DNA of 64,000 nt from Chitinophagaceae bacterium. Its GTDB lineage: Bacteria; Bacteroidota; Bacteroidia; Chitinophagales; Chitinophagaceae. The notes beneath the pieces were generated by a model. That model searched no databases. It saw nothing but the letters and a program-made list of their open reading frames with translations, and was not told the DNA's origin. This document shows positions 1 through 64,000 of this stretch, piece by piece (position 1 is the first letter of the stretch; every line of letters starts with the position of its first letter). A program made the translations under genes and the position numbers. The stretch covers positions 1-64,000 of the forward strand of contig JANNOM010000083.1 of assembly GCA_031399065.1 (NCBI GenBank), given 5' to 3'.

Positions 1-853
1 CTGATGGCAGTCCTGCCGATAATGTATCGCTAAAAACGAAATCATTGATGCTGCCCTCCCGTTTGACGGAACCGGGCAAGGCTCCCGTTAATATGCTTAA
101 AGCATTTTCCTGAACGGCCATCAACTGTTCTATTTCGGGAATTAGCTGAGAGGCTACCAGGCGCTGCGCTTCCGCCTGCCTCACGGCCAGTGCCGTTACC
201 TGCCCGGCATCGTATTGAAGTTTGATAATGGTGAGCGTACTGTCGTTCAGCAGCAGGTTTTTATTGGCTATCGCCACCTGTTCGCCGAGCATGAGCAAAT
301 TAAAATAACCTTTCGCTATCATGGAAACCAGGTTGGTCTGTACAGCCCTTCTGGCTTCCACTGTTTGGAGGTATTCCGCCAGTGCTTTTGATTTTTGATT
401 TCTAACCTTGCCCCATATATCGGCTTCCCAGCTCAAACGGGTGCTTATGCTGTAATCTTCCACGTACGATTGACCGAGGAACTGGCTTAAACTTAATCCA
501 TTCAGGCTATTGTCCGATGGCCGGTTAATGGCTCCTGTTGCCCGAATAGTTACTTCGGGTAAATAACCCAACCTGCTCTGACGTACGATCAATTCTGCGG
601 ATTCGATATTCTTCATTGCCGTTTGCATATCGTAGTTACGCACGATGGCACTGTCTATCAAATGCTGTAACCCTTCGTTAATAAAAAACTGTTTCCATTG
701 AATGTCCGCGATGCCGGAGGTATCTTTCGTATCTGCGTTCCGGAAGCTTGCGGGTAATGGAGGTTCCGGCGCTACTATATCTTTTGATACTTTACATGCA
801 CTCAAAAACAAGAGCGCCAGTAAAGCCGTATGTACGATGCGTTTCATTTTCAT
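1..853 (-). CDS. RND efflux outer membrane factor lipoprotein (NodT/TolC family), truncated at window edge
   Basis: Hand translation of the minus strand from ATG (rc of 851-853) gives MKMKRIVHTALLALLFLSACKV... (lipobox LSAC). The start overlaps the RND stop by 1 nt (TAATG). It lies downstream of the MFP and RND genes in the same operon. The ORF runs off the window edge. Confidence 0.7.
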   Translation of the reverse strand, partial: MKMKRIVHTALLALLFLSACKVSKDIVAPEPPLPASFRNADTKDTSGIADIQWKQFFINEGLQHLIDSAIVRNYDMQTAMKNIESAELIVRQSRLGYLPEVTIRATGAINRPSDNSLNGLSLSQFLGQSYVEDYSISTRLSWEADIWGKVRNQKSKALAEYLQTVEARRAVQTNLVSMIAKGYFNLLMLGEQVAIANKNLLLNDSTLTIIKLQYDAGQVTALAVRQAEAQRLVASQLIPEIEQLMAVQENALSILTGALPGSVKREGSINDFVFSDTLSAGLPS

Positions 854-3800
854 TATACTTCTTTTAAATGATGAGGGTTGTTAAGAATAACCCGGTTTAC
901 ATGGGGCTCAGTGATTTGTCCTCCTGCTTTATTTCCACTCCATTTTTCCTGCAGGGTTTGGAAAACGACAAATAGTACGGGTATGATAAAAATTCCCAAA
1001 AGTACGCCCGTTAACATGCCCCCTACGGCACCGGTACCTATAGAGCGGTTACCCATTGCCGATGCTCCAGTGGCCGTAAGCAATGGTATCAGTCCTGCTA
1101 TGAAGGCGAAAGACGTCATGAGAATAGGACGAAGTCTTAACCGGGCAGCTTCTATAGCGGCGTTGCGAATGGAAAGCCCGGCTTTTCTTCTTTGCACGGC
1201 ATATTCCACGATCAGGATGGCATTTTTCGCCAGCAGGCCAATCAGCATGATGAGGCCCACCTGAACGTAAATATTGTTTTCTATACCCGCAATATTTATG
1301 AATATGAAGACGCCTAACAAGCCCGTGGGCACTGAAAGTATTACGGCCAGGGGAAGAATATAACTTTCATACTGAGCGGCCAGTAAGAGGTATATGAACA
1401 CCAGCGACATTATAAATATCAGGGTGGTTTGTGTGCCGGCGCTTTGCTCTTCCCTGGTAAGTCCGCCCCATTCAAACGCATATCCCCTGGGTAAAGAGGC
1501 GGCAGCTACTTCCTGCACCGCCTTCAATGCCTGGCCGGAACTGTACCCCGGTTTAGGTATCCCGTTTATCACAACCGCATTGAACAGGTTGTTTCTTGTT
1601 ACCGTTTCGGGACCATATACTTTTTCCAGGGTAATCAGCGATTTTATGGGCACCATCCTTCCCAGGTCATTTTTTACCTGCACATCGTTAAGTGTGGACG
1701 GGTCGATGCGGTAAGCGATATCCGATTGCAATATTACCTTGAACTGCTTGCCGAAGCGATTAAAGTCACTTGCCTGGTAACTGCCATAATACACCTGCAG
1801 GGTTTGCAGTAATTCACTGATGGAAACACCCAACTGTTTGGCCCTTGATTCATCTATATTCAATTTATATTGCGGGTTACCTGTATTAAAAGTGGTAAAT
1901 GCATAAACGATTTCCGGGCGTTTCATCAGCTCGCCTATAAAATCGTTGGTAGCGGTACTCAGGTCTTCCAGTTTTCCGTTGCCCCTGTCCTGTAATATCA
2001 GTTCAAAGCCGCTGGTATTACCGAATCCCTGAACGGTGGGCAAGGTAAAGGTGAACATATCCGCCGACGAAACAGCCGTGAGCCGCTGGTTCACCTCCGC
2101 GAGTATCGTATTGATATCTTCCGTGTGGCCCCTGGTGCCAGGCTTTTTAAGCTTTACGAAAGCGAGTGCGCTGATGGGACTGGTAGCATTGGTAATGATA
2201 TTCATCCCTGCAACGCTATACGATTTTTCCACCGCTTCAACGGTTGAAATGATACTGTCGACCCTTTCCACCACTTTGCGTGTACGCTCCAGCGATGAGC
2301 CTGCGGGCATGTTAAGTGAATACAAAAAGATGCTCTGATCTTCTGTCGGAATAAATCCGGTAGGCGTTTGCCTTACTATCAGTACGGTGCCGATGGTTAT
2401 GATTACGAGCGAGCCTAGAGCCACCCATTTCGTTTTGATCAGGAACTGCAGGCTTTTACCGTAACGGTTAGTAAGATTATTAAAACCGGCATTAAAGCCA
2501 TTGAAGAACCTTGCTTTAAATCCTTTGGGTTTGTCTGATTCTTTGTGATGATTGTTCCTTAAGAATAACGCGGACAATGCAGGACTTAGTGTAAGCGCGT
2601 TAACCGCTGAAATAAGTATGGCGATGGCCAGCGTAAAGGCAAACTGTTTATAGAAAATACCAGCCGGTCCCTGCATGAAGCCGACGGGAACGAATACCGC
2701 CGCCATTACCAGTGTGATGGAAATGATGGCACCGGATATTTCATTCATGCTTTTGACCGTGGCTTCCCTCGCCGGCATATTCTCGTTGGCCATTTTGGTA
2801 TGCACGGCTTCCACTACTACGATGGCATCATCCACCACGATACCGATGGCCAGTATCAATGCGAACAGAGTAAGCAGGTTGATAGTGAAGCCAAATAACT
2901 GCATGAAAAAGAATGTTCCGAGGATAGCTACGGGAACCGCTATAGCGGGTATGAGCGTGGAGCGGAAGTCCTGCAAAAACAGGAACACCACCAGGAATAC
3001 CAGGATGAACGCTTCCAGCAGGGTATGTTTAACCTTGTCGATGGAGGCATCTAAAAATTCTTTCGCGGAATAGGGGACAAATACTTTTATGCCTTTGGGC
3101 AGATCTTTTTGTACCCTTTCCATGATGCCGTTAACTTCTGTAAGAATATCGTTGGCGTTGGAACCTGCCGATTGATAGATGAGAATTCCGGTGGCAGGAC
3201 CTTTATCTACTTTTGCATCGGCGGTATAGTTGAACGAACCCAGGTCGACCCTTGCCACATCTTTCAGCCTGATGGCGGAGCCATCGGGGGTGCTTTTCAG
3301 GATGATGTTTTCGTATTCATCATTGCTGATAAGTTTGCCTTTATATTTAATTACATATTCGAACGACTCCTTGCTGCCTTCCCCGAATTTACCCGGAGCC
3401 GCTTCCAGGTTTTGTTCCCTTATGGATTCCAATACGTTTTGTACGGAGAGGTTGTAAGCGGCCAGTCGGTCGGGTTTAAGCCAAACCCGCATGGCGTAAT
3501 CTTTTGAACCAAAGATCTCGGCCTGTCCTACTCCGTGTACGCGCTTTATTTCCGGTACAATGTTTATTTCGGCATAATTCTGTAAAAACGTTTCATCATA
3601 GATACTGTCGTTGGTATACAGGGCTATGGCCATGATGATACTGTTTTGCTGCTTTTGCGTAGTAATACCTACCTGTAATACTTCCTGCGGAACGAGGCTG
3701 CTAGCCTTTGCCACGCGGTTCTGCACGTTTACGGACGCAATATCCGGATCGGTGCCTGCTTTAAAGAAAACGCTCAGCGTCATGGTGCCGTCGTTATTTG

Positions 3801-4044
3801 AATTGGAGGTCATGTAAGTCATGTTCTCCACCCCGTTGATGGCTTCCTCCAGTGGTGTGGCGACGGAACGCGCCACCACTTCTGCGCTGGCACCGGGATA
3901 GGCCGTTGTTACCAGTACCGCCGGGGGTGCAATGTCCGGAAACTGTGTAATGGGTAAGGATGTGAGCGAGACGATACCCACCAGCACCAATAGTATGGAG
4001 ATTACGGTAGATAATACCGGGCGTTCTATAAATTTCTTAAACAT
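853..4044 (-). CDS. RND multidrug efflux permease (AcrB/HAE1 family)
   Basis: 1063 aa with 12-TM architecture and two large periplasmic loops. Typical AcrB motifs are present (e.g. GLLAKNAILIVEYA). Confidence 0.9.
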   Translation of the reverse strand: MFKKFIERPVLSTVISILLVLVGIVSLTSLPITQFPDIAPPAVLVTTAYPGASAEVVARSVATPLEEAINGVENMTYMTSNSNNDGTMTLSVFFKAGTDPDIASVNVQNRVAKASSLVPQEVLQVGITTQKQQNSIIMAIALYTNDSIYDETFLQNYAEINIVPEIKRVHGVGQAEIFGSKDYAMRVWLKPDRLAAYNLSVQNVLESIREQNLEAAPGKFGEGSKESFEYVIKYKGKLISNDEYENIILKSTPDGSAIRLKDVARVDLGSFNYTADAKVDKGPATGILIYQSAGSNANDILTEVNGIMERVQKDLPKGIKVFVPYSAKEFLDASIDKVKHTLLEAFILVFLVVFLFLQDFRSTLIPAIAVPVAILGTFFFMQLFGFTINLLTLFALILAIGIVVDDAIVVVEAVHTKMANENMPAREATVKSMNEISGAIISITLVMAAVFVPVGFMQGPAGIFYKQFAFTLAIAILISAVNALTLSPALSALFLRNNHHKESDKPKGFKARFFNGFNAGFNNLTNRYGKSLQFLIKTKWVALGSLVIITIGTVLIVRQTPTGFIPTEDQSIFLYSLNMPAGSSLERTRKVVERVDSIISTVEAVEKSYSVAGMNIITNATSPISALAFVKLKKPGTRGHTEDINTILAEVNQRLTAVSSADMFTFTLPTVQGFGNTSGFELILQDRGNGKLEDLSTATNDFIGELMKRPEIVYAFTTFNTGNPQYKLNIDESRAKQLGVSISELLQTLQVYYGSYQASDFNRFGKQFKVILQSDIAYRIDPSTLNDVQVKNDLGRMVPIKSLITLEKVYGPETVTRNNLFNAVVINGIPKPGYSSGQALKAVQEVAAASLPRGYAFEWGGLTREEQSAGTQTTLIFIMSLVFIYLLLAAQYESYILPLAVILSVPTGLLGVFIFINIAGIENNIYVQVGLIMLIGLLAKNAILIVEYAVQRRKAGLSIRNAAIEAARLRLRPILMTSFAFIAGLIPLLTATGASAMGNRSIGTGAVGGMLTGVLLGIFIIPVLFVVFQTLQEKWSGNKAGGQITEPHVNRVILNNPHHLKEV

Positions 4045-4189
4045 GGTATAAAATTTAGCTGTTCGATGGCAATGACTATATCGGATTTCATGGATAGCGG
4101 ATTCCTGTCAGCACCATGGTGCTGAAAAAAGACATTCATATGTGCAGTAAGTAAAAAGATTGATTTGCCTTAGCCCTGGCTTACCTGTA

Positions 4190-5338
4190 TTAATGGACGG
4201 CGGCCGTTTCCCGAAGTACACTATCCAGAGAAATATTCTGCGGAACAATTACTACCCCATCTCTCAAACGCTGTAAGCCGCTATAAACAATGGTTTCCCC
4301 TATCGTCACTCCCTTTTCTACGATATAATTGCCCTCGCTTTTACCTTTTACGGTTATCTGCTTGCTCACCACTTTATTGCTATCGCCCAGGGAAAACACG
4401 TATACTTTATCCTGCATTTCATATGTAGCCTGCTGGGGTACGATCATTTTATGTTCAAGTAAAAAGGGAATTCTGATTTTACCGGTTACGCCTGAACGAA
4501 GTAGTTTTTCCTGGTTGGTAAAAACGGCCCGGAAGCTGATATTACCGGAGTTACGGTCAAACTGACCCTGTACCAATTCCACTTTCCCCTTAACTTTATA
4601 GATGTTATTACCTGCCAGTTCGAGCTCCACCGGAGGAATATTATGTATTTTTTCCTCTGTTGTTTTCCCCGGTATATTGGCCAGGAAAAGATAGAAGTCC
4701 GCTTCGCTCAGTGAAAAATACGCGTGCACGTTATTCACTTCGCTAAGTACGGTAAGTGGGTCCAATTCTCCTTTGCCTATCAGGCTACCCTGTTTAAAAT
4801 TGATATGACCCACATAACCGCTAACGGGTGCTTTTATGAGTGTATATCCCAGGGTAATGTCCGCACTGTTTTTCCCGGATACAGCGAGCGTATAAGCTGC
4901 CTGGGCTTCGTGTAAATTCGCTTTGGCTGTTTTCAGCTGTACTTCCGCGATCACCTTATTGGCTACCAACGGCATAAGCCTGTCTACTTCTACTTCTGCT
5001 CTTTCCACCGCTGCGCTAGCCGACTGAATGGTAGCGGCGGCACTGCTGCTGTATTGGGTGTATTCCCGGCTGTTGATGCGGAATAGCGGCTGCCCCTGGT
5101 TTACCCATGCACCGTCTTCCACGTAGATTTTTTCAAGATAGCCGCTCACTTGCGGCCTTATCTCAACATTTACCGTGCCCTGTACCGTTGCAGGAAATTC
5201 CTGCCAGGTGGTAATAGTCGCTGTGTCCAGTTGTACCACTGGTAAAGATTGCGGAGGAGGTGCCGGCTGGTTGTTTTGATCGTTGGCGCAGGCGGTTAAA
5301 AAAAGGGCCACGCCGTAAAGTAAATACCTTTTCATCAT
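4190..5338 (-). CDS. RND efflux periplasmic adaptor subunit (membrane fusion protein)
   Basis: 382 aa with lipoprotein signal (LFLTACAN) and coiled-coil/biotinyl-lipoyl-like hairpin. It sits immediately upstream of the RND pump. Confidence 0.85.
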   Translation of the reverse strand: MMKRYLLYGVALFLTACANDQNNQPAPPPQSLPVVQLDTATITTWQEFPATVQGTVNVEIRPQVSGYLEKIYVEDGAWVNQGQPLFRINSREYTQYSSSAAATIQSASAAVERAEVEVDRLMPLVANKVIAEVQLKTAKANLHEAQAAYTLAVSGKNSADITLGYTLIKAPVSGYVGHINFKQGSLIGKGELDPLTVLSEVNNVHAYFSLSEADFYLFLANIPGKTTEEKIHNIPPVELELAGNNIYKVKGKVELVQGQFDRNSGNISFRAVFTNQEKLLRSGVTGKIRIPFLLEHKMIVPQQATYEMQDKVYVFSLGDSNKVVSKQITVKGKSEGNYIVEKGVTIGETIVYSGLQRLRDGVVIVPQNISLDSVLRETAAVH

Positions 5339-5441
5339 CAGATTTAATTGTTTATTGTATTAGGTAATAATTTGAAAAGAACTTCCTGCTTCCTGTAAAT
5401 ACTCTCTGTAAAACGACTATTGGTAACGCGATTAGATTATC

Positions 5442-5452
5442 TAACAGTGTTA
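5442..5452. promoter_or_regulatory. 11-bp palindrome TAACAgTGTTA upstream of the MFP gene, candidate TetR operator
   Basis: Perfect inverted halves TAACA/TGTTA. An identical copy lies at 6134-6144. Confidence 0.4.
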
Positions 5453-5512
5453 AGTAATAAGTTTAAAAAAATGCCCTATAAGAGCTTATACCAGGATGCA
5501 TATAGTTTGAAT

Positions 5513-6112
5513 TTAGTTCCTGAGAGAATTGATAATACCACCCAAAGCATCCTTCAGCACCTGCTTGTTAATATCCTCAGAAGATAACTGCCTCGTCATG
5601 TTGATAGATATCAACCCGTGCACCACCGACCAGAACGTGTAATATTTAGTATCTATATAATCTTCGGTTCTTTTACTTTCAGGGACCATTTCTTCAATTT
5701 TGTTCCAAATCAATGTAGCGGGACCCTTCATATCGGGACAGGGGTTTTCCATGATGCAACAGTTCATTTCCACACCATACATTAACTGATAGAGTTCTTT
5801 TTCTGCGAAAGCGAAGTTCCAGTAAGCCAGCCACATCGCTTCCAGTTGTGCTGCCGGAGTGGTAAACCTGTCCTTCGCTTCTTCCATCTGACTAGCCAGC
5901 TTCAAATAACCCATCCTGGTAAGTTCCTGCAGTATCGCATCTTTGTTACTGAAATATTCATAAATGATGGGGGCCGTATATTCTATTTTATCGGCAATTT
6001 TCCGCATACTCAGTGCAGACCAGCCTTCCTCCTTCACTATGTCAAGGGAGGCACAAAGGATATTAGTCCTTGTCTCGTCTTTTAACCGTAATATCCTGTC
6101 TTTACTTGCCAT
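5513..6112 (-). CDS. TetR/AcrR family transcriptional regulator
   Basis: N-terminal HTH (ILCASLDIVKEEGWSALSMRKIADKIEYTAPIIYEYFSNKDAIL). It is the first gene of the efflux operon. Confidence 0.85.
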   Translation of the reverse strand: MASKDRILRLKDETRTNILCASLDIVKEEGWSALSMRKIADKIEYTAPIIYEYFSNKDAILQELTRMGYLKLASQMEEAKDRFTTPAAQLEAMWLAYWNFAFAEKELYQLMYGVEMNCCIMENPCPDMKGPATLIWNKIEEMVPESKRTEDYIDTKYYTFWSVVHGLISINMTRQLSSEDINKQVLKDALGGIINSLRN

Positions 6113-6133
6113 TTTATACTGCTGTAAGATTAT

Positions 6134-6144
6134 TTAACAGTGTT
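6134..6144. promoter_or_regulatory. 11-bp palindrome TAACAgTGTTA about 22 nt upstream of the tetR start, candidate autoregulatory operator
   Basis: Same 11-mer as 5442-5452. A half-site TTAACACTG also occurs at 6228-6236 in the divergent tetR/GNAT intergenic region. Confidence 0.4.
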
Positions 6145-6266
6145 AGACAAAGGTAGCAGTAATTCTTTGACTACACCAAATAAATTTCCAGGATTCTTTT
6201 AGTTTAACATTTTTTAACAATCCTTATTAACACTGCCACAATATAGTCCGGTATTGATGTAAATTA

Positions 6267-6830
6267 GTGCTTATGCTTACATGGAATCTTACCAGTCTCC
6301 CGGTTTTAGAAACACAACGCCTTGTTTTACGCGAACACAACCTTACGGATGCAGTAATGCTATATGGCCTGCGTACCAATGAAGAACTGATGCGGTATAT
6401 CGACCGTCCGCGTCCCAAAAGTGTGGAAGAAGCGGAAACGGTTATTCAATCGATGCTGGACAAATTTAAAACGGGGCAGAACCTGGTTTGGGCGATCGTT
6501 CGTAAAGATCAACCCGCCGAAATGATAGGGAATGCCGGCTACTGGCGAACGGATTTAGCCAATCACCGGGCAGAAGCGGGCTATGCGCTGCACCCGGAGC
6601 ATTGGAGAAAGGGAATCATTTACGAAGCCATGACCGCCATTATCGATTTTGGTTTTAAACAGGTAAAATTTCATTCCGTATGTGCGAATATCAATCCTGC
6701 CAATAACGCCTCGCGTCAATTGCTGCTGAAGCTTGGTTTTATTAAGGAAGCTTATTTCCGGCAGGATTATTACTTTGACGGGCAGTTTCTCGACAGCGAA
6801 ATATATGGTTTGCTGAACCCGGATCATTAG
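6267..6830 (+). CDS. GNAT family N-acetyltransferase
   Basis: 187 aa with RimL/GNAT-like motifs (WAIVRK...IGNAGY, acetyl-CoA binding region). Confidence 0.75.
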   Translation: MLMLTWNLTSLPVLETQRLVLREHNLTDAVMLYGLRTNEELMRYIDRPRPKSVEEAETVIQSMLDKFKTGQNLVWAIVRKDQPAEMIGNAGYWRTDLANHRAEAGYALHPEHWRKGIIYEAMTAIIDFGFKQVKFHSVCANINPANNASRQLLLKLGFIKEAYFRQDYYFDGQFLDSEIYGLLNPDH

Positions 6831-6869
6831 GCAACTAACTGCCAAGCATTTAATCTGCATCTGTCAGGC

Positions 6870-6976
6870 GTTAGAGAAACTTCTAACAAGCATTAAGGAA
6901 ACTTCTAATAAGGTTCTAACAAACTTCTAACAAGCACTAGGAAACTTCTAGTAAGGTTCTAATAAACTTCTAATAA
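6870..6976. repeat. Intergenic tandem repeat, about 42-bp unit x2.5 built from AACTTCTAA(C/T)AAG submotifs
   Basis: Sequence reads ggaaacttctaataaggttctaacaaacttctaacaagcacta / ggaaacttctagtaaggttctaataaacttctaataac with a partial leading copy. Confidence 0.7.
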
Positions 6977-7092
6977 CAGTAGCACAGAATCCTGAAAGCA
7001 AATAAGGCTGGCACAGTCCATTTAATGTAAAACCACTCAATTTTACCGGGAGAAAGTATACAGAAAAAAGAAGAAAAGCGTATTTTTAAGCT

Positions 7093-7290
7093 ATGAAAGC
7101 AAAATACGCAATAATCATACTGGTATTGGGATGGTGTTTCAATATCGTGGGAGCTTTTATGAAAATCACCCATTGGCCTGGAGCCAATGAACTTTTAGCG
7201 TTTGGAGTTATTCTGGAAGTGATCGGTGCAATTTTACTTTTATACAAGCTTGTCACTTATTCCAAAATACGCGATTTTTTAAACCGCTAG
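7093..7290 (+). CDS. Small two-TM membrane protein (hypothetical)
   Basis: 65 aa with two hydrophobic helices. It is convergent with the SPFH gene. Confidence 0.4.
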   Translation: MKAKYAIIILVLGWCFNIVGAFMKITHWPGANELLAFGVILEVIGAILLLYKLVTYSKIRDFLNR

Positions 7291-7362
7291 CATGTGGCGG
7301 TAGATCTTAGGCTTTATGCTGACTTCTTTTATAAAAAGAACCGGCATTAGCCGGTCCTTTTA

Positions 7363-8460
7363 TTACTTAGGCACAAATATGTCCTTCAACTGTTCTATCA
7401 GTTTACCATTGCCACTTACACTGATATTGCTGATCTTATCGGCAATCTTTTCCACATATTCCATTTCTTTAAGTTTCCATAACATCGCATTTTCTTCCAT
7501 CAATTTGGCAGTGTTCAGCAAGCTACGGGTGCTGGCCGTTTCTTCCCGGCGCATAATGGTATTAACCTGAGCTTTTTTCTCGGCAACCAGAACCTGGTTC
7601 ATAATTTCTTTTACGTCGCCGGGCAAGATGATATCCCGGATGCCAAAACCCTGTACCTGCACACCCAATGCTTCCGCATATTGCTTTACATACTCCAGAA
7701 TATAAGATGCTATGGTTTCTTTTTTGTCCAGCAATTCATCAAAACCAAAACCGGCAACATATTCCCGCAGTGCTAACTGGAAACTAATATACAACTGGCG
7801 TTCATACTCCTTGTTTTGCAACAAAGCTTTTTCAATATCCGTCACTTTGTATTGTGCCCAGGCATTGATACGCAATGCCGCTTTATCCCTTGTTAATATT
7901 TCCTGGCCGTTTATTTCCAGTTGTTGCTGACGCATATCTGCTTTACCTACATGGATGGCTATATTGTTCTTCCACCAGAAATATACGCCACTCTCCAATG
8001 ACTGGACGTATTTTCCATCCATGAACAATACTGCCTGCTCGTAATTTTCAACGCTTACGCTCCTAACGTAGGGTGCTATCAGCTTATTGGCCAGTGTAGC
8101 CCGGTCGATAGGTTCGGTAATAGCAGCTTTACCGATATCGGCCTTTACAAAATCGTAACGCACAGGCCCCTTCCAGTAAGCATACCTTCCCGCGGTTAAT
8201 ACTTCTGCCAGTATGCCGTTTTTGTATTGAAGCACAATTTCATTGTCTTTTACTTCCACTACTTCCAGCACTGATGCCAGTAAGGGGTCCTGCAGCAGGA
8301 TGTTTAGTTCTATAGGGGTATTAAACGCTCTGGTGATTTCATAAACCATTACGTCTTCGCTGAGCCAGAACCAATAATTCCCTTCAGGTATCATCCTTTT
8401 AAACGATCCGTTTTTAAACACCAGACCTACCTGGTAGGCGTTTACTTTTACATGTTTCAT
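7363..8460 (-). CDS. SPFH/band-7 domain protein (no predicted TM segment)
   Basis: The C-terminal half matches the stomatin/prohibitin SPFH core (GFGIRDIILPGDVKEIMNQV...). There is an N-terminal extension of about 110 aa with no hydrophobic anchor. Confidence 0.75.
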   Translation of the reverse strand: MKHVKVNAYQVGLVFKNGSFKRMIPEGNYWFWLSEDVMVYEITRAFNTPIELNILLQDPLLASVLEVVEVKDNEIVLQYKNGILAEVLTAGRYAYWKGPVRYDFVKADIGKAAITEPIDRATLANKLIAPYVRSVSVENYEQAVLFMDGKYVQSLESGVYFWWKNNIAIHVGKADMRQQQLEINGQEILTRDKAALRINAWAQYKVTDIEKALLQNKEYERQLYISFQLALREYVAGFGFDELLDKKETIASYILEYVKQYAEALGVQVQGFGIRDIILPGDVKEIMNQVLVAEKKAQVNTIMRREETASTRSLLNTAKLMEENAMLWKLKEMEYVEKIADKISNISVSGNGKLIEQLKDIFVPK

Positions 8461-8734
8461 TATTGTTTGTTTTTAAGTCATTAATAAAAAGCCGGCTTGT
8501 TTACTATCGGATCAATATGGAATCGATCTTCCCGTTACATTTATCCATACCAGTTTCTTTCCCTGGATTATTAATTATTCTATAATAATCGCCAGGATCA
8601 AAAGTGGCCCGGCGAACGCACTGGTACGGTCAATTGCTGACATTTACCCGATTGCAGTATACCCGATGTCACCCAGAAATACTACCAGCAAACATTCCGG
8701 CTTTGTTGCATGTCATCATTTTTTGAGAAGCGAT

Positions 8735-8990
8735 GGACTTCTTTGTTTTCAACATCCCGAGTGTTGTGTTCTACCACTGAACCATCACGCATGAAGCGCG
8801 AGCAGGATTCGAACCTGCGTTACAAGAGCCGTTGCTCTAACCTGACTAAGCTACCTGCTATTAACAGGGGAGGATTCGAACCTCCGACACACAGCGTATT
8901 GGCAGGCAGCGCCCTAATAAAACAATAGCATACAGATAGTTACTACGTCTGCACTGCGGGGCCTGTAAAAGCCCTCACCTGGTTTGTTTA
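8735..8990 (-). pseudogene. Cluster of tRNA-derived fragments (possible att/tRNA remnants)
   Basis: The minus strand has a 5' half of a Pro-like tRNA (GCGTGAT-GGTTCAGTGGTAGAAC-CAACA-CTCGGGA-TGTTG) with no T-arm. It also has two T-arm plus acceptor 3'-ends (GCAGGTTCGAATCCTGC-TCGCGCT; GTGTGTC-GGAGGTTCGAATCCTCC-CCTGTTA) with no matching 5' acceptor strands. The second fragment carries a Phe-like GTGTC variable loop. Confidence 0.4.
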
Positions 8991-9066
8991 TTAACTGGCT
9001 ACTGCCTGTCTTCCCGTTCAGGAAGCTTTTGTGCTGAAGCGTGTTTCAGCCATATTTTAAAGAACG

Positions 9067-9549
9067 TCATTGTACTATTTTATTAGCACAGTTGCTGCTG
9101 GCAAAAGCGTGCGGCTTGGCACGGAAAGCGAATCCCATACCCATGATATAACCCATAGCTTCTTTGAGGGCATCATTGCTTTTAAAGTTCGGGTTAGTAT
9201 TAATATCCGCATGTACCTCCATATCAATGTCGTACAGGGTAAATATCCCACAAAGGTTGTAAGCGGTATCTATACTTTTTGCCACTTCCAGTAACATCCT
9301 TTGCTTGATGCTCATTTTCTGGCGGCTGACTTCTGAGTGGACATACATAAAACCTCCTTTTCCTTTACGGATAAAAACAATCACCGTAGCAAACTCCGTT
9401 GTCTTTCCTTTTACCTGGCTATCTGTTCCTATGCATACTTTTAATGCGTGTCCGTCTGCCTTTTCACGCACGATCACTTTCCTGATCTCGTCGGCTATTG
9501 GTTGCCCGATCTCTTGTCCATTTAGTTTTTTCCATTTCTGTTCCATCAT
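9067..9549 (-). CDS. DUF458/YkuK family protein (RNase H-like fold)
   Basis: 160 aa with a conserved IGTDSQ...FATVIVF core. The gene is embedded between the tRNA array and the tRNA fragments. Confidence 0.55.
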   Translation of the reverse strand: MMEQKWKKLNGQEIGQPIADEIRKVIVREKADGHALKVCIGTDSQVKGKTTEFATVIVFIRKGKGGFMYVHSEVSRQKMSIKQRMLLEVAKSIDTAYNLCGIFTLYDIDMEVHADINTNPNFKSNDALKEAMGYIMGMGFAFRAKPHAFASSNCANKIVQ

Positions 9550-9565
9550 ATTTTATTTATCAAAG

Positions 9566-9637
9566 CACAGGATGAAGGATTCGAACCTTCATGCACGGGG
9601 TTGGAATCCGTGTTGTTGCCAGTTACAGCAATCCTGT
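9566..9637 (-). tRNA. tRNA-Trp (anticodon CCA)
   Basis: Hand-folded as ACAGGAT-TG-CTGT-AACTGGCA-ACAA-C-ACGGA-TTCCAAC-CCCGT-GCAT-GAAGG-TTCGAAT-CCTTC-ATCCTGT-G. A1-U72 and G73 fit bacterial Trp identity. There is one mismatch each in the D-stem and anticodon stem. Confidence 0.55.
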
Positions 9638-9642
9638 CAATG

Positions 9643-9714
9643 CGGGCGAAGCAGGACTCGAACCTGCAACCACGGTGTTTCAAACCGCTGCTCTGCCATT
9701 GGAGCTATTCGTCC
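9643..9714 (-). tRNA. tRNA-Phe (anticodon GAA), second non-identical copy
   Basis: GGACGAA-TA-GCTC-CAATGGCA-GAGC-A-GCGGT-TTGAAAC-ACCGT-GGTT-GCAGG-TTCGAGT-CCTGC-TTCGCCC-G. The acceptor stem has an A3-C70 mismatch. Confidence 0.6.
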
Positions 9715-9773
9715 GGAAGGAGAGCACAGTACACAGGCCTGCAGCTCTCCGGGATACCTCCTCCCTGTTATTG

Positions 9774-9846
9774 CGGATGAAGAAAGAATCGAACTTTCAA
9801 CCTTCGGCCTAACAAACCGCCGCTCTGCCTATTGAGCTATTCATCC
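9774..9846 (-). tRNA. tRNA-Asn (anticodon GTT)
   Basis: GGATGAA-TA-GCTC-AATAGGCA-GAGC-G-GCGGT-TTGTTAG-GCCGA-AGGTT-GAAAG-TTCGATT-CTTTC-TTCATCC-G. There is a 27-43 mismatch. Confidence 0.55.
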
Positions 9847-9850
9847 ATCG

Positions 9851-9924
9851 TTGGCCCGGAGCGACTCGAACGCCCAATACACGGCTTAAAAGACCGTTAC
9901 TCTATCCATTTGAGTTACGAGCCA
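9851..9924 (-). tRNA. tRNA-Lys (anticodon TTT)
   Basis: TGGCTCG-TA-ACTC-AAATGGATA-GAGT-A-ACGGT-CTTTTAA-GCCGT-GTATT-GGGCG-TTCGAGT-CGCTC-CGGGCCA-A. It has an unusual U1-A72 pair. Confidence 0.55.
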
Positions 9925-9927
9925 ATC

Positions 9928-10003
9928 TGGTGATGATAGAAAGAATCGAACTTTCAACCGCTATCGTATAAGGATAGTGCTCTGCCAATTGAGCTATATC
10001 ATC
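9928..10003 (-). tRNA. tRNA-Ile (anticodon TAT = UAU, AUA-decoding), CCA encoded
   Basis: GATGATA-TA-GCTC-AATTGGCA-GAGC-A-CTATC-CTTATAC-GATAG-CGGTT-GAAAG-TTCGATT-CTTTC-TATCATC-A-CCA. The 5-bp anticodon stem is perfect and the 7-nt loop is C-T-TAT-A-C. The D- and T-arms are near-identical to the adjacent tRNA-Asn. Confidence 0.6.
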
Positions 10004-10115
10004 ATTTCATCGCGGCTGCGGCATTAAGACCCGCATCTCCTGCTTATTAGACTATAGTGTCACCATTACATCAAACAGTGAGGTACTTTGCCAGTTAAGC
10101 TAAAAGTGACATAGG

Positions 10116-10187
10116 TTGTTGAGGCTGGATTCGAACCAACATCATCAGTGCCAAAAACTGATATGCTAACCATTACACTACTCAACA
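10116..10187 (-). tRNA. tRNA-Gln (anticodon TTG)
   Basis: TGTTGAG-TA-GTGT-AATGGTTA-GCAT-A-TCAGT-TTTTGGC-ACTGA-TGAT-GTTGG-TTCGAAT-CCAGC-CTCAACA-A. U1-A72 is typical of bacterial Gln. Confidence 0.6.
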
Positions 10188-10193
10188 TCATTG

Positions 10194-10265
10194 CGGTTTG
10201 TACGGGAATCGAACCCATGGCAACAGATAGACAATCTGCTATGTTAGCCATTACACCAACAAACC
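10194..10265 (-). tRNA. tRNA-Asp (anticodon GTC)
   Basis: GGTTTGT-TG-GTGT-AATGGCTA-ACAT-A-GCAGA-TTGTCTA-TCTGT-TGCC-ATGGG-TTCGATT-CCCGT-ACAAACC-G. Position 37 is a pyrimidine, which is unusual. Confidence 0.55.
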
Positions 10266-10269
10266 GTAA

Positions 10270-10341
10270 TAACCCGTATGGCAATCGAACCCATATCATC
10301 ACATGGAAAATGTGAGATCCTAGCCTTTAGAAGAACGGGCT
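10270..10341 (-). tRNA. tRNA-Glu-like (anticodon TTC), degenerate, possible pseudogene
   Basis: AGCCCGT-TC-TTCT-AAAGGCTA-GGAT-C-TCACA-TTTTCCA-TGTGA-TGAT-ATGGG-TTCGATT-GCCAT-ACGGGTT-A. The D-loop pattern resembles bacterial Glu. It has a G53-G61 mismatch, a 10-25 mismatch and C37. Confidence 0.35.
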
Positions 10342-10361
10342 TTCTGAATGATATCCGGAAA

Positions 10362-10399
10362 TAAAAAAAGCCCGGTCGCTGTTAACGACCGGGCTTTTT
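10362..10399. terminator. Bidirectional rho-independent terminator
   Basis: aaaaaaaGCCCGGTCGctgttaaCGACCGGGCttttt is a 9-bp GC-rich stem flanked by A- and T-tracts. Confidence 0.7.
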
Positions 10400-10414
10400 C
10401 AAATTGCGTGAATA

Positions 10415-10582
10415 ATTAAATACTCATGCGATGATACTCCGGTCGTGGAATAAGAATGTTCTGCTCATTACCTATACAATCGCTATTGATAAATGTATTT
10501 ACATACCAATAGCCACCTTGCAATGAAGGAACGTTATTATGTATAGTAAATCGTTTAAGTCGTAACTGTAGTAGCAATTCCA
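10415..10582 (-). CDS. Hypothetical 55-aa peptide (MELLLQLRLKRFTIHNNVPSLQGGYWYVNTFINSDCIGNEQNILIPRPEYHRMSI)
   Basis: The ORF lies exactly between the two terminators and was translated by hand from the minus strand. There is no recognisable homology and it is too short for the ORF track. Confidence 0.25.
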
Positions 10583-10606
10583 TTTTTTTAATATAATAAT
10601 GATTAA

Positions 10607-10636
10607 AAATAAAAAACCCCGCTTTGTGGGCGGGGC
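10607..10636 (-). terminator. Rho-independent terminator (minus-strand orientation)
   Basis: Minus strand reads GCCCCGCccacaaaGCGGGGttttttatttttaat, a hairpin followed by a strong T-tract downstream of the AraC remnant. Confidence 0.6.
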
Positions 10637-10880
10637 TTGTATTTCAGCGATTTCGTTTATTCAACTTATTGCAGCACTACATGCCCCGGAACTGGATCGC
10701 AGCCTTTTGAGCTAAACCAATTCACTGTGATAATATGTTGTTCTATTCGTTGCATGTATATTATTTGTTTGCGATGCAAAGATGACAATCTTTTTTTGAT
10801 ATTACCAAATAATCAATGAATATTTTTAAATAAATTAAATAGACTAGGTGCTGATATTTATGTGCGTTTTCGATATCAAG

Positions 10881-11146
10881 CCTAAATGATTACTTCTTTA
10901 TTGTATTTGTTTCGGTATTCCAACGGCGACATCCCTGTAATTTTTCTGAAGACCTCACGAAATGCCTTTACATCCGAAATATCCTACTTCATAACGAACT
11001 TCGTTTACCGTTTTATGACTGCTTTCAAACGCCTTTTTTGCCGCCTTAATTTTTACTCTTTGTAAATATTCGACAGGCGTATTGCCGGTTGCTTTAATAA
11101 ATCTTCTGTCAAAACTTCTTCTGCCAACAGAAAATTTAGATGACAA
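10881..11146 (-). pseudogene. AraC/XylS-family regulator remnant (C-terminal HTH domain only, frameshifted)
   Basis: Frame A reads ...FDRRFIKATGNTPVEYLQRVKIKAAKKAFESSHKTVNEVRYEVGYF. The domain continues in another frame as DVKAFREVFRKITGMSPLEYRNKYNKEVII*. There is no N-terminal sensing domain, because the upstream space is occupied by the RhuM gene. Confidence 0.65.
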
Positions 11147-11205
11147 TTCCTCAATAGAAAATTTCTCGTGCAGTTTACTTTCAATAAAAGCCTGTGCCTT
11201 CTTTA

Positions 11206-11922
11206 CTACGTCAGTTGCTGGCCACCGAAGGTCTGGTAAATGGCGGCGAGCGATCCCTGAAATGATTCGTCTTTTTCGTTTCCGAACAGGCTGCTCCCCC
11301 CGAACTTTTCCCGAAGGCCCTGAATCGCATTCATCGCTTCCTCGTAGTTGATCTGGAATAATTCCCGGGAAGTGGTAGCCCCGATTTCCAGCGCCTGGTG
11401 ATCATACTTATCCAATACATCCAACGCATAGGTATAATCCGTGATTACTTTCAGCAGGCCGGTCGCCTCGTTGTAACTCAGCGGCTGCTTCTTCACTACA
11501 TTCGCGAGCAGCTTCACCGTCTGTTTCAGCTGGACAAATTGCTCATTTTGTTCCTGAATCCGCTTTTCATTGATAGAAAATCCCTTCACCAAATAATCTT
11601 TTAGCACTTTATTCGCCCAGATACGGAATTGAGTACCACAAGTTGATTTTACCCGGTATCCAACTGAAATAATAACATCCAGGCTATAAGCCACGACCGG
11701 CCTGTCGGAATTAGCAATTTGCAAAAAATGCAAATTGCTTTTTTCGTCGAGTTCACCTTCTTCAAAAATATTTTTTATATGCCTGGAAATTACTGACACG
11801 CTTCTTCCAAATAACTGAACCATTTGAGCCTGGCTTAACCAAACGGTATCATTTTCCAGCTTAACGTCGATGATTGTTCCCCCATCCTGGGCCTGATATA
11901 TGATAATTTCTCCTGTTTGCAT
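11206..11922 (-). CDS. RhuM-family (virulence-associated) protein
   Basis: It has a conserved core (TVWLSQAQMVQLFGRSVSVISRHIKNIFEEGEL ... LDVIISVGYRVKSTCGTQFRIWANKVLKDYLVKGF). Confidence 0.8.
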   Translation of the reverse strand: MQTGEIIIYQAQDGGTIIDVKLENDTVWLSQAQMVQLFGRSVSVISRHIKNIFEEGELDEKSNLHFLQIANSDRPVVAYSLDVIISVGYRVKSTCGTQFRIWANKVLKDYLVKGFSINEKRIQEQNEQFVQLKQTVKLLANVVKKQPLSYNEATGLLKVITDYTYALDVLDKYDHQALEIGATTSRELFQINYEEAMNAIQGLREKFGGSSLFGNEKDESFQGSLAAIYQTFGGQQLT

Positions 11923-11974
11923 AAAGAAAGAAAGACCTGAATTCAGCTATTTGTACTGATTTCAGATCTTCTTG

Positions 11975-12047
11975 TGGTGTGGGCCGGGGTTGAACCGGCG
12001 ACACATGGATTTTCAGTCCATTGCTCTACCAACTGAGCTACCGCACC
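11975..12047 (-). tRNA. tRNA-Phe (anticodon GAA), canonical copy
   Basis: GGTGCGG-TA-GCTC-AGTTGGTA-GAGC-A-ATGGA-CTGAAAA-TCCAT-GTGTC-GCCGG-TTCAACC-CCGGC-CCACACC-A. There is one acceptor mismatch (C5-A68) by my reading. Confidence 0.8.
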
Positions 12048-12098
12048 GTTTGTTGGGGGAGCAAAAATAGGAGTTTTGAATTAAACCCTGAAAAAAAC

Positions 12099-14384
12099 TT
12101 ACATCCCGTATTGACTTAAAAACTTGATACGCATGATCTTCAATTGTTCCCAGTTATAATTGCCTTCACTAAGTTCCTGCTGCGCCACCTGCAGACTGCT
12201 GGTCTCACAGCTTTTGAAGTACTCAAGGATCTCTTCGCGTTCGTATTCGTCTACCATTTCATCGATAGCGTAATCGAGGTTTAGCTTGGTGCCGCTGGCA
12301 GCGATGGTTTCCATCTCTTCGAGGAGGGCGTCGAGGCGCAGATCCTTGTTCTTGGCGATGGTTTCGAGGGGGATCTTTTTATCTGTCTGCTGTATGATGT
12401 ATACTTTAAGTCCGCTTTTGTTGACAACGCTTTTCATAACGAAATCATCGGGCCGTTCTATATTGTTTTCTTCCACGTAAGTAGCAATCAGATCCACGAA
12501 GGGTTTGCCGTAGCGCAGGGATTTGCCTTTGCTTACGCCCTGGCATTTTTCCAGTTCTTCGGTGGTAGTGGGGTACATCGTAGCCATGTCCTGCAAAGAG
12601 GTTTCCAGGAAGATGACGAAGGGAGGTAACTTACGTTTCTTAGCTTCCTGCTGACGCAGTTCTTTCAGCATTTCAAAGAGCTTCTCATCCGTTACCGCGG
12701 TGCCGCCGTTTTCGGACGGATTCTCATCGTCGTCCTCGGCGTTTGCGTCTTCGAAGAGGTTGTTCATCACTATCATGAAAGAAACAGGTTTCTTGAGAAA
12801 CTTTTCTCCTTTGGAAGTCAGTTTAAGTACGCCATATTCTTCTATGTCTTTTTGTAAAATGCCTTCAAGCAGCAACTGACGGATGAGCGAGTTCCAGAAG
12901 TGTTCGGCTTCGCTTTTACCGATACCGAATTCGGCCAGTTTTTCGTGGCGGTACATCTGTATCTGGGGGGTCAGTTTGCCTATAATAATATTGATCGCAT
13001 ATTCCGTTGGAAAGCGCTCGTCGAGGGCCTTCACTGCTTTCAGGGCTTTTACGGCGTTATCTTTGGCTTCTACCCTTTCTTTGGGATGACGGCAGTTATC
13101 GCAATTGCCGCAGTTCTCCTGGGTATAAGGCTCGCCGAAATAGCTCATCAACGTTTTTCTCCGGCAAACGCCGCTTTCTGCATACGCTACGGTTTCCGCG
13201 ATCAGTTGCGCCCCTACTTCACGCTCACTTAAGGGTTTGTCACGCATGAGGTGTTCCAGTTTGGAAACGTCTTTATGCGAATAATAAAGAATACACTTGC
13301 CTTCCAACCCGTCGCGGCCGCCGCGGCCGGTTTCCTGGTAATAGTTTTCGATCGATTTCGGAATATTATAGTGTATCACGAAACGAACATCGGGCTTGTC
13401 GATGCCCATACCAAAAGCGATGGTGGCTACTATTACCTGTACATTTTCGTTCAGGAAAAGGTCCTGCCGGTTGGCGCGCAGTTTACTGTCGAGGCCCGCA
13501 TGGTAGGCAACGGCTTTAATGCCATTTGCCATCAGCATGTCGGCCAGTTCTTCCGTCGTTTTCCGGTTAAGTGTATATATAATACCGCTTTTGCCTTTAT
13601 TCTGTAAAATAAACCGGACAATATTACGGATGGTGTCTTCTTTGTTAATCTTGGGAAGTATCTCGTAGCTGAGGTTGGGCCTGTTGAAGGACGAAATAAA
13701 AATGTTCGGCTCCCGGAGACCGAGATTTTTTATGATATCGCTCTGTACCTTTGGCGTGGCTGTGGCGGTAAGGGCGATTACAGGTATTTTCTCATTGATA
13801 ATATCCATCATTTCCCTCAAACGGCGGTATTCCGGCCGGAAATCATGACCCCATTCCGATATGCAATGGGCTTCATCTACCGCGAAGAAAGAGAGCGGCA
13901 GCTCCCTGAAAAAGTCGAGGTTTTCCTGCTTGGTGAGGGTCTCCGGTGCCACATACAACAGTTTGGTTTTACCGGAGGTAAGATCGCTCTTGACCTGCAC
14001 GGTTTCCTTTTTTGTGAGGGTGGAGTTTAAAAAATGGGCGACGTTATCCCGGCTGCTATAGCTTCTTACCAGGTCTACCTGGTTTTTCATCAGTGCTATC
14101 AGGGGAGACACCACTACGGCTACTCCTTCGCTGATCATGGCGGGTAGCTGGTAGCAAAGGCTTTTTCCCCCGCCGGTAGGCATAATTACGAACGTGTCTT
14201 TTCCGCCAAGTACAGATTGTATAATTTCTTCCTGCGGGCCCTTGAACCCGTCGAAACCAAACTGATGCTGTAACTGGGCGGAAAGGGTGGAGAGCTCTTT
14301 CTTGTTATCTGTCTTTTTGCCGGTTTTTATCCCGGTCGTTACTTTAGTGGTCGATTTTTTTGTTGTTGCAGTAGCCATTCTCAT
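12099..14384 (-). CDS. recQ: ATP-dependent DNA helicase RecQ
   Basis: 761 aa with Walker A (PTGGGKS), DEAH box (VDEAHCISEWGHDFRPEY), RQC zinc motif (CGNCDNC) and a C-terminal HRDC region. Confidence 0.9.
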   Translation of the reverse strand: MRMATATTKKSTTKVTTGIKTGKKTDNKKELSTLSAQLQHQFGFDGFKGPQEEIIQSVLGGKDTFVIMPTGGGKSLCYQLPAMISEGVAVVVSPLIALMKNQVDLVRSYSSRDNVAHFLNSTLTKKETVQVKSDLTSGKTKLLYVAPETLTKQENLDFFRELPLSFFAVDEAHCISEWGHDFRPEYRRLREMMDIINEKIPVIALTATATPKVQSDIIKNLGLREPNIFISSFNRPNLSYEILPKINKEDTIRNIVRFILQNKGKSGIIYTLNRKTTEELADMLMANGIKAVAYHAGLDSKLRANRQDLFLNENVQVIVATIAFGMGIDKPDVRFVIHYNIPKSIENYYQETGRGGRDGLEGKCILYYSHKDVSKLEHLMRDKPLSEREVGAQLIAETVAYAESGVCRRKTLMSYFGEPYTQENCGNCDNCRHPKERVEAKDNAVKALKAVKALDERFPTEYAINIIIGKLTPQIQMYRHEKLAEFGIGKSEAEHFWNSLIRQLLLEGILQKDIEEYGVLKLTSKGEKFLKKPVSFMIVMNNLFEDANAEDDDENPSENGGTAVTDEKLFEMLKELRQQEAKKRKLPPFVIFLETSLQDMATMYPTTTEELEKCQGVSKGKSLRYGKPFVDLIATYVEENNIERPDDFVMKSVVNKSGLKVYIIQQTDKKIPLETIAKNKDLRLDALLEEMETIAASGTKLNLDYAIDEMVDEYEREEILEYFKSCETSSLQVAQQELSEGNYNWEQLKIMRIKFLSQYGM

Positions 14385-14535
14385 ATATTTTCAATCTCAC
14401 GATTTAAAAAGGTGTTTTATAGGGTCAGCGAAGCTACAAAAAAACAATGGGGGAACCAAAGAGAATGTGGAGGGTGACTTACCCGGCCGCACTGCCCTTA
14501 GATTCGCCGTAATCCCCTACTTTTGCGCTGCACGC

Positions 14536-15501
14536 ATGGAAAAAAAAGACATTTACGGGATCGCCGTCAGCACCATCGACACCGAAGCTGCATCGGTGGC
14601 CTCCCTGCGTAATTATATAGGCGACGATTTTTTAAAAGCGGTACAAGCCGTTTTTGATTGTAAGGGCAGACTGGTAGTGAGCGGTATCGGCAAGAGTGCT
14701 ATTATTGCCCAGAAAATAGTGGCTACGCTCAATTCTACCGGCACTCCGGCTTTATATATGCACGCTGCGGATGCTATTCATGGCGACCTGGGAATGATAC
14801 GTGAGGAAGATACCGTACTGGTGATCAGCAAAAGCGGCAGCAGCCCGGAAATAAAAGTGCTGTTGCCATTGGTTAAAAGCTTTGGAAATACATTAATAGG
14901 AATGGTGGGCAATATGGAATCGTTCCTGGCTAGGAATGCGGATTTCGTACTGAATACGACGGTATCCAAAGAAGCTTGTCCCAATAACCTGGCCCCCACC
15001 AGCAGTACTACCGCACAAATGGTAATGGGCGACACACTTGCCGTATGCCTGATGGAGCTACGGGGCTTTTCGGGAGATGATTTCGCCAAATTTCATCCGG
15101 GTGGTATGCTGGGTAAACAGTTGTACCTAAGGGTACGCGACCTGTTTATAGACAACGAGAAGCCGGCCGTTAAAGCAGATGATACCCTGAAAGATGTGAT
15201 CCTGGAAATGACGCGTACCCGGCTGGGCGCTACCGCCGTGGTAAACGATGAACAGGAGCTGGTGGGTTTTATTACTGATGGCGACCTGCGAAGAATGCTG
15301 CAAAAAAATGTATCCATCGACGTTATTAGGGCTAAAGATATTATGACCGTTCATCCTAAAACCATACATCCGGACGAGCTGGCCGTGCAGGCACTCGATC
15401 TGTTGCGCAGTCACAGTATCACGCACCTGGTGGTGGCGGAGGGAACAAAGTATTCCGGTATTTTGCATTTGCATGATCTTATTAAAGAAGGTTTGATCTG
15501 A
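14536..15501 (+). CDS. kpsF: KpsF/GutQ family sugar-phosphate (arabinose-5-phosphate) isomerase, SIS + 2 CBS domains
   Basis: SIS motif VSGIGKSAIIAQK and tandem CBS domains. The internal ATG at 14536 removes the overlap with recQ. Confidence 0.8.
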   Translation: MEKKDIYGIAVSTIDTEAASVASLRNYIGDDFLKAVQAVFDCKGRLVVSGIGKSAIIAQKIVATLNSTGTPALYMHAADAIHGDLGMIREEDTVLVISKSGSSPEIKVLLPLVKSFGNTLIGMVGNMESFLARNADFVLNTTVSKEACPNNLAPTSSTTAQMVMGDTLAVCLMELRGFSGDDFAKFHPGGMLGKQLYLRVRDLFIDNEKPAVKADDTLKDVILEMTRTRLGATAVVNDEQELVGFITDGDLRRMLQKNVSIDVIRAKDIMTVHPKTIHPDELAVQALDLLRSHSITHLVVAEGTKYSGILHLHDLIKEGLI

Positions 15502-15519
15502 GATGAATAAAAACAAATT

Positions 15520-16602
15520 ATGAATAAACATCATTATGTAGCCATTATGGCCGGCGGCATCGGCAGCCGCTTCTGGCCAATGAGCCGTACCGGGTATCCC
15601 AAACAGTTCCTGGATATTCTCAAAACCGGTAAAACACTTATCCAGTGGACCTTCGACCGCTTCGCTGAATTTATTCCCAGAGAGAACATCTTTATAGTTA
15701 CCTCACAGGAGTATGCAGACATTGTGAAGGAGCAGTTGCCCGATGTAGTACATGACAATATATTAGGTGAACCCTCCCGCAAAAATACGGCCCCCTGCGT
15801 CGCTTATATATCATTCAAACTGTTGCAGAAAGATCCGCTGGCTTCACTGATAGTGGCCCCTTCCGATCACCTGATACTGGATACCACTGCTTTTAAAAAA
15901 GTATGTGTGGAAGCCCTGAGCTTCGTAAACAAGCACAATGCGTTTATAACCCTGGGCATAAAACCAACCCACCCCAATACCGGGTATGGCTATATCCAGT
16001 ACGAGCAGCAGGGTGTGTCCGATAATGTGTATGCCGTTAAAACGTTTACCGAAAAGCCCAATGCAGAACTGGCAAAGACCTTTCTGGCAAGCGGCGACTT
16101 CCTATGGAACGCAGGTATTTTTGTGTGGCAGGTAAAGAACATAATAGTAGCTTTCGAAAAATACCTTCCTGAAATGTATGAGGTGTTCTCTGCAGAAAAA
16201 GAAAAATTCAATACGGAGGAAGAAATATCTGTCCTGCAGCAGATATACCCGCAGTGTACCAATATCTCTATCGATTTCGGTATTATGGAAAAGGCGGATA
16301 ATGTTTACGTAATTCCTTCCTCCTTCGGATGGAGCGACCTGGGTACCTGGAACAGTGCTTATGATAACCTGGAAAAAGACAAAGAAGGCAATGCGGTGGC
16401 AGGCGATCAGGTTATTTTGATCGACTCGCATAACTGTATGGTGCATAAATCATCTGATAAGCTCATCATGCTGCAGGGCATGGAAGATTTTATAGTGGTG
16501 GATACCAAAGACGTGCTGATGGTATGTAAAAAAGATAAAGAGCAGGACATTAAAGAATATGTAGCAGAAGTAAAAAAGACAGCGGGTGACAAATTTATTT
16601 AA
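15520..16602 (+). CDS. manC: Mannose-1-phosphate guanylyltransferase
   Basis: It carries a nucleotidyltransferase G-loop (AIMAGGIGSRFWPMSR). Confidence 0.8.
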   Translation: MNKHHYVAIMAGGIGSRFWPMSRTGYPKQFLDILKTGKTLIQWTFDRFAEFIPRENIFIVTSQEYADIVKEQLPDVVHDNILGEPSRKNTAPCVAYISFKLLQKDPLASLIVAPSDHLILDTTAFKKVCVEALSFVNKHNAFITLGIKPTHPNTGYGYIQYEQQGVSDNVYAVKTFTEKPNAELAKTFLASGDFLWNAGIFVWQVKNIIVAFEKYLPEMYEVFSAEKEKFNTEEEISVLQQIYPQCTNISIDFGIMEKADNVYVIPSSFGWSDLGTWNSAYDNLEKDKEGNAVAGDQVILIDSHNCMVHKSSDKLIMLQGMEDFIVVDTKDVLMVCKKDKEQDIKEYVAEVKKTAGDKFI

Positions 16603-16755
16603 TAATTAACAGATATAAACTTAATAGAGAAGAGCAAACGAACGGATACTCCGCAAACTCCACAACGACCCGATCATACAGTGTATCATAGAAAATTTTA
16701 ACGTAAAGATTATACCCATCAATCAAACCGATATATCCGGCTAAGTGCTTTTGTT

Positions 16756-16763
16756 TATATTTG
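16756..16763 (+). promoter_or_regulatory. Bacteroidota-type -7 promoter element TAtaTTTG upstream of osmC
   Basis: The TAnnTTTG consensus lies about 22 nt before the ATG at 16786, with a TTG about 20 bp further upstream. Confidence 0.3.
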
Positions 16764-16785
16764 CTAACACTTAAAAATCAATACT

Positions 16786-17196
16786 ATGGCACGTAATGCA
16801 ACAGCCGTTTGGAACGGATCGGGTAAAGAAGGCAGTGGTCATATCACTACCGCCAGCACTGTGCTGGATAAAACACAATATTCTTTTAAGTCACGTTTCG
16901 AAGAAGGGGTGGGTACCAACCCGGAAGAACTGGTAGCCGCCGCTCACGCGGGCTGTTTTACTATGAAGCTCACGTTTGTACTGGGCGAAGCCGGCTTTAC
17001 TCCGGATGAACTGGAAACGAAATGCGAAATTAGTTTCGTTAATGGTGTTATCACAAAATCGCACCTGGTATTAAAAGCCAAAATACCGGGGATCAGTCAG
17101 GAGCAATTTGATACCGCCGCGGCAGATGCCAAGGCCAACTGTCCTATTTCCAAGCTGCTGAATACTGAAATTTCTCTCGACGCTTCGCTGGTATAA
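16786..17196 (+). CDS. osmC: OsmC/Ohr family peroxiredoxin
   Basis: 136 aa with the two conserved Cys (AHAGCF ... ANCPIS). Confidence 0.85.
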   Translation: MARNATAVWNGSGKEGSGHITTASTVLDKTQYSFKSRFEEGVGTNPEELVAAAHAGCFTMKLTFVLGEAGFTPDELETKCEISFVNGVITKSHLVLKAKIPGISQEQFDTAAADAKANCPISKLLNTEISLDASLV

Positions 17197-17220
17197 ACGA
17201 CCCGGCACTGCAATATATAC

Positions 17221-17272
17221 AACGGGCACATCTTTTTTCGCATTGCGTAAATAAGATGTGCCCGTTTATTTG
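17221..17272 (+). terminator. Long-stem terminator after osmC
   Basis: ACGGGCACATCTT...AAGATGTGCCCGT is a 13-bp stem followed by a T-rich run. Confidence 0.55.
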
Positions 17273-17283
17273 ATCTTTGCGAT

Positions 17284-18543
17284 ATGTCGTCACCCCTTAC
17301 AAAGTCTCCCTGGCAACAGGTACGCAGTGCATTTAACACGCTCCATCTGTGGCTGGGTATAGGAAGCGGTGTTATCCTTTTCGTGGTATGCCTTACCGGT
17401 ACTACCTACACTTTTTTTACAGAAATTGAGGAAATGAGAACGCCGCACCGGTATAAGGTAGCCGTTCCTGAAGGGGCGGCAAGACTGCCGGTAGACGAAG
17501 TGGTGGATAAAATAAAAACACAGGTGAGGGGTAAGCTGCTGTTTATTAATATACCGGCATTGCCCGAACGTACCTATCAGGTGAGCATACTGAAAGAAAC
17601 CAAAAAAAGTACCGCAAAAAAAGAGTCAACGGAGCGGGAGAACAATCGTAAGGCAGCACCAAAGCAAAAAGAAAGCAGGAGCCCCAGGGGCACTATTTAT
17701 TTTATTAATCCTTACACCGGCGCAGTGATAGATACAGCCGACAACGGATCGCCTTTTTTCCTGGGCGTATTCCGTATGCACAGATGGCTGTTGCTGGACC
17801 AGGAAATTGGCCGCCCCATCGTAGGCTGTGCCACCCTCATCTTCGTTTTCCTGATCATCAGCGGGCTTGTGATATGGGTACCGAGGAGAGCGAAAAGCTG
17901 GAAGCAGGGCCTGAAAATTAAATGGAGCGGCAACTGGAAAAGAGTGAACCATGATCTGCATAATGCGTTGGGCTTTTATGCCTCCTTGCTGCTGCTGGTA
18001 ATGGCCCTTACCGGGTTAACCTGGTCGTTCGAGTGGTACAAAACCGGGCTCAACAAACTACTGGGAGCTCCCGGTACCGCCCGTAGCGAGAAACCCCTTA
18101 CATCATCCATTCCACCGGCGGATAGTGTGTACGGTATATTGCCAGTTTCCGTGTATGTGAAGCAGGCGGATGCCTTGCTACCTTATGAAGGCAACCTGGT
18201 GATTAACCTGGCCGCAAACGACTCCGGCACGGTATCGCTCACTAAAACGCATGTCGGCTTTTTTGCGCCGGTAGCGGGTGATAAAATACAATTCGACCAG
18301 TACAGCGGCCGGCCGCTGAAAGTGGATGTTTTTAAAAACAAACCGTTTGGCCAGCGTATAGCCGGCTCCTTCCGGGCACTGCATGTGGGCAATGTATATG
18401 GCATGTTCACGAAGATCCTGTACTTTATAGCCTGCCTGATCGCTACCAGTCTGCCGGTAACCGGCACTATTATCTGGATCAATAAACTGAAAGCCAAAAG
18501 AAAGCGTAACACCGGTGCCATTTTATCGAAGTACCGGAAATAA
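17284..18543 (+). CDS. PepSY-associated TM helix domain protein (PiuB-like)
   Basis: 419 aa. It has N- and C-terminal TM helices with the typical PepSY_TM pattern (LHLWLGIGSGVILFVVCLTG...). Confidence 0.75.
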   Translation: MSSPLTKSPWQQVRSAFNTLHLWLGIGSGVILFVVCLTGTTYTFFTEIEEMRTPHRYKVAVPEGAARLPVDEVVDKIKTQVRGKLLFINIPALPERTYQVSILKETKKSTAKKESTERENNRKAAPKQKESRSPRGTIYFINPYTGAVIDTADNGSPFFLGVFRMHRWLLLDQEIGRPIVGCATLIFVFLIISGLVIWVPRRAKSWKQGLKIKWSGNWKRVNHDLHNALGFYASLLLLVMALTGLTWSFEWYKTGLNKLLGAPGTARSEKPLTSSIPPADSVYGILPVSVYVKQADALLPYEGNLVINLAANDSGTVSLTKTHVGFFAPVAGDKIQFDQYSGRPLKVDVFKNKPFGQRIAGSFRALHVGNVYGMFTKILYFIACLIATSLPVTGTIIWINKLKAKRKRNTGAILSKYRK

Positions 18544-18592
18544 AAAAGAGGCTCTGTAGAAACCTCTTTTATCTAATAAGTATTTTACCTGT

Positions 18593-19186
18593 TTACTCTG
18601 CTTCCGCTACTACCTCACTTACTTCGGGGATCATTCGTTTCATCATACCTTCTATGCCCGCCTTGAGCGTGATCATAGAAGAAGGGCAGCCGGAACAGGA
18701 GCCCTGAAGCATCAGGTTTACTACGCCTTCATTATAGCTTTTGAACTGAATGGCACCACCATCCATTTCTACGGCTGGCTTTACATAGTTTTCCAATAAT
18801 TCTTTAATACGCTTTACCACATCGTCATCATCCGCGCTGATCACGTTGCCTTCGGATTTAACTATTACCACGTCTTCTTCATTCACTACCGCTTTTCCTT
18901 CTTCCAGGTATTCTTTGAGGAACTGGCGGATGGCGGGTATCACGTCCGACCATTCTGTTTCCTGGGTTTTGGTGAGGGTAACAAAGTTACTTGCGATAAA
19001 AACGCTTCTTATAAATGGAAAGCCAAACAATTCGTTGGCTAATGGTGATGGCTTGGATGATTGTACATCGGGAAAGTCAATGCTCTTACCGGGATAAAGC
19101 AACTTGTTGGCAACAAATTTCATGGTTTCCGGGTTCGGCGTCATCTCTGTATATATGCTAATCATTGGGTTGCCTGTTTTAATCAT
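18593..19186 (-). CDS. NifU-family Fe-S cluster assembly protein (NfuA-like)
   Basis: It has a C-terminal CxxC motif (GSCSGCPSS) and an N-terminal NifU-like domain. The true start may be the internal Met (MISIYTE). Confidence 0.8.
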   Translation of the reverse strand: MIKTGNPMISIYTEMTPNPETMKFVANKLLYPGKSIDFPDVQSSKPSPLANELFGFPFIRSVFIASNFVTLTKTQETEWSDVIPAIRQFLKEYLEEGKAVVNEEDVVIVKSEGNVISADDDDVVKRIKELLENYVKPAVEMDGGAIQFKSYNEGVVNLMLQGSCSGCPSSMITLKAGIEGMMKRMIPEVSEVVAEAE

Positions 19187-19264
19187 AACAAGATAATTTA
19201 TGTAAAAATAACAAATTTAACGGGAGAAAGTTCCCATTTTAACAGTATTGGCTCCTAAGTGGGA

Positions 19265-19705
19265 TCAGTGGCGGTGAGAGGATTCTTCAGCCGGTAACGC
19301 GCCGTGATCGCAGTCGGTAGAATGGCAGTGATTCGCTTTTTTGCAATAGTGGAAATTGTAAAAATGGGCAGCGACGATGGCAATTACTGCGGGAACCATG
19401 AGCCAGAGCTCCATGGCATGCCATCGCTGTTTGGCAAATAAAAGCCCGATACCCAGCAGAAAAATAAGCAAGGGGGCCAACCGGTGATGATGCTTACGGA
19501 AGCCGTGGTACAGCGAATATACCCCGATACCCAGCGCCAGGAAAATCATAAAATATTCAAAAAAGGGATTATGGATTACGTTGATGCCAAATACCGGAAG
19601 GCTGGTAAGCAATAAGGGCAGCACGGCGCAATGTATGGCGCATGCCAGCGATGTGGTAATTCCTAATGCGTCCCAATTGATTTTAAATGCCATAAAGAAA
19701 TGCAA
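19265..19705 (-). CDS. MerC-like membrane protein with His/Cys-rich tail
   Basis: 146 aa with 4 TM segments and an AIHCAVLP motif. The C-terminus reads HCHSTDCDHG...HRH. It is divergent from the SCO1-fur pair. Confidence 0.5.
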   Translation of the reverse strand: MHFFMAFKINWDALGITTSLACAIHCAVLPLLLTSLPVFGINVIHNPFFEYFMIFLALGIGVYSLYHGFRKHHHRLAPLLIFLLGIGLLFAKQRWHAMELWLMVPAVIAIVAAHFYNFHYCKKANHCHSTDCDHGALPAEESSHRH

Positions 19706-19766
19706 ATATACAAACTATGCAACTTTGTTGCAAAGGTTTTTTCAAGTTAACCCTTACCTTTGCATA

Positions 19767-20423
19767 ATGAGCAGGAAAGCATTGTTTTACTTAGTCTTCT
19801 TTGCATTGCTGATAGTCGGGTTTTACATCACTATAAAGAAATTAGTACCCGGGTATGCGGAAAATAAATTACCGGTAATCAGTTATGTGCAGCCTTTTAA
19901 TTTTCAGAACCAGGATGGAAAGCCTGTTACACAACGCGATGTACAGGGTAAAGTATATGTAGCAGAATATTTCTTTACTACCTGTAAGGGCATTTGTCCC
20001 CGGATGAATACCAACATGAAAAAGATATACGATGAGTTTAAAGAGGAAAAGGATTTCGTGATTCTTTCCCATACCGTAGATCCGGAACGGGATACGGTTG
20101 GCCGCATGAAGTGGTACGCTGACTCTATGCAGGTGAAGACGGATAAATGGCTGTTTCTTACAGGGGCGAAAGACAGCTTATACCGTGCCGCCCGGTTAAG
20201 TTATGTATTGGATGACGTTAAGAATAACAATGAAAAGATAGAGGACCAGTTTATTCATACCCAGTTTTTTGCACTGGTCGATAAATCGGGACAGGTAAGA
20301 AAGATATACGACGGCTTAAAAATGGATGAACTTACGGAACTGTCTACAGATATCCGGCGCGTGCTGAATGAAAAATCCACTGGTACTTTTTCCAATTCAC
20401 TGTTTACGAATAACCCGAATTAG
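19767..20423 (+). CDS. SCO1/SenC family thioredoxin-like copper chaperone
   Basis: It carries a CxxxC motif (TCKGICP), a signal anchor and a thioredoxin fold. Confidence 0.8.
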   Translation: MSRKALFYLVFFALLIVGFYITIKKLVPGYAENKLPVISYVQPFNFQNQDGKPVTQRDVQGKVYVAEYFFTTCKGICPRMNTNMKKIYDEFKEEKDFVILSHTVDPERDTVGRMKWYADSMQVKTDKWLFLTGAKDSLYRAARLSYVLDDVKNNNEKIEDQFIHTQFFALVDKSGQVRKIYDGLKMDELTELSTDIRRVLNEKSTGTFSNSLFTNNPN

Positions 20424-20424
20424 T

Positions 20425-20841
20425 ATGGAGGCTGAAATCAAAAAGATACTAAAGCAGAACGAACTAAGCGTTACAGAAAGCAGGAGCCGCATCCTCGAAA
20501 TTTTTCTGGATAATAAAGGAGCGATGGCTCATTGCGACATCGAAAAGAAATTCGGAGAAAAAATGGACCGGGTAACGGTGTACCGCACACTGCAAACGTT
20601 TCTAAGCAAAGGCATCATACATACCATACCTACTTCAGACAGTTCTATACAATATGCGTTATGTAAAAGCGATTGTACGGAAGGGCACCATCATGATGAT
20701 CATGTTCATTTTGTATGCGACGAATGCGGAACTACGGTATGCCTGGATGATATTACCACACCCGCTCTTAAACTGCCTAAAGGATTTAAACCAAAGCAGG
20801 TAGAAGTAGTGGTAAGCGGTACCTGTAAAAATTGTAATTAA
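20425..20841 (+). CDS. fur: Fur family transcriptional regulator (Fur/Zur/PerR)
   Basis: It has a winged helix plus HHDH and CxxC metal sites (GHHHDDHVHFVCDECG...CKNC). Confidence 0.85.
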   Translation: MEAEIKKILKQNELSVTESRSRILEIFLDNKGAMAHCDIEKKFGEKMDRVTVYRTLQTFLSKGIIHTIPTSDSSIQYALCKSDCTEGHHHDDHVHFVCDECGTTVCLDDITTPALKLPKGFKPKQVEVVVSGTCKNCN

Positions 20842-20850
20842 CGGAGCCGG

Positions 20851-22578
20851 TCACGTTAATGCCGCATACTCATTATTCACAAAATCCATCAGCACCTTTA
20901 TTCTTGCGGCTGAAAAATTAAATTCAAGCCCCGCCGCTTTGTATAGTTCCGGTAGTGTTTTAGTGCCGCCGAGGCTCAGTGCGCCAATGTAATTATCAAG
21001 AGCAGCATCTTTATTTTCCTTAAACTGTTTCCACATGCCGAGCGCCCCTAACTGCGCTATGCCGTATTCAATATAATAGAATGGAACCTCGAACAGGTGC
21101 AGCTGCCGCTGCCAGCCATAGCGGCGGTATTCTTCCAGCCCGCTATAGTCGATGGATTTTACGGAAAATTCATTCAGGATCTCTACCCATTTATCACTCC
21201 GCTCTTCGGTAGTATGCGCGGGATGTTCATATACCCAGTGCTGAAACTTATCGATCGTTGCTATCCAGGGAAATATAGTGATCACTCTTTCCAGTTGATG
21301 CTCTTTGGCGCGCTTCAGTTCTTCCCCGTTTTCGAAAAATGCCGCCCAATAATCCATGCTAAAAAGTTCCATGGACATGCTGGCCACTTCTGCTATTTCC
21401 ATAGGATATTCCTTGAAGGCGCTCAATTCGAGATTATGCGAAAGAAAAGAATGTACGGCATGCCCGCCTTCATGCACCATCGTGGTAACATCTCCCATTT
21501 GCCCGGCGGCATTCATAAAAATAAAGGGTGCGCCGCTTTCTGCCAGCGGACAATTATACCCTCCGGGAGCTTTGCCCTTGCGGCTTTCCAGGTCCAGGTG
21601 ACCCATTTGTTTCATTTTTTGAAGGCATTCCCCGAAGAAGGGCCTTAACTGGTTAAAGCAATCCACTGTTTTTTCCAACAGCTCTTCGCTGGTAACAAAC
21701 GGATTCAGCGGTTTGATACCGGCCGGCTCCGCTTCCACATCCCAGGGCCTCAATGTATCGAGCCCCAGCTTCTTTCTTTTATTTTCATATATCCTTTCCA
21801 CCAGCGGAAGCACATGCAGCTTAACCGCTTCGTGAAACTGGTAACAGTCTTCTTTAGTATAATCGAATCGGCCCATTTCCACAAACTTATAATCCCGGAA
21901 ATTATAGAAGCCGGCGTTCAGGGCAACCTGGTGCCTTTTTTCTGTTAACTGACTATATAGCTGGTTAAGCTCTTCTTTGTCCTGGTGTCTTCTTTTTTGT
22001 ATTTTAAAATACACGTCTTTGCGCACGGCCCGGTCGGTGTTTTCCAAAAACTTGGAAGCCTGTTGCATGGTATACTCGCGGCCATCTACTTCCACGCTCA
22101 TTTTACCGGAGATCACTCCAAAGTTCTGAGCCAGCACACTCAACTCCGCCTGCAGAGGGATATTTTCTGTACGAAATAGTTCTATACTCTTTTTAACGGA
22201 GCGCAGATAGGTAAAATACTTTTGAGTGTCCAGTCCGGTGGTAAACGGATTACTGACCAGTTTTTTATTAAGCCGGTCTGCGTAAGGCTGTATCCTGGGT
22301 TGTATCTCCAGTACGAAGTAATGGAAAGCCTGCTCCAGTTCTTTATTCTCCGTATCACAGGTCATGCGGATCTGCCTCCAGCAGGCGTCTTCGCTTATTA
22401 CCGCTTCCAGCTCACTGGAATCTTTCATCCATTTTTCCAGGTCTTCCCGGGAATTAATAGTTCTTTCTTCGAGGTCTTTGAGATAGGGTTCCATGTGGTC
22501 CCAATCGGTAATGGAAAAGTCTGCGGGTAAAAAATGTCTTTCCAGCTTGCGGATATCAGCACTGTACATCATAATCAC
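20851..22578 (-). CDS. M3 family oligoendopeptidase (PepF-like)
   Basis: It carries the HEXXH motif HEGGHAVH and has M3 architecture. Confidence 0.85.
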   Translation of the reverse strand: MIMMYSADIRKLERHFLPADFSITDWDHMEPYLKDLEERTINSREDLEKWMKDSSELEAVISEDACWRQIRMTCDTENKELEQAFHYFVLEIQPRIQPYADRLNKKLVSNPFTTGLDTQKYFTYLRSVKKSIELFRTENIPLQAELSVLAQNFGVISGKMSVEVDGREYTMQQASKFLENTDRAVRKDVYFKIQKRRHQDKEELNQLYSQLTEKRHQVALNAGFYNFRDYKFVEMGRFDYTKEDCYQFHEAVKLHVLPLVERIYENKRKKLGLDTLRPWDVEAEPAGIKPLNPFVTSEELLEKTVDCFNQLRPFFGECLQKMKQMGHLDLESRKGKAPGGYNCPLAESGAPFIFMNAAGQMGDVTTMVHEGGHAVHSFLSHNLELSAFKEYPMEIAEVASMSMELFSMDYWAAFFENGEELKRAKEHQLERVITIFPWIATIDKFQHWVYEHPAHTTEERSDKWVEILNEFSVKSIDYSGLEEYRRYGWQRQLHLFEVPFYYIEYGIAQLGALGMWKQFKENKDAALDNYIGALSLGGTKTLPELYKAAGLEFNFSAARIKVLMDFVNNEYAALT

Positions 22579-22600
22579 TTATTTTGTAAAAGGACGGAAC

Positions 22601-23188
22601 TTATTCTTCTGCCTTTTTCTTTTTTGCCGGCGCCTTCTTTTTGGGAGCTTCTGCCGTTTGGGTCACGGTATCTGCTTCTGCTGCTGCTTTCTTTTTAGCC
22701 GCGGGCTTCTTCTTTTCGGCTACCGGTTTCTCTTCAACCACTTCAACAACAGCCGGTGCCGATTGTTTAACTTCTTCCGGCTCTATCGTTTCTTCCTCTT
22801 CCTCTTCCGTCAGTTTAAATTCTACATCGTGCTTACTGAGTGTTTCATACCATTTTACCATTTTCTTCATATCGCTGGCATATACCCGCTCGAAGTCCAT
22901 AGAAGGAAATACTTTCTCGAAATATTTTTTTACGGCAGCGTTGTCTTTATTATCCGGCAGCGTTGCCTTGGCGTTTTTCATAGCGTTAAACACGTCTACC
23001 AGGTTCACATTATCCGCGTTGGTGTATACTTCGATGGTTTCCAGGTGAGAAAAATTATGAACCCGGCTGGAAACGAATTTGGTGCTTTTATCATCGAGCG
23101 AGCGAACCAGTGCGCCATCGTTTTTGCTGGAAAGCAGTTCAAACAGGCCTGTTAGTCCGGTAACCGCGATAATCTTATTATAATCCAT
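22601..23188 (-). CDS. DUF5606 domain protein with histone H1-like Lys/Ala-rich tail
   Basis: N-terminal domain (ERVYASDMKKMVKWY) plus a C-terminal KKKPAAKKKAAAE...KKKAPAKKKK tail. Confidence 0.6.
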   Translation of the reverse strand: MDYNKIIAVTGLTGLFELLSSKNDGALVRSLDDKSTKFVSSRVHNFSHLETIEVYTNADNVNLVDVFNAMKNAKATLPDNKDNAAVKKYFEKVFPSMDFERVYASDMKKMVKWYETLSKHDVEFKLTEEEEEETIEPEEVKQSAPAVVEVVEEKPVAEKKKPAAKKKAAAEADTVTQTAEAPKKKAPAKKKKAEE

Positions 23189-23237
23189 ACATTATGTTTT
23201 TGAAAGGGGCTGCAAATTAAGGGAAATAAATGGAATG

Positions 23238-24083
23238 TTACTTCACCCCGCTTCCGAATATCGTACCGAAGAACTGCTGCATATCTATCCAGCTGGTGGA
23301 ATCAGCCGCTTTGTTATAGGCAATGGGCAGGTTGAACTTCTTACCTTTTTCCGTAGCCTCCGGGTTGGTAAATGCGTGTACCGCATCAGGGTATGCTTTA
23401 AATGTATAATTGGCACCGATAGAATCCATTTGTTTTTTGAACATGGCTACCTCTTCGGGTTTTACAAAAGGGTCCGCGTCGCCGTGACAAACCAATATTT
23501 TAGCTTTCAGCAATCCTTTATCGGCCGGTACGCCCACCAGGTTTCCATGGAAACTCACCACTCCTTTCAGGTCTTCTCCCATTTTAGCCACATTTAACGC
23601 CACGGCACCTCCAAAGCAATAGCCAATGGCCGCAATACTGGAAGTATCTACCTGTGTATATGTTTTTAACTGGGCGAGTGCGGCGTCAATGCGCGATTTG
23701 GTAAGCTGGGGGTTAGTATAAAAAGCGCCTGCCAGCTTACCGGCGTCTTCGGGATTATCGGCTACTTTGCCATCTCCATACATGTCCACTGCCAGGGCTA
23801 CATAACCCATTTCTGCCAGTTTCCTGGCGCGGTCCCGGGCGTAATCGGTAAGTCCCCACCATTCAGGTATTACGAGTATCCCGGGTCTTTTATAATCACT
23901 GCTGTCGTTATAAGCTATAAAACCTTTTAATGCTACTGAGTCGGTACCGGTGTACGTAACAGTCTCTCCTTTGTAAGTGGCTACCGGAGCAATTTCCTGC
24001 GCGGGCTTGTTCTCATTACAAGCGGCCAGTGTAAAAAAAACAGCTGCCAGTGCGCTTGCTAAAAGTATAATTTTCGTTTTCAT
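23238..24083 (-). CDS. Dienelactone hydrolase family lipoprotein
   Basis: It has a lipobox (LAACNE) and a nucleophile elbow (GYCFGG) in an alpha/beta hydrolase fold. Confidence 0.8.
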   Translation of the reverse strand: MKTKIILLASALAAVFFTLAACNENKPAQEIAPVATYKGETVTYTGTDSVALKGFIAYNDSSDYKRPGILVIPEWWGLTDYARDRARKLAEMGYVALAVDMYGDGKVADNPEDAGKLAGAFYTNPQLTKSRIDAALAQLKTYTQVDTSSIAAIGYCFGGAVALNVAKMGEDLKGVVSFHGNLVGVPADKGLLKAKILVCHGDADPFVKPEEVAMFKKQMDSIGANYTFKAYPDAVHAFTNPEATEKGKKFNLPIAYNKAADSTSWIDMQQFFGTIFGSGVK

Positions 24084-24218
24084 GGCATTAAAGTTCAGTA
24101 AAAGTTTTGGATTGAAGAAAGGCAGAGCTAAGAAATGATTTTATGTTTTTTTTGTATTACCGGTATAGGTGGTGCCGGGATTATTAAATAAATTGCAATG
24201 TCTAATTAAAAACTGTTT

Positions 24219-25353
24219 CATGAAAAAAATGATTTTATCAGCCTTTGTCGCTTTTCCTGCACTGTTATCTGCCCAGGGAGGTGATTATACTATAAATGGT
24301 AAAGTAGGTACCCTGAATGCTCCTGCCAAAGCCTATCTCAGCAGCCGCGTGGCTGGCAAAAATATACTGGACTCTGCAGAGCTGAAGGGGGGAAATTTCA
24401 CCTTTAAAGGATCTGTTACGGGAATTACCCGGGCAGCTGTTGTTATAGACCATACGGGTAAAGGGTTGCAGGCTATAGGCAACTCTGTCGATATGGCGAG
24501 GGTTTACCTGGATAAGGGAACCATTAACCTTTTTTCCAAAGATTCCGCTAAAAACGCCGTGCTTACTGGTTCTAACATTAATCAGGAAGCTGACAAATAT
24601 CATAAGGTGTTGGAGAAACCAGAGAAAGCCATGAATGAGATAAACTTAGAATATGCCGAAGCCCCCGCATCTAAAAAGCAGGATGAAGCCTATATAAAAA
24701 CCTTGCGCGAAAGATTCGGTAAGCTGACAGGAGAAAAGGAAACACTTCAGAAAAAATATATAAGTGCCAACCCGGGTTCTTATTTCAGCCTGGTGGCATT
24801 GAGGGAAATTGCCGGTAGTAACGTGGACTTACAGGTAATAGACCCCCTTTTTAAGGGCCTTTCCGATAATATCCGGAACAGCAGCGATGGAAAGGAGTTT
24901 GCCAAGTTTATAGATGGTCAGCGCCAGACAGCTGTTGGCGCCGTGGCTCCTGACTTTACGCAGAACGACATCAATAACAAGCCGGTTAAGCTTTCCGATT
25001 TTAAAGGTAAATATGTGTTGCTCGATTTCTGGGCTTCCTGGTGCGGACCCTGTCGTGCGGAAAACCCCAATGTGGTAAAAGCATTTAACGAATACAAAAA
25101 CAGGAACTTCACCGTTCTGGGTGTTTCCCTGGATCAGCCTGGTAAAAAAGACGCCTGGCTGGAAGCGATTCAAAAAGATGGACTGGCCTGGACGAATGTA
25201 TCTGACCTTAAATTCTGGGATAATGAAGTAGCAAAACTGTACGGAGTGCGTGGCATTCCGCAGAATTACCTCGTAGACCCTGCAGGTAAAATAGTAGGAA
25301 AAAATCTGCGCGGCGAAGAGCTGGATAAAAAATTAGCAGAAATTATCAAATAG
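24219..25353 (+). CDS. TlpA/ResA family thiol-disulfide oxidoreductase (N-terminal DUF4369-like + thioredoxin domain)
   Basis: It carries WASWCGPCR and a signal peptide. Confidence 0.8.
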
Positions 25354-25374
25354 CTGCAGCCTTATTCGATATCC

Positions 25375-25466
25375 CTTGCACACGCCTTGCACACGCCTTG
25401 CACAATGGTTGCATATTGAGGAAAAGTCTCTATAAGGTCTCTATAAGGTCTCTGTAAGGTCTCTAT
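25375..25466. repeat. Two adjacent intergenic tandem repeat blocks: (CTTGCACACGC)x2.5 and (TAAGGTCTCTA)x4
   Basis: cttgcacacgccttgcacacgccttgcacaatgg ... tctctataaggtctctataaggtctctgtaaggtctctatg. The blocks lie upstream of the outer membrane barrel gene. Confidence 0.7.
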
Positions 25467-25550
25467 GAACCGTGCAAACGGCATCTCATTTTTACCATTT
25501 TGCAAGGTTTTTACCAGAAAAAGATTCTAACAGCGTACTTAAATGTTCTT

Positions 25551-28460
25551 ATGCTGAGAATTTTATTAACCCTTTGCTTTTTATATTCAACCCTGGCAGA
25601 AGCACAAACACTTAGTGTAAAAGGTGTTTTAAAGGATGACGCGGATAAAATGCCCATACGGAGTGCTACTGTAAGACTGACTGCACAAAACGACACTACA
25701 CTCAATTATAACGTGGTAACGGACAACAGGGGTGCTTTCATTTTCAATGGGATGCAGCCGCGCATTTACTTATTGCACATCAGCTCCGTGGGGTACGATT
25801 CCTTGAGGCAAACGGTGATTCTTGCCGACAGTAGCATAGACCTGGGTACCTTGTCCGTTTTCAAAAAATCCAGTACGCTGGAAGGTGTGGTGGTCACCGG
25901 CACTATACCACCTGTAAAACAGAAAGCGGATACACTCGAATACAGCGCCAGTGCTTTTAAAGTAAACCCTGATGCGTTGGCGGAAGATATGATCAAAAAA
26001 ATGCCGGGAGTAACGGTAGATGCAGCAGGAACGGTAACGGCCCAGGGTGAGCAGGTAAAAAAGATCACGATCGACGGTCGGGATTTTTTTGGCGATGATG
26101 CTACTGCAGCACTGAGAAACCTTCCCGCAGAGGTGATAGACAAAGTACAGGTTTTTGACCGGATGAGCGACCAGTCGCAATTCACAGGCTTTGACGATGG
26201 TAATGCCTCCAAATCCATCAATATTGTTACCAAGGCCGATATGCGCAATGGGCAGTTTGGACGGGTATATGCCGGGTATGGAACCGACAGCCGTTATAGT
26301 GCCGGAGGCAATATGAGCTTTTTTAAAGATACCCGCCGGATTTCCCTGGTAGGGCTTTTCAATAATATCAATCAGCAAAACTTCGGGTCGCAGGACCTGC
26401 TGGGCGTTACCAGCAGCAGTGGTGGTGGCGGAGGAGGTAGGGGAAGTGGCGGCGGACGGGGTGGTGGCGGCGGTGGATACCGAGGTGGCGGAGGAATGGG
26501 CGGCTGGGGTCAGAACAATAATTTTCTCGTAGGGCAGCAAAGCGGCATTAGTAAAACTAATGCAGCCGGTATCAACTATTCCGATCAATGGGGGAAGAAG
26601 GTGGAAGTGACAGGCAGTTATTTCTTCAATAACAGCAATAATACCAATAGCGAAATATCCACCCAGAATTATGTAGGATCTAAATCGGGCGAGTTTTACA
26701 GCGATAGCAGTCTTTCCACCAGTGAAAATTATAATCATCGCGTTAATATGAGAATCGAATACAAGATCGATTCTTTCAATACCCTCACTTTTACTCCTAA
26801 CCTGAGTTTGCAGGATAACAGCTCGGCCAACACTACCAGCAGCCTTTCCTTTCTGGAAGGCGTTAATTCGCAGGCTACCAGCTTTAATAACCAGGACAGG
26901 AACGGGTATAATCTGAGAAACGATCTTCTTTACCGGCATGCATTCCGTAAACGGGGCCGCACGTTCTCCGTTAATTTTAATACCGCCCTTAACAGAAACA
27001 AGGGAGATATCTATACCAGTACCCTCAGTTTTTACAAGAGTGCTTTGCGCGAATCGGGGGATACGCTTGATCTTTACAGGGATCAGCTTACCAATGGCTA
27101 TACCCTGGGGGGGACCGTATCGTATACTGAACCAATCGGTAAAACGGGCCAGTTGGAGCTGAGCTATAATCCTTCTTATACTTCCAATAAAGCCAACCAG
27201 CTCGCTTACGACTATGACAACCAGGGAAAAGAATACTCCTTACTGAATACCGGCTTATCTAATAAATTCGACAATTCGGTTACCACCCAGCGCACCGGCC
27301 TAAGTTACAGGAAGGGGAACCGGGAAAATATGGTCTCGCTGGGTGTCTCGTACCAGTACTCCGAGCTTGCCAGCAGTCAGATATACCCTCGTATACTGAA
27401 CATCAATAAAAGCTTTAATAACCTGCTGCCAAATGCCATGATCAACAAAAAACTCTCCACCCGTAGCAGCATCCGTTTATTTTACCGTTCGTCTACCAAC
27501 GCACCTTCTATTTCCCAATTACAGAATGTATACAACAACTCCAACCCACTTCAGTGGACATCGGGCAATCCTGATCTGAAACAACAGTTTACCAATTTCC
27601 TGGGTTCCCGTTTTTCCTATACCAACACCGTTAAAGGAAACAGCTTTTTCGCTAATTTCTTCGTTCAGAAGGTAGACAATTATATCAGTAACGCCATCTT
27701 CAGGGTAAGGGCAGACTCTTTTCAACTGGATTTCCCTGATACGCTTCGCAGGGGAGCACAGTTAACAAAACCCATTAACCTTGACGGCTACTGGAGCTTC
27801 CGGTCCTTTTTTACTTATGGCCTGCCCGTTAAACTGATTAAGAGCAATTTGAACTTTAATGCGGGGTATACTTACTCCCGTTTACCGGGACAGATACAGG
27901 ATACCAACACCGTTTCCAATAACAGTAACTTTAATCTCGGCGCAGTAATCGCCAGTAATATCAGTCAGTATATAGATTTTAATCTCTCTTATTCTGCCAA
28001 CTTCAATACAGTGAAAAACTCCGCCCAGTCAGGCCAGAACACCGATTATTTTTCCCATGTAATAGGGATACAGACTAATTTTCTTTCCAAATCCGGTTGG
28101 TTTATACAGAATGATTTAAGCAACCAGTATTATAAGGGGCTTACACAGGGTTTCAACCAGAATTTCTGGCTTTGGAACATGAGTGCGGGAAAGAAATTTC
28201 TCAAACAACAGAAGGCTGAAATCAAGTTAACCGTATTTGACTTGTTAGAACAAAATCAGAGCATCGTTAGAAACGTAACCGAAAACTATATAGAAGACGT
28301 TCAGAACCAGGTTTTACAACAATATTTTCTGCTTACATTCACTTATAAATTGAGGAACTTCGGGAAAAAGAAAGAGAATTCCAATTTTCGTAATCCCGAT
28401 GATACACCGGGTTATATGGGTCCGGGCGCTTTCCCGGGTCGGCCGCCAGGATCCTTTTAA
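25551..28460 (+). CDS. Outer membrane beta-barrel protein with N-terminal carboxypeptidase-regulatory-like domain and internal Gly/Arg-rich low-complexity stretch (TonB-dependent-receptor-like)
   Basis: It has a signal peptide and an N-terminal CarbopepD_reg-like beta-sandwich. The low-complexity stretch reads SSSGGGGGGRGSGGGRGGGGGGYRGGGGMGGWG. The rest shows an aromatic-rich beta-strand periodicity ending in a C-terminal Phe. Confidence 0.65.
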   Translation: MLRILLTLCFLYSTLAEAQTLSVKGVLKDDADKMPIRSATVRLTAQNDTTLNYNVVTDNRGAFIFNGMQPRIYLLHISSVGYDSLRQTVILADSSIDLGTLSVFKKSSTLEGVVVTGTIPPVKQKADTLEYSASAFKVNPDALAEDMIKKMPGVTVDAAGTVTAQGEQVKKITIDGRDFFGDDATAALRNLPAEVIDKVQVFDRMSDQSQFTGFDDGNASKSINIVTKADMRNGQFGRVYAGYGTDSRYSAGGNMSFFKDTRRISLVGLFNNINQQNFGSQDLLGVTSSSGGGGGGRGSGGGRGGGGGGYRGGGGMGGWGQNNNFLVGQQSGISKTNAAGINYSDQWGKKVEVTGSYFFNNSNNTNSEISTQNYVGSKSGEFYSDSSLSTSENYNHRVNMRIEYKIDSFNTLTFTPNLSLQDNSSANTTSSLSFLEGVNSQATSFNNQDRNGYNLRNDLLYRHAFRKRGRTFSVNFNTALNRNKGDIYTSTLSFYKSALRESGDTLDLYRDQLTNGYTLGGTVSYTEPIGKTGQLELSYNPSYTSNKANQLAYDYDNQGKEYSLLNTGLSNKFDNSVTTQRTGLSYRKGNRENMVSLGVSYQYSELASSQIYPRILNINKSFNNLLPNAMINKKLSTRSSIRLFYRSSTNAPSISQLQNVYNNSNPLQWTSGNPDLKQQFTNFLGSRFSYTNTVKGNSFFANFFVQKVDNYISNAIFRVRADSFQLDFPDTLRRGAQLTKPINLDGYWSFRSFFTYGLPVKLIKSNLNFNAGYTYSRLPGQIQDTNTVSNNSNFNLGAVIASNISQYIDFNLSYSANFNTVKNSAQSGQNTDYFSHVIGIQTNFLSKSGWFIQNDLSNQYYKGLTQGFNQNFWLWNMSAGKKFLKQQKAEIKLTVFDLLEQNQSIVRNVTENYIEDVQNQVLQQYFLLTFTYKLRNFGKKKENSNFRNPDDTPGYMGPGAFPGRPPGSF

Positions 28461-28478
28461 GGCTATGAACCAAGCACT

Positions 28479-29054
28479 ATGAGTGAATGGATATTAATTG
28501 AACAATTGAGGCAGGGCGATGAAACGGCCTTTAAGGCAATTGTAACTACCTGGAAGGATATGGTATACAATACTGCTTTAGGTATACTGCAAAACGCAGA
28601 AGATGCAGAAGATGTGGCACAGGAGGTATTTGTACAAGTGTATGAGTCTATCGGATCTTTTAAAGGGGAATCCAAATTTTCCACCTGGCTTTACCGCATT
28701 ACCATCACCAAATCCATGGATCATATCCGGCGAAAAAAAAGGAAGAAACGGTTTGCCGGTATCCAGAGTCTTTTTGGTATTAATAACGAACCTGTTCACG
28801 AACCACCTGATTTTCATCATCCGGGTATTTCGCTGGATAACAAAGAAACGGCTGCCATATTAATGAAAGCGGTGAAGGGGTTACCGGAAAACCAGCAGGT
28901 AGCTTTTACGCTGCATAAAATGGAGGGATTGAGCTATCAGGAAGTGAGTGAAGTGATGAAGACTACTGTATCTTCGGTCGAGTCCCTGCTGCACCGTGCC
29001 AAGAACAACCTGAGAAAATCGTTGGGCAAATATTATGAATCACAAAAAGAATAG
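28479..29054 (+). CDS. ECF (sigma-70 family) RNA polymerase sigma factor
   Basis: It has region 2 (VYNTALGILQNAEDAEDVAQEVFVQV) and a region 4 HTH. Confidence 0.85.
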   Translation: MSEWILIEQLRQGDETAFKAIVTTWKDMVYNTALGILQNAEDAEDVAQEVFVQVYESIGSFKGESKFSTWLYRITITKSMDHIRRKKRKKRFAGIQSLFGINNEPVHEPPDFHHPGISLDNKETAAILMKAVKGLPENQQVAFTLHKMEGLSYQEVSEVMKTTVSSVESLLHRAKNNLRKSLGKYYESQKE

Positions 29055-29107
29055 GCGACAATTGTTACCCACAAGTTTTATTTAAAGTTCACGTCAAAAT
29101 AAGGTCT

Positions 29108-29434
29108 ATGAACACAAAAGAAAAAATACAAAATGCGCTCGATAGCCTGAACAATATGCAGCGGGCCACGCCGGGTCCTTTCTTTTATACCAGGCTGAGC
29201 GCGCGGCTGCTCAGGGAGCCGGTAACTACCTGGGAAAGACTAAGTCACCTGATATCCCGCCCCGCGGTGGCCATTGGAGCCCTTTGCCTGATAATATCCA
29301 TCAATATGGCCGTAGTACTCAACCAGGCAGATGAATCAAATATAACCTTCGAAACGCCGGAACTTGCATTGGCAGATGAGTATGCTATTGCCACTACCAG
29401 TTTTTATGATTATGAAAACGGGGAGACGAAATGA
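29108..29434 (+). CDS. Putative anti-sigma factor / hypothetical membrane protein
   Basis: 108 aa with a single TM segment, immediately downstream of the ECF sigma gene. Confidence 0.4.
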   Translation: MNTKEKIQNALDSLNNMQRATPGPFFYTRLSARLLREPVTTWERLSHLISRPAVAIGALCLIISINMAVVLNQADESNITFETPELALADEYAIATTSFYDYENGETK

Positions 29435-29976
29435 GCCGGATGCTGAATAATACCAAAGTACTGATATTTATCATCGCCATATTACTGATTGCCAATATAG
29501 CTATACTGATATTTTTCCTGGGGGCTAAACATCCTCCCCAAAAGAACGATCATAACGCAGGCAACAGGCCTAAATTTTCGGAGTTTTTAAAGAACGATAT
29601 AAAATTCAGCCAGGCGCAATTGAAAGAATACGACTCCATCAAGAAAGTACACTGGAAAACGGCCCGACCCATTTTTAATGCGATGAATGCTGCCAAGGAT
29701 AGTTTATATTTTCATTTGCGCGACAGCATTGTGAGCGACCAGTTTTTGCTGGAAGCTACTGACAGCATAGCCCAGCGGCAAAAACAGATGGATCTCCAGA
29801 TGTTTGTGCACTTCAGGAATATGCGCAATCTCTGTACACCGGAACAGAAACCTTTATTCGACTCCCTGGTGCAGGACCTAATACGAAAGATGACGAACTC
29901 CTACCGGAGAGACGGTCGGCCGCCGAAGCCGGAGGGCAAGGATAAGAAGGCTGATTCGTCCGTAACCAGTCGCTAG
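29431..29976 (+). CDS. Spy/CpxP-like periplasmic protein
   Basis: It has a signal anchor and helical repeats (LTXXQ-like, e.g. FSQAQLKEYDSIKK). Its start overlaps the preceding gene by 4 nt. Confidence 0.45.
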   Translation: MSRMLNNTKVLIFIIAILLIANIAILIFFLGAKHPPQKNDHNAGNRPKFSEFLKNDIKFSQAQLKEYDSIKKVHWKTARPIFNAMNAAKDSLYFHLRDSIVSDQFLLEATDSIAQRQKQMDLQMFVHFRNMRNLCTPEQKPLFDSLVQDLIRKMTNSYRRDGRPPKPEGKDKKADSSVTSR

Positions 29977-30008
29977 CCCTATATTTTAATGATTAAAAAA
30001 ATGAAAAA

Positions 30009-30428
30009 ATGAAAAATACAATCTTGTTATCTGTTCTATGTCTATTCGCCGGTATTTTAACGGCAACCGCACAGGGTGGCGGTAACTATCAACGCCGCAC
30101 TGTGGAAGAAAGAGTAAAAACAACCCTGGAAAAATTAACACCGGAACTGAAGCTGGAAGCCAACCAAACAGCGCTTACTGACAGTGCGTTTACCGGTTAT
30201 TACAGGAGCATGGATAAATTGCGTGAAGGCATGCAACAGGGTACACGCCCCGATAGAACGCAGTATGAGAAACTGATAGCAGAAAGAGATGAAAAGCTCA
30301 AAAAGGTTTTCAGTGCAGAACAGTATAAAAAATTTAAAGAGGAACTCGAAGCAACCATGCGCCCGGGCAGAGGTGGTAATCGTCCGGCAGGCGGCGGCAA
30401 CGCCCCACAGGGTGGCAGTAACCAATAA
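30009..30428 (+). CDS. DUF4890-like secreted protein with Gly-rich tail
   Basis: It has a signal peptide, a helical domain and a C-terminal GRGGNRPAGGGNAPQGGSNQ stretch. Confidence 0.45.
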   Translation: MKNTILLSVLCLFAGILTATAQGGGNYQRRTVEERVKTTLEKLTPELKLEANQTALTDSAFTGYYRSMDKLREGMQQGTRPDRTQYEKLIAERDEKLKKVFSAEQYKKFKEELEATMRPGRGGNRPAGGGNAPQGGSNQ

Positions 30429-30488
30429 GTCTTTCTATTGAGCAGGAAGTAAACAAGCGCCGACCGGTATAATACCCGGGCCGGCGCT

Positions 30489-31139
30489 TTACGTTATGGT
30501 AGTCAATACACTTTCCATCGTGGTTTTCAGCGTATCGTAATCAGTATAACCGCGGCCCAATAAATAGAATTTTGACTCACTCGCCTGGAGTAAAACAGTG
30601 GGATAACCATTTACCTGCAAACGCTTTACGAGTGCAAATTCATAGTGGGCTTTTTCATTATAATCCGCGGAAGCGAGCGCAGCATAAAATGCTTCGGCCG
30701 GTATATCGTATTTATCAAGCAAGTGCCTGTATGCTTCATTATCGCACAGGTCTCTCCCCTCGTAATGCAAGGCATATTGCAGGTCTGAAGCAAAAGCCAC
30801 CTGCATATCCGGGTAATAATCTTTAAATATGCAAAGAGCGATAGCAGGTTTAAGAGACTGGGGGAACCAGTCACTTTCTTCCGGGTGGTTTATATGCCAG
30901 AGATAATCTTCTCCGAAACGCACACCAGTATATTCCTCCACCGTTTTGTATGCTTTGCGTATATAATCTGCTGTGGTACTAATATGCCTTGGAATATCGG
31001 TAATGATCATTCCGCCGGAGAGCACTTCAAACGAAAAGCGGGTTTTATGTTCTTCGGCAATCTTTTTTATAACCGGGCTGAATCCGTAACACCATCCGCA
31101 GTATGCGTCGTAACAGTAATATACGGTATATTTATCCAT
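30489..31139 (-). CDS. DsbA-family thioredoxin-like protein
   Basis: It carries a CxxC motif (YCGWCYG) in a DsbA/FrnE-like fold. Confidence 0.7.
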   Translation of the reverse strand: MDKYTVYYCYDAYCGWCYGFSPVIKKIAEEHKTRFSFEVLSGGMIITDIPRHISTTADYIRKAYKTVEEYTGVRFGEDYLWHINHPEESDWFPQSLKPAIALCIFKDYYPDMQVAFASDLQYALHYEGRDLCDNEAYRHLLDKYDIPAEAFYAALASADYNEKAHYEFALVKRLQVNGYPTVLLQASESKFYLLGRGYTDYDTLKTTMESVLTTIT

Positions 31140-31150
31140 AACACAAATGT

Positions 31151-32134
31151 CTAAAGGTTAGCAGGCAGTCTCTTTTCAAAGGCATTAAATCGCAAACCTA
31201 CGGTAAGCTGAAAGGTAGCTTCATTGGCCAGCACGCCTATATTGGAAACCGGCGTAAAAGAGTTATTGTAGCGCAGTGAGGCAGAGACAAAGTATTTTTC
31301 CTGGTTATAACCTCCCGATGCAAGTATTCGCGCGCTTGTTTGCCAGTGAAGCCCATTGGTGATCTTTGTTTCCGATACGGCATGATGATACCCGAACCCG
31401 GCTCCTACGAACAGTCCGCCGGAAAGAAAGTAAGTACCTTCTTCGAAACTGAACGTGTACATGTAACCGGGCCGGACGTCGAGATTATAAACCGTCAGCT
31501 TTTGCAGACCTGCCATTTTTCCAAACCGTTCATCGTACACTGTTCCGGTGGGAATAATATTTCCGTCTTTTCCTTTTGCGCGCATAATAAACGGATTTAT
31601 TTCAAACATAAAAGCACCTGCCGATCTGCGTTGTCTTTTGGAATATTCTGAGATGGCCGCCAGCGAAAAGCGGGTATGGTTGAAATTATACATCCAGTAT
31701 GGACTGAACTTGAATAAGTTGATACTGCTTTTTGTATCGATCACTTTCTGATCTTCCAGCGCGGCAACATTGCTGTAAAATCCCAGCTTGCCGCCAACGC
31801 TTACCGGTCCGTTGGTTTCATACAGGGCGATTACGAACGATTTGTTATTCGTTTTACTATTAATGGTTTGGGAAATAGAAAAGTTGAGGAACTTATAATA
31901 GACGTTCAGTGAAAGGTTGGTGCCGGTATTAAAGGGGAAACTCGCTGTTGCGGGAATTACCGTGTAATCCGGGCTGATCTGCAACCCGGCCCCCGTTCTT
32001 TCCAGGGAAAGCCGCGCCACATAAGGATAAACATAATCCTGGATATAGGCCCTGTCAAGATCGGCCTGTGCAAAAGCATTTATCCGGAAAAGTAAGACCA
32101 ATAGCAGCAGGAGACTTATTTTTATAAAATTCAT
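31151..32134 (-). CDS. Hypothetical outer membrane protein (signal peptide, beta-rich)
   Basis: It starts MNFIKISLLLLLVLLFRINAFAQ and shows an alternating aromatic pattern. It is co-oriented with the DsbA-like gene. Confidence 0.45.
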   Translation of the reverse strand: MNFIKISLLLLLVLLFRINAFAQADLDRAYIQDYVYPYVARLSLERTGAGLQISPDYTVIPATASFPFNTGTNLSLNVYYKFLNFSISQTINSKTNNKSFVIALYETNGPVSVGGKLGFYSNVAALEDQKVIDTKSSINLFKFSPYWMYNFNHTRFSLAAISEYSKRQRRSAGAFMFEINPFIMRAKGKDGNIIPTGTVYDERFGKMAGLQKLTVYNLDVRPGYMYTFSFEEGTYFLSGGLFVGAGFGYHHAVSETKITNGLHWQTSARILASGGYNQEKYFVSASLRYNNSFTPVSNIGVLANEATFQLTVGLRFNAFEKRLPANL

Positions 32135-32181
32135 TATTCCGGATTGAACAATTTTAATGCCTGATATGTGTCGGATCAAAC

Positions 32182-35013
32182 TCAATGTGCTTCCAGCCAG
32201 TTGATGCCTACGCCTACTTCTGCATTAGCAGGAACATTGTTGGGAAGCAGCAGCGCATTTTGCATACATTCTACCACCAGTGTTTTCAGCAGGTCAACTT
32301 CTTCTTTATGTGCGTCAAATACCAGTTCATCATGTACCTGTAACAACATCTTCGACTTCAGTTTTCTTTTGCTGAATTCGTCGTGTATGCTGATCATGGC
32401 CAGCTTTATCATATCTGCAGCGGTGCCTTGTATGGGCGAGTTAATGGCGTTTCTTTCTGCAAATCCCCTCACGGTAAAGTTTGCCGAATTAATATCTTTC
32501 AGCCATCTTTTTCTTCCCATGAGCGTTTTAACATACCCGTTCTCCCGTGCAAAATTAATAGTATCGTCCATATACCGCTGGATATTGGGAAACTGCTTTT
32601 TATAGTTATCTATAATTTCCCTGGCTTCACCCCTGGATACACCGAGGTTCTCCGCAAGCCCGAAAGCCCCCTGTCCGTATATGATGCCGAAGTTTACGCT
32701 TTTGGCTTTATAGCGCATTTCTTTCGTTACGGCTGTTTCCTCCACTCCGAATACTTTGGCGGCAGTGGCAGTATGTATATCGCTGCCGCTTGTAAAGGCA
32801 GCGCACATATTAGGGTCTCCGCTGATGGCGGCAACGATGCGCAGTTCTATCTGCGAATAGTCTGCGCTTAAAAGCAGGTGATCTGCATCTCGCGGTACAA
32901 AAGCCTTACGTATCTCGCGGCCTTTGGCCGTACGTATCGGTATGTTTTGCAGGTTGGGATTGGTGCTGCTTAGTCTACCCGTTACCGCAACCGCCTGGGC
33001 ATAGGAAGTATGTACGCGTCCTGTTTTGGGGTTTATAAGAATGGGAAGGGCGTCTATATAAGTGGATTTAAGTTTGGTGAGTTCGCGGAACCCCAGTATA
33101 TCGTCTACTATCTGGTTCTGATGGGCCAGTTTTGCCAGTACTTCTTCGCCGGTAGCATACTGGCCGGTCTTGGTTTTTTTGGCCTTAGGGTCCAGTTTCA
33201 GTTTCTCGAAAAGAATTTCTCCCAGTTGCTTAGGTGATGAAACATTAAAACGCATGCCTGCCTGTTCATATATGTTTTCTTCGTAACGTTTTACTTCCAG
33301 CTCGAGTTGCTGTGAATAATCTTTAAGAAAAGCGGTGTCTACTTTTATGCCTTCGAACTCGATCGCTGCCAGTATTTTCACCAGGGGTGTTTCCACTTCT
33401 TCGAATACGCGCTCCACTTCACGTTTTGTAATCAGCGGAACAAAAGCATGATGAAGCTGTAAGGTAATATCGGCATCTTCTGCAGCGTATTCTTTGATCT
33501 TTTCCAGTTCCACGTCACGCATATTTCCCTGGTTCTTTCCTTTTTTACCGATCATTTCCTCTATGTGTACGGGCTCATACCCCAGGAACTGGGCACTTAA
33601 CAAATCCATGCCCCTTCTGCCTTCCGGTTCTATTACATAATGGGCTACCATCGTGTCGAATATCTTTCCTTTTATTTCAATGCCATACCACTTTAACACC
33701 AGCAGATCGTATTTGGCGTTCTGTCCTACCCATAAAATGGATGTATTTTCATATAGGGGTTTAAATAAGGCTAACAGGTTCAGTGTCTGCTCCCGGTCTG
33801 CCGGGCAGGGTATATAAAACCCTGTACCTGGCAAAAACGAAAAGCTAAGTCCTACCAGTTCAGCGTTATTGGCATCGATACCGGTTGTTTCGGTATCGAA
33901 TGAAATGGTGGATTGCTGCGATAAGGTTTCTATCAATTGCCTAATGGCTGCTTCGTCCTGTACCAGCATATAACTATGCGGGGTGTTATGAATATTCTTT
34001 TCGGCCACCAGTCCGCCTGCTGGTTCTTCTTCCGCTATCTCTGGCTCTGCGGACTTAACAGGCTTTTGTTTATTTTCAACTGCGTTGCCGAACAGATCGG
34101 TCTGTGTACTTTGAGGAGCAACATTAAAGACACTGTAATTTTCTCCCAGTATTCTTCTTCCAAGCGATTTAAATTCAAGCTCTGTAAATATCTCGGTCAG
34201 TTCGGCACTGTTATGTTCCTTTAACCGGTAGTCTTCCGGGTGAAATGCTACTGGTACGCTGGTAATAATGGTAGCCAGTTTTTTGCTCATGATAGCCTGC
34301 TCTCTTCCGTTACGGATTTTTTCTCCTACCGATCCTTTAATATTTTCTGCATTTGCCAGCACATTCTCCAGCGTTCCATATTCTTTCAACAGTTTGCAGG
34401 CTGTTTTTTCACCGATGCCCGCAATACCGGGTATATTATCCACCGCATCGCCCATCATGCCCAGCATGTCCACTACCTGCGTTACATTTTCGATGCACCA
34501 TTTATCCGTTATCTTTTTTGCGTCCAGTATTTCGGAGGGGTTGCCCTGGTATCCGGGTTTGTAAATATATACATGGTCGTGTGTAAGCAACTGGCCATAA
34601 TCTTTGTCCGGTGTAACCATATATACCTCGTATCCATCATCGGCGGCTTGCCATGCGAGGGTGCCTATTACATCGTCCGCCTCGAAGCCGTCCAGCTCCA
34701 CCACGGGAATATTAAAGCCTTTTATGATTTTCTTGATATCGTCTATCGAGTTCAGCAAATCCTCCGGGGCTTCCTGCCTGTTGGCTTTGTACGCGGAAAA
34801 ATCGATATGCCTTTCCGTTGGGGCATGCGTATCGAAGCATACCGCAATATGAGTAGGTTTTTCTTTATTGATCAGGTCGAACAAGGTATTGGTAAACCCG
34901 AATTGGGCATTGGTGTTTTTCCCCTTGGAAGAAATGATCGGGCTCCGGATCAGCGCATAGTAGGCTCTATAGATAAGGGCCATAGCATCCAGGAGATAGA
35001 GTTTTTTGTTCAT
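32182..35013 (-). CDS. polA: DNA polymerase I
   Basis: 943 aa with 5'-3' exonuclease, 3'-5' exonuclease and polymerase domains (motif A DYSQIELR, motif C HDEL). Confidence 0.95.
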   Translation of the reverse strand: MNKKLYLLDAMALIYRAYYALIRSPIISSKGKNTNAQFGFTNTLFDLINKEKPTHIAVCFDTHAPTERHIDFSAYKANRQEAPEDLLNSIDDIKKIIKGFNIPVVELDGFEADDVIGTLAWQAADDGYEVYMVTPDKDYGQLLTHDHVYIYKPGYQGNPSEILDAKKITDKWCIENVTQVVDMLGMMGDAVDNIPGIAGIGEKTACKLLKEYGTLENVLANAENIKGSVGEKIRNGREQAIMSKKLATIITSVPVAFHPEDYRLKEHNSAELTEIFTELEFKSLGRRILGENYSVFNVAPQSTQTDLFGNAVENKQKPVKSAEPEIAEEEPAGGLVAEKNIHNTPHSYMLVQDEAAIRQLIETLSQQSTISFDTETTGIDANNAELVGLSFSFLPGTGFYIPCPADREQTLNLLALFKPLYENTSILWVGQNAKYDLLVLKWYGIEIKGKIFDTMVAHYVIEPEGRRGMDLLSAQFLGYEPVHIEEMIGKKGKNQGNMRDVELEKIKEYAAEDADITLQLHHAFVPLITKREVERVFEEVETPLVKILAAIEFEGIKVDTAFLKDYSQQLELEVKRYEENIYEQAGMRFNVSSPKQLGEILFEKLKLDPKAKKTKTGQYATGEEVLAKLAHQNQIVDDILGFRELTKLKSTYIDALPILINPKTGRVHTSYAQAVAVTGRLSSTNPNLQNIPIRTAKGREIRKAFVPRDADHLLLSADYSQIELRIVAAISGDPNMCAAFTSGSDIHTATAAKVFGVEETAVTKEMRYKAKSVNFGIIYGQGAFGLAENLGVSRGEAREIIDNYKKQFPNIQRYMDDTINFARENGYVKTLMGRKRWLKDINSANFTVRGFAERNAINSPIQGTAADMIKLAMISIHDEFSKRKLKSKMLLQVHDELVFDAHKEEVDLLKTLVVECMQNALLLPNNVPANAEVGVGINWLEAH

Positions 35014-35065
35014 TGCGCTAAATTAGTTAAACTAACGGCGAAGCAATTCATTTTCAACTATTGTT

Positions 35066-37102
35066 TTACTTTTTCATTTCATCCAGTTTTTTCTGCATAA
35101 TGAACATTTCGTCGCGCAGGGTAGCCGCCTGCATGAAGTCAAGATCACGTGCCGCTTTTTCCATATCTTTCTTAATTTTAACGATCGCTTTTTCGAGCTG
35201 GGGGATAGTCTGGTAAACAACGTCCTGCTCCTCTGCTGCCTGCGTAACACCACCGCTCTCAATGGCATATACTGAACCCGGATCGTATCCCTTTATATTG
35301 AGTACGGAGGTTTGCTGGAATATCTGTTCTTTGGATTTTACAATAGTAGTGGGTGTAATATGGTGTTCGATATTATAGGCAACCTGTTTTTCGCGGCGCC
35401 TGCTGGTTTCATCGATGGTACGCTGCATGCTTTCCGTCATTTTATCCGCATAAAAAATCACCAGGCCGTTTACGTTCCTAGCTGCCCGGCCGGCGGTTTG
35501 TGTAAGCGACTTTTCGTTGCGGAGAAATCCTTCTTTATCGGCATCCAGAATAGCCACCAGCGATACCTCCGGAAGGTCCAACCCTTCTCTTAACAGGTTC
35601 ACGCCTACCAGCACATCAATCTCTCCCAGTCGCAACTGTCTTAGTATCTCCACCCGTTCCAGCGTATCCACTTCGCTGTGTATGTATTTTGATTTTATAT
35701 TGATGCGGTGAAGGTATTTATCCATTTCTTCCGCCATGCGTTTGGTGAGCGTTGTTACCAGCACCCTGTCGCCCTGGCTGATGCGCTTATCTATTTCGTC
35801 CAGCAGATCGTCTATCTGGTTTACGCTGGGTCGTATTTCGATGGGCGGGTCCAGCAGTCCGGTAGGCCGCACCACCTGTTCCACTACAATGCCTCCCGTT
35901 TTTTCCAATTCATAATCTCCGGGTGTGGCCGATACAAAGATGGTCTGATAGAGCATCGACTCAAACTCATGAAAATTCAACGGTCTGTTGTCCAGCGCAC
36001 TTGGCAGGCGGAATCCATAATCTACCAGTATCAGCTTCCTGCTTCTGTCGCCTCCATACATGCCGCTTACCTGTGGAATGGTCTGGTGACTTTCATCTAT
36101 AACGCATAAAAAATCATCTGGAAAATAATCGATCAAACAGAAAGGCCTGGTGCCCGGGTAACGGCGGTCGAAGAAGCGGGAGTAGTTTTCCACTCCATTG
36201 CAATAACCCAGCTCACGTATCATTTCCACATCGTAATTCACTCTTTCAGACAGGCGTTGGGCTTCTATATATTTGCCTTCCCTTTTAAAATATTCCACCT
36301 GTTCGTTACATTCATCCTGTATTTCACCGAGTACCTGTTGAATCATGTCTTTAGGTGCCAGATATAGATTGGCGGGAAAGATGGCGGCATCCTCCAGCAT
36401 GTCTATCCGCTTATTGGTAGTAACGTCCAGTCGCTCTATGGATTCTATTTCATCACCAAAAAAAGTAATACGGTATCCGAAATCCACATAGGGAAGATTG
36501 ATATCTATCGTATCTCCTTTAACCCTGAAGTTGCCCCGGTTAAAATCTATGGTAGATCGCGAGTATAAAGAGTTGACCAATGCATGTAAGAAACCCTGCC
36601 GGGAAATTTTCTGGCGCTGCTGTATACGGATAATGCCGTTTTCAAATTCCGCCGGATTACCGATGCCATATATACAGCTTACACTTGCAACGACGATGAT
36701 ATCTCTTCGTCCGCTTAACAGTTGAGTGGTAGCCTGCAATCGCAATTTATCCAACTCTTCATTAATAGAAAGATCCTTCTCTATGTACGTATCGCTTACC
36801 GGCATGTAAGCTTCCGGTTGGTAATAGTCATAGTAAGACACAAAATACCCAACGGCATTATCCGGAAAGAACTGTTTAAACTCACCGTATAGCTGAGCGA
36901 CCAACGTTTTATTATGTGTTAATACCAGTGTAGGTCGTTGTACATTCTGGATTACATTGGCGATCGTGAACGTTTTACCAGAACCGGTAACTCCTAACAA
37001 TGTCTGGTTCGGTTCTCCTTCTAACAGCCCGTTGGTCAGTTTCCTGATGGCTTCCGGCTGATCACCAGCGGGTGTATATGTAGAGTTTATTCTGAATGGC
37101 AT
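35066..37102 (-). CDS. uvrB: Excinuclease ABC subunit B
   Basis: 678 aa with Walker A (GVTGSGKT), helicase motifs and a C-terminal UvrB/UvrC interaction domain. Confidence 0.95.
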   Translation of the reverse strand: MPFRINSTYTPAGDQPEAIRKLTNGLLEGEPNQTLLGVTGSGKTFTIANVIQNVQRPTLVLTHNKTLVAQLYGEFKQFFPDNAVGYFVSYYDYYQPEAYMPVSDTYIEKDLSINEELDKLRLQATTQLLSGRRDIIVVASVSCIYGIGNPAEFENGIIRIQQRQKISRQGFLHALVNSLYSRSTIDFNRGNFRVKGDTIDINLPYVDFGYRITFFGDEIESIERLDVTTNKRIDMLEDAAIFPANLYLAPKDMIQQVLGEIQDECNEQVEYFKREGKYIEAQRLSERVNYDVEMIRELGYCNGVENYSRFFDRRYPGTRPFCLIDYFPDDFLCVIDESHQTIPQVSGMYGGDRSRKLILVDYGFRLPSALDNRPLNFHEFESMLYQTIFVSATPGDYELEKTGGIVVEQVVRPTGLLDPPIEIRPSVNQIDDLLDEIDKRISQGDRVLVTTLTKRMAEEMDKYLHRINIKSKYIHSEVDTLERVEILRQLRLGEIDVLVGVNLLREGLDLPEVSLVAILDADKEGFLRNEKSLTQTAGRAARNVNGLVIFYADKMTESMQRTIDETSRRREKQVAYNIEHHITPTTIVKSKEQIFQQTSVLNIKGYDPGSVYAIESGGVTQAAEEQDVVYQTIPQLEKAIVKIKKDMEKAARDLDFMQAATLRDEMFIMQKKLDEMKK

Positions 37103-37230
37103 ACGCGTAATTACTAAATTTCATTAAAGGTGTTAAATAAATAAACATTATTTATTGTTCAAATAAGTATTGCTTAATTAGTTTTTATACATTAATATTG
37201 CAACGGTTTTTCATAGGATATTGGATTTTA

Positions 37231-37267
37231 AAACGGGGTTGAATTTTTATTCTGACCCCTTTTTTAT
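37231..37267. terminator. Bidirectional hairpin terminator between recA and uvrB
   Basis: aaaACGGGGTtgaatttttattctgACCCCttttttatttt. Confidence 0.5.
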
Positions 37268-37414
37268 TTTATATACCTCCTGCCACCTATTCTTCACCAT
37301 ATTACGTTATTATCTCTGATAGTATTTATACATATTTTGATTATACATTAATAGTATATCTACGATATTATACGGTTATTTATGATAGTTATATACCATA
37401 AAGCTGATGATCCC

Positions 37415-37442
37415 AAAAAAGGCCTCCTTTCCAGGAGACCTT
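37415..37442 (-). terminator. recA rho-independent terminator
   Basis: Minus strand reads GGTCTCCtggaaaGGAGGCC + TTTTTT, immediately after the recA stop. Confidence 0.6.
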
Positions 37443-37490
37443 TGCGTTTTACTACTAACCCATATAGTGCGAAACAACGCCCTTTATATC

Positions 37491-38492
37491 TTAAGAAGCT
37501 GCTGCTTCTGTTATTTTAACCCTGATCTTTGTTTCCAGTTCGTTAGCAAGTTCGGGGTTATCGAGCAGCAGTTGCTTTACCGCTTCCCTTCCCTGACCGA
37601 GCTTATTGGTATCATAGCTGAACCAGCTTCCGCTTTTGGTGATCACTCCCAGTTCCACTCCCATATCGATAATTTCCCCGACTTTACTGATTCCCTCACC
37701 GAAAACGATGTCGAATTCTGCTTGGCGGAAGGGGGGCGCGACTTTATTCTTGACTACTTTCACTTTTACCCTGTTACCGACTGCCTCGTCCCCGTCTTTT
37801 ATCTGTGCCATGCGGCGGATGTCCAAACGTACGGACGCGTAAAATTTAAGTGCATTACCGCCGGTGGTGGTTTCCGGGTTTCCGAACATCACCCCTATTT
37901 TTTCCCGTAGCTGGTTGATAAATATGCAGATCGTATTGGTTTTGCTGATAGTGGCTGTAAGTTTCCTCAGGGCCTGGCTCATCAGCCTGGCGTGAAGCCC
38001 CATTTTACTGTCACCCATTTCACCTTCCAGCTCACTTTTAGGCACCAGGGCCGCTACGGAGTCGATTACCAGCACATCTATTGCTCCAGACAATATCAAC
38101 CTATCTGCTATTTCAAGCCCCTGTTCGCCGTAATCCGGCTGAGAAATCAGCAGGTTGTCCACATCCACCCCTAGCTTTTTAGCATATGCACTGTCGAATG
38201 CATGTTCTGCATCTACAATGGCACACATGCCTCCTTTTTTCGGAGCTTCGGCTATTACGTGTATGGCTATGGTGGTTTTACCAGATGACTCCGGTCCGTA
38301 TATTTCCACGATCCGGCCTTTGGGAAGGCCCCCGATGCCCAACGCTACGTCCAGGCCGATAGACCCCGTAGAAATAACTTCCTGAGGCTCCTGGGAGCGT
38401 TCATTCATCATCATAACACTTCCCTTCCCGTAATCCTTATCTATCTTGTCGATGGTTAATTTAAGTGCTTTGAGTTTTTCTACGTTTGACAT
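37491..38492 (-). CDS. recA: Recombinase RecA
   Basis: 333 aa with Walker A (GPESSGKTT) and L1/L2 loops. Confidence 0.97.
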
Positions 38493-38810
38493 TTCTTTTT
38501 ATTTATGATGCTTATTTAATTCCAAATGTATCAATTAGACAAAGTTATAATAAATAATTTATGCACACTAATTATTTTAGCAATAGATCGCTAATTTATT
38601 TGGTTTCAGGTGTTGTTATTTATGTTCCTGATAACAATGCAAACATAGTAGTATAAATGCTGGCAAAAAGGGTGATTTCACCCTTTTTTGAGGAATGAAA
38701 TCACCATTACACGTTATTAGAAATTTTACCCGCAAGCAAAAACCTGATGGCAGGAAAGTTGAATACGTGTGTGGATACAACAAGAAATCAATCATTCAAA
38801 ACATTCTATT

Positions 38811-39026
38811 ATGAAACAGTTATTATTAAGCTCATTGGTAATCGCGGCTATGTACGCATGTAATAATCCTAATTCTTCCACGGACGCGGGTGCGGATAGC
38901 ACATCGTCCATGGAAACAACTCCTCCTTCCAACAGGCCGGGCACAATGGAGTCAGACAGTAGCACCATGTTACCGTCCGACACTTCTTCCACTACAGATA
39001 CGAGTTCGATGATGAACCGCCCTTAA
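38811..39026 (+). CDS. Small Ser/Thr-rich lipoprotein (hypothetical)
   Basis: MKQLLLSSLVIAAMYACNN... contains a lipobox, and the rest is low complexity S/T/D/M-rich. Confidence 0.4.
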   Translation: MKQLLLSSLVIAAMYACNNPNSSTDAGADSTSSMETTPPSNRPGTMESDSSTMLPSDTSSTTDTSSMMNRP

Positions 39027-39113
39027 AGTAGTGTTGGCAAACAAGGTAATCGTACTGGCAATATGAGTCAATAGGAGTATATTTGTTACCCTATTAACAC
39101 ATAAATGTAAAAT

Positions 39114-39980
39114 ATGAAACAACATTTTCTTTGGCTGGGCATATTGTCAGTATCTCTTTTTTCCTGCGTAAGCAGCAAAAAGTTTAAAGCGGAACAGGAA
39201 AGGTACGCAGCACTAAACACTACCTACCTTCAATTACAGGAAAGCCTTAAAAGTTGCCAGGACTCTTCCGTTGAAAACGCCCGTAAAAAAGCAGGTTTGA
39301 TGGCCGATATCGATAACCTCAACAAGCAAATGGAGTTTATGCGGCAGAACAACACGCAGGCTCTTAAGCAACTGGAGGATTTATCTGTTATATCCAGCAC
39401 ACAGGCTGAAAGCATCAAGAAGTCGATGGAAAATATAGGAGCCAAAGACAATTACATCCAAACACTTCAACAGCAAATGGCTCAAAAGGATTCACTGAAC
39501 ATGGCATTAGTGATGAATCTTAAAGGTGCTATCGGCAACCTGGACGATAAAGACATCAATATTAAAGTAGATAAAGGCGTAGTTTATATCGACATTTCTG
39601 ATAAACTGCTTTTCACCACCGGCAAATATGAAGTAACGGAACAGGCAAATACAGTACTGGGGAAAGTAGCGGCCGTACTCAAGAACCAGCCGGATATAGA
39701 ATTTATGGTAGAAGGGCATACAGATAATGTAGCCTATAAGGGAGGCGGAGTTTTGGTGGATAACTGGGACCTGAGTGTGAAGCGCGCTACTTCCATAGTA
39801 AGGATATTGCAGAATAAATATGGCCTCGACCCGGCTAAAATGTCGGCGGCAGGACGCAGCGAATTCAAGCCTGTTGAAGATAATAGCACCAAGGAAGGCA
39901 AAGCTGCCAATAGAAGAACAAGGATAGTTATTTTACCGCAGCTTGATCAATTCTTTAAATTGCTGGAAACGAAGAAATAA
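39114..39980 (+). CDS. OmpA/MotB-domain lipoprotein with N-terminal coiled coil
   Basis: It has a lipobox (LFSCVSS) and a C-terminal OmpA-like domain (VEGHTDNV...NRRTRIVILP). Confidence 0.8.
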   Translation: MKQHFLWLGILSVSLFSCVSSKKFKAEQERYAALNTTYLQLQESLKSCQDSSVENARKKAGLMADIDNLNKQMEFMRQNNTQALKQLEDLSVISSTQAESIKKSMENIGAKDNYIQTLQQQMAQKDSLNMALVMNLKGAIGNLDDKDINIKVDKGVVYIDISDKLLFTTGKYEVTEQANTVLGKVAAVLKNQPDIEFMVEGHTDNVAYKGGGVLVDNWDLSVKRATSIVRILQNKYGLDPAKMSAAGRSEFKPVEDNSTKEGKAANRRTRIVILPQLDQFFKLLETKK

Positions 39981-39994
39981 ATGAATTTATTTGC

Positions 39995-40029
39995 AAGGAA
40001 GCCATTCACAAATTGTGAATGGCTTCCTT
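39995..40029. terminator. Perfect palindromic bidirectional terminator
   Basis: AAGGAAGCCATTCACAAATTGTGAATGGCTTCCTT lies between convergent OmpA-like and MarR genes. Confidence 0.75.
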
Positions 40030-40048
40030 ATGTCAGAGCCTTTTAATG

Positions 40049-40498
40049 TCAATATTTTCGGATCTTATCCAGCAGCTGATTCAATATTTTTGCTTCCTCT
40101 TCGGTAATGTTCTGCATAATATGATCCATAGCCTCCTGGTGTTTATCCATCTCTTCCAGCAGCCTCTGACCTTTATCGGTGATTACCACATCTACCAGTC
40201 GTTTATCCTGGTCGCAGGGTGTTTTTTTAACGAGGTCTTTTAGTATAAGCCGGTCTACTATCCTGCTGGTATCACTCATTTTGTCCAGCATCCGCTGCCT
40301 TATCTGGAGGGTAGACAATGGCTTTCCCGCTCCCCGGAGAATACGTAATATATTAAACTGCTGGCTGGTGATATCGAGCGGGTCAAACAGTTTTTTCATC
40401 TGTTCGTTCAGCCAGTTGCAGGTGTAAATAAGATTGATGGATGATTTCTGGTATTCGTTGCGGAACCTGGTCTGGCTAATGTCTTTTTCTATACTCAT
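40049..40498 (-). CDS. MarR family transcriptional regulator
   Basis: It has a winged HTH (ITSQQFNILRILRGAGKPLSTLQIRQRMLDKMSDTSRIVDRLILKDLV). Confidence 0.8.
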   Translation of the reverse strand: MSIEKDISQTRFRNEYQKSSINLIYTCNWLNEQMKKLFDPLDITSQQFNILRILRGAGKPLSTLQIRQRMLDKMSDTSRIVDRLILKDLVKKTPCDQDKRLVDVVITDKGQRLLEEMDKHQEAMDHIMQNITEEEAKILNQLLDKIRKY

Positions 40499-40538
40499 GG
40501 AGCGGAAACGTTTTGGTTAAAGTAGTAAAATGCCACAA

Positions 40539-41570
40539 CTATTCACTCCATACTTTGGTGCCTTCGCTACAGTTGGCACAAATATCTATATTTTTTCTGC
40601 TTTTAAGCATTTGTTTACGGAAATTGATATAATCGTTATTATGCCATATTTCTTTAAATGGCATCCCTTTCAGATCACCTAGTTTATGCTGAGCATCTTT
40701 ATCGAAGCAGCAAGGTACCACCAACCCATCCCAGGTAATAACAGTGGCATGCCACAATCTCCAGCAATGATTTTGTAACCCGTTTTTAAAATAGTTTTCG
40801 CCGTTCTTATTTTTTTGATAGCGGCTGTATTTGCTGATAGTTGGTACCAACTGATTGGGGTCGTTTTCATAATCATAAATCTGCGCTGTTTTAAGCCACA
40901 CATCATCAACCCCCGTTTCCCGGGCAAGACGTTTTACATCTTCCACCTGGTGTTCGTTTGGCCTAACCACTAAAAACTGGAAAACGACGAAAGGCGTTTT
41001 GCTATTCAGCTCTTTTTTCCATTTCACAATATTACGGGCACCTTCCAGCACCTTGTTAAGCTGCCCGCCTATTCTGTATTGCTGGTAAACATCCTGGGTG
41101 GTGCCGTCTATGGAAATAATAAGCCTGTCGAGGCCACTTTCCACCGTGAGGCGGGCATTGGTGTCGTTGAGGTAATGGGCATTGGTGGAAGTGGCCGTAT
41201 ATATGCCTTTAGCGGAAGCATAGGTAACCATTTCAAGGAAACCAGGATTAAGATAGGGCTCTCCCTGGAAGTAAAAAACGAGGTATAGTAAATCTCTATG
41301 TAACTGGTCTATGGTATCCCTGAAAAAATCTTTCTGCAACATGCCCGTAGGGCGTGTAAAAGCGCGAAGGCCGCTGGGGCATTCAGGGCAGCGCAGGTTG
41401 CAGGAAGTAGTAGGTTCAAAAGAAATGGAAATAGGAAATCCCCATTGTACCGGTTTGCGCGTCCACTTACTGATATAAAAACTTAGTAACACCCTGCCCG
41501 CATTCTGCATTCTGCGGAAGGTAAGTTTAGACAGTAAGTTAATAGTATCGTTATGATGAAACCTGGCCAT
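40539..41570 (-). CDS. Radical SAM protein with C-terminal Cys-rich SPASM/twitch-like region
   Basis: It carries CNLRCPEC (CX3CX2C) and C-terminal CCFDKD...CANCSEG cysteines. Confidence 0.75.
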   Translation of the reverse strand: MARFHHNDTINLLSKLTFRRMQNAGRVLLSFYISKWTRKPVQWGFPISISFEPTTSCNLRCPECPSGLRAFTRPTGMLQKDFFRDTIDQLHRDLLYLVFYFQGEPYLNPGFLEMVTYASAKGIYTATSTNAHYLNDTNARLTVESGLDRLIISIDGTTQDVYQQYRIGGQLNKVLEGARNIVKWKKELNSKTPFVVFQFLVVRPNEHQVEDVKRLARETGVDDVWLKTAQIYDYENDPNQLVPTISKYSRYQKNKNGENYFKNGLQNHCWRLWHATVITWDGLVVPCCFDKDAQHKLGDLKGMPFKEIWHNNDYINFRKQMLKSRKNIDICANCSEGTKVWSE

Positions 41571-41612
41571 AGTTAAGGTAAAATTAAGCTAAACCACAGT
41601 TATATTTGCAGA

Positions 41613-42368
41613 ATGGTGCAACGGAAAAGAAAATCACGGTTTATCGTTTTTGTACTACTCCCTGCATTTATAGTTGCCGCCGGCTGGTGGGTATGGGTAA
41701 GAGAAAGACCTCAATTTGTACATTATCCTGAATTCGGAATCGAACTCCCTTCAAACTATAGCATCCATGGTATTGATGTAAGCAAGTACCAGCAGTTTAT
41801 CGACTGGGAATCTGTAAAAGAAATGGAAGTGGGCGGGGTGCATATCAGTTTTGCCTTTATAAAAGCGACGGAAGGGCTGGGAAATGTAGACAGGCATTTT
41901 AAACGGAACTGGAGAAAGGCGAAAGATGCAGGGTTACCGCGGGGGGCTTATCATTTTCTCCTGGCTACCAAAAGCGGTAAAATGCAGGCGGAGAATTTTA
42001 TCTCGCGCGTAGAGCTGGAGCCGGGTGATCTTCCACCGGTAATAGACGTAGAGCAGGCGTATGGTGTGGCACCGCAAAAATTAATAAAGCAGGTAAAAGA
42101 ATTTGCAGATGCGCTGGAATACTATTACGATGTGAAGCCCATCATTTATACGAACGTAAGCTTTTACAACCGCTATCTGAAGGAGGATTTTAAAGAATAT
42201 CCCCTATGGGTGGCCCACTATCTTCAGAAGGAACGACCCCGCATAAAAAGAGATTGGCTGTTCTGGCAGCATAGCGAAACGGGAAGGGTAAATGGCATCT
42301 TAAGCCAGGTTGACTTTAACGTGTTTAACGGTGATTCTGCCGAATTCCGGAGCCTGCTGATGAATTAA
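41613..42368 (+). CDS. Glycoside hydrolase family 25 (lysozyme/muramidase) with N-terminal signal anchor
   Basis: It has GH25 motifs (GIDVSKYQ, FAFIKATEG, GAYHF) and an N-terminal TM helix. Confidence 0.8.
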   Translation: MVQRKRKSRFIVFVLLPAFIVAAGWWVWVRERPQFVHYPEFGIELPSNYSIHGIDVSKYQQFIDWESVKEMEVGGVHISFAFIKATEGLGNVDRHFKRNWRKAKDAGLPRGAYHFLLATKSGKMQAENFISRVELEPGDLPPVIDVEQAYGVAPQKLIKQVKEFADALEYYYDVKPIIYTNVSFYNRYLKEDFKEYPLWVAHYLQKERPRIKRDWLFWQHSETGRVNGILSQVDFNVFNGDSAEFRSLLMN

Positions 42369-42369
42369 G

Positions 42370-42792
42370 CTAACTACTATGATCAGATACGATAAGCCAT
42401 TTTCCATTTATTTTCCGGAAAAGCAACGTATAGTGACCGCCTATATCTCCTGCATCCCTTTTCAGGAACCATTTGCCTAATACGAAGTAATGATCCGCAG
42501 AAAGTCTTTTTATCTGTAGAATGTCGAAAAACAGGCTTCCCATTTTATCTTTACCAGGATACCCTTTTTTATAATTTTCCAGCGTGTTGGTATATCCGTA
42601 AGTAACCCCGCTTTGTCCTACAAACATCAGTGAATCGTTGTTCCAGTAGCCCACCATAAATGCTTCCAGGTCGCCTTTGTTCCAGGCTTCGGATTGACTG
42701 GCAAGGGTACGGCGGATTTCCTCCTGGTCTTTGTCCTGAGCGTTCAGCAGGCCGCATATCATGAAGCAAAAACAGGTGAGCAGTAGTTTCAT
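42370..42792 (-). CDS. SnoaL-like/DUF4440 (NTF2-fold) secreted protein
   Basis: It has a signal peptide (MKLLLTCFCFMICGLLNAQ) and an NTF2-like length and pattern. The longer upstream ATG is probably not used. Confidence 0.55.
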   Translation of the reverse strand: MKLLLTCFCFMICGLLNAQDKDQEEIRRTLASQSEAWNKGDLEAFMVGYWNNDSLMFVGQSGVTYGYTNTLENYKKGYPGKDKMGSLFFDILQIKRLSADHYFVLGKWFLKRDAGDIGGHYTLLFRKINGKWLIVSDHSS

Positions 42793-42802
42793 AAAAATAT
42801 TT

Positions 42803-45166
42803 TTATTGAATGATCCGCAATTTGGCGTAATTAAGCATGATCTTCTTTTCACCATTATGCTCAAACTTTACGGTGGCTACCGGATTGTGGGCAGAGCCTT
42901 CCATTTTTATTACTTCACCGAAGCCGAACTTCGCATGTTCTACCCGCTGGCCTTCCTGCAGACCGGTTGTATCGCTGGCGGCAAAATCGACGCTGGGTAT
43001 ATGATCCACTGTTTTCACTACGCTCGATTTGGGAGGCAGGTACGCTGGTTTGCTTTCCTTTTTTGCGGAAGGTGACCCATATTGACGTTCTGCGCGGGAC
43101 GCAGAATTGCCTTGCGGCGAGCCAAAACCCCGGTTCATACGGTCAAACGCGCTTGAAGATCCCCACCCGCTGCCCTGGTTAAGCGCACCGCCGCCGGAGA
43201 AAGAACGGTCAAGATACTGGGAGGGTATTTCATCGATAAACCTGCTGGGTTCGTTCTGAACGAGGTTGCCGAAACGATAGCGGTTATTGGCGTGCGTTAT
43301 ATACAGTTTTTGTTTGGCCCGGGTAATCACTACGTAAAAAAGGCGGCGTTCTTCTTCCAGTTCTTCCCGGGTATTGATGCTCATGGCACTGGGAAAAAGG
43401 GTTTCTTCCAGTCCGGCGGCAAATACCACCGGGAACTCCAGTCCTTTGGCGGCATGTATGGTCATTAATTTTACCATATCTGCATTTTCATCCTTACTGT
43501 CGGCGTCCGTTATCAGACTTATCTGCTGCAGGTAGGTGGACAGGCTTTTATCGCCCACTTCCCCGTCTTCTTCATTCATGGGGGTTTCAGTAAATTCCTT
43601 TATGCTGTTCAGCAACTCCTGTACGTTCTCGTACTTTGCCAGTCCTTCCACGGTTTTATCATTAAACAGCTCTTTAACGAGGTTTGTGCTCTTGCCCACT
43701 GCAAAAGCTATTTCATAGGCATTGCGCCTCGGCAGCTCCGAACGGAACATTTTTATCAGTAGTACAAATTCCTCGATAGCCTGCAGGGTGCCTGCTTTAA
43801 AGCCGGCTTTTGCGGCATTTTCCAATACCTGCCATAAGGTGATATTATTTTCATTGGCAAACAGCACGGCTTTGTCCAGGGAGGTTTTGCCAATGCCCCG
43901 GGCCGGGTAGTTTACGATCCGTTTCAATGCTTCTTCGTCCTGCGGGTTCGCTATTACGCGCAGGTAGGCCACCATATCTTTTACTTCTTTACGCGAATAG
44001 AAGCTAATACCGCCATAAATAATGTAGTTGATACCCATGCGCCGCAGGCTTTCTTCAAAGGCACGGCTTTGTGCGTTGGTGCGGTAAAGTATAGCAAAGT
44101 CCCTGTTATTGTAATGATTGCGCAGCTTCAGTTCCTTAATGGTATCGGCCACATACTTGCCCTCGTCGTTATCGCTATTGGCGCGCACCAGCTTTATCTT
44201 CTCGCCTTCGGCATTGTCTGTCCAGAGATTTTTGGGTATTTGTCCCTTGTTTACCTTGATCACTTCATTGGCTGCGTGAATGATACTTTGTGTACTGCGG
44301 TAATTCTGTTCCAGTTTTACGACGTTTACATCATCATAGTCTTTCTGGAACTGTAAAATATTCTGGATAGTAGCCCCGCGAAAGCTGTATATGCTTTGCG
44401 CATCGTCGCCCACTATGCAGATGTTTTCATGCTGGGCTCCCAGTAGTTTGATAATTTCATACTGGGCGGGGTTGGTATCCTGGTACTCGTCGATCAGTAT
44501 GTACCTGAATTTGCGCTGGTATTTGCTTAATGCCTCCGGAACGTTTTTCAGCAGCTTGTACATGTTCAGCAGCAGGTCATCAAAATCCATAGCCCCGTTC
44601 TTAAAACATCTTTTTGCGTAAGCATCGTAAATCTGTCCGATGGCCGGTCTGTTCGCCCGCATATCTTCCTGCTGTATGCCATAATCCATTATATACTCTT
44701 CCGGGCCCACCAGGGCGTTTTTGGCAGCAGAAATGCGGCCCAGCACTACATTGGGTTTGTAATGCTTATCGTCCAGGTTCATTTCATTGATAACGGTTTT
44801 CAATACGCTTTTGGAATCGTCGGTATCATAAATCGTAAAACTGTTAGGGTAATTGAGGTGGTGCGCTTCTGCCCTGAGTATACGTGCGAAAACGCTGTGA
44901 AAAGTGCCGATATAAAGGTTCCTGGCTTCGGTATTGCCCAGGGTTTTTTCTACCCGATCCCTCATTTCCTTCGCCGCTTTATTGGTAAAAGTAAGCGCCA
45001 GTATGTTGAAGCTGTCTACTTTATGGTGATCCATCAGGTGGGCGATACGGGTGGTAAGCACCTTGGTTTTGCCGCTTCCCGCACCCGCCACAATCATCAG
45101 CGGGCCGTCCTTATGCAGCACCGCTTCCCGCTGCGGTTCATTTAATCCTTCTAAATAATGTAACAT
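42803..45166 (-). CDS. uvrD: UvrD/PcrA/Rep-family ATP-dependent DNA helicase
   Basis: 787 aa with Walker A (AGAGSGKT) and UvrD helicase motifs. The C-terminal tail is Gly/Ser-rich. Confidence 0.9.
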   Translation of the reverse strand: MLHYLEGLNEPQREAVLHKDGPLMIVAGAGSGKTKVLTTRIAHLMDHHKVDSFNILALTFTNKAAKEMRDRVEKTLGNTEARNLYIGTFHSVFARILRAEAHHLNYPNSFTIYDTDDSKSVLKTVINEMNLDDKHYKPNVVLGRISAAKNALVGPEEYIMDYGIQQEDMRANRPAIGQIYDAYAKRCFKNGAMDFDDLLLNMYKLLKNVPEALSKYQRKFRYILIDEYQDTNPAQYEIIKLLGAQHENICIVGDDAQSIYSFRGATIQNILQFQKDYDDVNVVKLEQNYRSTQSIIHAANEVIKVNKGQIPKNLWTDNAEGEKIKLVRANSDNDEGKYVADTIKELKLRNHYNNRDFAILYRTNAQSRAFEESLRRMGINYIIYGGISFYSRKEVKDMVAYLRVIANPQDEEALKRIVNYPARGIGKTSLDKAVLFANENNITLWQVLENAAKAGFKAGTLQAIEEFVLLIKMFRSELPRRNAYEIAFAVGKSTNLVKELFNDKTVEGLAKYENVQELLNSIKEFTETPMNEEDGEVGDKSLSTYLQQISLITDADSKDENADMVKLMTIHAAKGLEFPVVFAAGLEETLFPSAMSINTREELEEERRLFYVVITRAKQKLYITHANNRYRFGNLVQNEPSRFIDEIPSQYLDRSFSGGGALNQGSGWGSSSAFDRMNRGFGSPQGNSASRAERQYGSPSAKKESKPAYLPPKSSVVKTVDHIPSVDFAASDTTGLQEGQRVEHAKFGFGEVIKMEGSAHNPVATVKFEHNGEKKIMLNYAKLRIIQ

Positions 45167-45469
45167 GCAGCGAAGTTAAGAATAAAGGCAGAAGGTATAA
45201 AGTTAGAATGACCCCTGCTCGCTCGAATATAACGAGGCGAGTGCTCCATAAGCAGATGGAGGTGAACTTTTGGACGTTAGTGTAAAACCGGCCGCATGGT
45301 TTTATACTGGCCGATCGTTGCGAATTATCATCCGCTACGAAGCGGTAAAACGCTCATATTTTAAATTTTTCATTGCCCCCGAATGTTTGTAAATTTGCGG
45401 CCTGGTTTTTGTGCATGGCGCTGCCATTTGAATTTTCAAATGACGAGTGCTCTAAACCCCTAGGCAAAT

Positions 45470-46951
45470 ATGGCACTGAGTCAAAGTTTACAGCAGAAAT
45501 TATTACAGAAGTTATCGCCCCAGCAAATTCAATTAATGAAGCTGCTGCAGGTGCCTACTGCCTACCTGGAAGAGCGGATAAAGGAAGAGCTGGAAGAGAA
45601 TCCCGCACTTGAACAAACGGATGAAGGGCACGACGATGCCGACGACATGAAGGATGAGTTCGAAAATACAGATGAAGAGTTTGAACCGGATGGCAGCGAG
45701 GATGAATACGACAACCTCGACATCAGTGAATATGTAAACGATGGCGACGATGAAGTAGGGGATTATAAATTGCGGGACGATAACTACCCGGAAGCAGACG
45801 ACAACAAAACAATCCCCCACCGGGTAGAAACCACTTTTCACGATATGCTGGCCGACCAGCTGGGAATGGTAAAACTGGACGACCGTACCCGGAAGATAGC
45901 CGAACAAATCGTGGGAAGTATAGATGACGATGGTTACCTGCGCCGCGAAACTGCATCCATCAAGGATGATCTTGCCTTTCGCCAAAACATCGAAGCTACA
46001 GAAGATGAAATAGAGGAATTGATTCAGGAGATTCATAAATTCGATCCGCCGGGAGTGGCGGCGCGCGACCTCCAGGAATGCCTGTTGTTACAGTTGAAAA
46101 GAAAGCTGGCAGAAGGCAAAAATGTGCAGATAGCAGTTGAAGTGCTCACGCATTATTTCGATGAATTTACCAAGAAACATTACGAGAAAATACAGCGGGG
46201 GCTTGGCCTGGATGACGAAGGGCTGAAAGAGGTGATCAAACAAATCGTGAAGCTGACGCCTAAGCCGGGCGGTAATGTGGGTGAACTGAATAAAGCCGAA
46301 GCGTATGTAGTGCCTGATTTTTTTATTTATAATAACGGGGGCAAACTGGAGCTGACTCTTAACTCCAAAAATGCACCCGACCTGCGTATCAGCGAGGGCT
46401 ACCGGGATATGCTTCGGGATTACGATAAAGGCAGCAAAAAGGATAAGCGCCAGAAAGAAGCGGTACTTTTTATCAAACAAAAGATAGATGCGGCCAAATG
46501 GTTTATTGATGCCATCAAGCAAAGGCAGCAGACCCTGCTAAGTACCATGGGTACCATAATGGATTATCAGCATGAGTTTTTTTTCTCCGGCGATGAAACC
46601 ACCCTGCGGCCTATGATCCTGAAGGATATTGCCGAACGCACGGGCCTCGATATATCCACGGTAAGCCGGGTGGCGAACAGCAAATTTGTGCAAACGGAAT
46701 TTGGTACATACCGTCTGAAGTTTTTCTTTAGCGAATCCTTAAGTACAGATAGCGGCGAAGAAGTTTCCACCCGCGAGGTGAAAAAGATCTTAAGCAATAT
46801 GGTGGAGGAAGAAAGTAAAAAAAGACCCCTCAGCGATGAGCGTCTTACAGAATTGCTGCAGGAGAAAGGTTATAATATAGCCCGCCGTACCGTGGCTAAA
46901 TACCGCGAGCAACTGAATATTCCGGTGGCCAGGCTAAGAAAGGAACTATAA
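45470..46951 (+). CDS. rpoN: RNA polymerase sigma-54 factor
   Basis: It has an N-terminal Gln/Leu-rich activator-interaction region, an acidic linker and a C-terminal RpoN box (ARRTVAKYRE). Confidence 0.9.
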   Translation: MALSQSLQQKLLQKLSPQQIQLMKLLQVPTAYLEERIKEELEENPALEQTDEGHDDADDMKDEFENTDEEFEPDGSEDEYDNLDISEYVNDGDDEVGDYKLRDDNYPEADDNKTIPHRVETTFHDMLADQLGMVKLDDRTRKIAEQIVGSIDDDGYLRRETASIKDDLAFRQNIEATEDEIEELIQEIHKFDPPGVAARDLQECLLLQLKRKLAEGKNVQIAVEVLTHYFDEFTKKHYEKIQRGLGLDDEGLKEVIKQIVKLTPKPGGNVGELNKAEAYVVPDFFIYNNGGKLELTLNSKNAPDLRISEGYRDMLRDYDKGSKKDKRQKEAVLFIKQKIDAAKWFIDAIKQRQQTLLSTMGTIMDYQHEFFFSGDETTLRPMILKDIAERTGLDISTVSRVANSKFVQTEFGTYRLKFFFSESLSTDSGEEVSTREVKKILSNMVEEESKKRPLSDERLTELLQEKGYNIARRTVAKYREQLNIPVARLRKEL

Positions 46952-46962
46952 AATTTTACCAG

Positions 46963-47649
46963 ATGTACGAAGCCAACGGAGACAGAAGAGCAACCGAAAA
47001 AGAAATACCCCGTAACCATCCGGAAACGGACCGTACGCTGCTTTTTTTTGGTAACCTGGTATCCTTTATATTTCACCCGCTGTTTATTCCATTTTATATC
47101 ACCTGCTTCCTGGTGTTCGTTCATCCCTTTGCGTTTCCCGGGATGGATCAAAAGGTAAAAGTATTCCGGGTGATATCGGTGTTTATGCTGACGGCCTTTT
47201 TCCCCGCCTTTACCGTTTTCCTGTTAAGAAGGCTTCAGTTTATCCGTTCTATTTATCTGCGTACGCAAAAAGACAGAATCATACCTTATGTGGCTTCCAT
47301 GTTTTTTTATTTCTGGATTTTTTATGTGTCTAAAAACCTTACGGACAGTTCACCCCTTTTTGTAATGCTGCTGCTGGCGGTATTTATTTCTTCCATCGTT
47401 TCGCTGATGGCCAATATCTATTTCAAGATAAGTATGCACGGCATCGCAATGGGGGTAATGCTTACCTTTTTCGTATTGGTGGCGCTGCGGGGTGACGTGG
47501 CGATGGGAGCTGTTCTTGCACTGGTGGCTATTACGGCAGGGTTGGTATGTACGGCGAGGCTGCTGGTATCCGATCATTATCCTTTTGAAGTATATGCCGG
47601 CTTTCTGCTGGGCATCGTGAGCCAGTTGCTGGCGGCCCTGTTCGTTTAA
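46963..47649 (+). CDS. PAP2-like (type 2 phosphatidic acid phosphatase superfamily) membrane protein
   Basis: It is polytopic and carries a degenerate PAP2 motif 3 (ARLLVSDHYPFEV, about SRx5Hx3D) and an SMHG motif. Confidence 0.45.
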   Translation: MYEANGDRRATEKEIPRNHPETDRTLLFFGNLVSFIFHPLFIPFYITCFLVFVHPFAFPGMDQKVKVFRVISVFMLTAFFPAFTVFLLRRLQFIRSIYLRTQKDRIIPYVASMFFYFWIFYVSKNLTDSSPLFVMLLLAVFISSIVSLMANIYFKISMHGIAMGVMLTFFVLVALRGDVAMGAVLALVAITAGLVCTARLLVSDHYPFEVYAGFLLGIVSQLLAALFV

Positions 47650-47718
47650 CAGCAAAGCCCAATCATAGGGTACGATTGAGCTGTTGTCTGTTTTCAAACC
47701 ATCTAGTCGTTGTCCAAT

Positions 47719-48510
47719 CTAGCCGTTCAGAATCTTTGATTGATTCAGGTATTTCTTTGTGGGATGATATATAAACAGGCAACTGCCATTCTTAATAGTG
47801 TGAATAACTTTGGGTGTAATACGTGAAGGAACGGCGGGGCATCCGAAGCTTCTTCCATTGAACCGGTTGGATCTTAAAAAGCCGGCACCCACATATTGCG
47901 ACCCGTGAATAACGATGTTACGCTCGTCTGCGCGATCATTAAATCCTTTTTCCAGACCCTCTATTTTTAACGCCAGTCCATGGTCGCCGAAGTAAGTATT
48001 CCTGGTAAGATAGAACCCCAGGCTGCTTTGATGCGACTCCGGCCTGTTGGAAAAAGCGCGGGCATATTCTCCCCCTGAATTACGACCGTGAGCCACATAG
48101 GTGTTAAGTAATAGTTTGCGGCTTACAACGTCGAAAATATACAGTCTTTTCCTTCGGGACGACTGGCTGAAATCGCATATAGACAAAATGCTTTCCCGGT
48201 ATAGTCTGTTTTGTTTCCGCAGTCGGTGATAACCTTTCCAGGCATATTCAAATGCCTTTTTATTTAATCCCGCCTTTCTGAGATGCATGGAATCATAAAT
48301 AATTCCTGCGTCTTCCGCAAGCGGTTTGGTGGTTGTGTTGTGTTTTTTAGCGGTGGTTGGTAAAGTGCCTGGCTGACGTTTGTGGGTGGATTTGACAATG
48401 ACAGGAGTAACCATTACTGTGGCCATATTGGAACCGTTAATAGTTCCTGAACTCATAAGCATAAGGGCTAACAAACCGCCTATAGATACGGATTTAAAAG
48501 TATTACGCAT
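47719..48510 (-). CDS. L,D-transpeptidase catalytic-domain family protein (YkuD_2-like)
   Basis: It has a signal peptide and the conserved C-terminal ...GRSFGCPAVPSRITPKVIHTIKNGSCLFIY. It is a paralog of 50674-51462. Confidence 0.6.
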   Translation of the reverse strand: MRNTFKSVSIGGLLALMLMSSGTINGSNMATVMVTPVIVKSTHKRQPGTLPTTAKKHNTTTKPLAEDAGIIYDSMHLRKAGLNKKAFEYAWKGYHRLRKQNRLYRESILSICDFSQSSRRKRLYIFDVVSRKLLLNTYVAHGRNSGGEYARAFSNRPESHQSSLGFYLTRNTYFGDHGLALKIEGLEKGFNDRADERNIVIHGSQYVGAGFLRSNRFNGRSFGCPAVPSRITPKVIHTIKNGSCLFIYHPTKKYLNQSKILNG

Positions 48511-48588
48511 AATAATTATCAACTGGTTTTTCAAAACGTCCATATCATAAACGGCCGATAGCGCAAAATAGTATCCTGTCATTTAATT

Positions 48589-49641
48589 TTACTCAGGTGT
48601 GGCCTGCTTGTCCATATCCGCCAGCGGGTGTGCAGCAGAGCCAAATTCGGTGGAGTAAAGCTTTATGAGCAGCACGAACAGGGAGATGACGATAGGCCCG
48701 AAAATAAGACCTATAAAACCAAATAGGCTCACCCCTGCAATTACCCCGAGGATGGTAACCAGTGGGTGGGTATCGCCCAGTTTTTTCTGCAGTACCATCC
48801 TGAAAAGATTATCTACCGTGCCTATAATGCCGAAACCGTATACCAGCATTACTATCCCCTTCCAACTTTCTCCCTGCGCAAAAAAGATGATACTGATAGG
48901 TACATAAGCCATAGCTGCACCTACCACCGGAAGCATAGATGTAATACAGGTGATGGCGAACCAGAAAAAAGGTTCTTTCAAACCCAGGATAAGGTAAGCG
49001 ATGAGGCCCATAATACCCTGGGCAAGAGCTATTAAAGGGATCCCGATGGCATTGGAAGCTACCATTACGTTGATTTCGTGCCCCACCTTATTGGTATTCT
49101 TGTCGCTCATGGGTAAAAATTCGGAACATATCCTTTCCATTTTGCGACCGCTGGTCAGCATGAAATATAATAAGAAATACATCATGGCAATGGATGCTAT
49201 GGTATTGAAGGTGGCTCCCAGTACAGTCGGTATCTTTTGAGCAACGATAGCACCTGCGGATTTTAAATTCGACTCGCTGATAATACCAACCCCTAATTTT
49301 TTTTCCAGCTGGTCAACAAAACGGGTAATTGATCGGGTAATTTCAGCACTATGCTCAATGGCGAAATTGATACGGGACGACAGCAAATTAACTACGAGCC
49401 AAACCGGTACCATTATGATGATAAATGAAGTGAACATTAATAAGGCTGCTGATTTTCCGGGGGTCCACTTCCTCACGTGAATGAGCCTGAACATTCGTTT
49501 ACGCATTAGTACATAAAGCGTAAGAGCACCCAGAAAGGCAGGAATAAAACCGTTCAATGTGCTGAAAATCAACCCTCCTAATAGAAGTATAATGAGCAAA
49601 AATGAGATCTGGCGTAGTTTGCTGTTGTCGATGTAATGCAT
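48589..49641 (-). CDS. AI-2E family transporter (PerM-like)
   Basis: 350 aa with 8 TM segments and the characteristic AI-2E topology. Confidence 0.8.
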   Translation of the reverse strand: MHYIDNSKLRQISFLLIILLLGGLIFSTLNGFIPAFLGALTLYVLMRKRMFRLIHVRKWTPGKSAALLMFTSFIIIMVPVWLVVNLLSSRINFAIEHSAEITRSITRFVDQLEKKLGVGIISESNLKSAGAIVAQKIPTVLGATFNTIASIAMMYFLLYFMLTSGRKMERICSEFLPMSDKNTNKVGHEINVMVASNAIGIPLIALAQGIMGLIAYLILGLKEPFFWFAITCITSMLPVVGAAMAYVPISIIFFAQGESWKGIVMLVYGFGIIGTVDNLFRMVLQKKLGDTHPLVTILGVIAGVSLFGFIGLIFGPIVISLFVLLIKLYSTEFGSAAHPLADMDKQATPE

Positions 49642-49796
49642 ATAGCAGGATTATTAAGGCTTTAAATTAGTTATAATATAGTTTGCCGGGTTGCTAATTT
49701 ACTTCATTTGCCAGACACTTAGTATGGGCCCCCTTTATTGGCCTTAATGTTGCATTAATAAATGTAATACGTACCTAAGTAAATGTAGAGAAGATA

Positions 49797-50171
49797 ATGA
49801 AAGATGATATTCCAAGAGTACTGATTGTAGACGATGAGATGGATATTTGTTTCGTTCTCAGCAACATGTTCAAGAACCAAGAGGTTTTTTCAGAATATGC
49901 CAATTCCCTGGCGGAGGCGCAATTGTTAATGAAATCTCATCATCCCACTATTTTAATACTTGATAATCATCTCCCCGATGGCCTCGGAGTAGAATTTATT
50001 GAACACGTTAAACAGGCTTATCCTGATACTAAAATAATAATGATAACCGCGCATGATACTGCTTCGGATAAAATGCTGGCTCTTAAAAACGGAGCTGATT
50101 ATTTTATCGGTAAGCCCTTTTCCATTTCTACTGTAAAGCATACGATAGACTGCCTGTTGAATCGTGCCTGA
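49797..50171 (+). CDS. Stand-alone response regulator receiver domain protein
   Basis: It has CheY-like acidic pocket residues (VLIVDDE, D in ILDNHLPD) and no output domain. Confidence 0.75.
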   Translation: MKDDIPRVLIVDDEMDICFVLSNMFKNQEVFSEYANSLAEAQLLMKSHHPTILILDNHLPDGLGVEFIEHVKQAYPDTKIIMITAHDTASDKMLALKNGADYFIGKPFSISTVKHTIDCLLNRA

Positions 50172-50337
50172 TAATAAGCACTGTCTGTAGAATTTTTTTC
50201 CCATACTCATCTGTTAAATCAACAAATTGGTCAGTTTTTATTTATTATTTATCATGATCAGCGGATGAGAATGCTGGCAAGGTTTTTCTATTTAACATTA
50301 AGTATACAATAATTGTACACCTTCAAATAACAACTTC

Positions 50338-50487
50338 ATGGGAAATCTTCTTTATTTAGTGGCCGTTATCTTAATCATAGCATGGGCAGTTGGATTCTTG
50401 GGCTACCAGGCCGGCGGTATTATTCATATTTTGCTGGTAATAGCTGTGATAGCTATTTTATTAAGGGTTATCAGGGGAGCTGCATAG
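50338..50487 (+). CDS. lmo0937-family small membrane protein (49 aa)
   Basis: MGNLLYLVAVILIIAWAVGFLGYQAGGIIHILLVIAVIAILLRVIRGAA was translated by hand. It is below the ORF-track size cutoff. Confidence 0.6.
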   Translation: MGNLLYLVAVILIIAWAVGFLGYQAGGIIHILLVIAVIAILLRVIRGAA

Positions 50488-50673
50488 CTTAACTTATTAC
50501 CAAAAAATGAAGGGTATGTATGTTGGTTCATCCAGGATACATACCCTTTATTTTTATTTATTTTGCGGCTAAAATGTTAAAGGGGGGCTAAAGTTCGCTG
50601 TTGAGCGAAAACATTTCAGGATTTAAGCCGTTATCACTTACCGGTAATGCTTTGTTCAAAAAATCAGTTATAA

Positions 50674-51462
50674 ATGATGAGATCTATTAATTTCCGTTTA
50701 AAACCGTTTTTATTTATTGCAGTGATACTTGCAGCGAGCTTTAGCTTTTTACAGGCTGTACCATATCACAATGGTAAAGCCGATAAAAATACTAGTAAAA
50801 GCACCCTTCGCTCGGCAAGTAACGAGATAAGCAATATGCAATTGTACGAAGATCTTCAACTAGATTCACTCCATTTATCAAAAGAAGCATTTATATATGC
50901 GATGCAAGGACTTGACAGTCTGCAATCCGCAGGTCTCGTTACAAACGACAGTATAATTTCTATTGTCGATTTCAGCCTTCCATCCAGTAGTAAAAGACTT
51001 TTCGTTATTGATTTATCCTCCGGAGCATTGCTGTTCAACACTTTCGTATCTCACGGAAAAAATTCAGGAAGAGAAATAGCTACCCGCTTTTCAAATAAGC
51101 TAAACAGCTTTGCTAGCAGTCTTGGATTTTACATTACCGGAAATACCTATAAAGGTGAACACGGTTATTCTCTCCGTCTAAACGGTATAGAAAAAGGAAT
51201 TAATGACAATGCATTGAACAGGGGGATTGTGATGCACAGTGCCGCGTATGTAACCGAAAAACTGATCAGCAAACAGGGATATATTGGTCGCAGCCTCGGT
51301 TGTCCTGCTGTGCCTGTCGCACTACATAAAGCCATCATAGGAACTATCAAGAATGGAAGCTGCCTGTTTATGTATAGCCCCGATAGAAAATATATAGCTC
51401 ATACGAGGATTTTTAAATCATCTTTTCTCTTTCCACAATTGCTCGTCAACGAAGAAGTTTAG
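50674..51462 (+). CDS. L,D-transpeptidase catalytic-domain family protein (YkuD_2-like)
   Basis: It has a signal peptide and the conserved C-terminal ...GRSLGCPAVPVALHKAIIGTIKNGSCLFMY. Confidence 0.6.
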   Translation: MMRSINFRLKPFLFIAVILAASFSFLQAVPYHNGKADKNTSKSTLRSASNEISNMQLYEDLQLDSLHLSKEAFIYAMQGLDSLQSAGLVTNDSIISIVDFSLPSSSKRLFVIDLSSGALLFNTFVSHGKNSGREIATRFSNKLNSFASSLGFYITGNTYKGEHGYSLRLNGIEKGINDNALNRGIVMHSAAYVTEKLISKQGYIGRSLGCPAVPVALHKAIIGTIKNGSCLFMYSPDRKYIAHTRIFKSSFLFPQLLVNEEV

Positions 51463-52849
51463 GATCTGTAAACAGGCGACGGGCTAGTTTTGCGTCATGA
51501 TCATAAATGTCTTCTGCATTTTTTAAAGTACCGTTATTATCCGCCCAGGTTGTGTAATAGGAAATCAATACAGGTACCGGTTCTTTCACCTTTACATATT
51601 TCTCCGTTTCACTGTTCATGGCACTATCTATTTTTCCGGGTGTCCATTCCGGCTGATCCTGCAGCAGGTACCGCGCCATTTTTGCGGGGTCGCTCAGGCG
51701 AATACAACCATGACTGTAGGCCCGTTTATCTTTATTGAAAAGCTCTTTATAGGGAGTATCATGAAAATAAATATTGAAGCTATTGGGAAAAAGGAATTTC
51801 ACCTTACCAAGATCATTCTTTTCTCCGGGTAGTTGCCGCACTACAGGCAGGCCGTTTACCTCTCCTGTTATCTCCATGTTCTTTTCTTCCAGGTAGTTTT
51901 TATTCTTTTCCATGGACGGTATAATTTCCTTTTTTACTATGCTTTCCGGAAGGTTCCAGTAAGGGCTGAACACCACCTGGTTAAGATTGCCGGAGAACAT
52001 GACCGTATTATGTCCTTCTTTACCTACCACGACATCCATATCAAATGCTAAAGCATTCCCATTTTGTACGTGTAATTTAAACTCGGGGATATTTACCAGT
52101 ATCAGCCTTCCCTGTGGAGCGGCGGGCATCCATTTCATTCGTTCCATATTTACCAGCAACTGCTGCACTTGCAACGTGAGAGAATCTTTGTAAACGCGGC
52201 CTCCAGCGGAGTCCGGCCGGCTACGGATACTGTCTACCCATGTTTTTAATTGCTTACGGAGTTGATTGTAGGAGGGATTAACCACGCCTTCATTACCTGA
52301 TACCAGTGTTTCTTCTGCGAGAATAAGTACCGGTTTTTTTATGGCAGGTATCGACCCTTCCAGTATTCCTGCCCTTGTATCGGCATCGCTGTATTTAGTC
52401 CATGCATAATTAATGAATCTCCAGGTAAGCGAAAGTTCCGTTTTAATTATATCGGCGTCTGAAGCGGAAGGAGCAATACTGTCATCCGTCATCAGGTTAT
52501 CCAGCCTGCTGTCAAGCGATTTCCGGGCACTGTCTTCCGTATAGTCGTAAAGACTGTTGAAGGCAAAAGTCTGTTCCGTAAGTCCCTCGCTATTAAACCA
52601 GGCAAACTGGTAATTTCGGGCATTATAAAAACTACGCATGTCGTTAGAGATGGTATCGTTAAGCTGCTGCAGGGTAATAAATTGCTCAACTGCGAGGCTA
52701 TCGAGAAAAAGATCGCTATAGGAATTAGCTTTTGTAATGGCGGTGTTTCTTTCAGTTAGTTTTTTTGACGTTCCCGTAACGGGTGGGGTGTTTTTACAGG
52801 CCAGGAAGAAGAGAGAAATTATTAAAAACGCTACTATAGATTTTTTCAT
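51446..52849 (-). CDS. L,D-transpeptidase (YkuD domain) lipoprotein
   Basis: It has a lipobox (FFLACKN) and a YkuD catalytic motif (SHGCIRLS). Its 3' end overlaps the convergent gene at 51446-51462. Confidence 0.75.
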   Translation of the reverse strand: MKKSIVAFLIISLFFLACKNTPPVTGTSKKLTERNTAITKANSYSDLFLDSLAVEQFITLQQLNDTISNDMRSFYNARNYQFAWFNSEGLTEQTFAFNSLYDYTEDSARKSLDSRLDNLMTDDSIAPSASDADIIKTELSLTWRFINYAWTKYSDADTRAGILEGSIPAIKKPVLILAEETLVSGNEGVVNPSYNQLRKQLKTWVDSIRSRPDSAGGRVYKDSLTLQVQQLLVNMERMKWMPAAPQGRLILVNIPEFKLHVQNGNALAFDMDVVVGKEGHNTVMFSGNLNQVVFSPYWNLPESIVKKEIIPSMEKNKNYLEEKNMEITGEVNGLPVVRQLPGEKNDLGKVKFLFPNSFNIYFHDTPYKELFNKDKRAYSHGCIRLSDPAKMARYLLQDQPEWTPGKIDSAMNSETEKYVKVKEPVPVLISYYTTWADNNGTLKNAEDIYDHDAKLARRLFTDPKLLR

Positions 52850-52877
52850 GCATTAGCGTATTTCAAAAGCCATGCCT

Positions 52878-53519
52878 TTAAACGCTGCTAACCGGATGTT
52901 TATCACCGGTTTTATTTTCCGGTATTGAAACGCGTTCTCTTTCCGGAAGTATATTAAAACTTCTGCGGTGATGATGACAGGTACCGTGCAATTCAATAGC
53001 TTTCCGGTGTTCGGCAGTGCCATAGCCCTTGTTATTGCTCCAGAGGTAATGAGGAAACTGTTCATGCAACTGCTGCATATAGGCGTCCCTATATGTTTTT
53101 GCCAGTACGCTGGCGGCGGCTATAGACGCATAAATGCCGTCTCCTTTTATAATGCAATGGTGGGGTACGCTTTTATAGGGATTGAACCGGTTGCCATCGA
53201 TCAGCAACAGTTCCGGGTATACGGGTAATTGTTCCAAAGCCAGGTGCATGGCTTTAAACGAGGCTTTCAATATATTGATCGTATCTATTTCTTCCACCTC
53301 TACCTGCGCTACGGAATATGCGATGGCTTTTTCTTCAATATAGGGCCGCAGATCGTTTCGTTCTGCCGGTGATAATTGTTTAGAATCGTTCAGCAGGGGA
53401 TGAAAAAACTTTTTGGGAAGTATAACGGCGGCGGCAAATACAGGACCTGCATAGCAACCTCTGCCAGCTTCATCGCATCCCGCTTCTACGTATTTGTTAT
53501 GATAATAGCCTTTAAGCAT
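52878..53519 (-). CDS. rnhB: Ribonuclease HII
   Basis: It carries the DEAGRG catalytic motif. Confidence 0.9.
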   Translation of the reverse strand: MLKGYYHNKYVEAGCDEAGRGCYAGPVFAAAVILPKKFFHPLLNDSKQLSPAERNDLRPYIEEKAIAYSVAQVEVEEIDTINILKASFKAMHLALEQLPVYPELLLIDGNRFNPYKSVPHHCIIKGDGIYASIAAASVLAKTYRDAYMQQLHEQFPHYLWSNNKGYGTAEHRKAIELHGTCHHHRRSFNILPERERVSIPENKTGDKHPVSSV

Positions 53520-53693
53520 ACTGTACTTCTCCTGCGCCGGGTAAACCGGCGGTAACCTGGTAAGCAGCGAAAATAAAAATCTTTCGCCAACATTTTTGCG
53601 ATGTTGGGAAATAAATGAAATGCGCTATCACGCATGCTTTATATACCTGCATAAACCCCGGCAATTAACTAATTTTGCATTAATTTTTTAATT

Positions 53694-54626
53694 ATGGCAG
53701 CTATCAGGCGATGGACCCTCGCTACTTTTATTCTTACTTTCCTGGTAATTATTGCCGGAGGTGTGGTGCGTACCACCCAAAGCGGTATGGGCTGTCCTGA
53801 CTGGCCAAAGTGTTTCGGTCAATGGATCCCGCCGATGAATGAAAGTCAGCTTCCGCCGGATTTTGAGAAATATTTGGAAAAGCAGGATATCGATCACACG
53901 TTCAACGCGCTGCACACCTGGATAGAATACATTAACCGGCTGGTAGGTGCCCTGCTGGGTCTGTTTGCCGTTATACAGGCTGCTTTGCTGTTTAATAAAA
54001 GAAAACAGTACCGTACACCTTTCCGGCTGGCACTGGGCTTCCTGTTGCTGGTGGTACTTACCGGCCTCTTCGGTGCGATAGTGGTAAAGCTGAACCTGGC
54101 ACATCTGAGTATTTCCGTTCACTTGTTTTTTGCCATAGCCCTTTTGCAGATACAACTGGCACTGATACTTTCGTTAAAGGAAAAAACAGGGGTGCTGCCG
54201 TTGGAGCGTAAACTGCGCAGCATGTTGCTGGCTTTCCTTTTCATTTTAATAGTGCAAAGTGTTCTGGGAACCATGGTGCGCATATATGTAGATGATGTAT
54301 CCAAAGCGCTCGGCTACCAGCAGCGGGATACCTGGCTGGCTGCGCTGCCTTTAAATTTTCTGCTGCATCGTTCATTTTCATGGGTAGTGTTATTATTGTC
54401 GTTATTGCTTGCCTGGCAGGTGCGGCAAATGGGGGATATTAAAAATAAAGTCTGGACCATGACGGCGTTTGTAATACTGAATATGATAGTAGGTATCGTG
54501 CTGTTCTATGCAGGTATGCCTGCCGTGGCGCAGCCTTTACACCTTGTAATGGCCGCCGCCGCCATTACGCAGACGATAAGCGTGTTACTGCAAACGAAGC
54601 CGGTACGCAATAACATTACTATATAG
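53694..54626 (+). CDS. ctaA: Heme A synthase (COX15/CtaA family)
   Basis: It has 8 TM segments, a conserved Cys pair (GMGCPDWPKC) and His residues. Confidence 0.85.
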   Translation: MAAIRRWTLATFILTFLVIIAGGVVRTTQSGMGCPDWPKCFGQWIPPMNESQLPPDFEKYLEKQDIDHTFNALHTWIEYINRLVGALLGLFAVIQAALLFNKRKQYRTPFRLALGFLLLVVLTGLFGAIVVKLNLAHLSISVHLFFAIALLQIQLALILSLKEKTGVLPLERKLRSMLLAFLFILIVQSVLGTMVRIYVDDVSKALGYQQRDTWLAALPLNFLLHRSFSWVVLLLSLLLAWQVRQMGDIKNKVWTMTAFVILNMIVGIVLFYAGMPAVAQPLHLVMAAAAITQTISVLLQTKPVRNNITI

Positions 54627-54672
54627 CCGTTGCAATAGGGCAGTGGTTGCCAATATAAAACCCCTCTTCTTC

Positions 54673-56904
54673 ATGAAGCGATTTACCCGCAGTATTTATT
54701 ATTCTTTTCCCATACAGTTGCTGCTGCTTCATTTCAAGAAATTCCAGGTATTGCTTATTTTCTGGTATCTTCTTTTCAGTGCCATTAACGGCAGTTTCCT
54801 GAAAGGCTTCGGTGTGGATTCACTCTTTCTGGCTCCGGAATACCTGGGCAACGTAAACTGGCTGAGTGTTTCCTTCGTCGGCGTTTCCATAGGCATTTTT
54901 ATTATGAGCTGGAATGTCACCACTTTTATTCTATTCAGTCGTCATTTTAAGTTCCTCGCCACCACCACGAATCCCTTTCTCAAATACTGTATCAATAATG
55001 CACTGCTGCCGCTTATATTCCTGGTGTTTTATTTTGTAAAAGCCACTTCTTACGACATCTACAAAGAGCTGCTGCAATGGCCCGATATACTGGTGCTGAC
55101 CGCCGGGTTCTTATGCGGGTTCGTTTCCCTGTTAGCCGTTTCTTTTTATTATTTTTTCCGGGCAGATAAATCGATCGCCCTGCGCATTATGCCGGTATTG
55201 AGTGACCCGGAACTGTTTAAACGGGAGTTTACCGGCGATGTAACCATCATGCAAAACAAGAGCAGGCTTATAAAAGTGCACTCTTACGTGAATTCCTTTT
55301 TTTCCGTTAAGGCGGTAAGAGATGTGTCGCATTACAGTAACGCATTTATAGAAAAAGTATTCAGCCGTCACCACCTGGTGGCGGTAATTGCCATTTTTAT
55401 TGCCTTGTTCTTTTTATTTGTGGTCGGCTTTTTTATGGATAACAGCATTTTTCAGTTGCCGGCAGCTGCGAGTGTTACGGTGTTTTTTGCAATACTGGTA
55501 GCAGTAGCGGGGGCCTTCTCTTATTTTTTACAAAGCTGGAGTATCCCCTTTTTTATCGTTATTATCCTCCTGTTTAATTTATTGTATAGGTTCGACGTGA
55601 TAGACCCTACCAATAAAGCGTATGGACTTAATTACAGTAATAGCATACCCCGCCCGCCGTATACCAGGGAGGCCCTGCTGCAATTGTGTACGCCGGATAA
55701 AATAGCGGCAGACAAGCGGCAAATGATATCGGTACTGGAAAACTGGAAACGCAAACAATCCTCGCCCAAGCCCTTGTTATATTTTATTACTACCAGCGGT
55801 GGAGGCACGCGAAGTGCCACTTTTACCCTGAACGTACTGCAAAGACTGGATAGTCTGAGCGGGGGTAAACTGATGGACAAAACCTTCGCCATTACGGGAG
55901 CGTCCGGCGGTATGTTGGGGGCTGCTTACTTCAGGGAACTGGCACGCAGCCGTTCGGCCGACCCATCCATGCGACTGCAGGATAGAAAATATGTCGATCA
56001 TATTTCCGGCGATTTACTCAATCCCATGCTTTCTTCCTTTGTGGCGCGCGACCTGGCTTCCCCTGCACAGAAGTTTAAGGTGGGGGATTACACTTATATC
56101 AAAGACAGGGGTTATGCTTTTGAGCAAAAATTGTCGGAGAATACAGGCGGTTTGCTGAACAGGCAATTGAGAAGCATAGCGGCGGACGAAAAAGAAGCCA
56201 GGGTGCCTCTCCTCTTTTTTAATTCCGTTGTTACCAGCGACGGACGCAAAATGATACTGAGTACACAACCCGTGAGTTTTTTAATGAGACCATTGTACGA
56301 TACCAGCCAGGTATCTTCCATAGATCCCGATGCAGTGGACTTTGCCGCGATGTTCGCCAAACAGGACCCTATGAATCTCCGGATGCTGACGGCTTTACGA
56401 ATGAACGCCACTTTTCCCTATATTTTACCCAATGTATGGCTTCCTTCTTCGCCGGTAGTGGATGTAATGGATGCAGGGCTGCGGGACAATTTCGGCCAGG
56501 AATCTGCCCTCCGGTTCCTGTTCGTATTTAAAGACTGGATAAAAGAAAACACTTCAGGAGTAGTACTGATACAGATCCGTGACCGGAAGAACGGCGGCTG
56601 GGAGCATCCTTTTCAGTCTAAAAAAGTAACGGATATCTTTACCCGCCCGCTTTTGCTGCTGCAAAACAACTGGCACAAAATGCAGGAATATAACCAGAAC
56701 GACCTGCTGAGTTTATCGATGGATGTTTTGGATGGTAAATTAAGCCGGCTGGCTTTCGAGTACGTACCCCGCCAGGAAGAAGTGGCCGCAGCACTCAATT
56801 TCCATCTCACCAAAAGAGAAAAGCAGGATATTTTCGAATCGTTGACGAGCCCATCCAACGAAAAGGCTTTTCGTCAATTCAGCATAAAGCTGGGGGCTCG
56901 TTAG
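54673..56904 (+). CDS. Patatin-like phospholipase with large N-terminal polytopic membrane domain
   Basis: It has about 330 aa of TM helices followed by a patatin domain (oxyanion GGGTRS, GASGG = GXSXG nucleophile, DAG catalytic Asp). Confidence 0.8.
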   Translation: MKRFTRSIYYSFPIQLLLLHFKKFQVLLIFWYLLFSAINGSFLKGFGVDSLFLAPEYLGNVNWLSVSFVGVSIGIFIMSWNVTTFILFSRHFKFLATTTNPFLKYCINNALLPLIFLVFYFVKATSYDIYKELLQWPDILVLTAGFLCGFVSLLAVSFYYFFRADKSIALRIMPVLSDPELFKREFTGDVTIMQNKSRLIKVHSYVNSFFSVKAVRDVSHYSNAFIEKVFSRHHLVAVIAIFIALFFLFVVGFFMDNSIFQLPAAASVTVFFAILVAVAGAFSYFLQSWSIPFFIVIILLFNLLYRFDVIDPTNKAYGLNYSNSIPRPPYTREALLQLCTPDKIAADKRQMISVLENWKRKQSSPKPLLYFITTSGGGTRSATFTLNVLQRLDSLSGGKLMDKTFAITGASGGMLGAAYFRELARSRSADPSMRLQDRKYVDHISGDLLNPMLSSFVARDLASPAQKFKVGDYTYIKDRGYAFEQKLSENTGGLLNRQLRSIAADEKEARVPLLFFNSVVTSDGRKMILSTQPVSFLMRPLYDTSQVSSIDPDAVDFAAMFAKQDPMNLRMLTALRMNATFPYILPNVWLPSSPVVDVMDAGLRDNFGQESALRFLFVFKDWIKENTSGVVLIQIRDRKNGGWEHPFQSKKVTDIFTRPLLLLQNNWHKMQEYNQNDLLSLSMDVLDGKLSRLAFEYVPRQEEVAAALNFHLTKREKQDIFESLTSPSNEKAFRQFSIKLGAR

Positions 56905-57800
56905 GGCTGCAAAAGCCGGATGGCCTTTCGGGATATTTTTATTTCCAGCAGTTCATGTGTATTTACCGGCTCTCCGTCAATATGAAGGGGTGCCCGGCCC
57001 GGGTTGGCGATAGTTAGGCCAGGGGTCTGAAAATACAGGATGTTTTTGTTCTGAATCGCTTTGGTAGTATCCTGGCGTTTATACCATCCCTTCAGTTGGC
57101 CGAAAAGGTAAAAGGGCAATAATAATTTACTTGTTTTCTTTACCACTACGATGTCCAGCAGGCCATCGCTCAGGCTGGCTTTGGGAGCGATGGTGAAATT
57201 GTTACCAAACTGATTGCTGTTGGCGATACTGATAAAATAGGCTTCTGCCGAAAAGGTTTGCCCGTTTACGGAAAGTACAAAAGGGTAGGTTTTGCCATTA
57301 AAAAAATTACGCAGGGAAATGCGTATATAGGTGGCAAGCCCTCTTTCAGGCTGCTGTGCAAATTCGTGTGCAACCCGCGCATCGAAGCCCAGTCCGCAAA
57401 GCATGCAGGAGAATAATCCGTTGAGGTAAAACCCGTCCACATAGGAAGCGTTCCCCTTAACTATTACATCCAGCGCTTTTTCAGCCGATACGGGTATACC
57501 GGCGCACAGTGCCAGTCCATTACCCGAACCCATCGGGATAATCCCCGTATTTACATCCATACCTGCCAGTTCAGAAGATACAGCGTTCACTGATCCGTCG
57601 CCCCCGCAGATAACGATATCTGTTATTTTTTCATTAATTATCCTGTTTTTCAGAAAGCCATAATTTCCAGCAGCGTTAGTATATATTATCTCAAAGGGTA
57701 TTTTTGCGGCTTCAGAGGCCCGGATAATAGTATCCTTTATCACAGATTTACCTTTTGTACCCGATATGGGGTTGATGAGGTATACGATTTTACGCTCCAT
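56901..57800 (-). CDS. Diacylglycerol kinase-family lipid kinase (YegS/DgkA-cat type)
   Basis: It carries CGGDGS and DAGK_cat motifs. Its stop overlaps the patatin gene end by 4 nt (convergent). Confidence 0.85.
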   Translation of the reverse strand: MERKIVYLINPISGTKGKSVIKDTIIRASEAAKIPFEIIYTNAAGNYGFLKNRIINEKITDIVICGGDGSVNAVSSELAGMDVNTGIIPMGSGNGLALCAGIPVSAEKALDVIVKGNASYVDGFYLNGLFSCMLCGLGFDARVAHEFAQQPERGLATYIRISLRNFFNGKTYPFVLSVNGQTFSAEAYFISIANSNQFGNNFTIAPKASLSDGLLDIVVVKKTSKLLLPFYLFGQLKGWYKRQDTTKAIQNKNILYFQTPGLTIANPGRAPLHIDGEPVNTHELLEIKISRKAIRLLQP

Positions 57801-57993
57801 CCTGCAAAGTAATTATAAATAGAATGTGTAACGCATGAATTCTCTATGCCATCTGGCAGATAAATTGTACCTTTGCGCCTCGTTAAAAACGTTCTTGTAC
57901 AGATCTGCCCTAAAAAGCAACCGGACTGGAACTAAGATGAATTAAACAACGTCCGCAGGCCATTTGAGATCGTTTTTAAACTTTAATTTTATT

Positions 57994-59802
57994 ATGCAAA
58001 TCAGAAATATCGCAATTATTGCGCACGTCGATCACGGTAAAACTACACTGGTTGACAAAATACTGCACTCCACCAATGTTTTCAGGGCTAACCAGGATAC
58101 AGGCGACTTGATAATGGACAGCAACGATCTTGAAAGGGAAAGGGGTATCACTATCTTTAGTAAAAACGCTGCCGTAGAGTATAAAGACACAAAGATCAAT
58201 GTGATCGATACTCCTGGTCACTCCGACTTTGGAGGTGAAGTAGAAAGAGTACTTAAAATGGCAGACGGCGTTCTGCTGCTGGTAGATGCTTTTGAAGGAC
58301 CCATGCCCCAGACACGTTTTGTGCTTCAGAAGGCACTTAAGCTGGGCCTTCGCCCGATAGTGGTAATCAATAAGGTGGATAAGCCAAATTGCCGCCCGGA
58401 TGAAGTACACGATGCAGTATTCGAACTGTTTTTCAACCTCGACGCTACGGAAGAGCAGCTTAATTTCCCCACCTTTTATGGTTCCGGGAAAAATGGCTGG
58501 TTCAACGATAAAAACGAACAATGTGAAGGCATTACGCCTTTGTTGGATGGTATACTTCAATATGTACCACCACCCAAAATATCAGAAGGCCCGCTACAAA
58601 TGCAGATCACTTCTCTTGACTATTCCTCTTTCCTGGGCCGAATAGCCGTAGGCAAGGTAGCGAGGGGATCCATCAAAGAAGGAGTGCAATATGCACTGAT
58701 GCAGGCCGACGGAACTATCAAGCGTCCGAAGGTGAAAGAGCTGTACACTTTTATGGGTATGGGTAAAAAGAAAGCAACGGAAGTAATTGCGGGTGATATC
58801 TGTGCAGTAGTAGGCCTGGAAGATTTTAATATAGGTGATACGATCGCAGACAACGAAAATCCTGAAGCGCTACCTGTTATCAGCGTAGACGAACCGACCA
58901 TGAGCATGCTGTTTGGTATCAACAACTCCCCGTTCTTCGGGCGGGAAGGCAAGTTCGTTACCAGCCGCCACCTGCGGGATCGTCTTATAAAAGAAACAGA
59001 AAAGAACCTGGCACTCCGGGTAGAAGATACGGACAGTGCGGATAGCTTACTGGTTTTCGGCCGGGGTATTCTTCACCTGGGAATTTTGATTGAAACGATG
59101 CGTAGAGAGGGATTTGAGCTTACCATTGGTCAGCCACAGGTACTGGTAAAAGAAATAGAAGGTAAGAAGAACGAACCGTATGAAATATTGGTGGTGGATG
59201 TGCCCGGCGATTACAGCGGTAAAGTAATTGACCTGGTTACGCAGCGCAAGGGAGAAATGCTGATTATGGAAAGCAAGGGCGAAATGCAGCACCTGGAGTT
59301 CGAGATTCCTTCCAGGGGTCTTATAGGTCTGCGCTCCCAGATGCTTACCAATACGGCCGGAGAAGCCGTAATGGCGCATCGTTTTCTGGAATACAAACCT
59401 TGGAAAGGATCTATTCCCGGCAGGAATAACGGGGTACTGCTTTCCAAAAACCAGGAGCGTACAACAGGTTATTCTATCGATAAATTACAGGATCGTGGTA
59501 AGTTTTTCGTAGATCCGGGAGAAGAAGTATATACCGGCCAGATTATAGCCGAGCATATCAAGCCCGGAGACCTGGTAGTAAATGCCACCGAACCCAAGAA
59601 GCTCACCAACCATCGGGCAAGCGGCAGCGACGATGCATCCCGCATTGCGCCCAAAACCCTGCTTACGCTGGAAGAGTGTATGGAATACATTCAGCACGAC
59701 GAATGCATAGAAGTAACACCGAAAAGCATCCGGATGCGTAAACTGATACTGGATGAGGATGAGAGAAAGCGCGTCTCCAAGAAATTGGGCGCAGAAGCTT
59801 GA
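57994..59802 (+). CDS. typA: Translational GTPase TypA/BipA
   Basis: It has G1 (AHVDHGKTT) to G5 motifs and an EF-G-like domain architecture. Confidence 0.95.
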
Positions 59803-59823
59803 TTTTGAATACATTATTTATAG

Positions 59824-59849
59824 TAAAAGCCCCTGATTGGGGCTTTTTT
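59824..59849 (+). terminator. typA rho-independent terminator
   Basis: AAAAGCCCCTGATTGGGGCTTTTTT. Confidence 0.75.
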
Positions 59850-59943
59850 AATGTGCGGTATCCACATGATGGATACTAAACCGGTGCTGTTTACCGTTAT
59901 CCTATCCAATATTCCGTTCGCATTTTTTATTTAAAGTCCATCC

Positions 59944-60846
59944 ATGAGAACAAAGTTAATAGCCTGCATTGCAGGATTATGCCTCATTACCACACTTTAT
60001 ATCACCTACAGGTTATATGATCTGAGTGCTATTATTCCACAATTGAGTATCAAAACAGCGGCCCTGGACGAAAGGATATCCAAAACCGAGACGCTTAATC
60101 AGCAAAATGCCGATGAGATAGCCAATATAGGCAAGTTCGTACGGTCTCAGAAAAAGGAAACAGAGTACGAGTCTTTTGAAAAATATGATGGGGAAACTGC
60201 ACCTGAAGTATATAAAAACACTAAGAAGAGTTCAAAACAGGCCAGGAATAAAAAAATTAACCGTAGGCCAAATAGCGAAGAAAACAACCCGGAAACAAAT
60301 GCGGTAAGAACAAACACAGTACTTTCCAATAGCGATCGTCCAGTTACAATCTCCAAAGCGGTGAACAATGTACCGGAAGAAAGTCCAAAAGGCATCTCTT
60401 ACGGATTGCTGAACGAACGTATGCATTTGCTAAAGTCTTATGCGTCGGACAATAGCCTGGATAAAGACTATGCACTGATAGCGGACCTTGGCATCAGTTC
60501 CGGGAAAAAGAGATTTTACCTGGTAGACCTCAACAAAATGTCCATTGCCAAAAGCGGCCTGGTAGCTTATTCCAAAAAAGGCGATAACGGTGGTGCTGCC
60601 AGGGTGTTCCGGGTAGAAAGGACAGGTATGGAGTTTTATGAATTATACAGCCTTGATAAAAACGGTAATGTCGTATCTCCGGAACCGGAGATCCTTAGCC
60701 CTGTAAAATGCGTACCAAATAGCGAGGCGGAGGGATTTGCCTGTGAAAGTGATGGCGGTCCCGGTCTTTCGCCCAAACTGTTCGGAGAAATACACCAGCT
60801 TATAAAATCGAGAAAAAAGCCGATGCTTTTGTGGATGTTTAAATAA
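59944..60846 (+). CDS. Hypothetical secreted protein, distantly similar to the YkuD_2-like family
   Basis: It has a signal anchor and an Asn/Lys-rich linker. The C-terminal region (KKRFYLVDLNKMSIAKSGLVAYSKKGDNGG...EGFACESDGG) parallels KRLFVIDLSSGALLFNTFVSHGKNSG...SLGCPAV of the two paralogs. Confidence 0.4.
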   Translation: MRTKLIACIAGLCLITTLYITYRLYDLSAIIPQLSIKTAALDERISKTETLNQQNADEIANIGKFVRSQKKETEYESFEKYDGETAPEVYKNTKKSSKQARNKKINRRPNSEENNPETNAVRTNTVLSNSDRPVTISKAVNNVPEESPKGISYGLLNERMHLLKSYASDNSLDKDYALIADLGISSGKKRFYLVDLNKMSIAKSGLVAYSKKGDNGGAARVFRVERTGMEFYELYSLDKNGNVVSPEPEILSPVKCVPNSEAEGFACESDGGPGLSPKLFGEIHQLIKSRKKPMLLWMFK

Positions 60847-60867
60847 CTTTGCACAAACGTTCAGCAA

Positions 60868-61080
60868 ATGAAAAAGTGGAGTGTGGCAGTTTTATTTATA
60901 ATGATCTTTTGCTTTTGTACTTATACATCCGGGGCACAGTGTTCCATTTGTACAAAAACAGCCCAGCAGATGGGCGAAAAGCCGGCCCAGGCCCTTAACC
61001 TGGGCATCGTTTACCTGGCTTTTGCACCTATTGCTATCTTCAGTATCATTGGTTATAAATGGTACAAGAATAACCGGTAG
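60868..61080 (+). CDS. Small membrane protein (hypothetical)
   Basis: 70 aa with a signal peptide, a CSIC motif and a C-terminal TM segment. Confidence 0.4.
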   Translation: MKKWSVAVLFIMIFCFCTYTSGAQCSICTKTAQQMGEKPAQALNLGIVYLAFAPIAIFSIIGYKWYKNNR

Positions 61081-61089
61081 TCATTGCCC

Positions 61090-61992
61090 TTATATTTCTT
61101 GTTCACTTACGAAAGCATACAGGTTAAAAGGCCCTGCCTTCCTGGCGGCGGCTATCTTTTCTTTTAGCAGTTGCTTTGTTATATCCTTCATTCTTTTTTG
61201 CCTTACCAGTTGCCAGGCTTTTTCAGCCAGCAGCCAGTTTTTCTGATCGTTACTTTTCAGTATGCTATGGTGTTCTGTTATCTTTTCAACTAACTCAGTA
61301 ATTCCTTTGTTCTCGCTGGCCACCGTTTTTACAATAGCCACTTCGCCGATATGGTTGCTGAATGCAGGAGCCAGCATCAGTTGCAGGTTCTTCACAAACG
61401 ATTCGGCACCCGGCCGGTCCGATTTGTTCACTACAAAAATATCGGCAATTTCCATAACGCCGGCTTTCATAGTCTGTACTTCGTCGCCGCCCTCGGGCAC
61501 TACTACCAGTATGGTGGTATCGGCAAGTCCGGCAATTTCAATTTCACTCTGACCTATACCTACTGTCTCTACGATCACCATATCGAAGCCGGCCGCCTTC
61601 ACCAGGTCGGTGATCTCTATTATTTTGGGACTGAGTCCGCCCAACGCTCCCCGGGATGCCAGCGAACGGATATACACATCTGGATGATTGTACCATTCGC
61701 TCATACGTATACGGTCGCCCAGTAAAGCACCGCGGTTAAAGGGCGAAGAAGGATCTACGCAAAGGATGGCAATCTTTTTTCCGGAGGCCAGCAGTTCCTT
61801 CAGCAGGGCGTTGGTAAGCGTGCTTTTGCCTGCGCCCGGCGATCCCGTGATGCCGATAACGGGTGTATCGCTTTCTGGCAAGGCGCGCAACAGTTCTATA
61901 TACCCGGGCACTTCATTTTCTATCCAGGAAATGGAACGGGCGATGGTGGGTATATGTCCCTTCACTATGTTATGATAAACGGAATCTGGCAT
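61090..61992 (-). CDS. meaB: Methylmalonyl-CoA mutase-associated GTPase MeaB (ArgK family)
   Basis: It carries Walker A (GITGSPGAGKST) and ArgK/MeaB G-motifs. Confidence 0.85.
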   Translation of the reverse strand: MPDSVYHNIVKGHIPTIARSISWIENEVPGYIELLRALPESDTPVIGITGSPGAGKSTLTNALLKELLASGKKIAILCVDPSSPFNRGALLGDRIRMSEWYNHPDVYIRSLASRGALGGLSPKIIEITDLVKAAGFDMVIVETVGIGQSEIEIAGLADTTILVVVPEGGDEVQTMKAGVMEIADIFVVNKSDRPGAESFVKNLQLMLAPAFSNHIGEVAIVKTVASENKGITELVEKITEHHSILKSNDQKNWLLAEKAWQLVRQKRMKDITKQLLKEKIAAARKAGPFNLYAFVSEQEI

Positions 61993-62091
61993 GCCGGCTG
62001 TTTATTGATCGCTGCTGAATCGGGTTTAAACATAATCAATATAGTTAAAACAACATGGCGGTTTAACTATATTGCAGTATATTTTATCTGT

Positions 62092-62994
62092 ATGTCCCAT
62101 TCATCCAAAGCGCCTTATGTTCCGCAAGCCTGGGAAAATACATCCTGCCCATTCTGCAGGTCGGAAGAAAACAAGCTGTACGAAAAGTTTGGCAGCGAGC
62201 TGCAATATACATACGTGCGCTGTAAAAATTGCGGGTTAATATACCAGAATCCTCGCCCCGTGTACAACCAGCATTTTATAGACGCGGCTTATGCCGATTA
62301 CTACCAGTACGCAGAAAACCTCACGCTCGAAGACCTTACGCGGGTGCGGGAGTCTTCTCTCGATATGTTCCGGGAGGAAGTGCGGTACATCAGCCGCTTC
62401 GATAAAAAGAAAACGGCGGTACTGGATGTAGGCAGTGGTATGGGAACTTTTTTGTATGCCGCTAAAGACATTTACCCAAAAGCAGTGGGCCTGGACGTAT
62501 CGCAAAAGATGGCGGCTTTTATAGAGAAAAATATGGGGCTGAAAGTGTATGTTGAACAGTTGGAGAAATTTAATTACCCGGGCAAATTTTCACTGATACA
62601 TCTGAGTCATGTGATAGAGCATGTGCCCAACCCGAATGAATGGCTGCAGAAGGTAAAGCAGTTGATGGATGCGGATAGCATACTGGTGATCAATGTGCCC
62701 AATAAACACTCGCTCGGCGGAAGGGTAAAATACCTGTTGTACAGGATAGGTCTGAAGAGACAGGTATCCTCCGGTATGAACGATGCGTCCAAAACCCCCG
62801 ACCACCTGTACGAGCCAACCGTCCGCAGCCTCCGGATGGTACTGGATAAACACGGGCTGGAGATCATAGAGCTGTTTACATATAGCCGGAAAGATCCTAC
62901 TTCTACCCGTTCGGCTTTTTCCAGGATATTAAACAGGACGTTTCATGGAGGCACCAATATTTCTGCTATTTGTAAAATGAAGAATGGCGTGTAA
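62092..62994 (+). CDS. Class I SAM-dependent methyltransferase with N-terminal Zn-ribbon
   Basis: It has CPFC...CKNC cysteines and SAM motif I (VLDVGSGMG). Confidence 0.75.
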   Translation: MSHSSKAPYVPQAWENTSCPFCRSEENKLYEKFGSELQYTYVRCKNCGLIYQNPRPVYNQHFIDAAYADYYQYAENLTLEDLTRVRESSLDMFREEVRYISRFDKKKTAVLDVGSGMGTFLYAAKDIYPKAVGLDVSQKMAAFIEKNMGLKVYVEQLEKFNYPGKFSLIHLSHVIEHVPNPNEWLQKVKQLMDADSILVINVPNKHSLGGRVKYLLYRIGLKRQVSSGMNDASKTPDHLYEPTVRSLRMVLDKHGLEIIELFTYSRKDPTSTRSAFSRILNRTFHGGTNISAICKMKNGV

Positions 62995-63011
62995 GCTGTA
63001 AGCTATCAGGG

Positions 63012-63995
63012 TTACTTCCAAGGCAGGAACTTTTCCGTTTGTTGTTCTATCAGCTTCGGCTTAACCGTATTAAGCGCATACCCGTTCAAAATCCGTTCAT
63101 ATTTCCTGAGGTATTCAGTTGCCATTTTGTGTGAGTTAAAATGTTCGGCTGCCCATTCATGGCATCGCTTCGCGGAATATTTACCAGCCTGCTCTACGGC
63201 TTCTACCAGTTCCCGGGAATCGCTGGAAAGGAAACCCACATCTCCCGGCACCAGTTCCGGCAAGGAGCCATAAGGAGTACCAAAAACGGGGCATCCGAAA
63301 TACAGGCTTTCTATAATGGCCAGTCCGAACGGTTCGTGCCATTTTACCGGGAATATCAATCCTTTGGAGTGGCGGAGCAGCCGGTTCTTTTTTTCTCCGC
63401 CTACCGTTCCATAAAAACCAGCCCTCGTACTAAGCGTGAACCGGAACCCCATGCGAAGGTTCAGCCGTTGGCCGCCGAGTATTTTAATGCGCTCCGATGC
63501 AGTACGGTCTATGATATCGATCGCACCTTTAACGTTCTTCAGCCTCCAGGCGGCATTACCGAGAAAGTGAAAATAAGAGCGGGGAGCCTGGAGATCCGGG
63601 GGTCCGTAATCGTTCCAGTCAAGACCATTATGCACAAACGAAGCAGCCCCGAAACGGGCAGCATGATTGCGGGATACGAATACGGTATTGATATCCAGCT
63701 CCTGCGCATCGTTTCGGTTACCATGCATCGTTACCAGGTTAGGAAGCCCGATTGTTTCTTCGGGCATAAAATGAAAGTGCACGATGTCGACATTGGATGG
63801 AATCTGTTGAGATATAGGCTTTGATTCATCCAGGAACAGCACTTTACCGAAATCGCAATAAGAGTCTTTTTTTACCAGGTAAGTAATGGTGTGACCGGCT
63901 TTCGCCAGTTCTCTGCCCAGGTACCAGATCACCCGTTCCGTGCCGCCATATTCCATAACCGGTATCCGGCTGTTATTTACGATCAGGATATTCAT
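63012..63995 (-). CDS. Glycosyltransferase family 4-like protein
   Basis: It has N-terminal GT4 features (ILIVNNSRIPVMEYGGTERVIWYLGRELAKAGHTITYLV) and a C-terminal E-x7-E-like region. Confidence 0.75.
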   Translation of the reverse strand: MNILIVNNSRIPVMEYGGTERVIWYLGRELAKAGHTITYLVKKDSYCDFGKVLFLDESKPISQQIPSNVDIVHFHFMPEETIGLPNLVTMHGNRNDAQELDINTVFVSRNHAARFGAASFVHNGLDWNDYGPPDLQAPRSYFHFLGNAAWRLKNVKGAIDIIDRTASERIKILGGQRLNLRMGFRFTLSTRAGFYGTVGGEKKNRLLRHSKGLIFPVKWHEPFGLAIIESLYFGCPVFGTPYGSLPELVPGDVGFLSSDSRELVEAVEQAGKYSAKRCHEWAAEHFNSHKMATEYLRKYERILNGYALNTVKPKLIEQQTEKFLPWK

Positions 63996-64000
63996 GTGTG

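Follow-up and report, generated by a model that had tools for sequence, protein, structure and literature searches.

A tRNA-Ile(UAU) gene of tRNA-Ile(GAU) descent in a conserved accessory tRNA array of the Chitinophagaceae

In bacteria, AUA codons are normally read by a tRNA with a CAU anticodon that is modified by TilS, and the phylum to which the Chitinophagaceae belong normally has this enzyme. To our knowledge, the sole bacterial tRNA-Ile(GAU) whose conversion into an AUA decoder has been directly demonstrated is a laboratory suppressor. In that case, as recounted in PMC3919564, a GAU gene of Bacillus subtilis became UAU through the replacement of G34 with T, giving a tRNA-Ile1(G34U) that decodes AUA without lysidine; its U34 is unmodified, and it binds AUA strongly and AUG weakly (PMC3919564). 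According to the same account, the suppressor was selected in the laboratory after inactivation of tilS and affects a housekeeping copy (Fabret 2011, cited in PMC3919564). A genomic UAU anticodon serving AUA has also been described in Mycoplasma mobile, where tilS is absent, tRNA-Ile2(UAU) is the sole AUA decoder, and both the IleRS (R865) and the ribosome are adapted (PMC3575796). A TAT gene is known from other bacteria, too, in some of them together with tilS and in others in its absence, and an E. coli-type IleRS with Trp905 charges the UAU tRNA poorly, whereas an Arg at that position permits charging (PMC3575796).

As for accessory tRNA genes, L-arrays such as the trn operon of Anabaena PCC 7120 consist of tightly spaced, divergent extra tRNAs on the same strand, pseudogenes included, which show links to rtcB as well as to RNA-processing genes and are expressed only when translation is impaired (PMC8421152). 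In Anabaena, translational stress induces the L-arrays, which are regulated together with rtcB; direct repeats in the promoter regulate the operon, which is flanked by an HNH homing endonuclease (PMC8421152). L-arrays, as described, are sporadic and horizontally transferred, rarely have new anticodons, and have also been reported in Bacteroidetes (PMC8421152). Three further systems bear comparison with the locus considered here, namely, the clusters of tightly spaced, AT-rich tRNAs in phages, which often favor codons ending in A or U; the neighborhoods of a Band-7 protein with a "b7a-tRNA" and RtcB (Burroughs and Aravind 2016, as cited in 10.1101/312249); and the trp, his, thr, and leu leaders, in which a short open reading frame (ORF) is combined with an intrinsic terminator and an overlapping, competing anti-terminator segment.

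The window that we analyzed, i.e., the whole 64-kb stretch of DNA from a Chitinophagaceae bacterium, contains on its minus strand an array of eight tRNA genes in 777 nt, with spacers of 3 to 5 nt except for two longer gaps. The first member, tRNA-Glu(UUC) (10270 to 10341), was called by ARAGORN and reached only 36.4 bits in Rfam; its T stem has a G53.G61 mismatch where the ortholog in a close relative (locus L087) has a normal G53-C61 pair, and this tRNA may be impaired. It is followed by tRNA-Asp(GUC) (10193 to 10265), at most 92% identical to the array Asp genes of other species, and by tRNA-Gln(UUG) (10114 to 10187), at most 91% identical to its orthologs. Downstream of a longer gap lie the tRNA-Ile(UAU) of interest (9928 to 10003), tRNA-Lys(UUU) (9850 to 9924), which, present in 60 of 83 loci, is more widely conserved than any other array member, and tRNA-Asn(GUU) (9773 to 9846; called by ARAGORN). 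A 58-nt spacer (9715 to 9772), with a GGAGAGC...GCUCUCC hairpin, about 48 nt missing from L087, and no similarity to the spacers of other arrays, separates them from tRNA-Phe(GAA) (9642 to 9714), which is only 64% identical to the housekeeping tRNA-Phe at 11974 to 12047 (range for array Phe, 59 to 64%). The last member, tRNA-Trp(CCA) (9565 to 9637; 41.4 bits), ends 16 nt before the start codon of a gene on the same strand (9067 to 9549) for a YkuK/DUF458 RNase H-like protein of 160 amino acids (Pfam PF04308, E value of 2.6e-36).

A variable array of 1 to 18 tRNAs occurs upstream of the conserved YkuK gene in 77 of 83 Chitinophagaceae loci, and its ancestral order would have been roughly Glu, Asp, Gln, His, Arg, Ile-UAU, Met-CAU, Ile-GAU, Lys, and Asn, ending in Phe and Trp. 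The constant part of the locus is YkuK, which is 74 to 87% identical across the family, together with the leader described below. For YkuK, we found no sequence relative in the PDB, no PADLOC match, and, in the literature searched, no link to tRNA arrays. Being long, closely spaced, on one strand, and made of extra, divergent tRNAs, the window array fits the definition of an L-array. Different from the sporadic or horizontal spread of the L-arrays described, the YkuK-linked locus is the same in those 77 of 83 species, and the array is a family-wide conserved chromosomal feature, which moreover has leader/terminator units, is followed by YkuK, and includes a UAU anticodon. No HNH gene was seen beside it.

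The tRNA-Ile(UAU) gene was called by ARAGORN as tRNA-Ile(tat), at exactly 9928 to 10003 on the minus strand, and matches the full Rfam model RF00005 (positions 1 to 71) with 70.3 bits (E value of 2.5e-13, gathering score of 29), the top tRNA score in the window, where the housekeeping tRNA-Phe reaches 69.4 bits. The cloverleaf is the minimum-energy fold, the CUAUC/GAUAG anticodon stem is perfect, the loop is C-U-UAU-A-C, and neither program offered a different anticodon frame. The original prediction, which had read a UAU-anticodon tRNA-Ile with this stem and loop in an accessory array and had pointed to a shifted anticodon frame as the finding that would contradict it, is confirmed in these respects. 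It had also listed A73 and an encoded CCA, both of which are present in the DNA (ACCAGAT), but the CCA is not conserved. In fact, since CCA is missing from the L087 (ACTCAAC) and L089 (ACAAAAA) orthologs and from the other seven tRNAs of the window array, and is encoded in only 2 of 29 aligned genes of the GAU lineage, it is probably chance spacer sequence. The gene encodes T34, not the C34 of the canonical bacterial AUA decoder tRNA-Ile2 (CAU plus TilS lysidine), and no gene for IleRS, TilS, or a CAU tRNA-Ile2 occurs within the 64-kb window. The gene encodes a structurally intact extra tRNA, which most likely is charged with isoleucine and decodes AUA. The E. coli IleRS uses the acceptor-stem pair C4:G69, and the lack of this pair in the acceptor stem of the lineage to which the gene belongs counts against the isoleucylation part of this reading.

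In the arrays of relatives, the Ile genes fall into two distinct lineages, one dedicated to UAU (lineage A) and one with GAU (lineage B). The former was found in 21 species in the alignment of array Ile genes, usually followed by Met(CAU) and then Ile(GAU), and an Ile(tat) was called in 22 of 83 loci, the window included; a UAU gene is not an isolated case in this setting. The body of the window gene is that of the GAU lineage, with an identity of 79 to 83% to 28 GAU genes of other species and of about 94% to the Ile(GAU) of L089, and the gene occupies the same array slot as Ile(GAU), directly 5' of tRNA-Lys. Every other window tRNA has as its best match an ortholog with the same anticodon. 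Position 34 is a G in 28 of the 29 aligned lineage-B genes, the window T34 being the sole exception, while A73 and the loop CU-NAU-AC are conserved across the lineage, whose cloverleaf is well supported by the alignment (99.2% paired, compensatory changes in 11 of 21 pairs, 0 of 500 shuffles as high). Specific to the window are a compensated 7:66 pair (G-C to A-U), changes at two loop positions that vary within the lineage, and the change at position 34; no disruptive change is among them.

The two nearest relatives, L087 (YkuK 84% identical) and L089, each carry both Ile-UAU(A) and Ile-GAU(B), and the window is collinear with L087 apart from the G34T change and a deletion of about 205 nt. In the pairwise alignment, the latter corresponds to the 3' half of tRNA-His, an Arg-like tRNA, the lineage-A Ile(UAU), and the 5' end of tRNA-Met. 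What is left in the window is a scar (10004 to 10113, minus strand), a fusion of the 5' half of tRNA-His (about 10111 to 10075) with a tRNA-Met(CAU) pseudogene (about 10076 to 10017) that has a broken T arm and an anticodon changed from CAT to AAT. The His half is 87 to 90% identical to array His genes (blastn, local alignments), and the Met pseudogene aligns to array Met with a score of 59, compared to 23 ± 3.6 for shuffles. The comparison with these relatives suggests that an Ile(GAU) gene mutated to UAU after the array's own AUA-reading tRNA had been deleted. The deletion of about 205 nt took the dedicated Ile(UAU) with half of His, the Arg-like tRNA, and the start of Met, and the adjacent Ile(GAU) would then have gained the G34-to-U replacement, recreating a UAU anticodon in the array. 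An anticodon change in the array had been anticipated, and it is recovered here as a G34-to-T change within the GAU lineage. Several arrays (e.g., L007, L020, L025, L028, and L063) lack one Ile lineage and retain the original anticodon in the other, which suggests that losing one lineage does not force a switch. The change was seen once, in 1 of 29 lineage-B genes and from one source (L001 may share the reads of the window), in a gene about 6 to 12% divergent from its relatives, and a chance substitution at position 34 could still account for it.

The change in the window gene is the one that produced the B. subtilis suppressor, a GAU-to-UAU conversion through G34 to T. Compared to that suppressor, the case in the window is natural, concerns a supernumerary array, is tied to the deletion of a paralogous UAU gene, and has no known tilS loss associated with it. 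With M. mobile it has in common the questions of how IleRS recognizes U34 and how AUA is discriminated from AUG (PMC3575796), but the window tRNA is an accessory array copy in a phylum that normally has TilS.

Upstream of the array we could notice two tandem units, each made of a leader ORF and a terminator, all on the minus strand. They are preceded by a promoter-like element of the Bacteroidota type (10777 to 10809), with TTTG at 10809 to 10806, 21 nt, and CATCTTTG at 10784 to 10777, which presumably fits the consensus of -33 TTTG and -7 TAnnTTTG; the sigma-70 promoter scan does not cover this promoter type. The element is conserved nearly base for base in 20 aligned loci, and the leader profile that includes it matches 75 of 86 loci.

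Leader ORF 1 (10666 to 10755) has 29 codons (MQRIEQHIITVNWFSSKGCDPVPGHVVLQ, followed by a stop), with ATA as codon 4 and 18 different amino acids. Of the 75 profile matches, 73 yielded a homolog of about 30 codons, with 16 to 20 different amino acids in each and all 20 in the consensus; the mean is 18.4, compared to 14.1 ± 1.5 in 30-residue windows of host proteins. Plain common ancestry as the source of this diversity was ruled out, since the observed 18.39 lies above all 2,000 simulations of neutral divergence (17.06 ± 0.16; star phylogeny and generic amino acid frequencies assumed). Leader ORF 1 has no stretch of repeated codons for a single regulatory amino acid. We also rejected its interpretation as an inventory of the tRNAs in the array, in view of the conserved Thr, Ala, and Val, for which array tRNAs are absent or rare (the sampling of nearly all 20 amino acids is better supported), and as a RiPP precursor for the radical-SAM enzyme encoded nearby in some loci, considering that no more than 22 of 83 loci have the radical-SAM gene, that the 3' nucleotides are conserved across frame shifts, and that the unit finishes in a terminator.

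Within the 3' end of leader ORF 1, the putative anti-terminator segment CCGGGGCAUGU (10679 to 10689) is complementary to ACAAGCCCCG at 10640 to 10631, and its nucleotides are conserved even where indels shift the reading frame. In the helix, 79.5% of the alignment cells are paired, against no more than 53% in slid controls, without covariation, both arms being nearly invariant; the pairing is the consensus choice of RNAalifold and the minimum-energy fold once the 3' arm of the terminator is left out. The terminator scan placed intrinsic terminator 1 at 10611 to 10638 (GCCCCGC, a 7-nt loop, GCGGGG, and a U run), with 85.6% of cells paired, 10 cells changed on both sides, and 0 of 500 shuffles as high. 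Leader ORF 2 (10416 to 10583) has 55 codons and 19 different amino acids, and of 20 loci examined, 19 have a homolog (ML..LQHKRF..GCYWY..SIEPIGN..kRP..). At 10445 to 10439 the window ORF contains CGACCGG, repeating the 3' arm of terminator 2; among the 19 loci, 15 have CGACCG unchanged and 4 have it with one mismatch. Intrinsic terminator 2 (10363 to 10394), composed of GCCCGGUCG, UUAACAG, CGACCGGGC, and U7, is likewise shared by 19 of these 20 loci; in the window it ends 21 nt before tRNA-Glu and has a fold z-score of -6.8. Neither the leaders nor the array spacers correspond to a known Rfam family, the top leader match being Trp_leader with 25.4 bits (gathering score of 41), and in the literature searched there is no prior report of a leader or attenuator on tRNA arrays.

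Runs of one regulatory codon characterize the classical leaders, whose targets are genes of amino acid biosynthesis, whereas the leaders of the window sample nearly all 20 amino acids, form two tandem units, and precede an operon of tRNA and RNA-repair-type genes. Each leader ORF would hold a conserved anti-terminator segment. With ribosomes slowed or stalled on the leaders, transcription would continue through the array and YkuK, and in relatives also through the AAA, Band-7, and RtcB genes. We infer attenuation and stress induction of the array from this arrangement: its tRNAs are probably made only conditionally, and the operon appears to be switched on when translation falters. A more extended version, according to which tRNA-Ile(UAU) is among the outputs of an apparently undescribed circuit that senses translation capacity, and in which, in a clade with AUA as its top Ile codon, the loss of a TilS-free AUA decoder was compensated by the anticodon switch, is put forward tentatively, as an idea with somewhat less than even chances.

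Concerning the demand for such a decoder, AUA is the top Ile codon in the genes of the window (36.8%), with 276 ATA, 257 ATC, and 218 ATT in 10,814 codons. Decoders of AUY in the array would be redundant with the housekeeping tRNA-Ile(GAU), and the switch would be retained for restoring AUA decoding free of TilS. Because of this redundancy, the prevalence of AUA, and the normal dependence of AUA reading on TilS, we infer that the G34U switch restored TilS-independent AUA decoding under selection. Overall, an intact extra AUA tRNA, produced by the deletion and the G34U switch within a conditionally expressed array, is the explanation that we consider best and, on balance, probable.

Among the alternatives, the one that survives best is neutral decay, in which the array is degenerating, the G34-to-T change is random, and the UAU tRNA has no decoding role. 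The deletion scar with its two pseudogene fragments, the broken G53-C61 pair of tRNA-Glu, the loss of His, Arg, Ile-A, and Met from the window array, the lack of AAA, RtcB, radical-SAM, and 2H genes at the locus, and the single occurrence of the switch are all in agreement with such a process. It is harder to reconcile with the tRNA-Ile(UAU) itself, the top-scoring tRNA of the window with all 21 pairs intact, whose sole stem change with respect to L087 and L089 is compensated, as would be unlikely for an unconstrained gene; moreover, the promoter, the two leaders with their terminators, and YkuK have been preserved intact. Neutral decay is rather unlikely, albeit plausible.

The neighborhood of the array raises the question of a role outside translation. 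An SPFH/Band-7 protein, assigned by Pfam, is encoded at 7363 to 8460 (minus strand), and in relatives RtcB follows it; by tblastn, Band-7 was detected in 53 of 83 loci and RtcB in 51 of 83, whereas the window has no homolog of RtcB, AAA, radical-SAM, or 2H-phosphoesterase proteins. Upstream of the Band-7 gene, the tRNA-like or Y-RNA-like elements at 8724 to 8916 (minus strand) gave a subthreshold match to the Rfam family YrlA (40.4 bits versus 69; E value of 1.2e-6) and two partial tRNA matches, and a similar YrlA-type match lies upstream of Band-7 in L004; these elements are candidates for the predicted "band-7-associated tRNA." The arrangement resembles the Band-7/b7a-tRNA/RtcB neighborhoods, as far as they are outlined in 10.1101/312249, in that a tRNA-like RNA precedes Band-7, with RtcB next in the 51 relatives, but differs in the absence of RtcB from the window; in that citing text, as far as read, neither a multi-tRNA array nor YkuK or leader units are mentioned in connection with Band-7 and the b7a-tRNA.

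In this context, the array tRNAs might have a function other than decoding: they could divert anticodon nucleases (a decoy or sponge role), or they could be cofactors or substrates for RNA-repair proteins of the Band-7/RtcB type. Classic targets of anticodon nucleases are the tRNAs for Lys (UUU), Asn, His, Gln, Arg, Asp, and Glu, which are also the commonest array members, and in relatives the array is embedded among YkuK, AAA, tRNA-like RNA, Band-7, and RtcB. For Anabaena, a sponge role of the L-array tRNAs has been proposed, although 23 of the 26 array tRNAs are aminoacylated in vivo (PMC8421152). The conservation of cloverleaf, anticodon loop, and acceptor, with strong covariation, matches ordinary decoding tRNAs, and a decoy would leave the regeneration of UAU unexplained, which makes a nondecoding function improbable. 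Decoding and nontranslation roles of array tRNAs are not mutually exclusive.

A recent acquisition of the array as phage or plasmid cargo beside the housekeeping tRNA-Phe might be suggested by its G+C content (0.38 to 0.40 for array tRNAs versus 0.58 for the host Phe), by the second tRNA-Phe, by a truncated RhuM/PDC-S23 gene and an AraC fragment upstream, and by the horizontal spread of L-arrays in general (PMC8421152). We regard this origin as very improbable. Blastn searches of phage and plasmid collections and pattern scans of viral contigs returned single-tRNA matches only, so that, different from phage tRNA clusters, the array has neither a phage context nor sequence relatives in phage collections; it is flanked by core chromosomal genes, the PHROG matches being only weak or of unknown function, and its synteny with YkuK extends over 83 Chitinophagaceae species, with orthologous members 80 to 92% identical.

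The weakest alternative, a duplication of the neighboring tRNA-Asn followed by an anticodon change, as originally proposed, can practically be dismissed: the resemblance on which it drew is real (an identical 17-nt T arm, a D arm differing in one loop base, 75% identity overall), but in its acceptor and anticodon stems the gene is of the Ile(GAU) lineage, the near identity to the L089 Ile(GAU) in the same slot indicates orthology with that gene, Asn and Ile-B are each kept as a separate family throughout the Chitinophagaceae, and their T arms are identical in only 2 of 25 loci. With a consensus identity of 73%, compared to 58.2 ± 5.2% for all family pairs, the likeness of Ile-B and Asn is best described as an old, family-level feature, and a deep duplication predating the family is a possible link between the two.

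If the circuit outlined above exists, any shortage of or damage to tRNAs, or any slowing of ribosomes, would induce backup tRNAs and YkuK, mostly together with AAA, Band-7, and RtcB. The leader/terminator units and the RNA-repair-type genes suggest a testable route of array induction and would tie tRNA supply to repair. A dedicated Ile(UAU) lineage persists in an AUA-heavy family in which TilS is expected, and the states preceding the switch are kept in sister genomes, which makes this route to lysidine-independent AUA decoding directly comparable. The acceptance of U34 by IleRS and the avoidance of AUG misreading may thus be approached in culturable members of the family, such as Niastella, Lacibacter, Terrimonas, and Flavisolibacter.

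ARAGORN identified nine tRNAs in the window, eight of which form a minus-strand array running from 10341 to 9565 in the order Glu(UUC), Asp(GUC), Gln(UUG), a 110-nt gap, Ile(UAU), Lys(UUU), Asn(GUU), a 58-nt gap, Phe(GAA) and Trp(CCA). The tRNA-Ile with a UAU anticodon that the original prediction had placed in this array is real: the gene, at 9928 to 10003 on the minus strand, is called by ARAGORN, obtains the highest tRNA score of the window against the Rfam tRNA model (70.3 bits, E value 2.5e-13) and has a cloverleaf as its minimum-energy fold, with the anticodon stem CUAUC/GAUAG and the loop CU-UAU-AC. A73 and CCA are both encoded in the DNA, as had been proposed; since this CCA is unconserved in the orthologues and missing from the other array members, it is probably a chance spacer sequence. 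The tRNA-Glu(UUC) (10270 to 10341, minus strand) presents a G53.G61 mismatch where tRNAs almost always show G53-C61, scores only 36.4 bits and may be an impaired member of the array; its orthologue in the related locus L087 has the normal G53-C61 pair. The 58-nt spacer between Asn and Phe (9715 to 9772, minus strand), a position often occupied by tRNA-Ser(GCU) in other arrays, contains a 7-bp hairpin (GGAGAGC...GCUCUCC) and resembles no spacer of other arrays; L087 lacks about 48 nt of it.

YkuK, encoded downstream of the array, is 74 to 87% identical over very many Bacteroidota contigs, and the comparison covered 80 species-level loci, all from Chitinophagaceae or Chitinophagales, together with further contigs. 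A same-strand tRNA array of 1 to 18 genes lies upstream of YkuK in 77 of the 83 non-redundant loci, with the recognizable shared order (Pro Gly) Glu Asp (Leu) Gln His Arg Ile-UAU Met-CAU Ile-GAU (Val) Lys Asn (Tyr) Ser (Cys) Phe Trp. By tblastn on 83 loci, the downstream genes are AAA ATPase (57), Band-7 (53) and RtcB (51) and the upstream ones radical SAM (22) and 2H phosphoesterase (14 to 16), counts that are lower bounds, many contigs being incomplete. None of the AAA, RtcB, radical-SAM and 2H genes occurs in the window, whose locus is a reduced version. In roughly one-quarter of the loci (L010, L013, L014, L020, L031, L032, L034 and about 15 others), the AAA ATPase gene comes right after the array, some 1.05 kb ahead of YkuK, and not after YkuK; the gene order of the operon is therefore flexible. 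ARAGORN also called, in the arrays of relatives, tRNAs whose "anticodons" have 2 or 4 nt, insertions of about 20 nt and anticodons such as Phe(AAA), Gly(ACC), Ser(ACU) and SeC(UCA). These members, together with the L047 gene described below (L047, 4219 to 4291; L078, 5280 to 5361; L010, 4573 to 4645; L011, 5589 to 5679; L029, 4894 to 4986; L035, 4512 to 4605), are either degenerate or non-canonical.

Every other tRNA of the window finds its best match in the same-anticodon orthologue of other arrays (82 to 92% identity), whereas the best matches of the Ile(UAU) gene are Ile(GAU) genes (79 to 83%). The alignment of all array tRNAs with NAU anticodons resulted in three families: the dedicated Ile(UAU) family, or lineage A (acceptor UGRCCYG/CRGGYCA, anticodon loop CUUAUAC, 21 species), the Ile(GAU) family, or lineage B (acceptor GAUGACU/AGUCAUC, loop CUGAUAC, 29 species), and a separate family with the CAU anticodon (23 loci). 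The window's gene is a tRNA by its features and belongs by descent to an Ile gene family. Its body is that of lineage B, and it occupies the lineage-B slot directly 5' of Lys, yet it carries U34, while 28 of the 29 lineage-B genes in the alignment have G there. The lineage-B cloverleaf is strongly constrained, with 99.2% of cells paired and compensatory changes in 11 of 21 pairs, values reached by 0 of 500 shuffles. L047 shows the opposite switch, its gene combining a lineage-A body and the anticodon GAU.

The original prediction had derived the gene from the neighbouring tRNA-Asn by duplication and anticodon change. The likeness on which it relied was confirmed, the two T-arms being identical, but the donor is wrong: the consensus identity of Ile-B and Asn (73%, compared to 58.2 ± 5.2% for all family pairs) reflects a resemblance that predates the radiation of the family, and a recent origin from tRNA-Asn is unsupported.

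The array of L087, whose YkuK is 84% identical, contains Glu, an Asp pseudogene, Gln, His, an Arg-like gene, Ile-UAU(A), Met-CAU, Ile-GAU(B), Lys, Asn, Phe and Trp. It is collinear with the window (80% column identity), except that the window lacks about 205 nt, from mid-tRNA-His up to the beginning of Met(CAU), and with them the lineage-A gene. The 110-nt gap of the window's array is the scar, where the 5' half of His (87 to 90% identical to array His genes) is fused to a Met(CAU) remnant (alignment score of 59 versus 23 ± 3.6 for shuffles), with the anticodon changed from CAT to AAT and a broken T-arm. In the Ile orthologue, L087 has the sequence ...CUAUCCUGAUACGAUAG..., where the window has ...CUAUCCUUAUACGAUAG.... 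A metagenome scan for the window's Ile anticodon arm, in which position 34 was left free, had L089 as its sole match. This independent contig from a soil metagenome keeps Ile-UAU(A) beside Ile-GAU(B); the only differences between its B gene and the window's gene are the 7:66 pair (G-C versus A-U, thus compensated), one extra D-loop base, position 34 and position 59. Because L087 and L089 keep both Ile genes, parsimony suggests an ancestor with both, followed in the window's lineage by the deletion and the change of G34 to U, in either order. We regard it as highly probable that the gene originated from the GAU lineage by G34U, in association with the deletion.

The window is core chromosome, with genes for an AcrB/HlyD/TetR efflux system, RecQ, PolA, UvrB, RecA, UvrD and RpoN. 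The start codon of YkuK/DUF458, an RNase H-like protein of 160 aa, lies 16 nt past tRNA-Trp, and the gene is followed by sub-threshold tRNA-like and YrlA-like elements and then by the Band-7 gene. These elements (8724 to 8916, minus strand) comprise a match to the full Rfam YrlA (Y RNA-like) model (40.4 bits, E value 1.2e-6) and two partial tRNA matches with clean T-arms, GGAGGTTCGAATCCTCC and GCAGGTTCGAATCCTGC; with a comparable match upstream of Band-7 in the related locus L004 (11793 to 11858), they probably represent the predicted "band-7-associated tRNA." On the other side, the housekeeping tRNA-Phe(GAA) (11974 to 12047, minus strand) adjoins recQ, has a G+C content of 0.58 compared to 0.38 to 0.40 in the array tRNAs and shows a non-standard C5.A68 pair in the Rfam alignment. 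Between it and the array promoter are a truncated RhuM-family gene (11206 to 11922, minus strand), matching the PADLOC candidate defence families PDC-S23 and PDC-S05 (E value 7e-91, positions 1 to 241 of a 327-position profile), and, after it, an AraC-family C-terminal fragment (10955 to 11146, minus strand), which look like rearrangement debris at the array site. No array-like content was found in the phage or plasmid records or viral contigs searched.

Two tandem leader units precede the array. Unit 1 (10610 to 10810, minus strand) consists of a promoter-like element (TTTG, 21 nt, CATCTTTG) in which almost every base is conserved, a small ORF of about 30 codons and an intrinsic terminator with a covarying stem. 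Near the 3' end of the ORF, the 11-nt segment GCGGGGCAUGU repeats the 3' arm of the terminator and is able to pair with the 5' arm and its flank ACAGGCCCCGC; its nucleotides are kept even where indels move the reading frame. This putative anti-terminator pairing (79.5% paired versus at most 53% in slid controls) is the RNAalifold consensus choice and the minimum-energy fold of the window's RNA without the terminator 3' arm. Because both arms are near-invariant, the candidate helix shows no covariation, and the argument for it is one of conservation. In unit 2 (10350 to 10585, minus strand), an ORF of 40 to 65 codons contains near-invariant "RP" codons (CGACCG), a putative anti-terminator segment whose sequence recurs in the 3' arm of terminator 2, which is highly conserved and ends 21 nt ahead of tRNA-Glu. 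In L011, L027, L045, L051, L055, L057, L065, L071, L074 and L078, a third small ORF lies between terminator 2 and the array; this conserved ORF, MKFLLIVLAIHF..E.I.NK......HPAEFeLR*, has about 45 codons and a hydrophobic N terminus and is absent from the window.

The unit 1 profile matches 75 of 86 loci (each with an E value of 5e-22 or better), always on the array strand and upstream of the array; 10 of the other 11 are contigs ending just upstream, L068 being the sole miss with upstream sequence. Where no tRNAs are detectable, the leader is still present directly upstream of YkuK; therefore, leader and YkuK are constant, and what varies is the array inserted between them. Two loci, L056 and L081, lack the array altogether, their leader abutting YkuK. 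The leader 1 consensus, MLRIQLHIETANWFSPKGDYTVCGACYAAE, contains all 20 amino acids, and the 73 recovered ORFs have a mean of 18.4 distinct residues in about 30 codons, compared to 14.1 ± 1.5 in 30-residue windows of host proteins and 17.06 ± 0.16 when neutral divergence from the consensus was simulated. Of the 20 leaders tabulated by codon, 14 have ATA as codon 4. In the simplest reading, the units would be a ribosome-dependent attenuator reporting general elongation capacity, and their conserved anatomy makes control of the array by attenuation reasonably probable. The layout of the leaders fits that of an attenuator but includes no run of regulatory codons, and no description of a leader of this kind was found in Rfam or in the literature searched.

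The nearest described kind of locus is the "L-array," a supernumerary tRNA operon reported from several phyla, Bacteroidetes included (Santamaria-Gomez et al. 2021, PMC8421152). In Anabaena, ribosome-targeting antibiotics induce the L-array operon, rtcB is co-regulated, and 23 of the 26 tRNAs are charged in vivo (PMC8421152). The anatomy fits, and attenuation by the leader would match this stress inducibility, although the mechanism differs. However, L-arrays are sporadic and horizontally transferred, whereas the window's array type is a stable chromosomal locus common to the family.

As regards the retention of UAU, ATA is the top Ile codon in 20 window genes (e.g., 853 to 4044, 32182 to 35013 and 37491 to 38492; 10,814 codons), with 276 occurrences versus 257 for ATC and 218 for ATT, which amounts to 36.8% of Ile codons, or to 25.5 in every thousand codons; in recA, 12 of 30 Ile codons are AUA. 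Such a preference is unusual among bacteria and implies that the decoding of AUA is in high demand. As a rule, rRNA operons supply several copies of housekeeping tRNA-Ile(GAU), and the reading of AUA normally needs a CAU tRNA modified by TilS. It follows that the GAU copy would be the most dispensable member of the array and the UAU copy the least. Neutral decay of the array could instead account for the switch: it is a single event, the anticodon is unswitched in other arrays that have lost one Ile lineage, and the scar and the tRNA-Glu mismatch are signs of erosion; on these grounds, we give this explanation some weight but consider it unlikely.

If UAU was instead kept for decoding AUA, the gene, which is not a canonical CAU/lysidine decoder, may be likened to the M. 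mobile tRNA-Ile2(UAU) and to the B. subtilis G34U suppressor. The latter, a tRNA-Ile1 with the same change, rescues the loss of tilS; its U34 is unmodified, and on B. subtilis ribosomes its binding is strong to AUA but only weak to AUG (PMC3919564; PMC3575796). Both tilS and a TAT gene are present in some bacteria (Taniguchi et al., PMC3575796), and UAU is charged poorly by an IleRS that has Trp at E. coli position 905, while Arg there permits charging (PMC3575796). We hold it slightly more probable than the contrary that the tRNA-Ile(UAU) of the array is a functional decoder of AUA.
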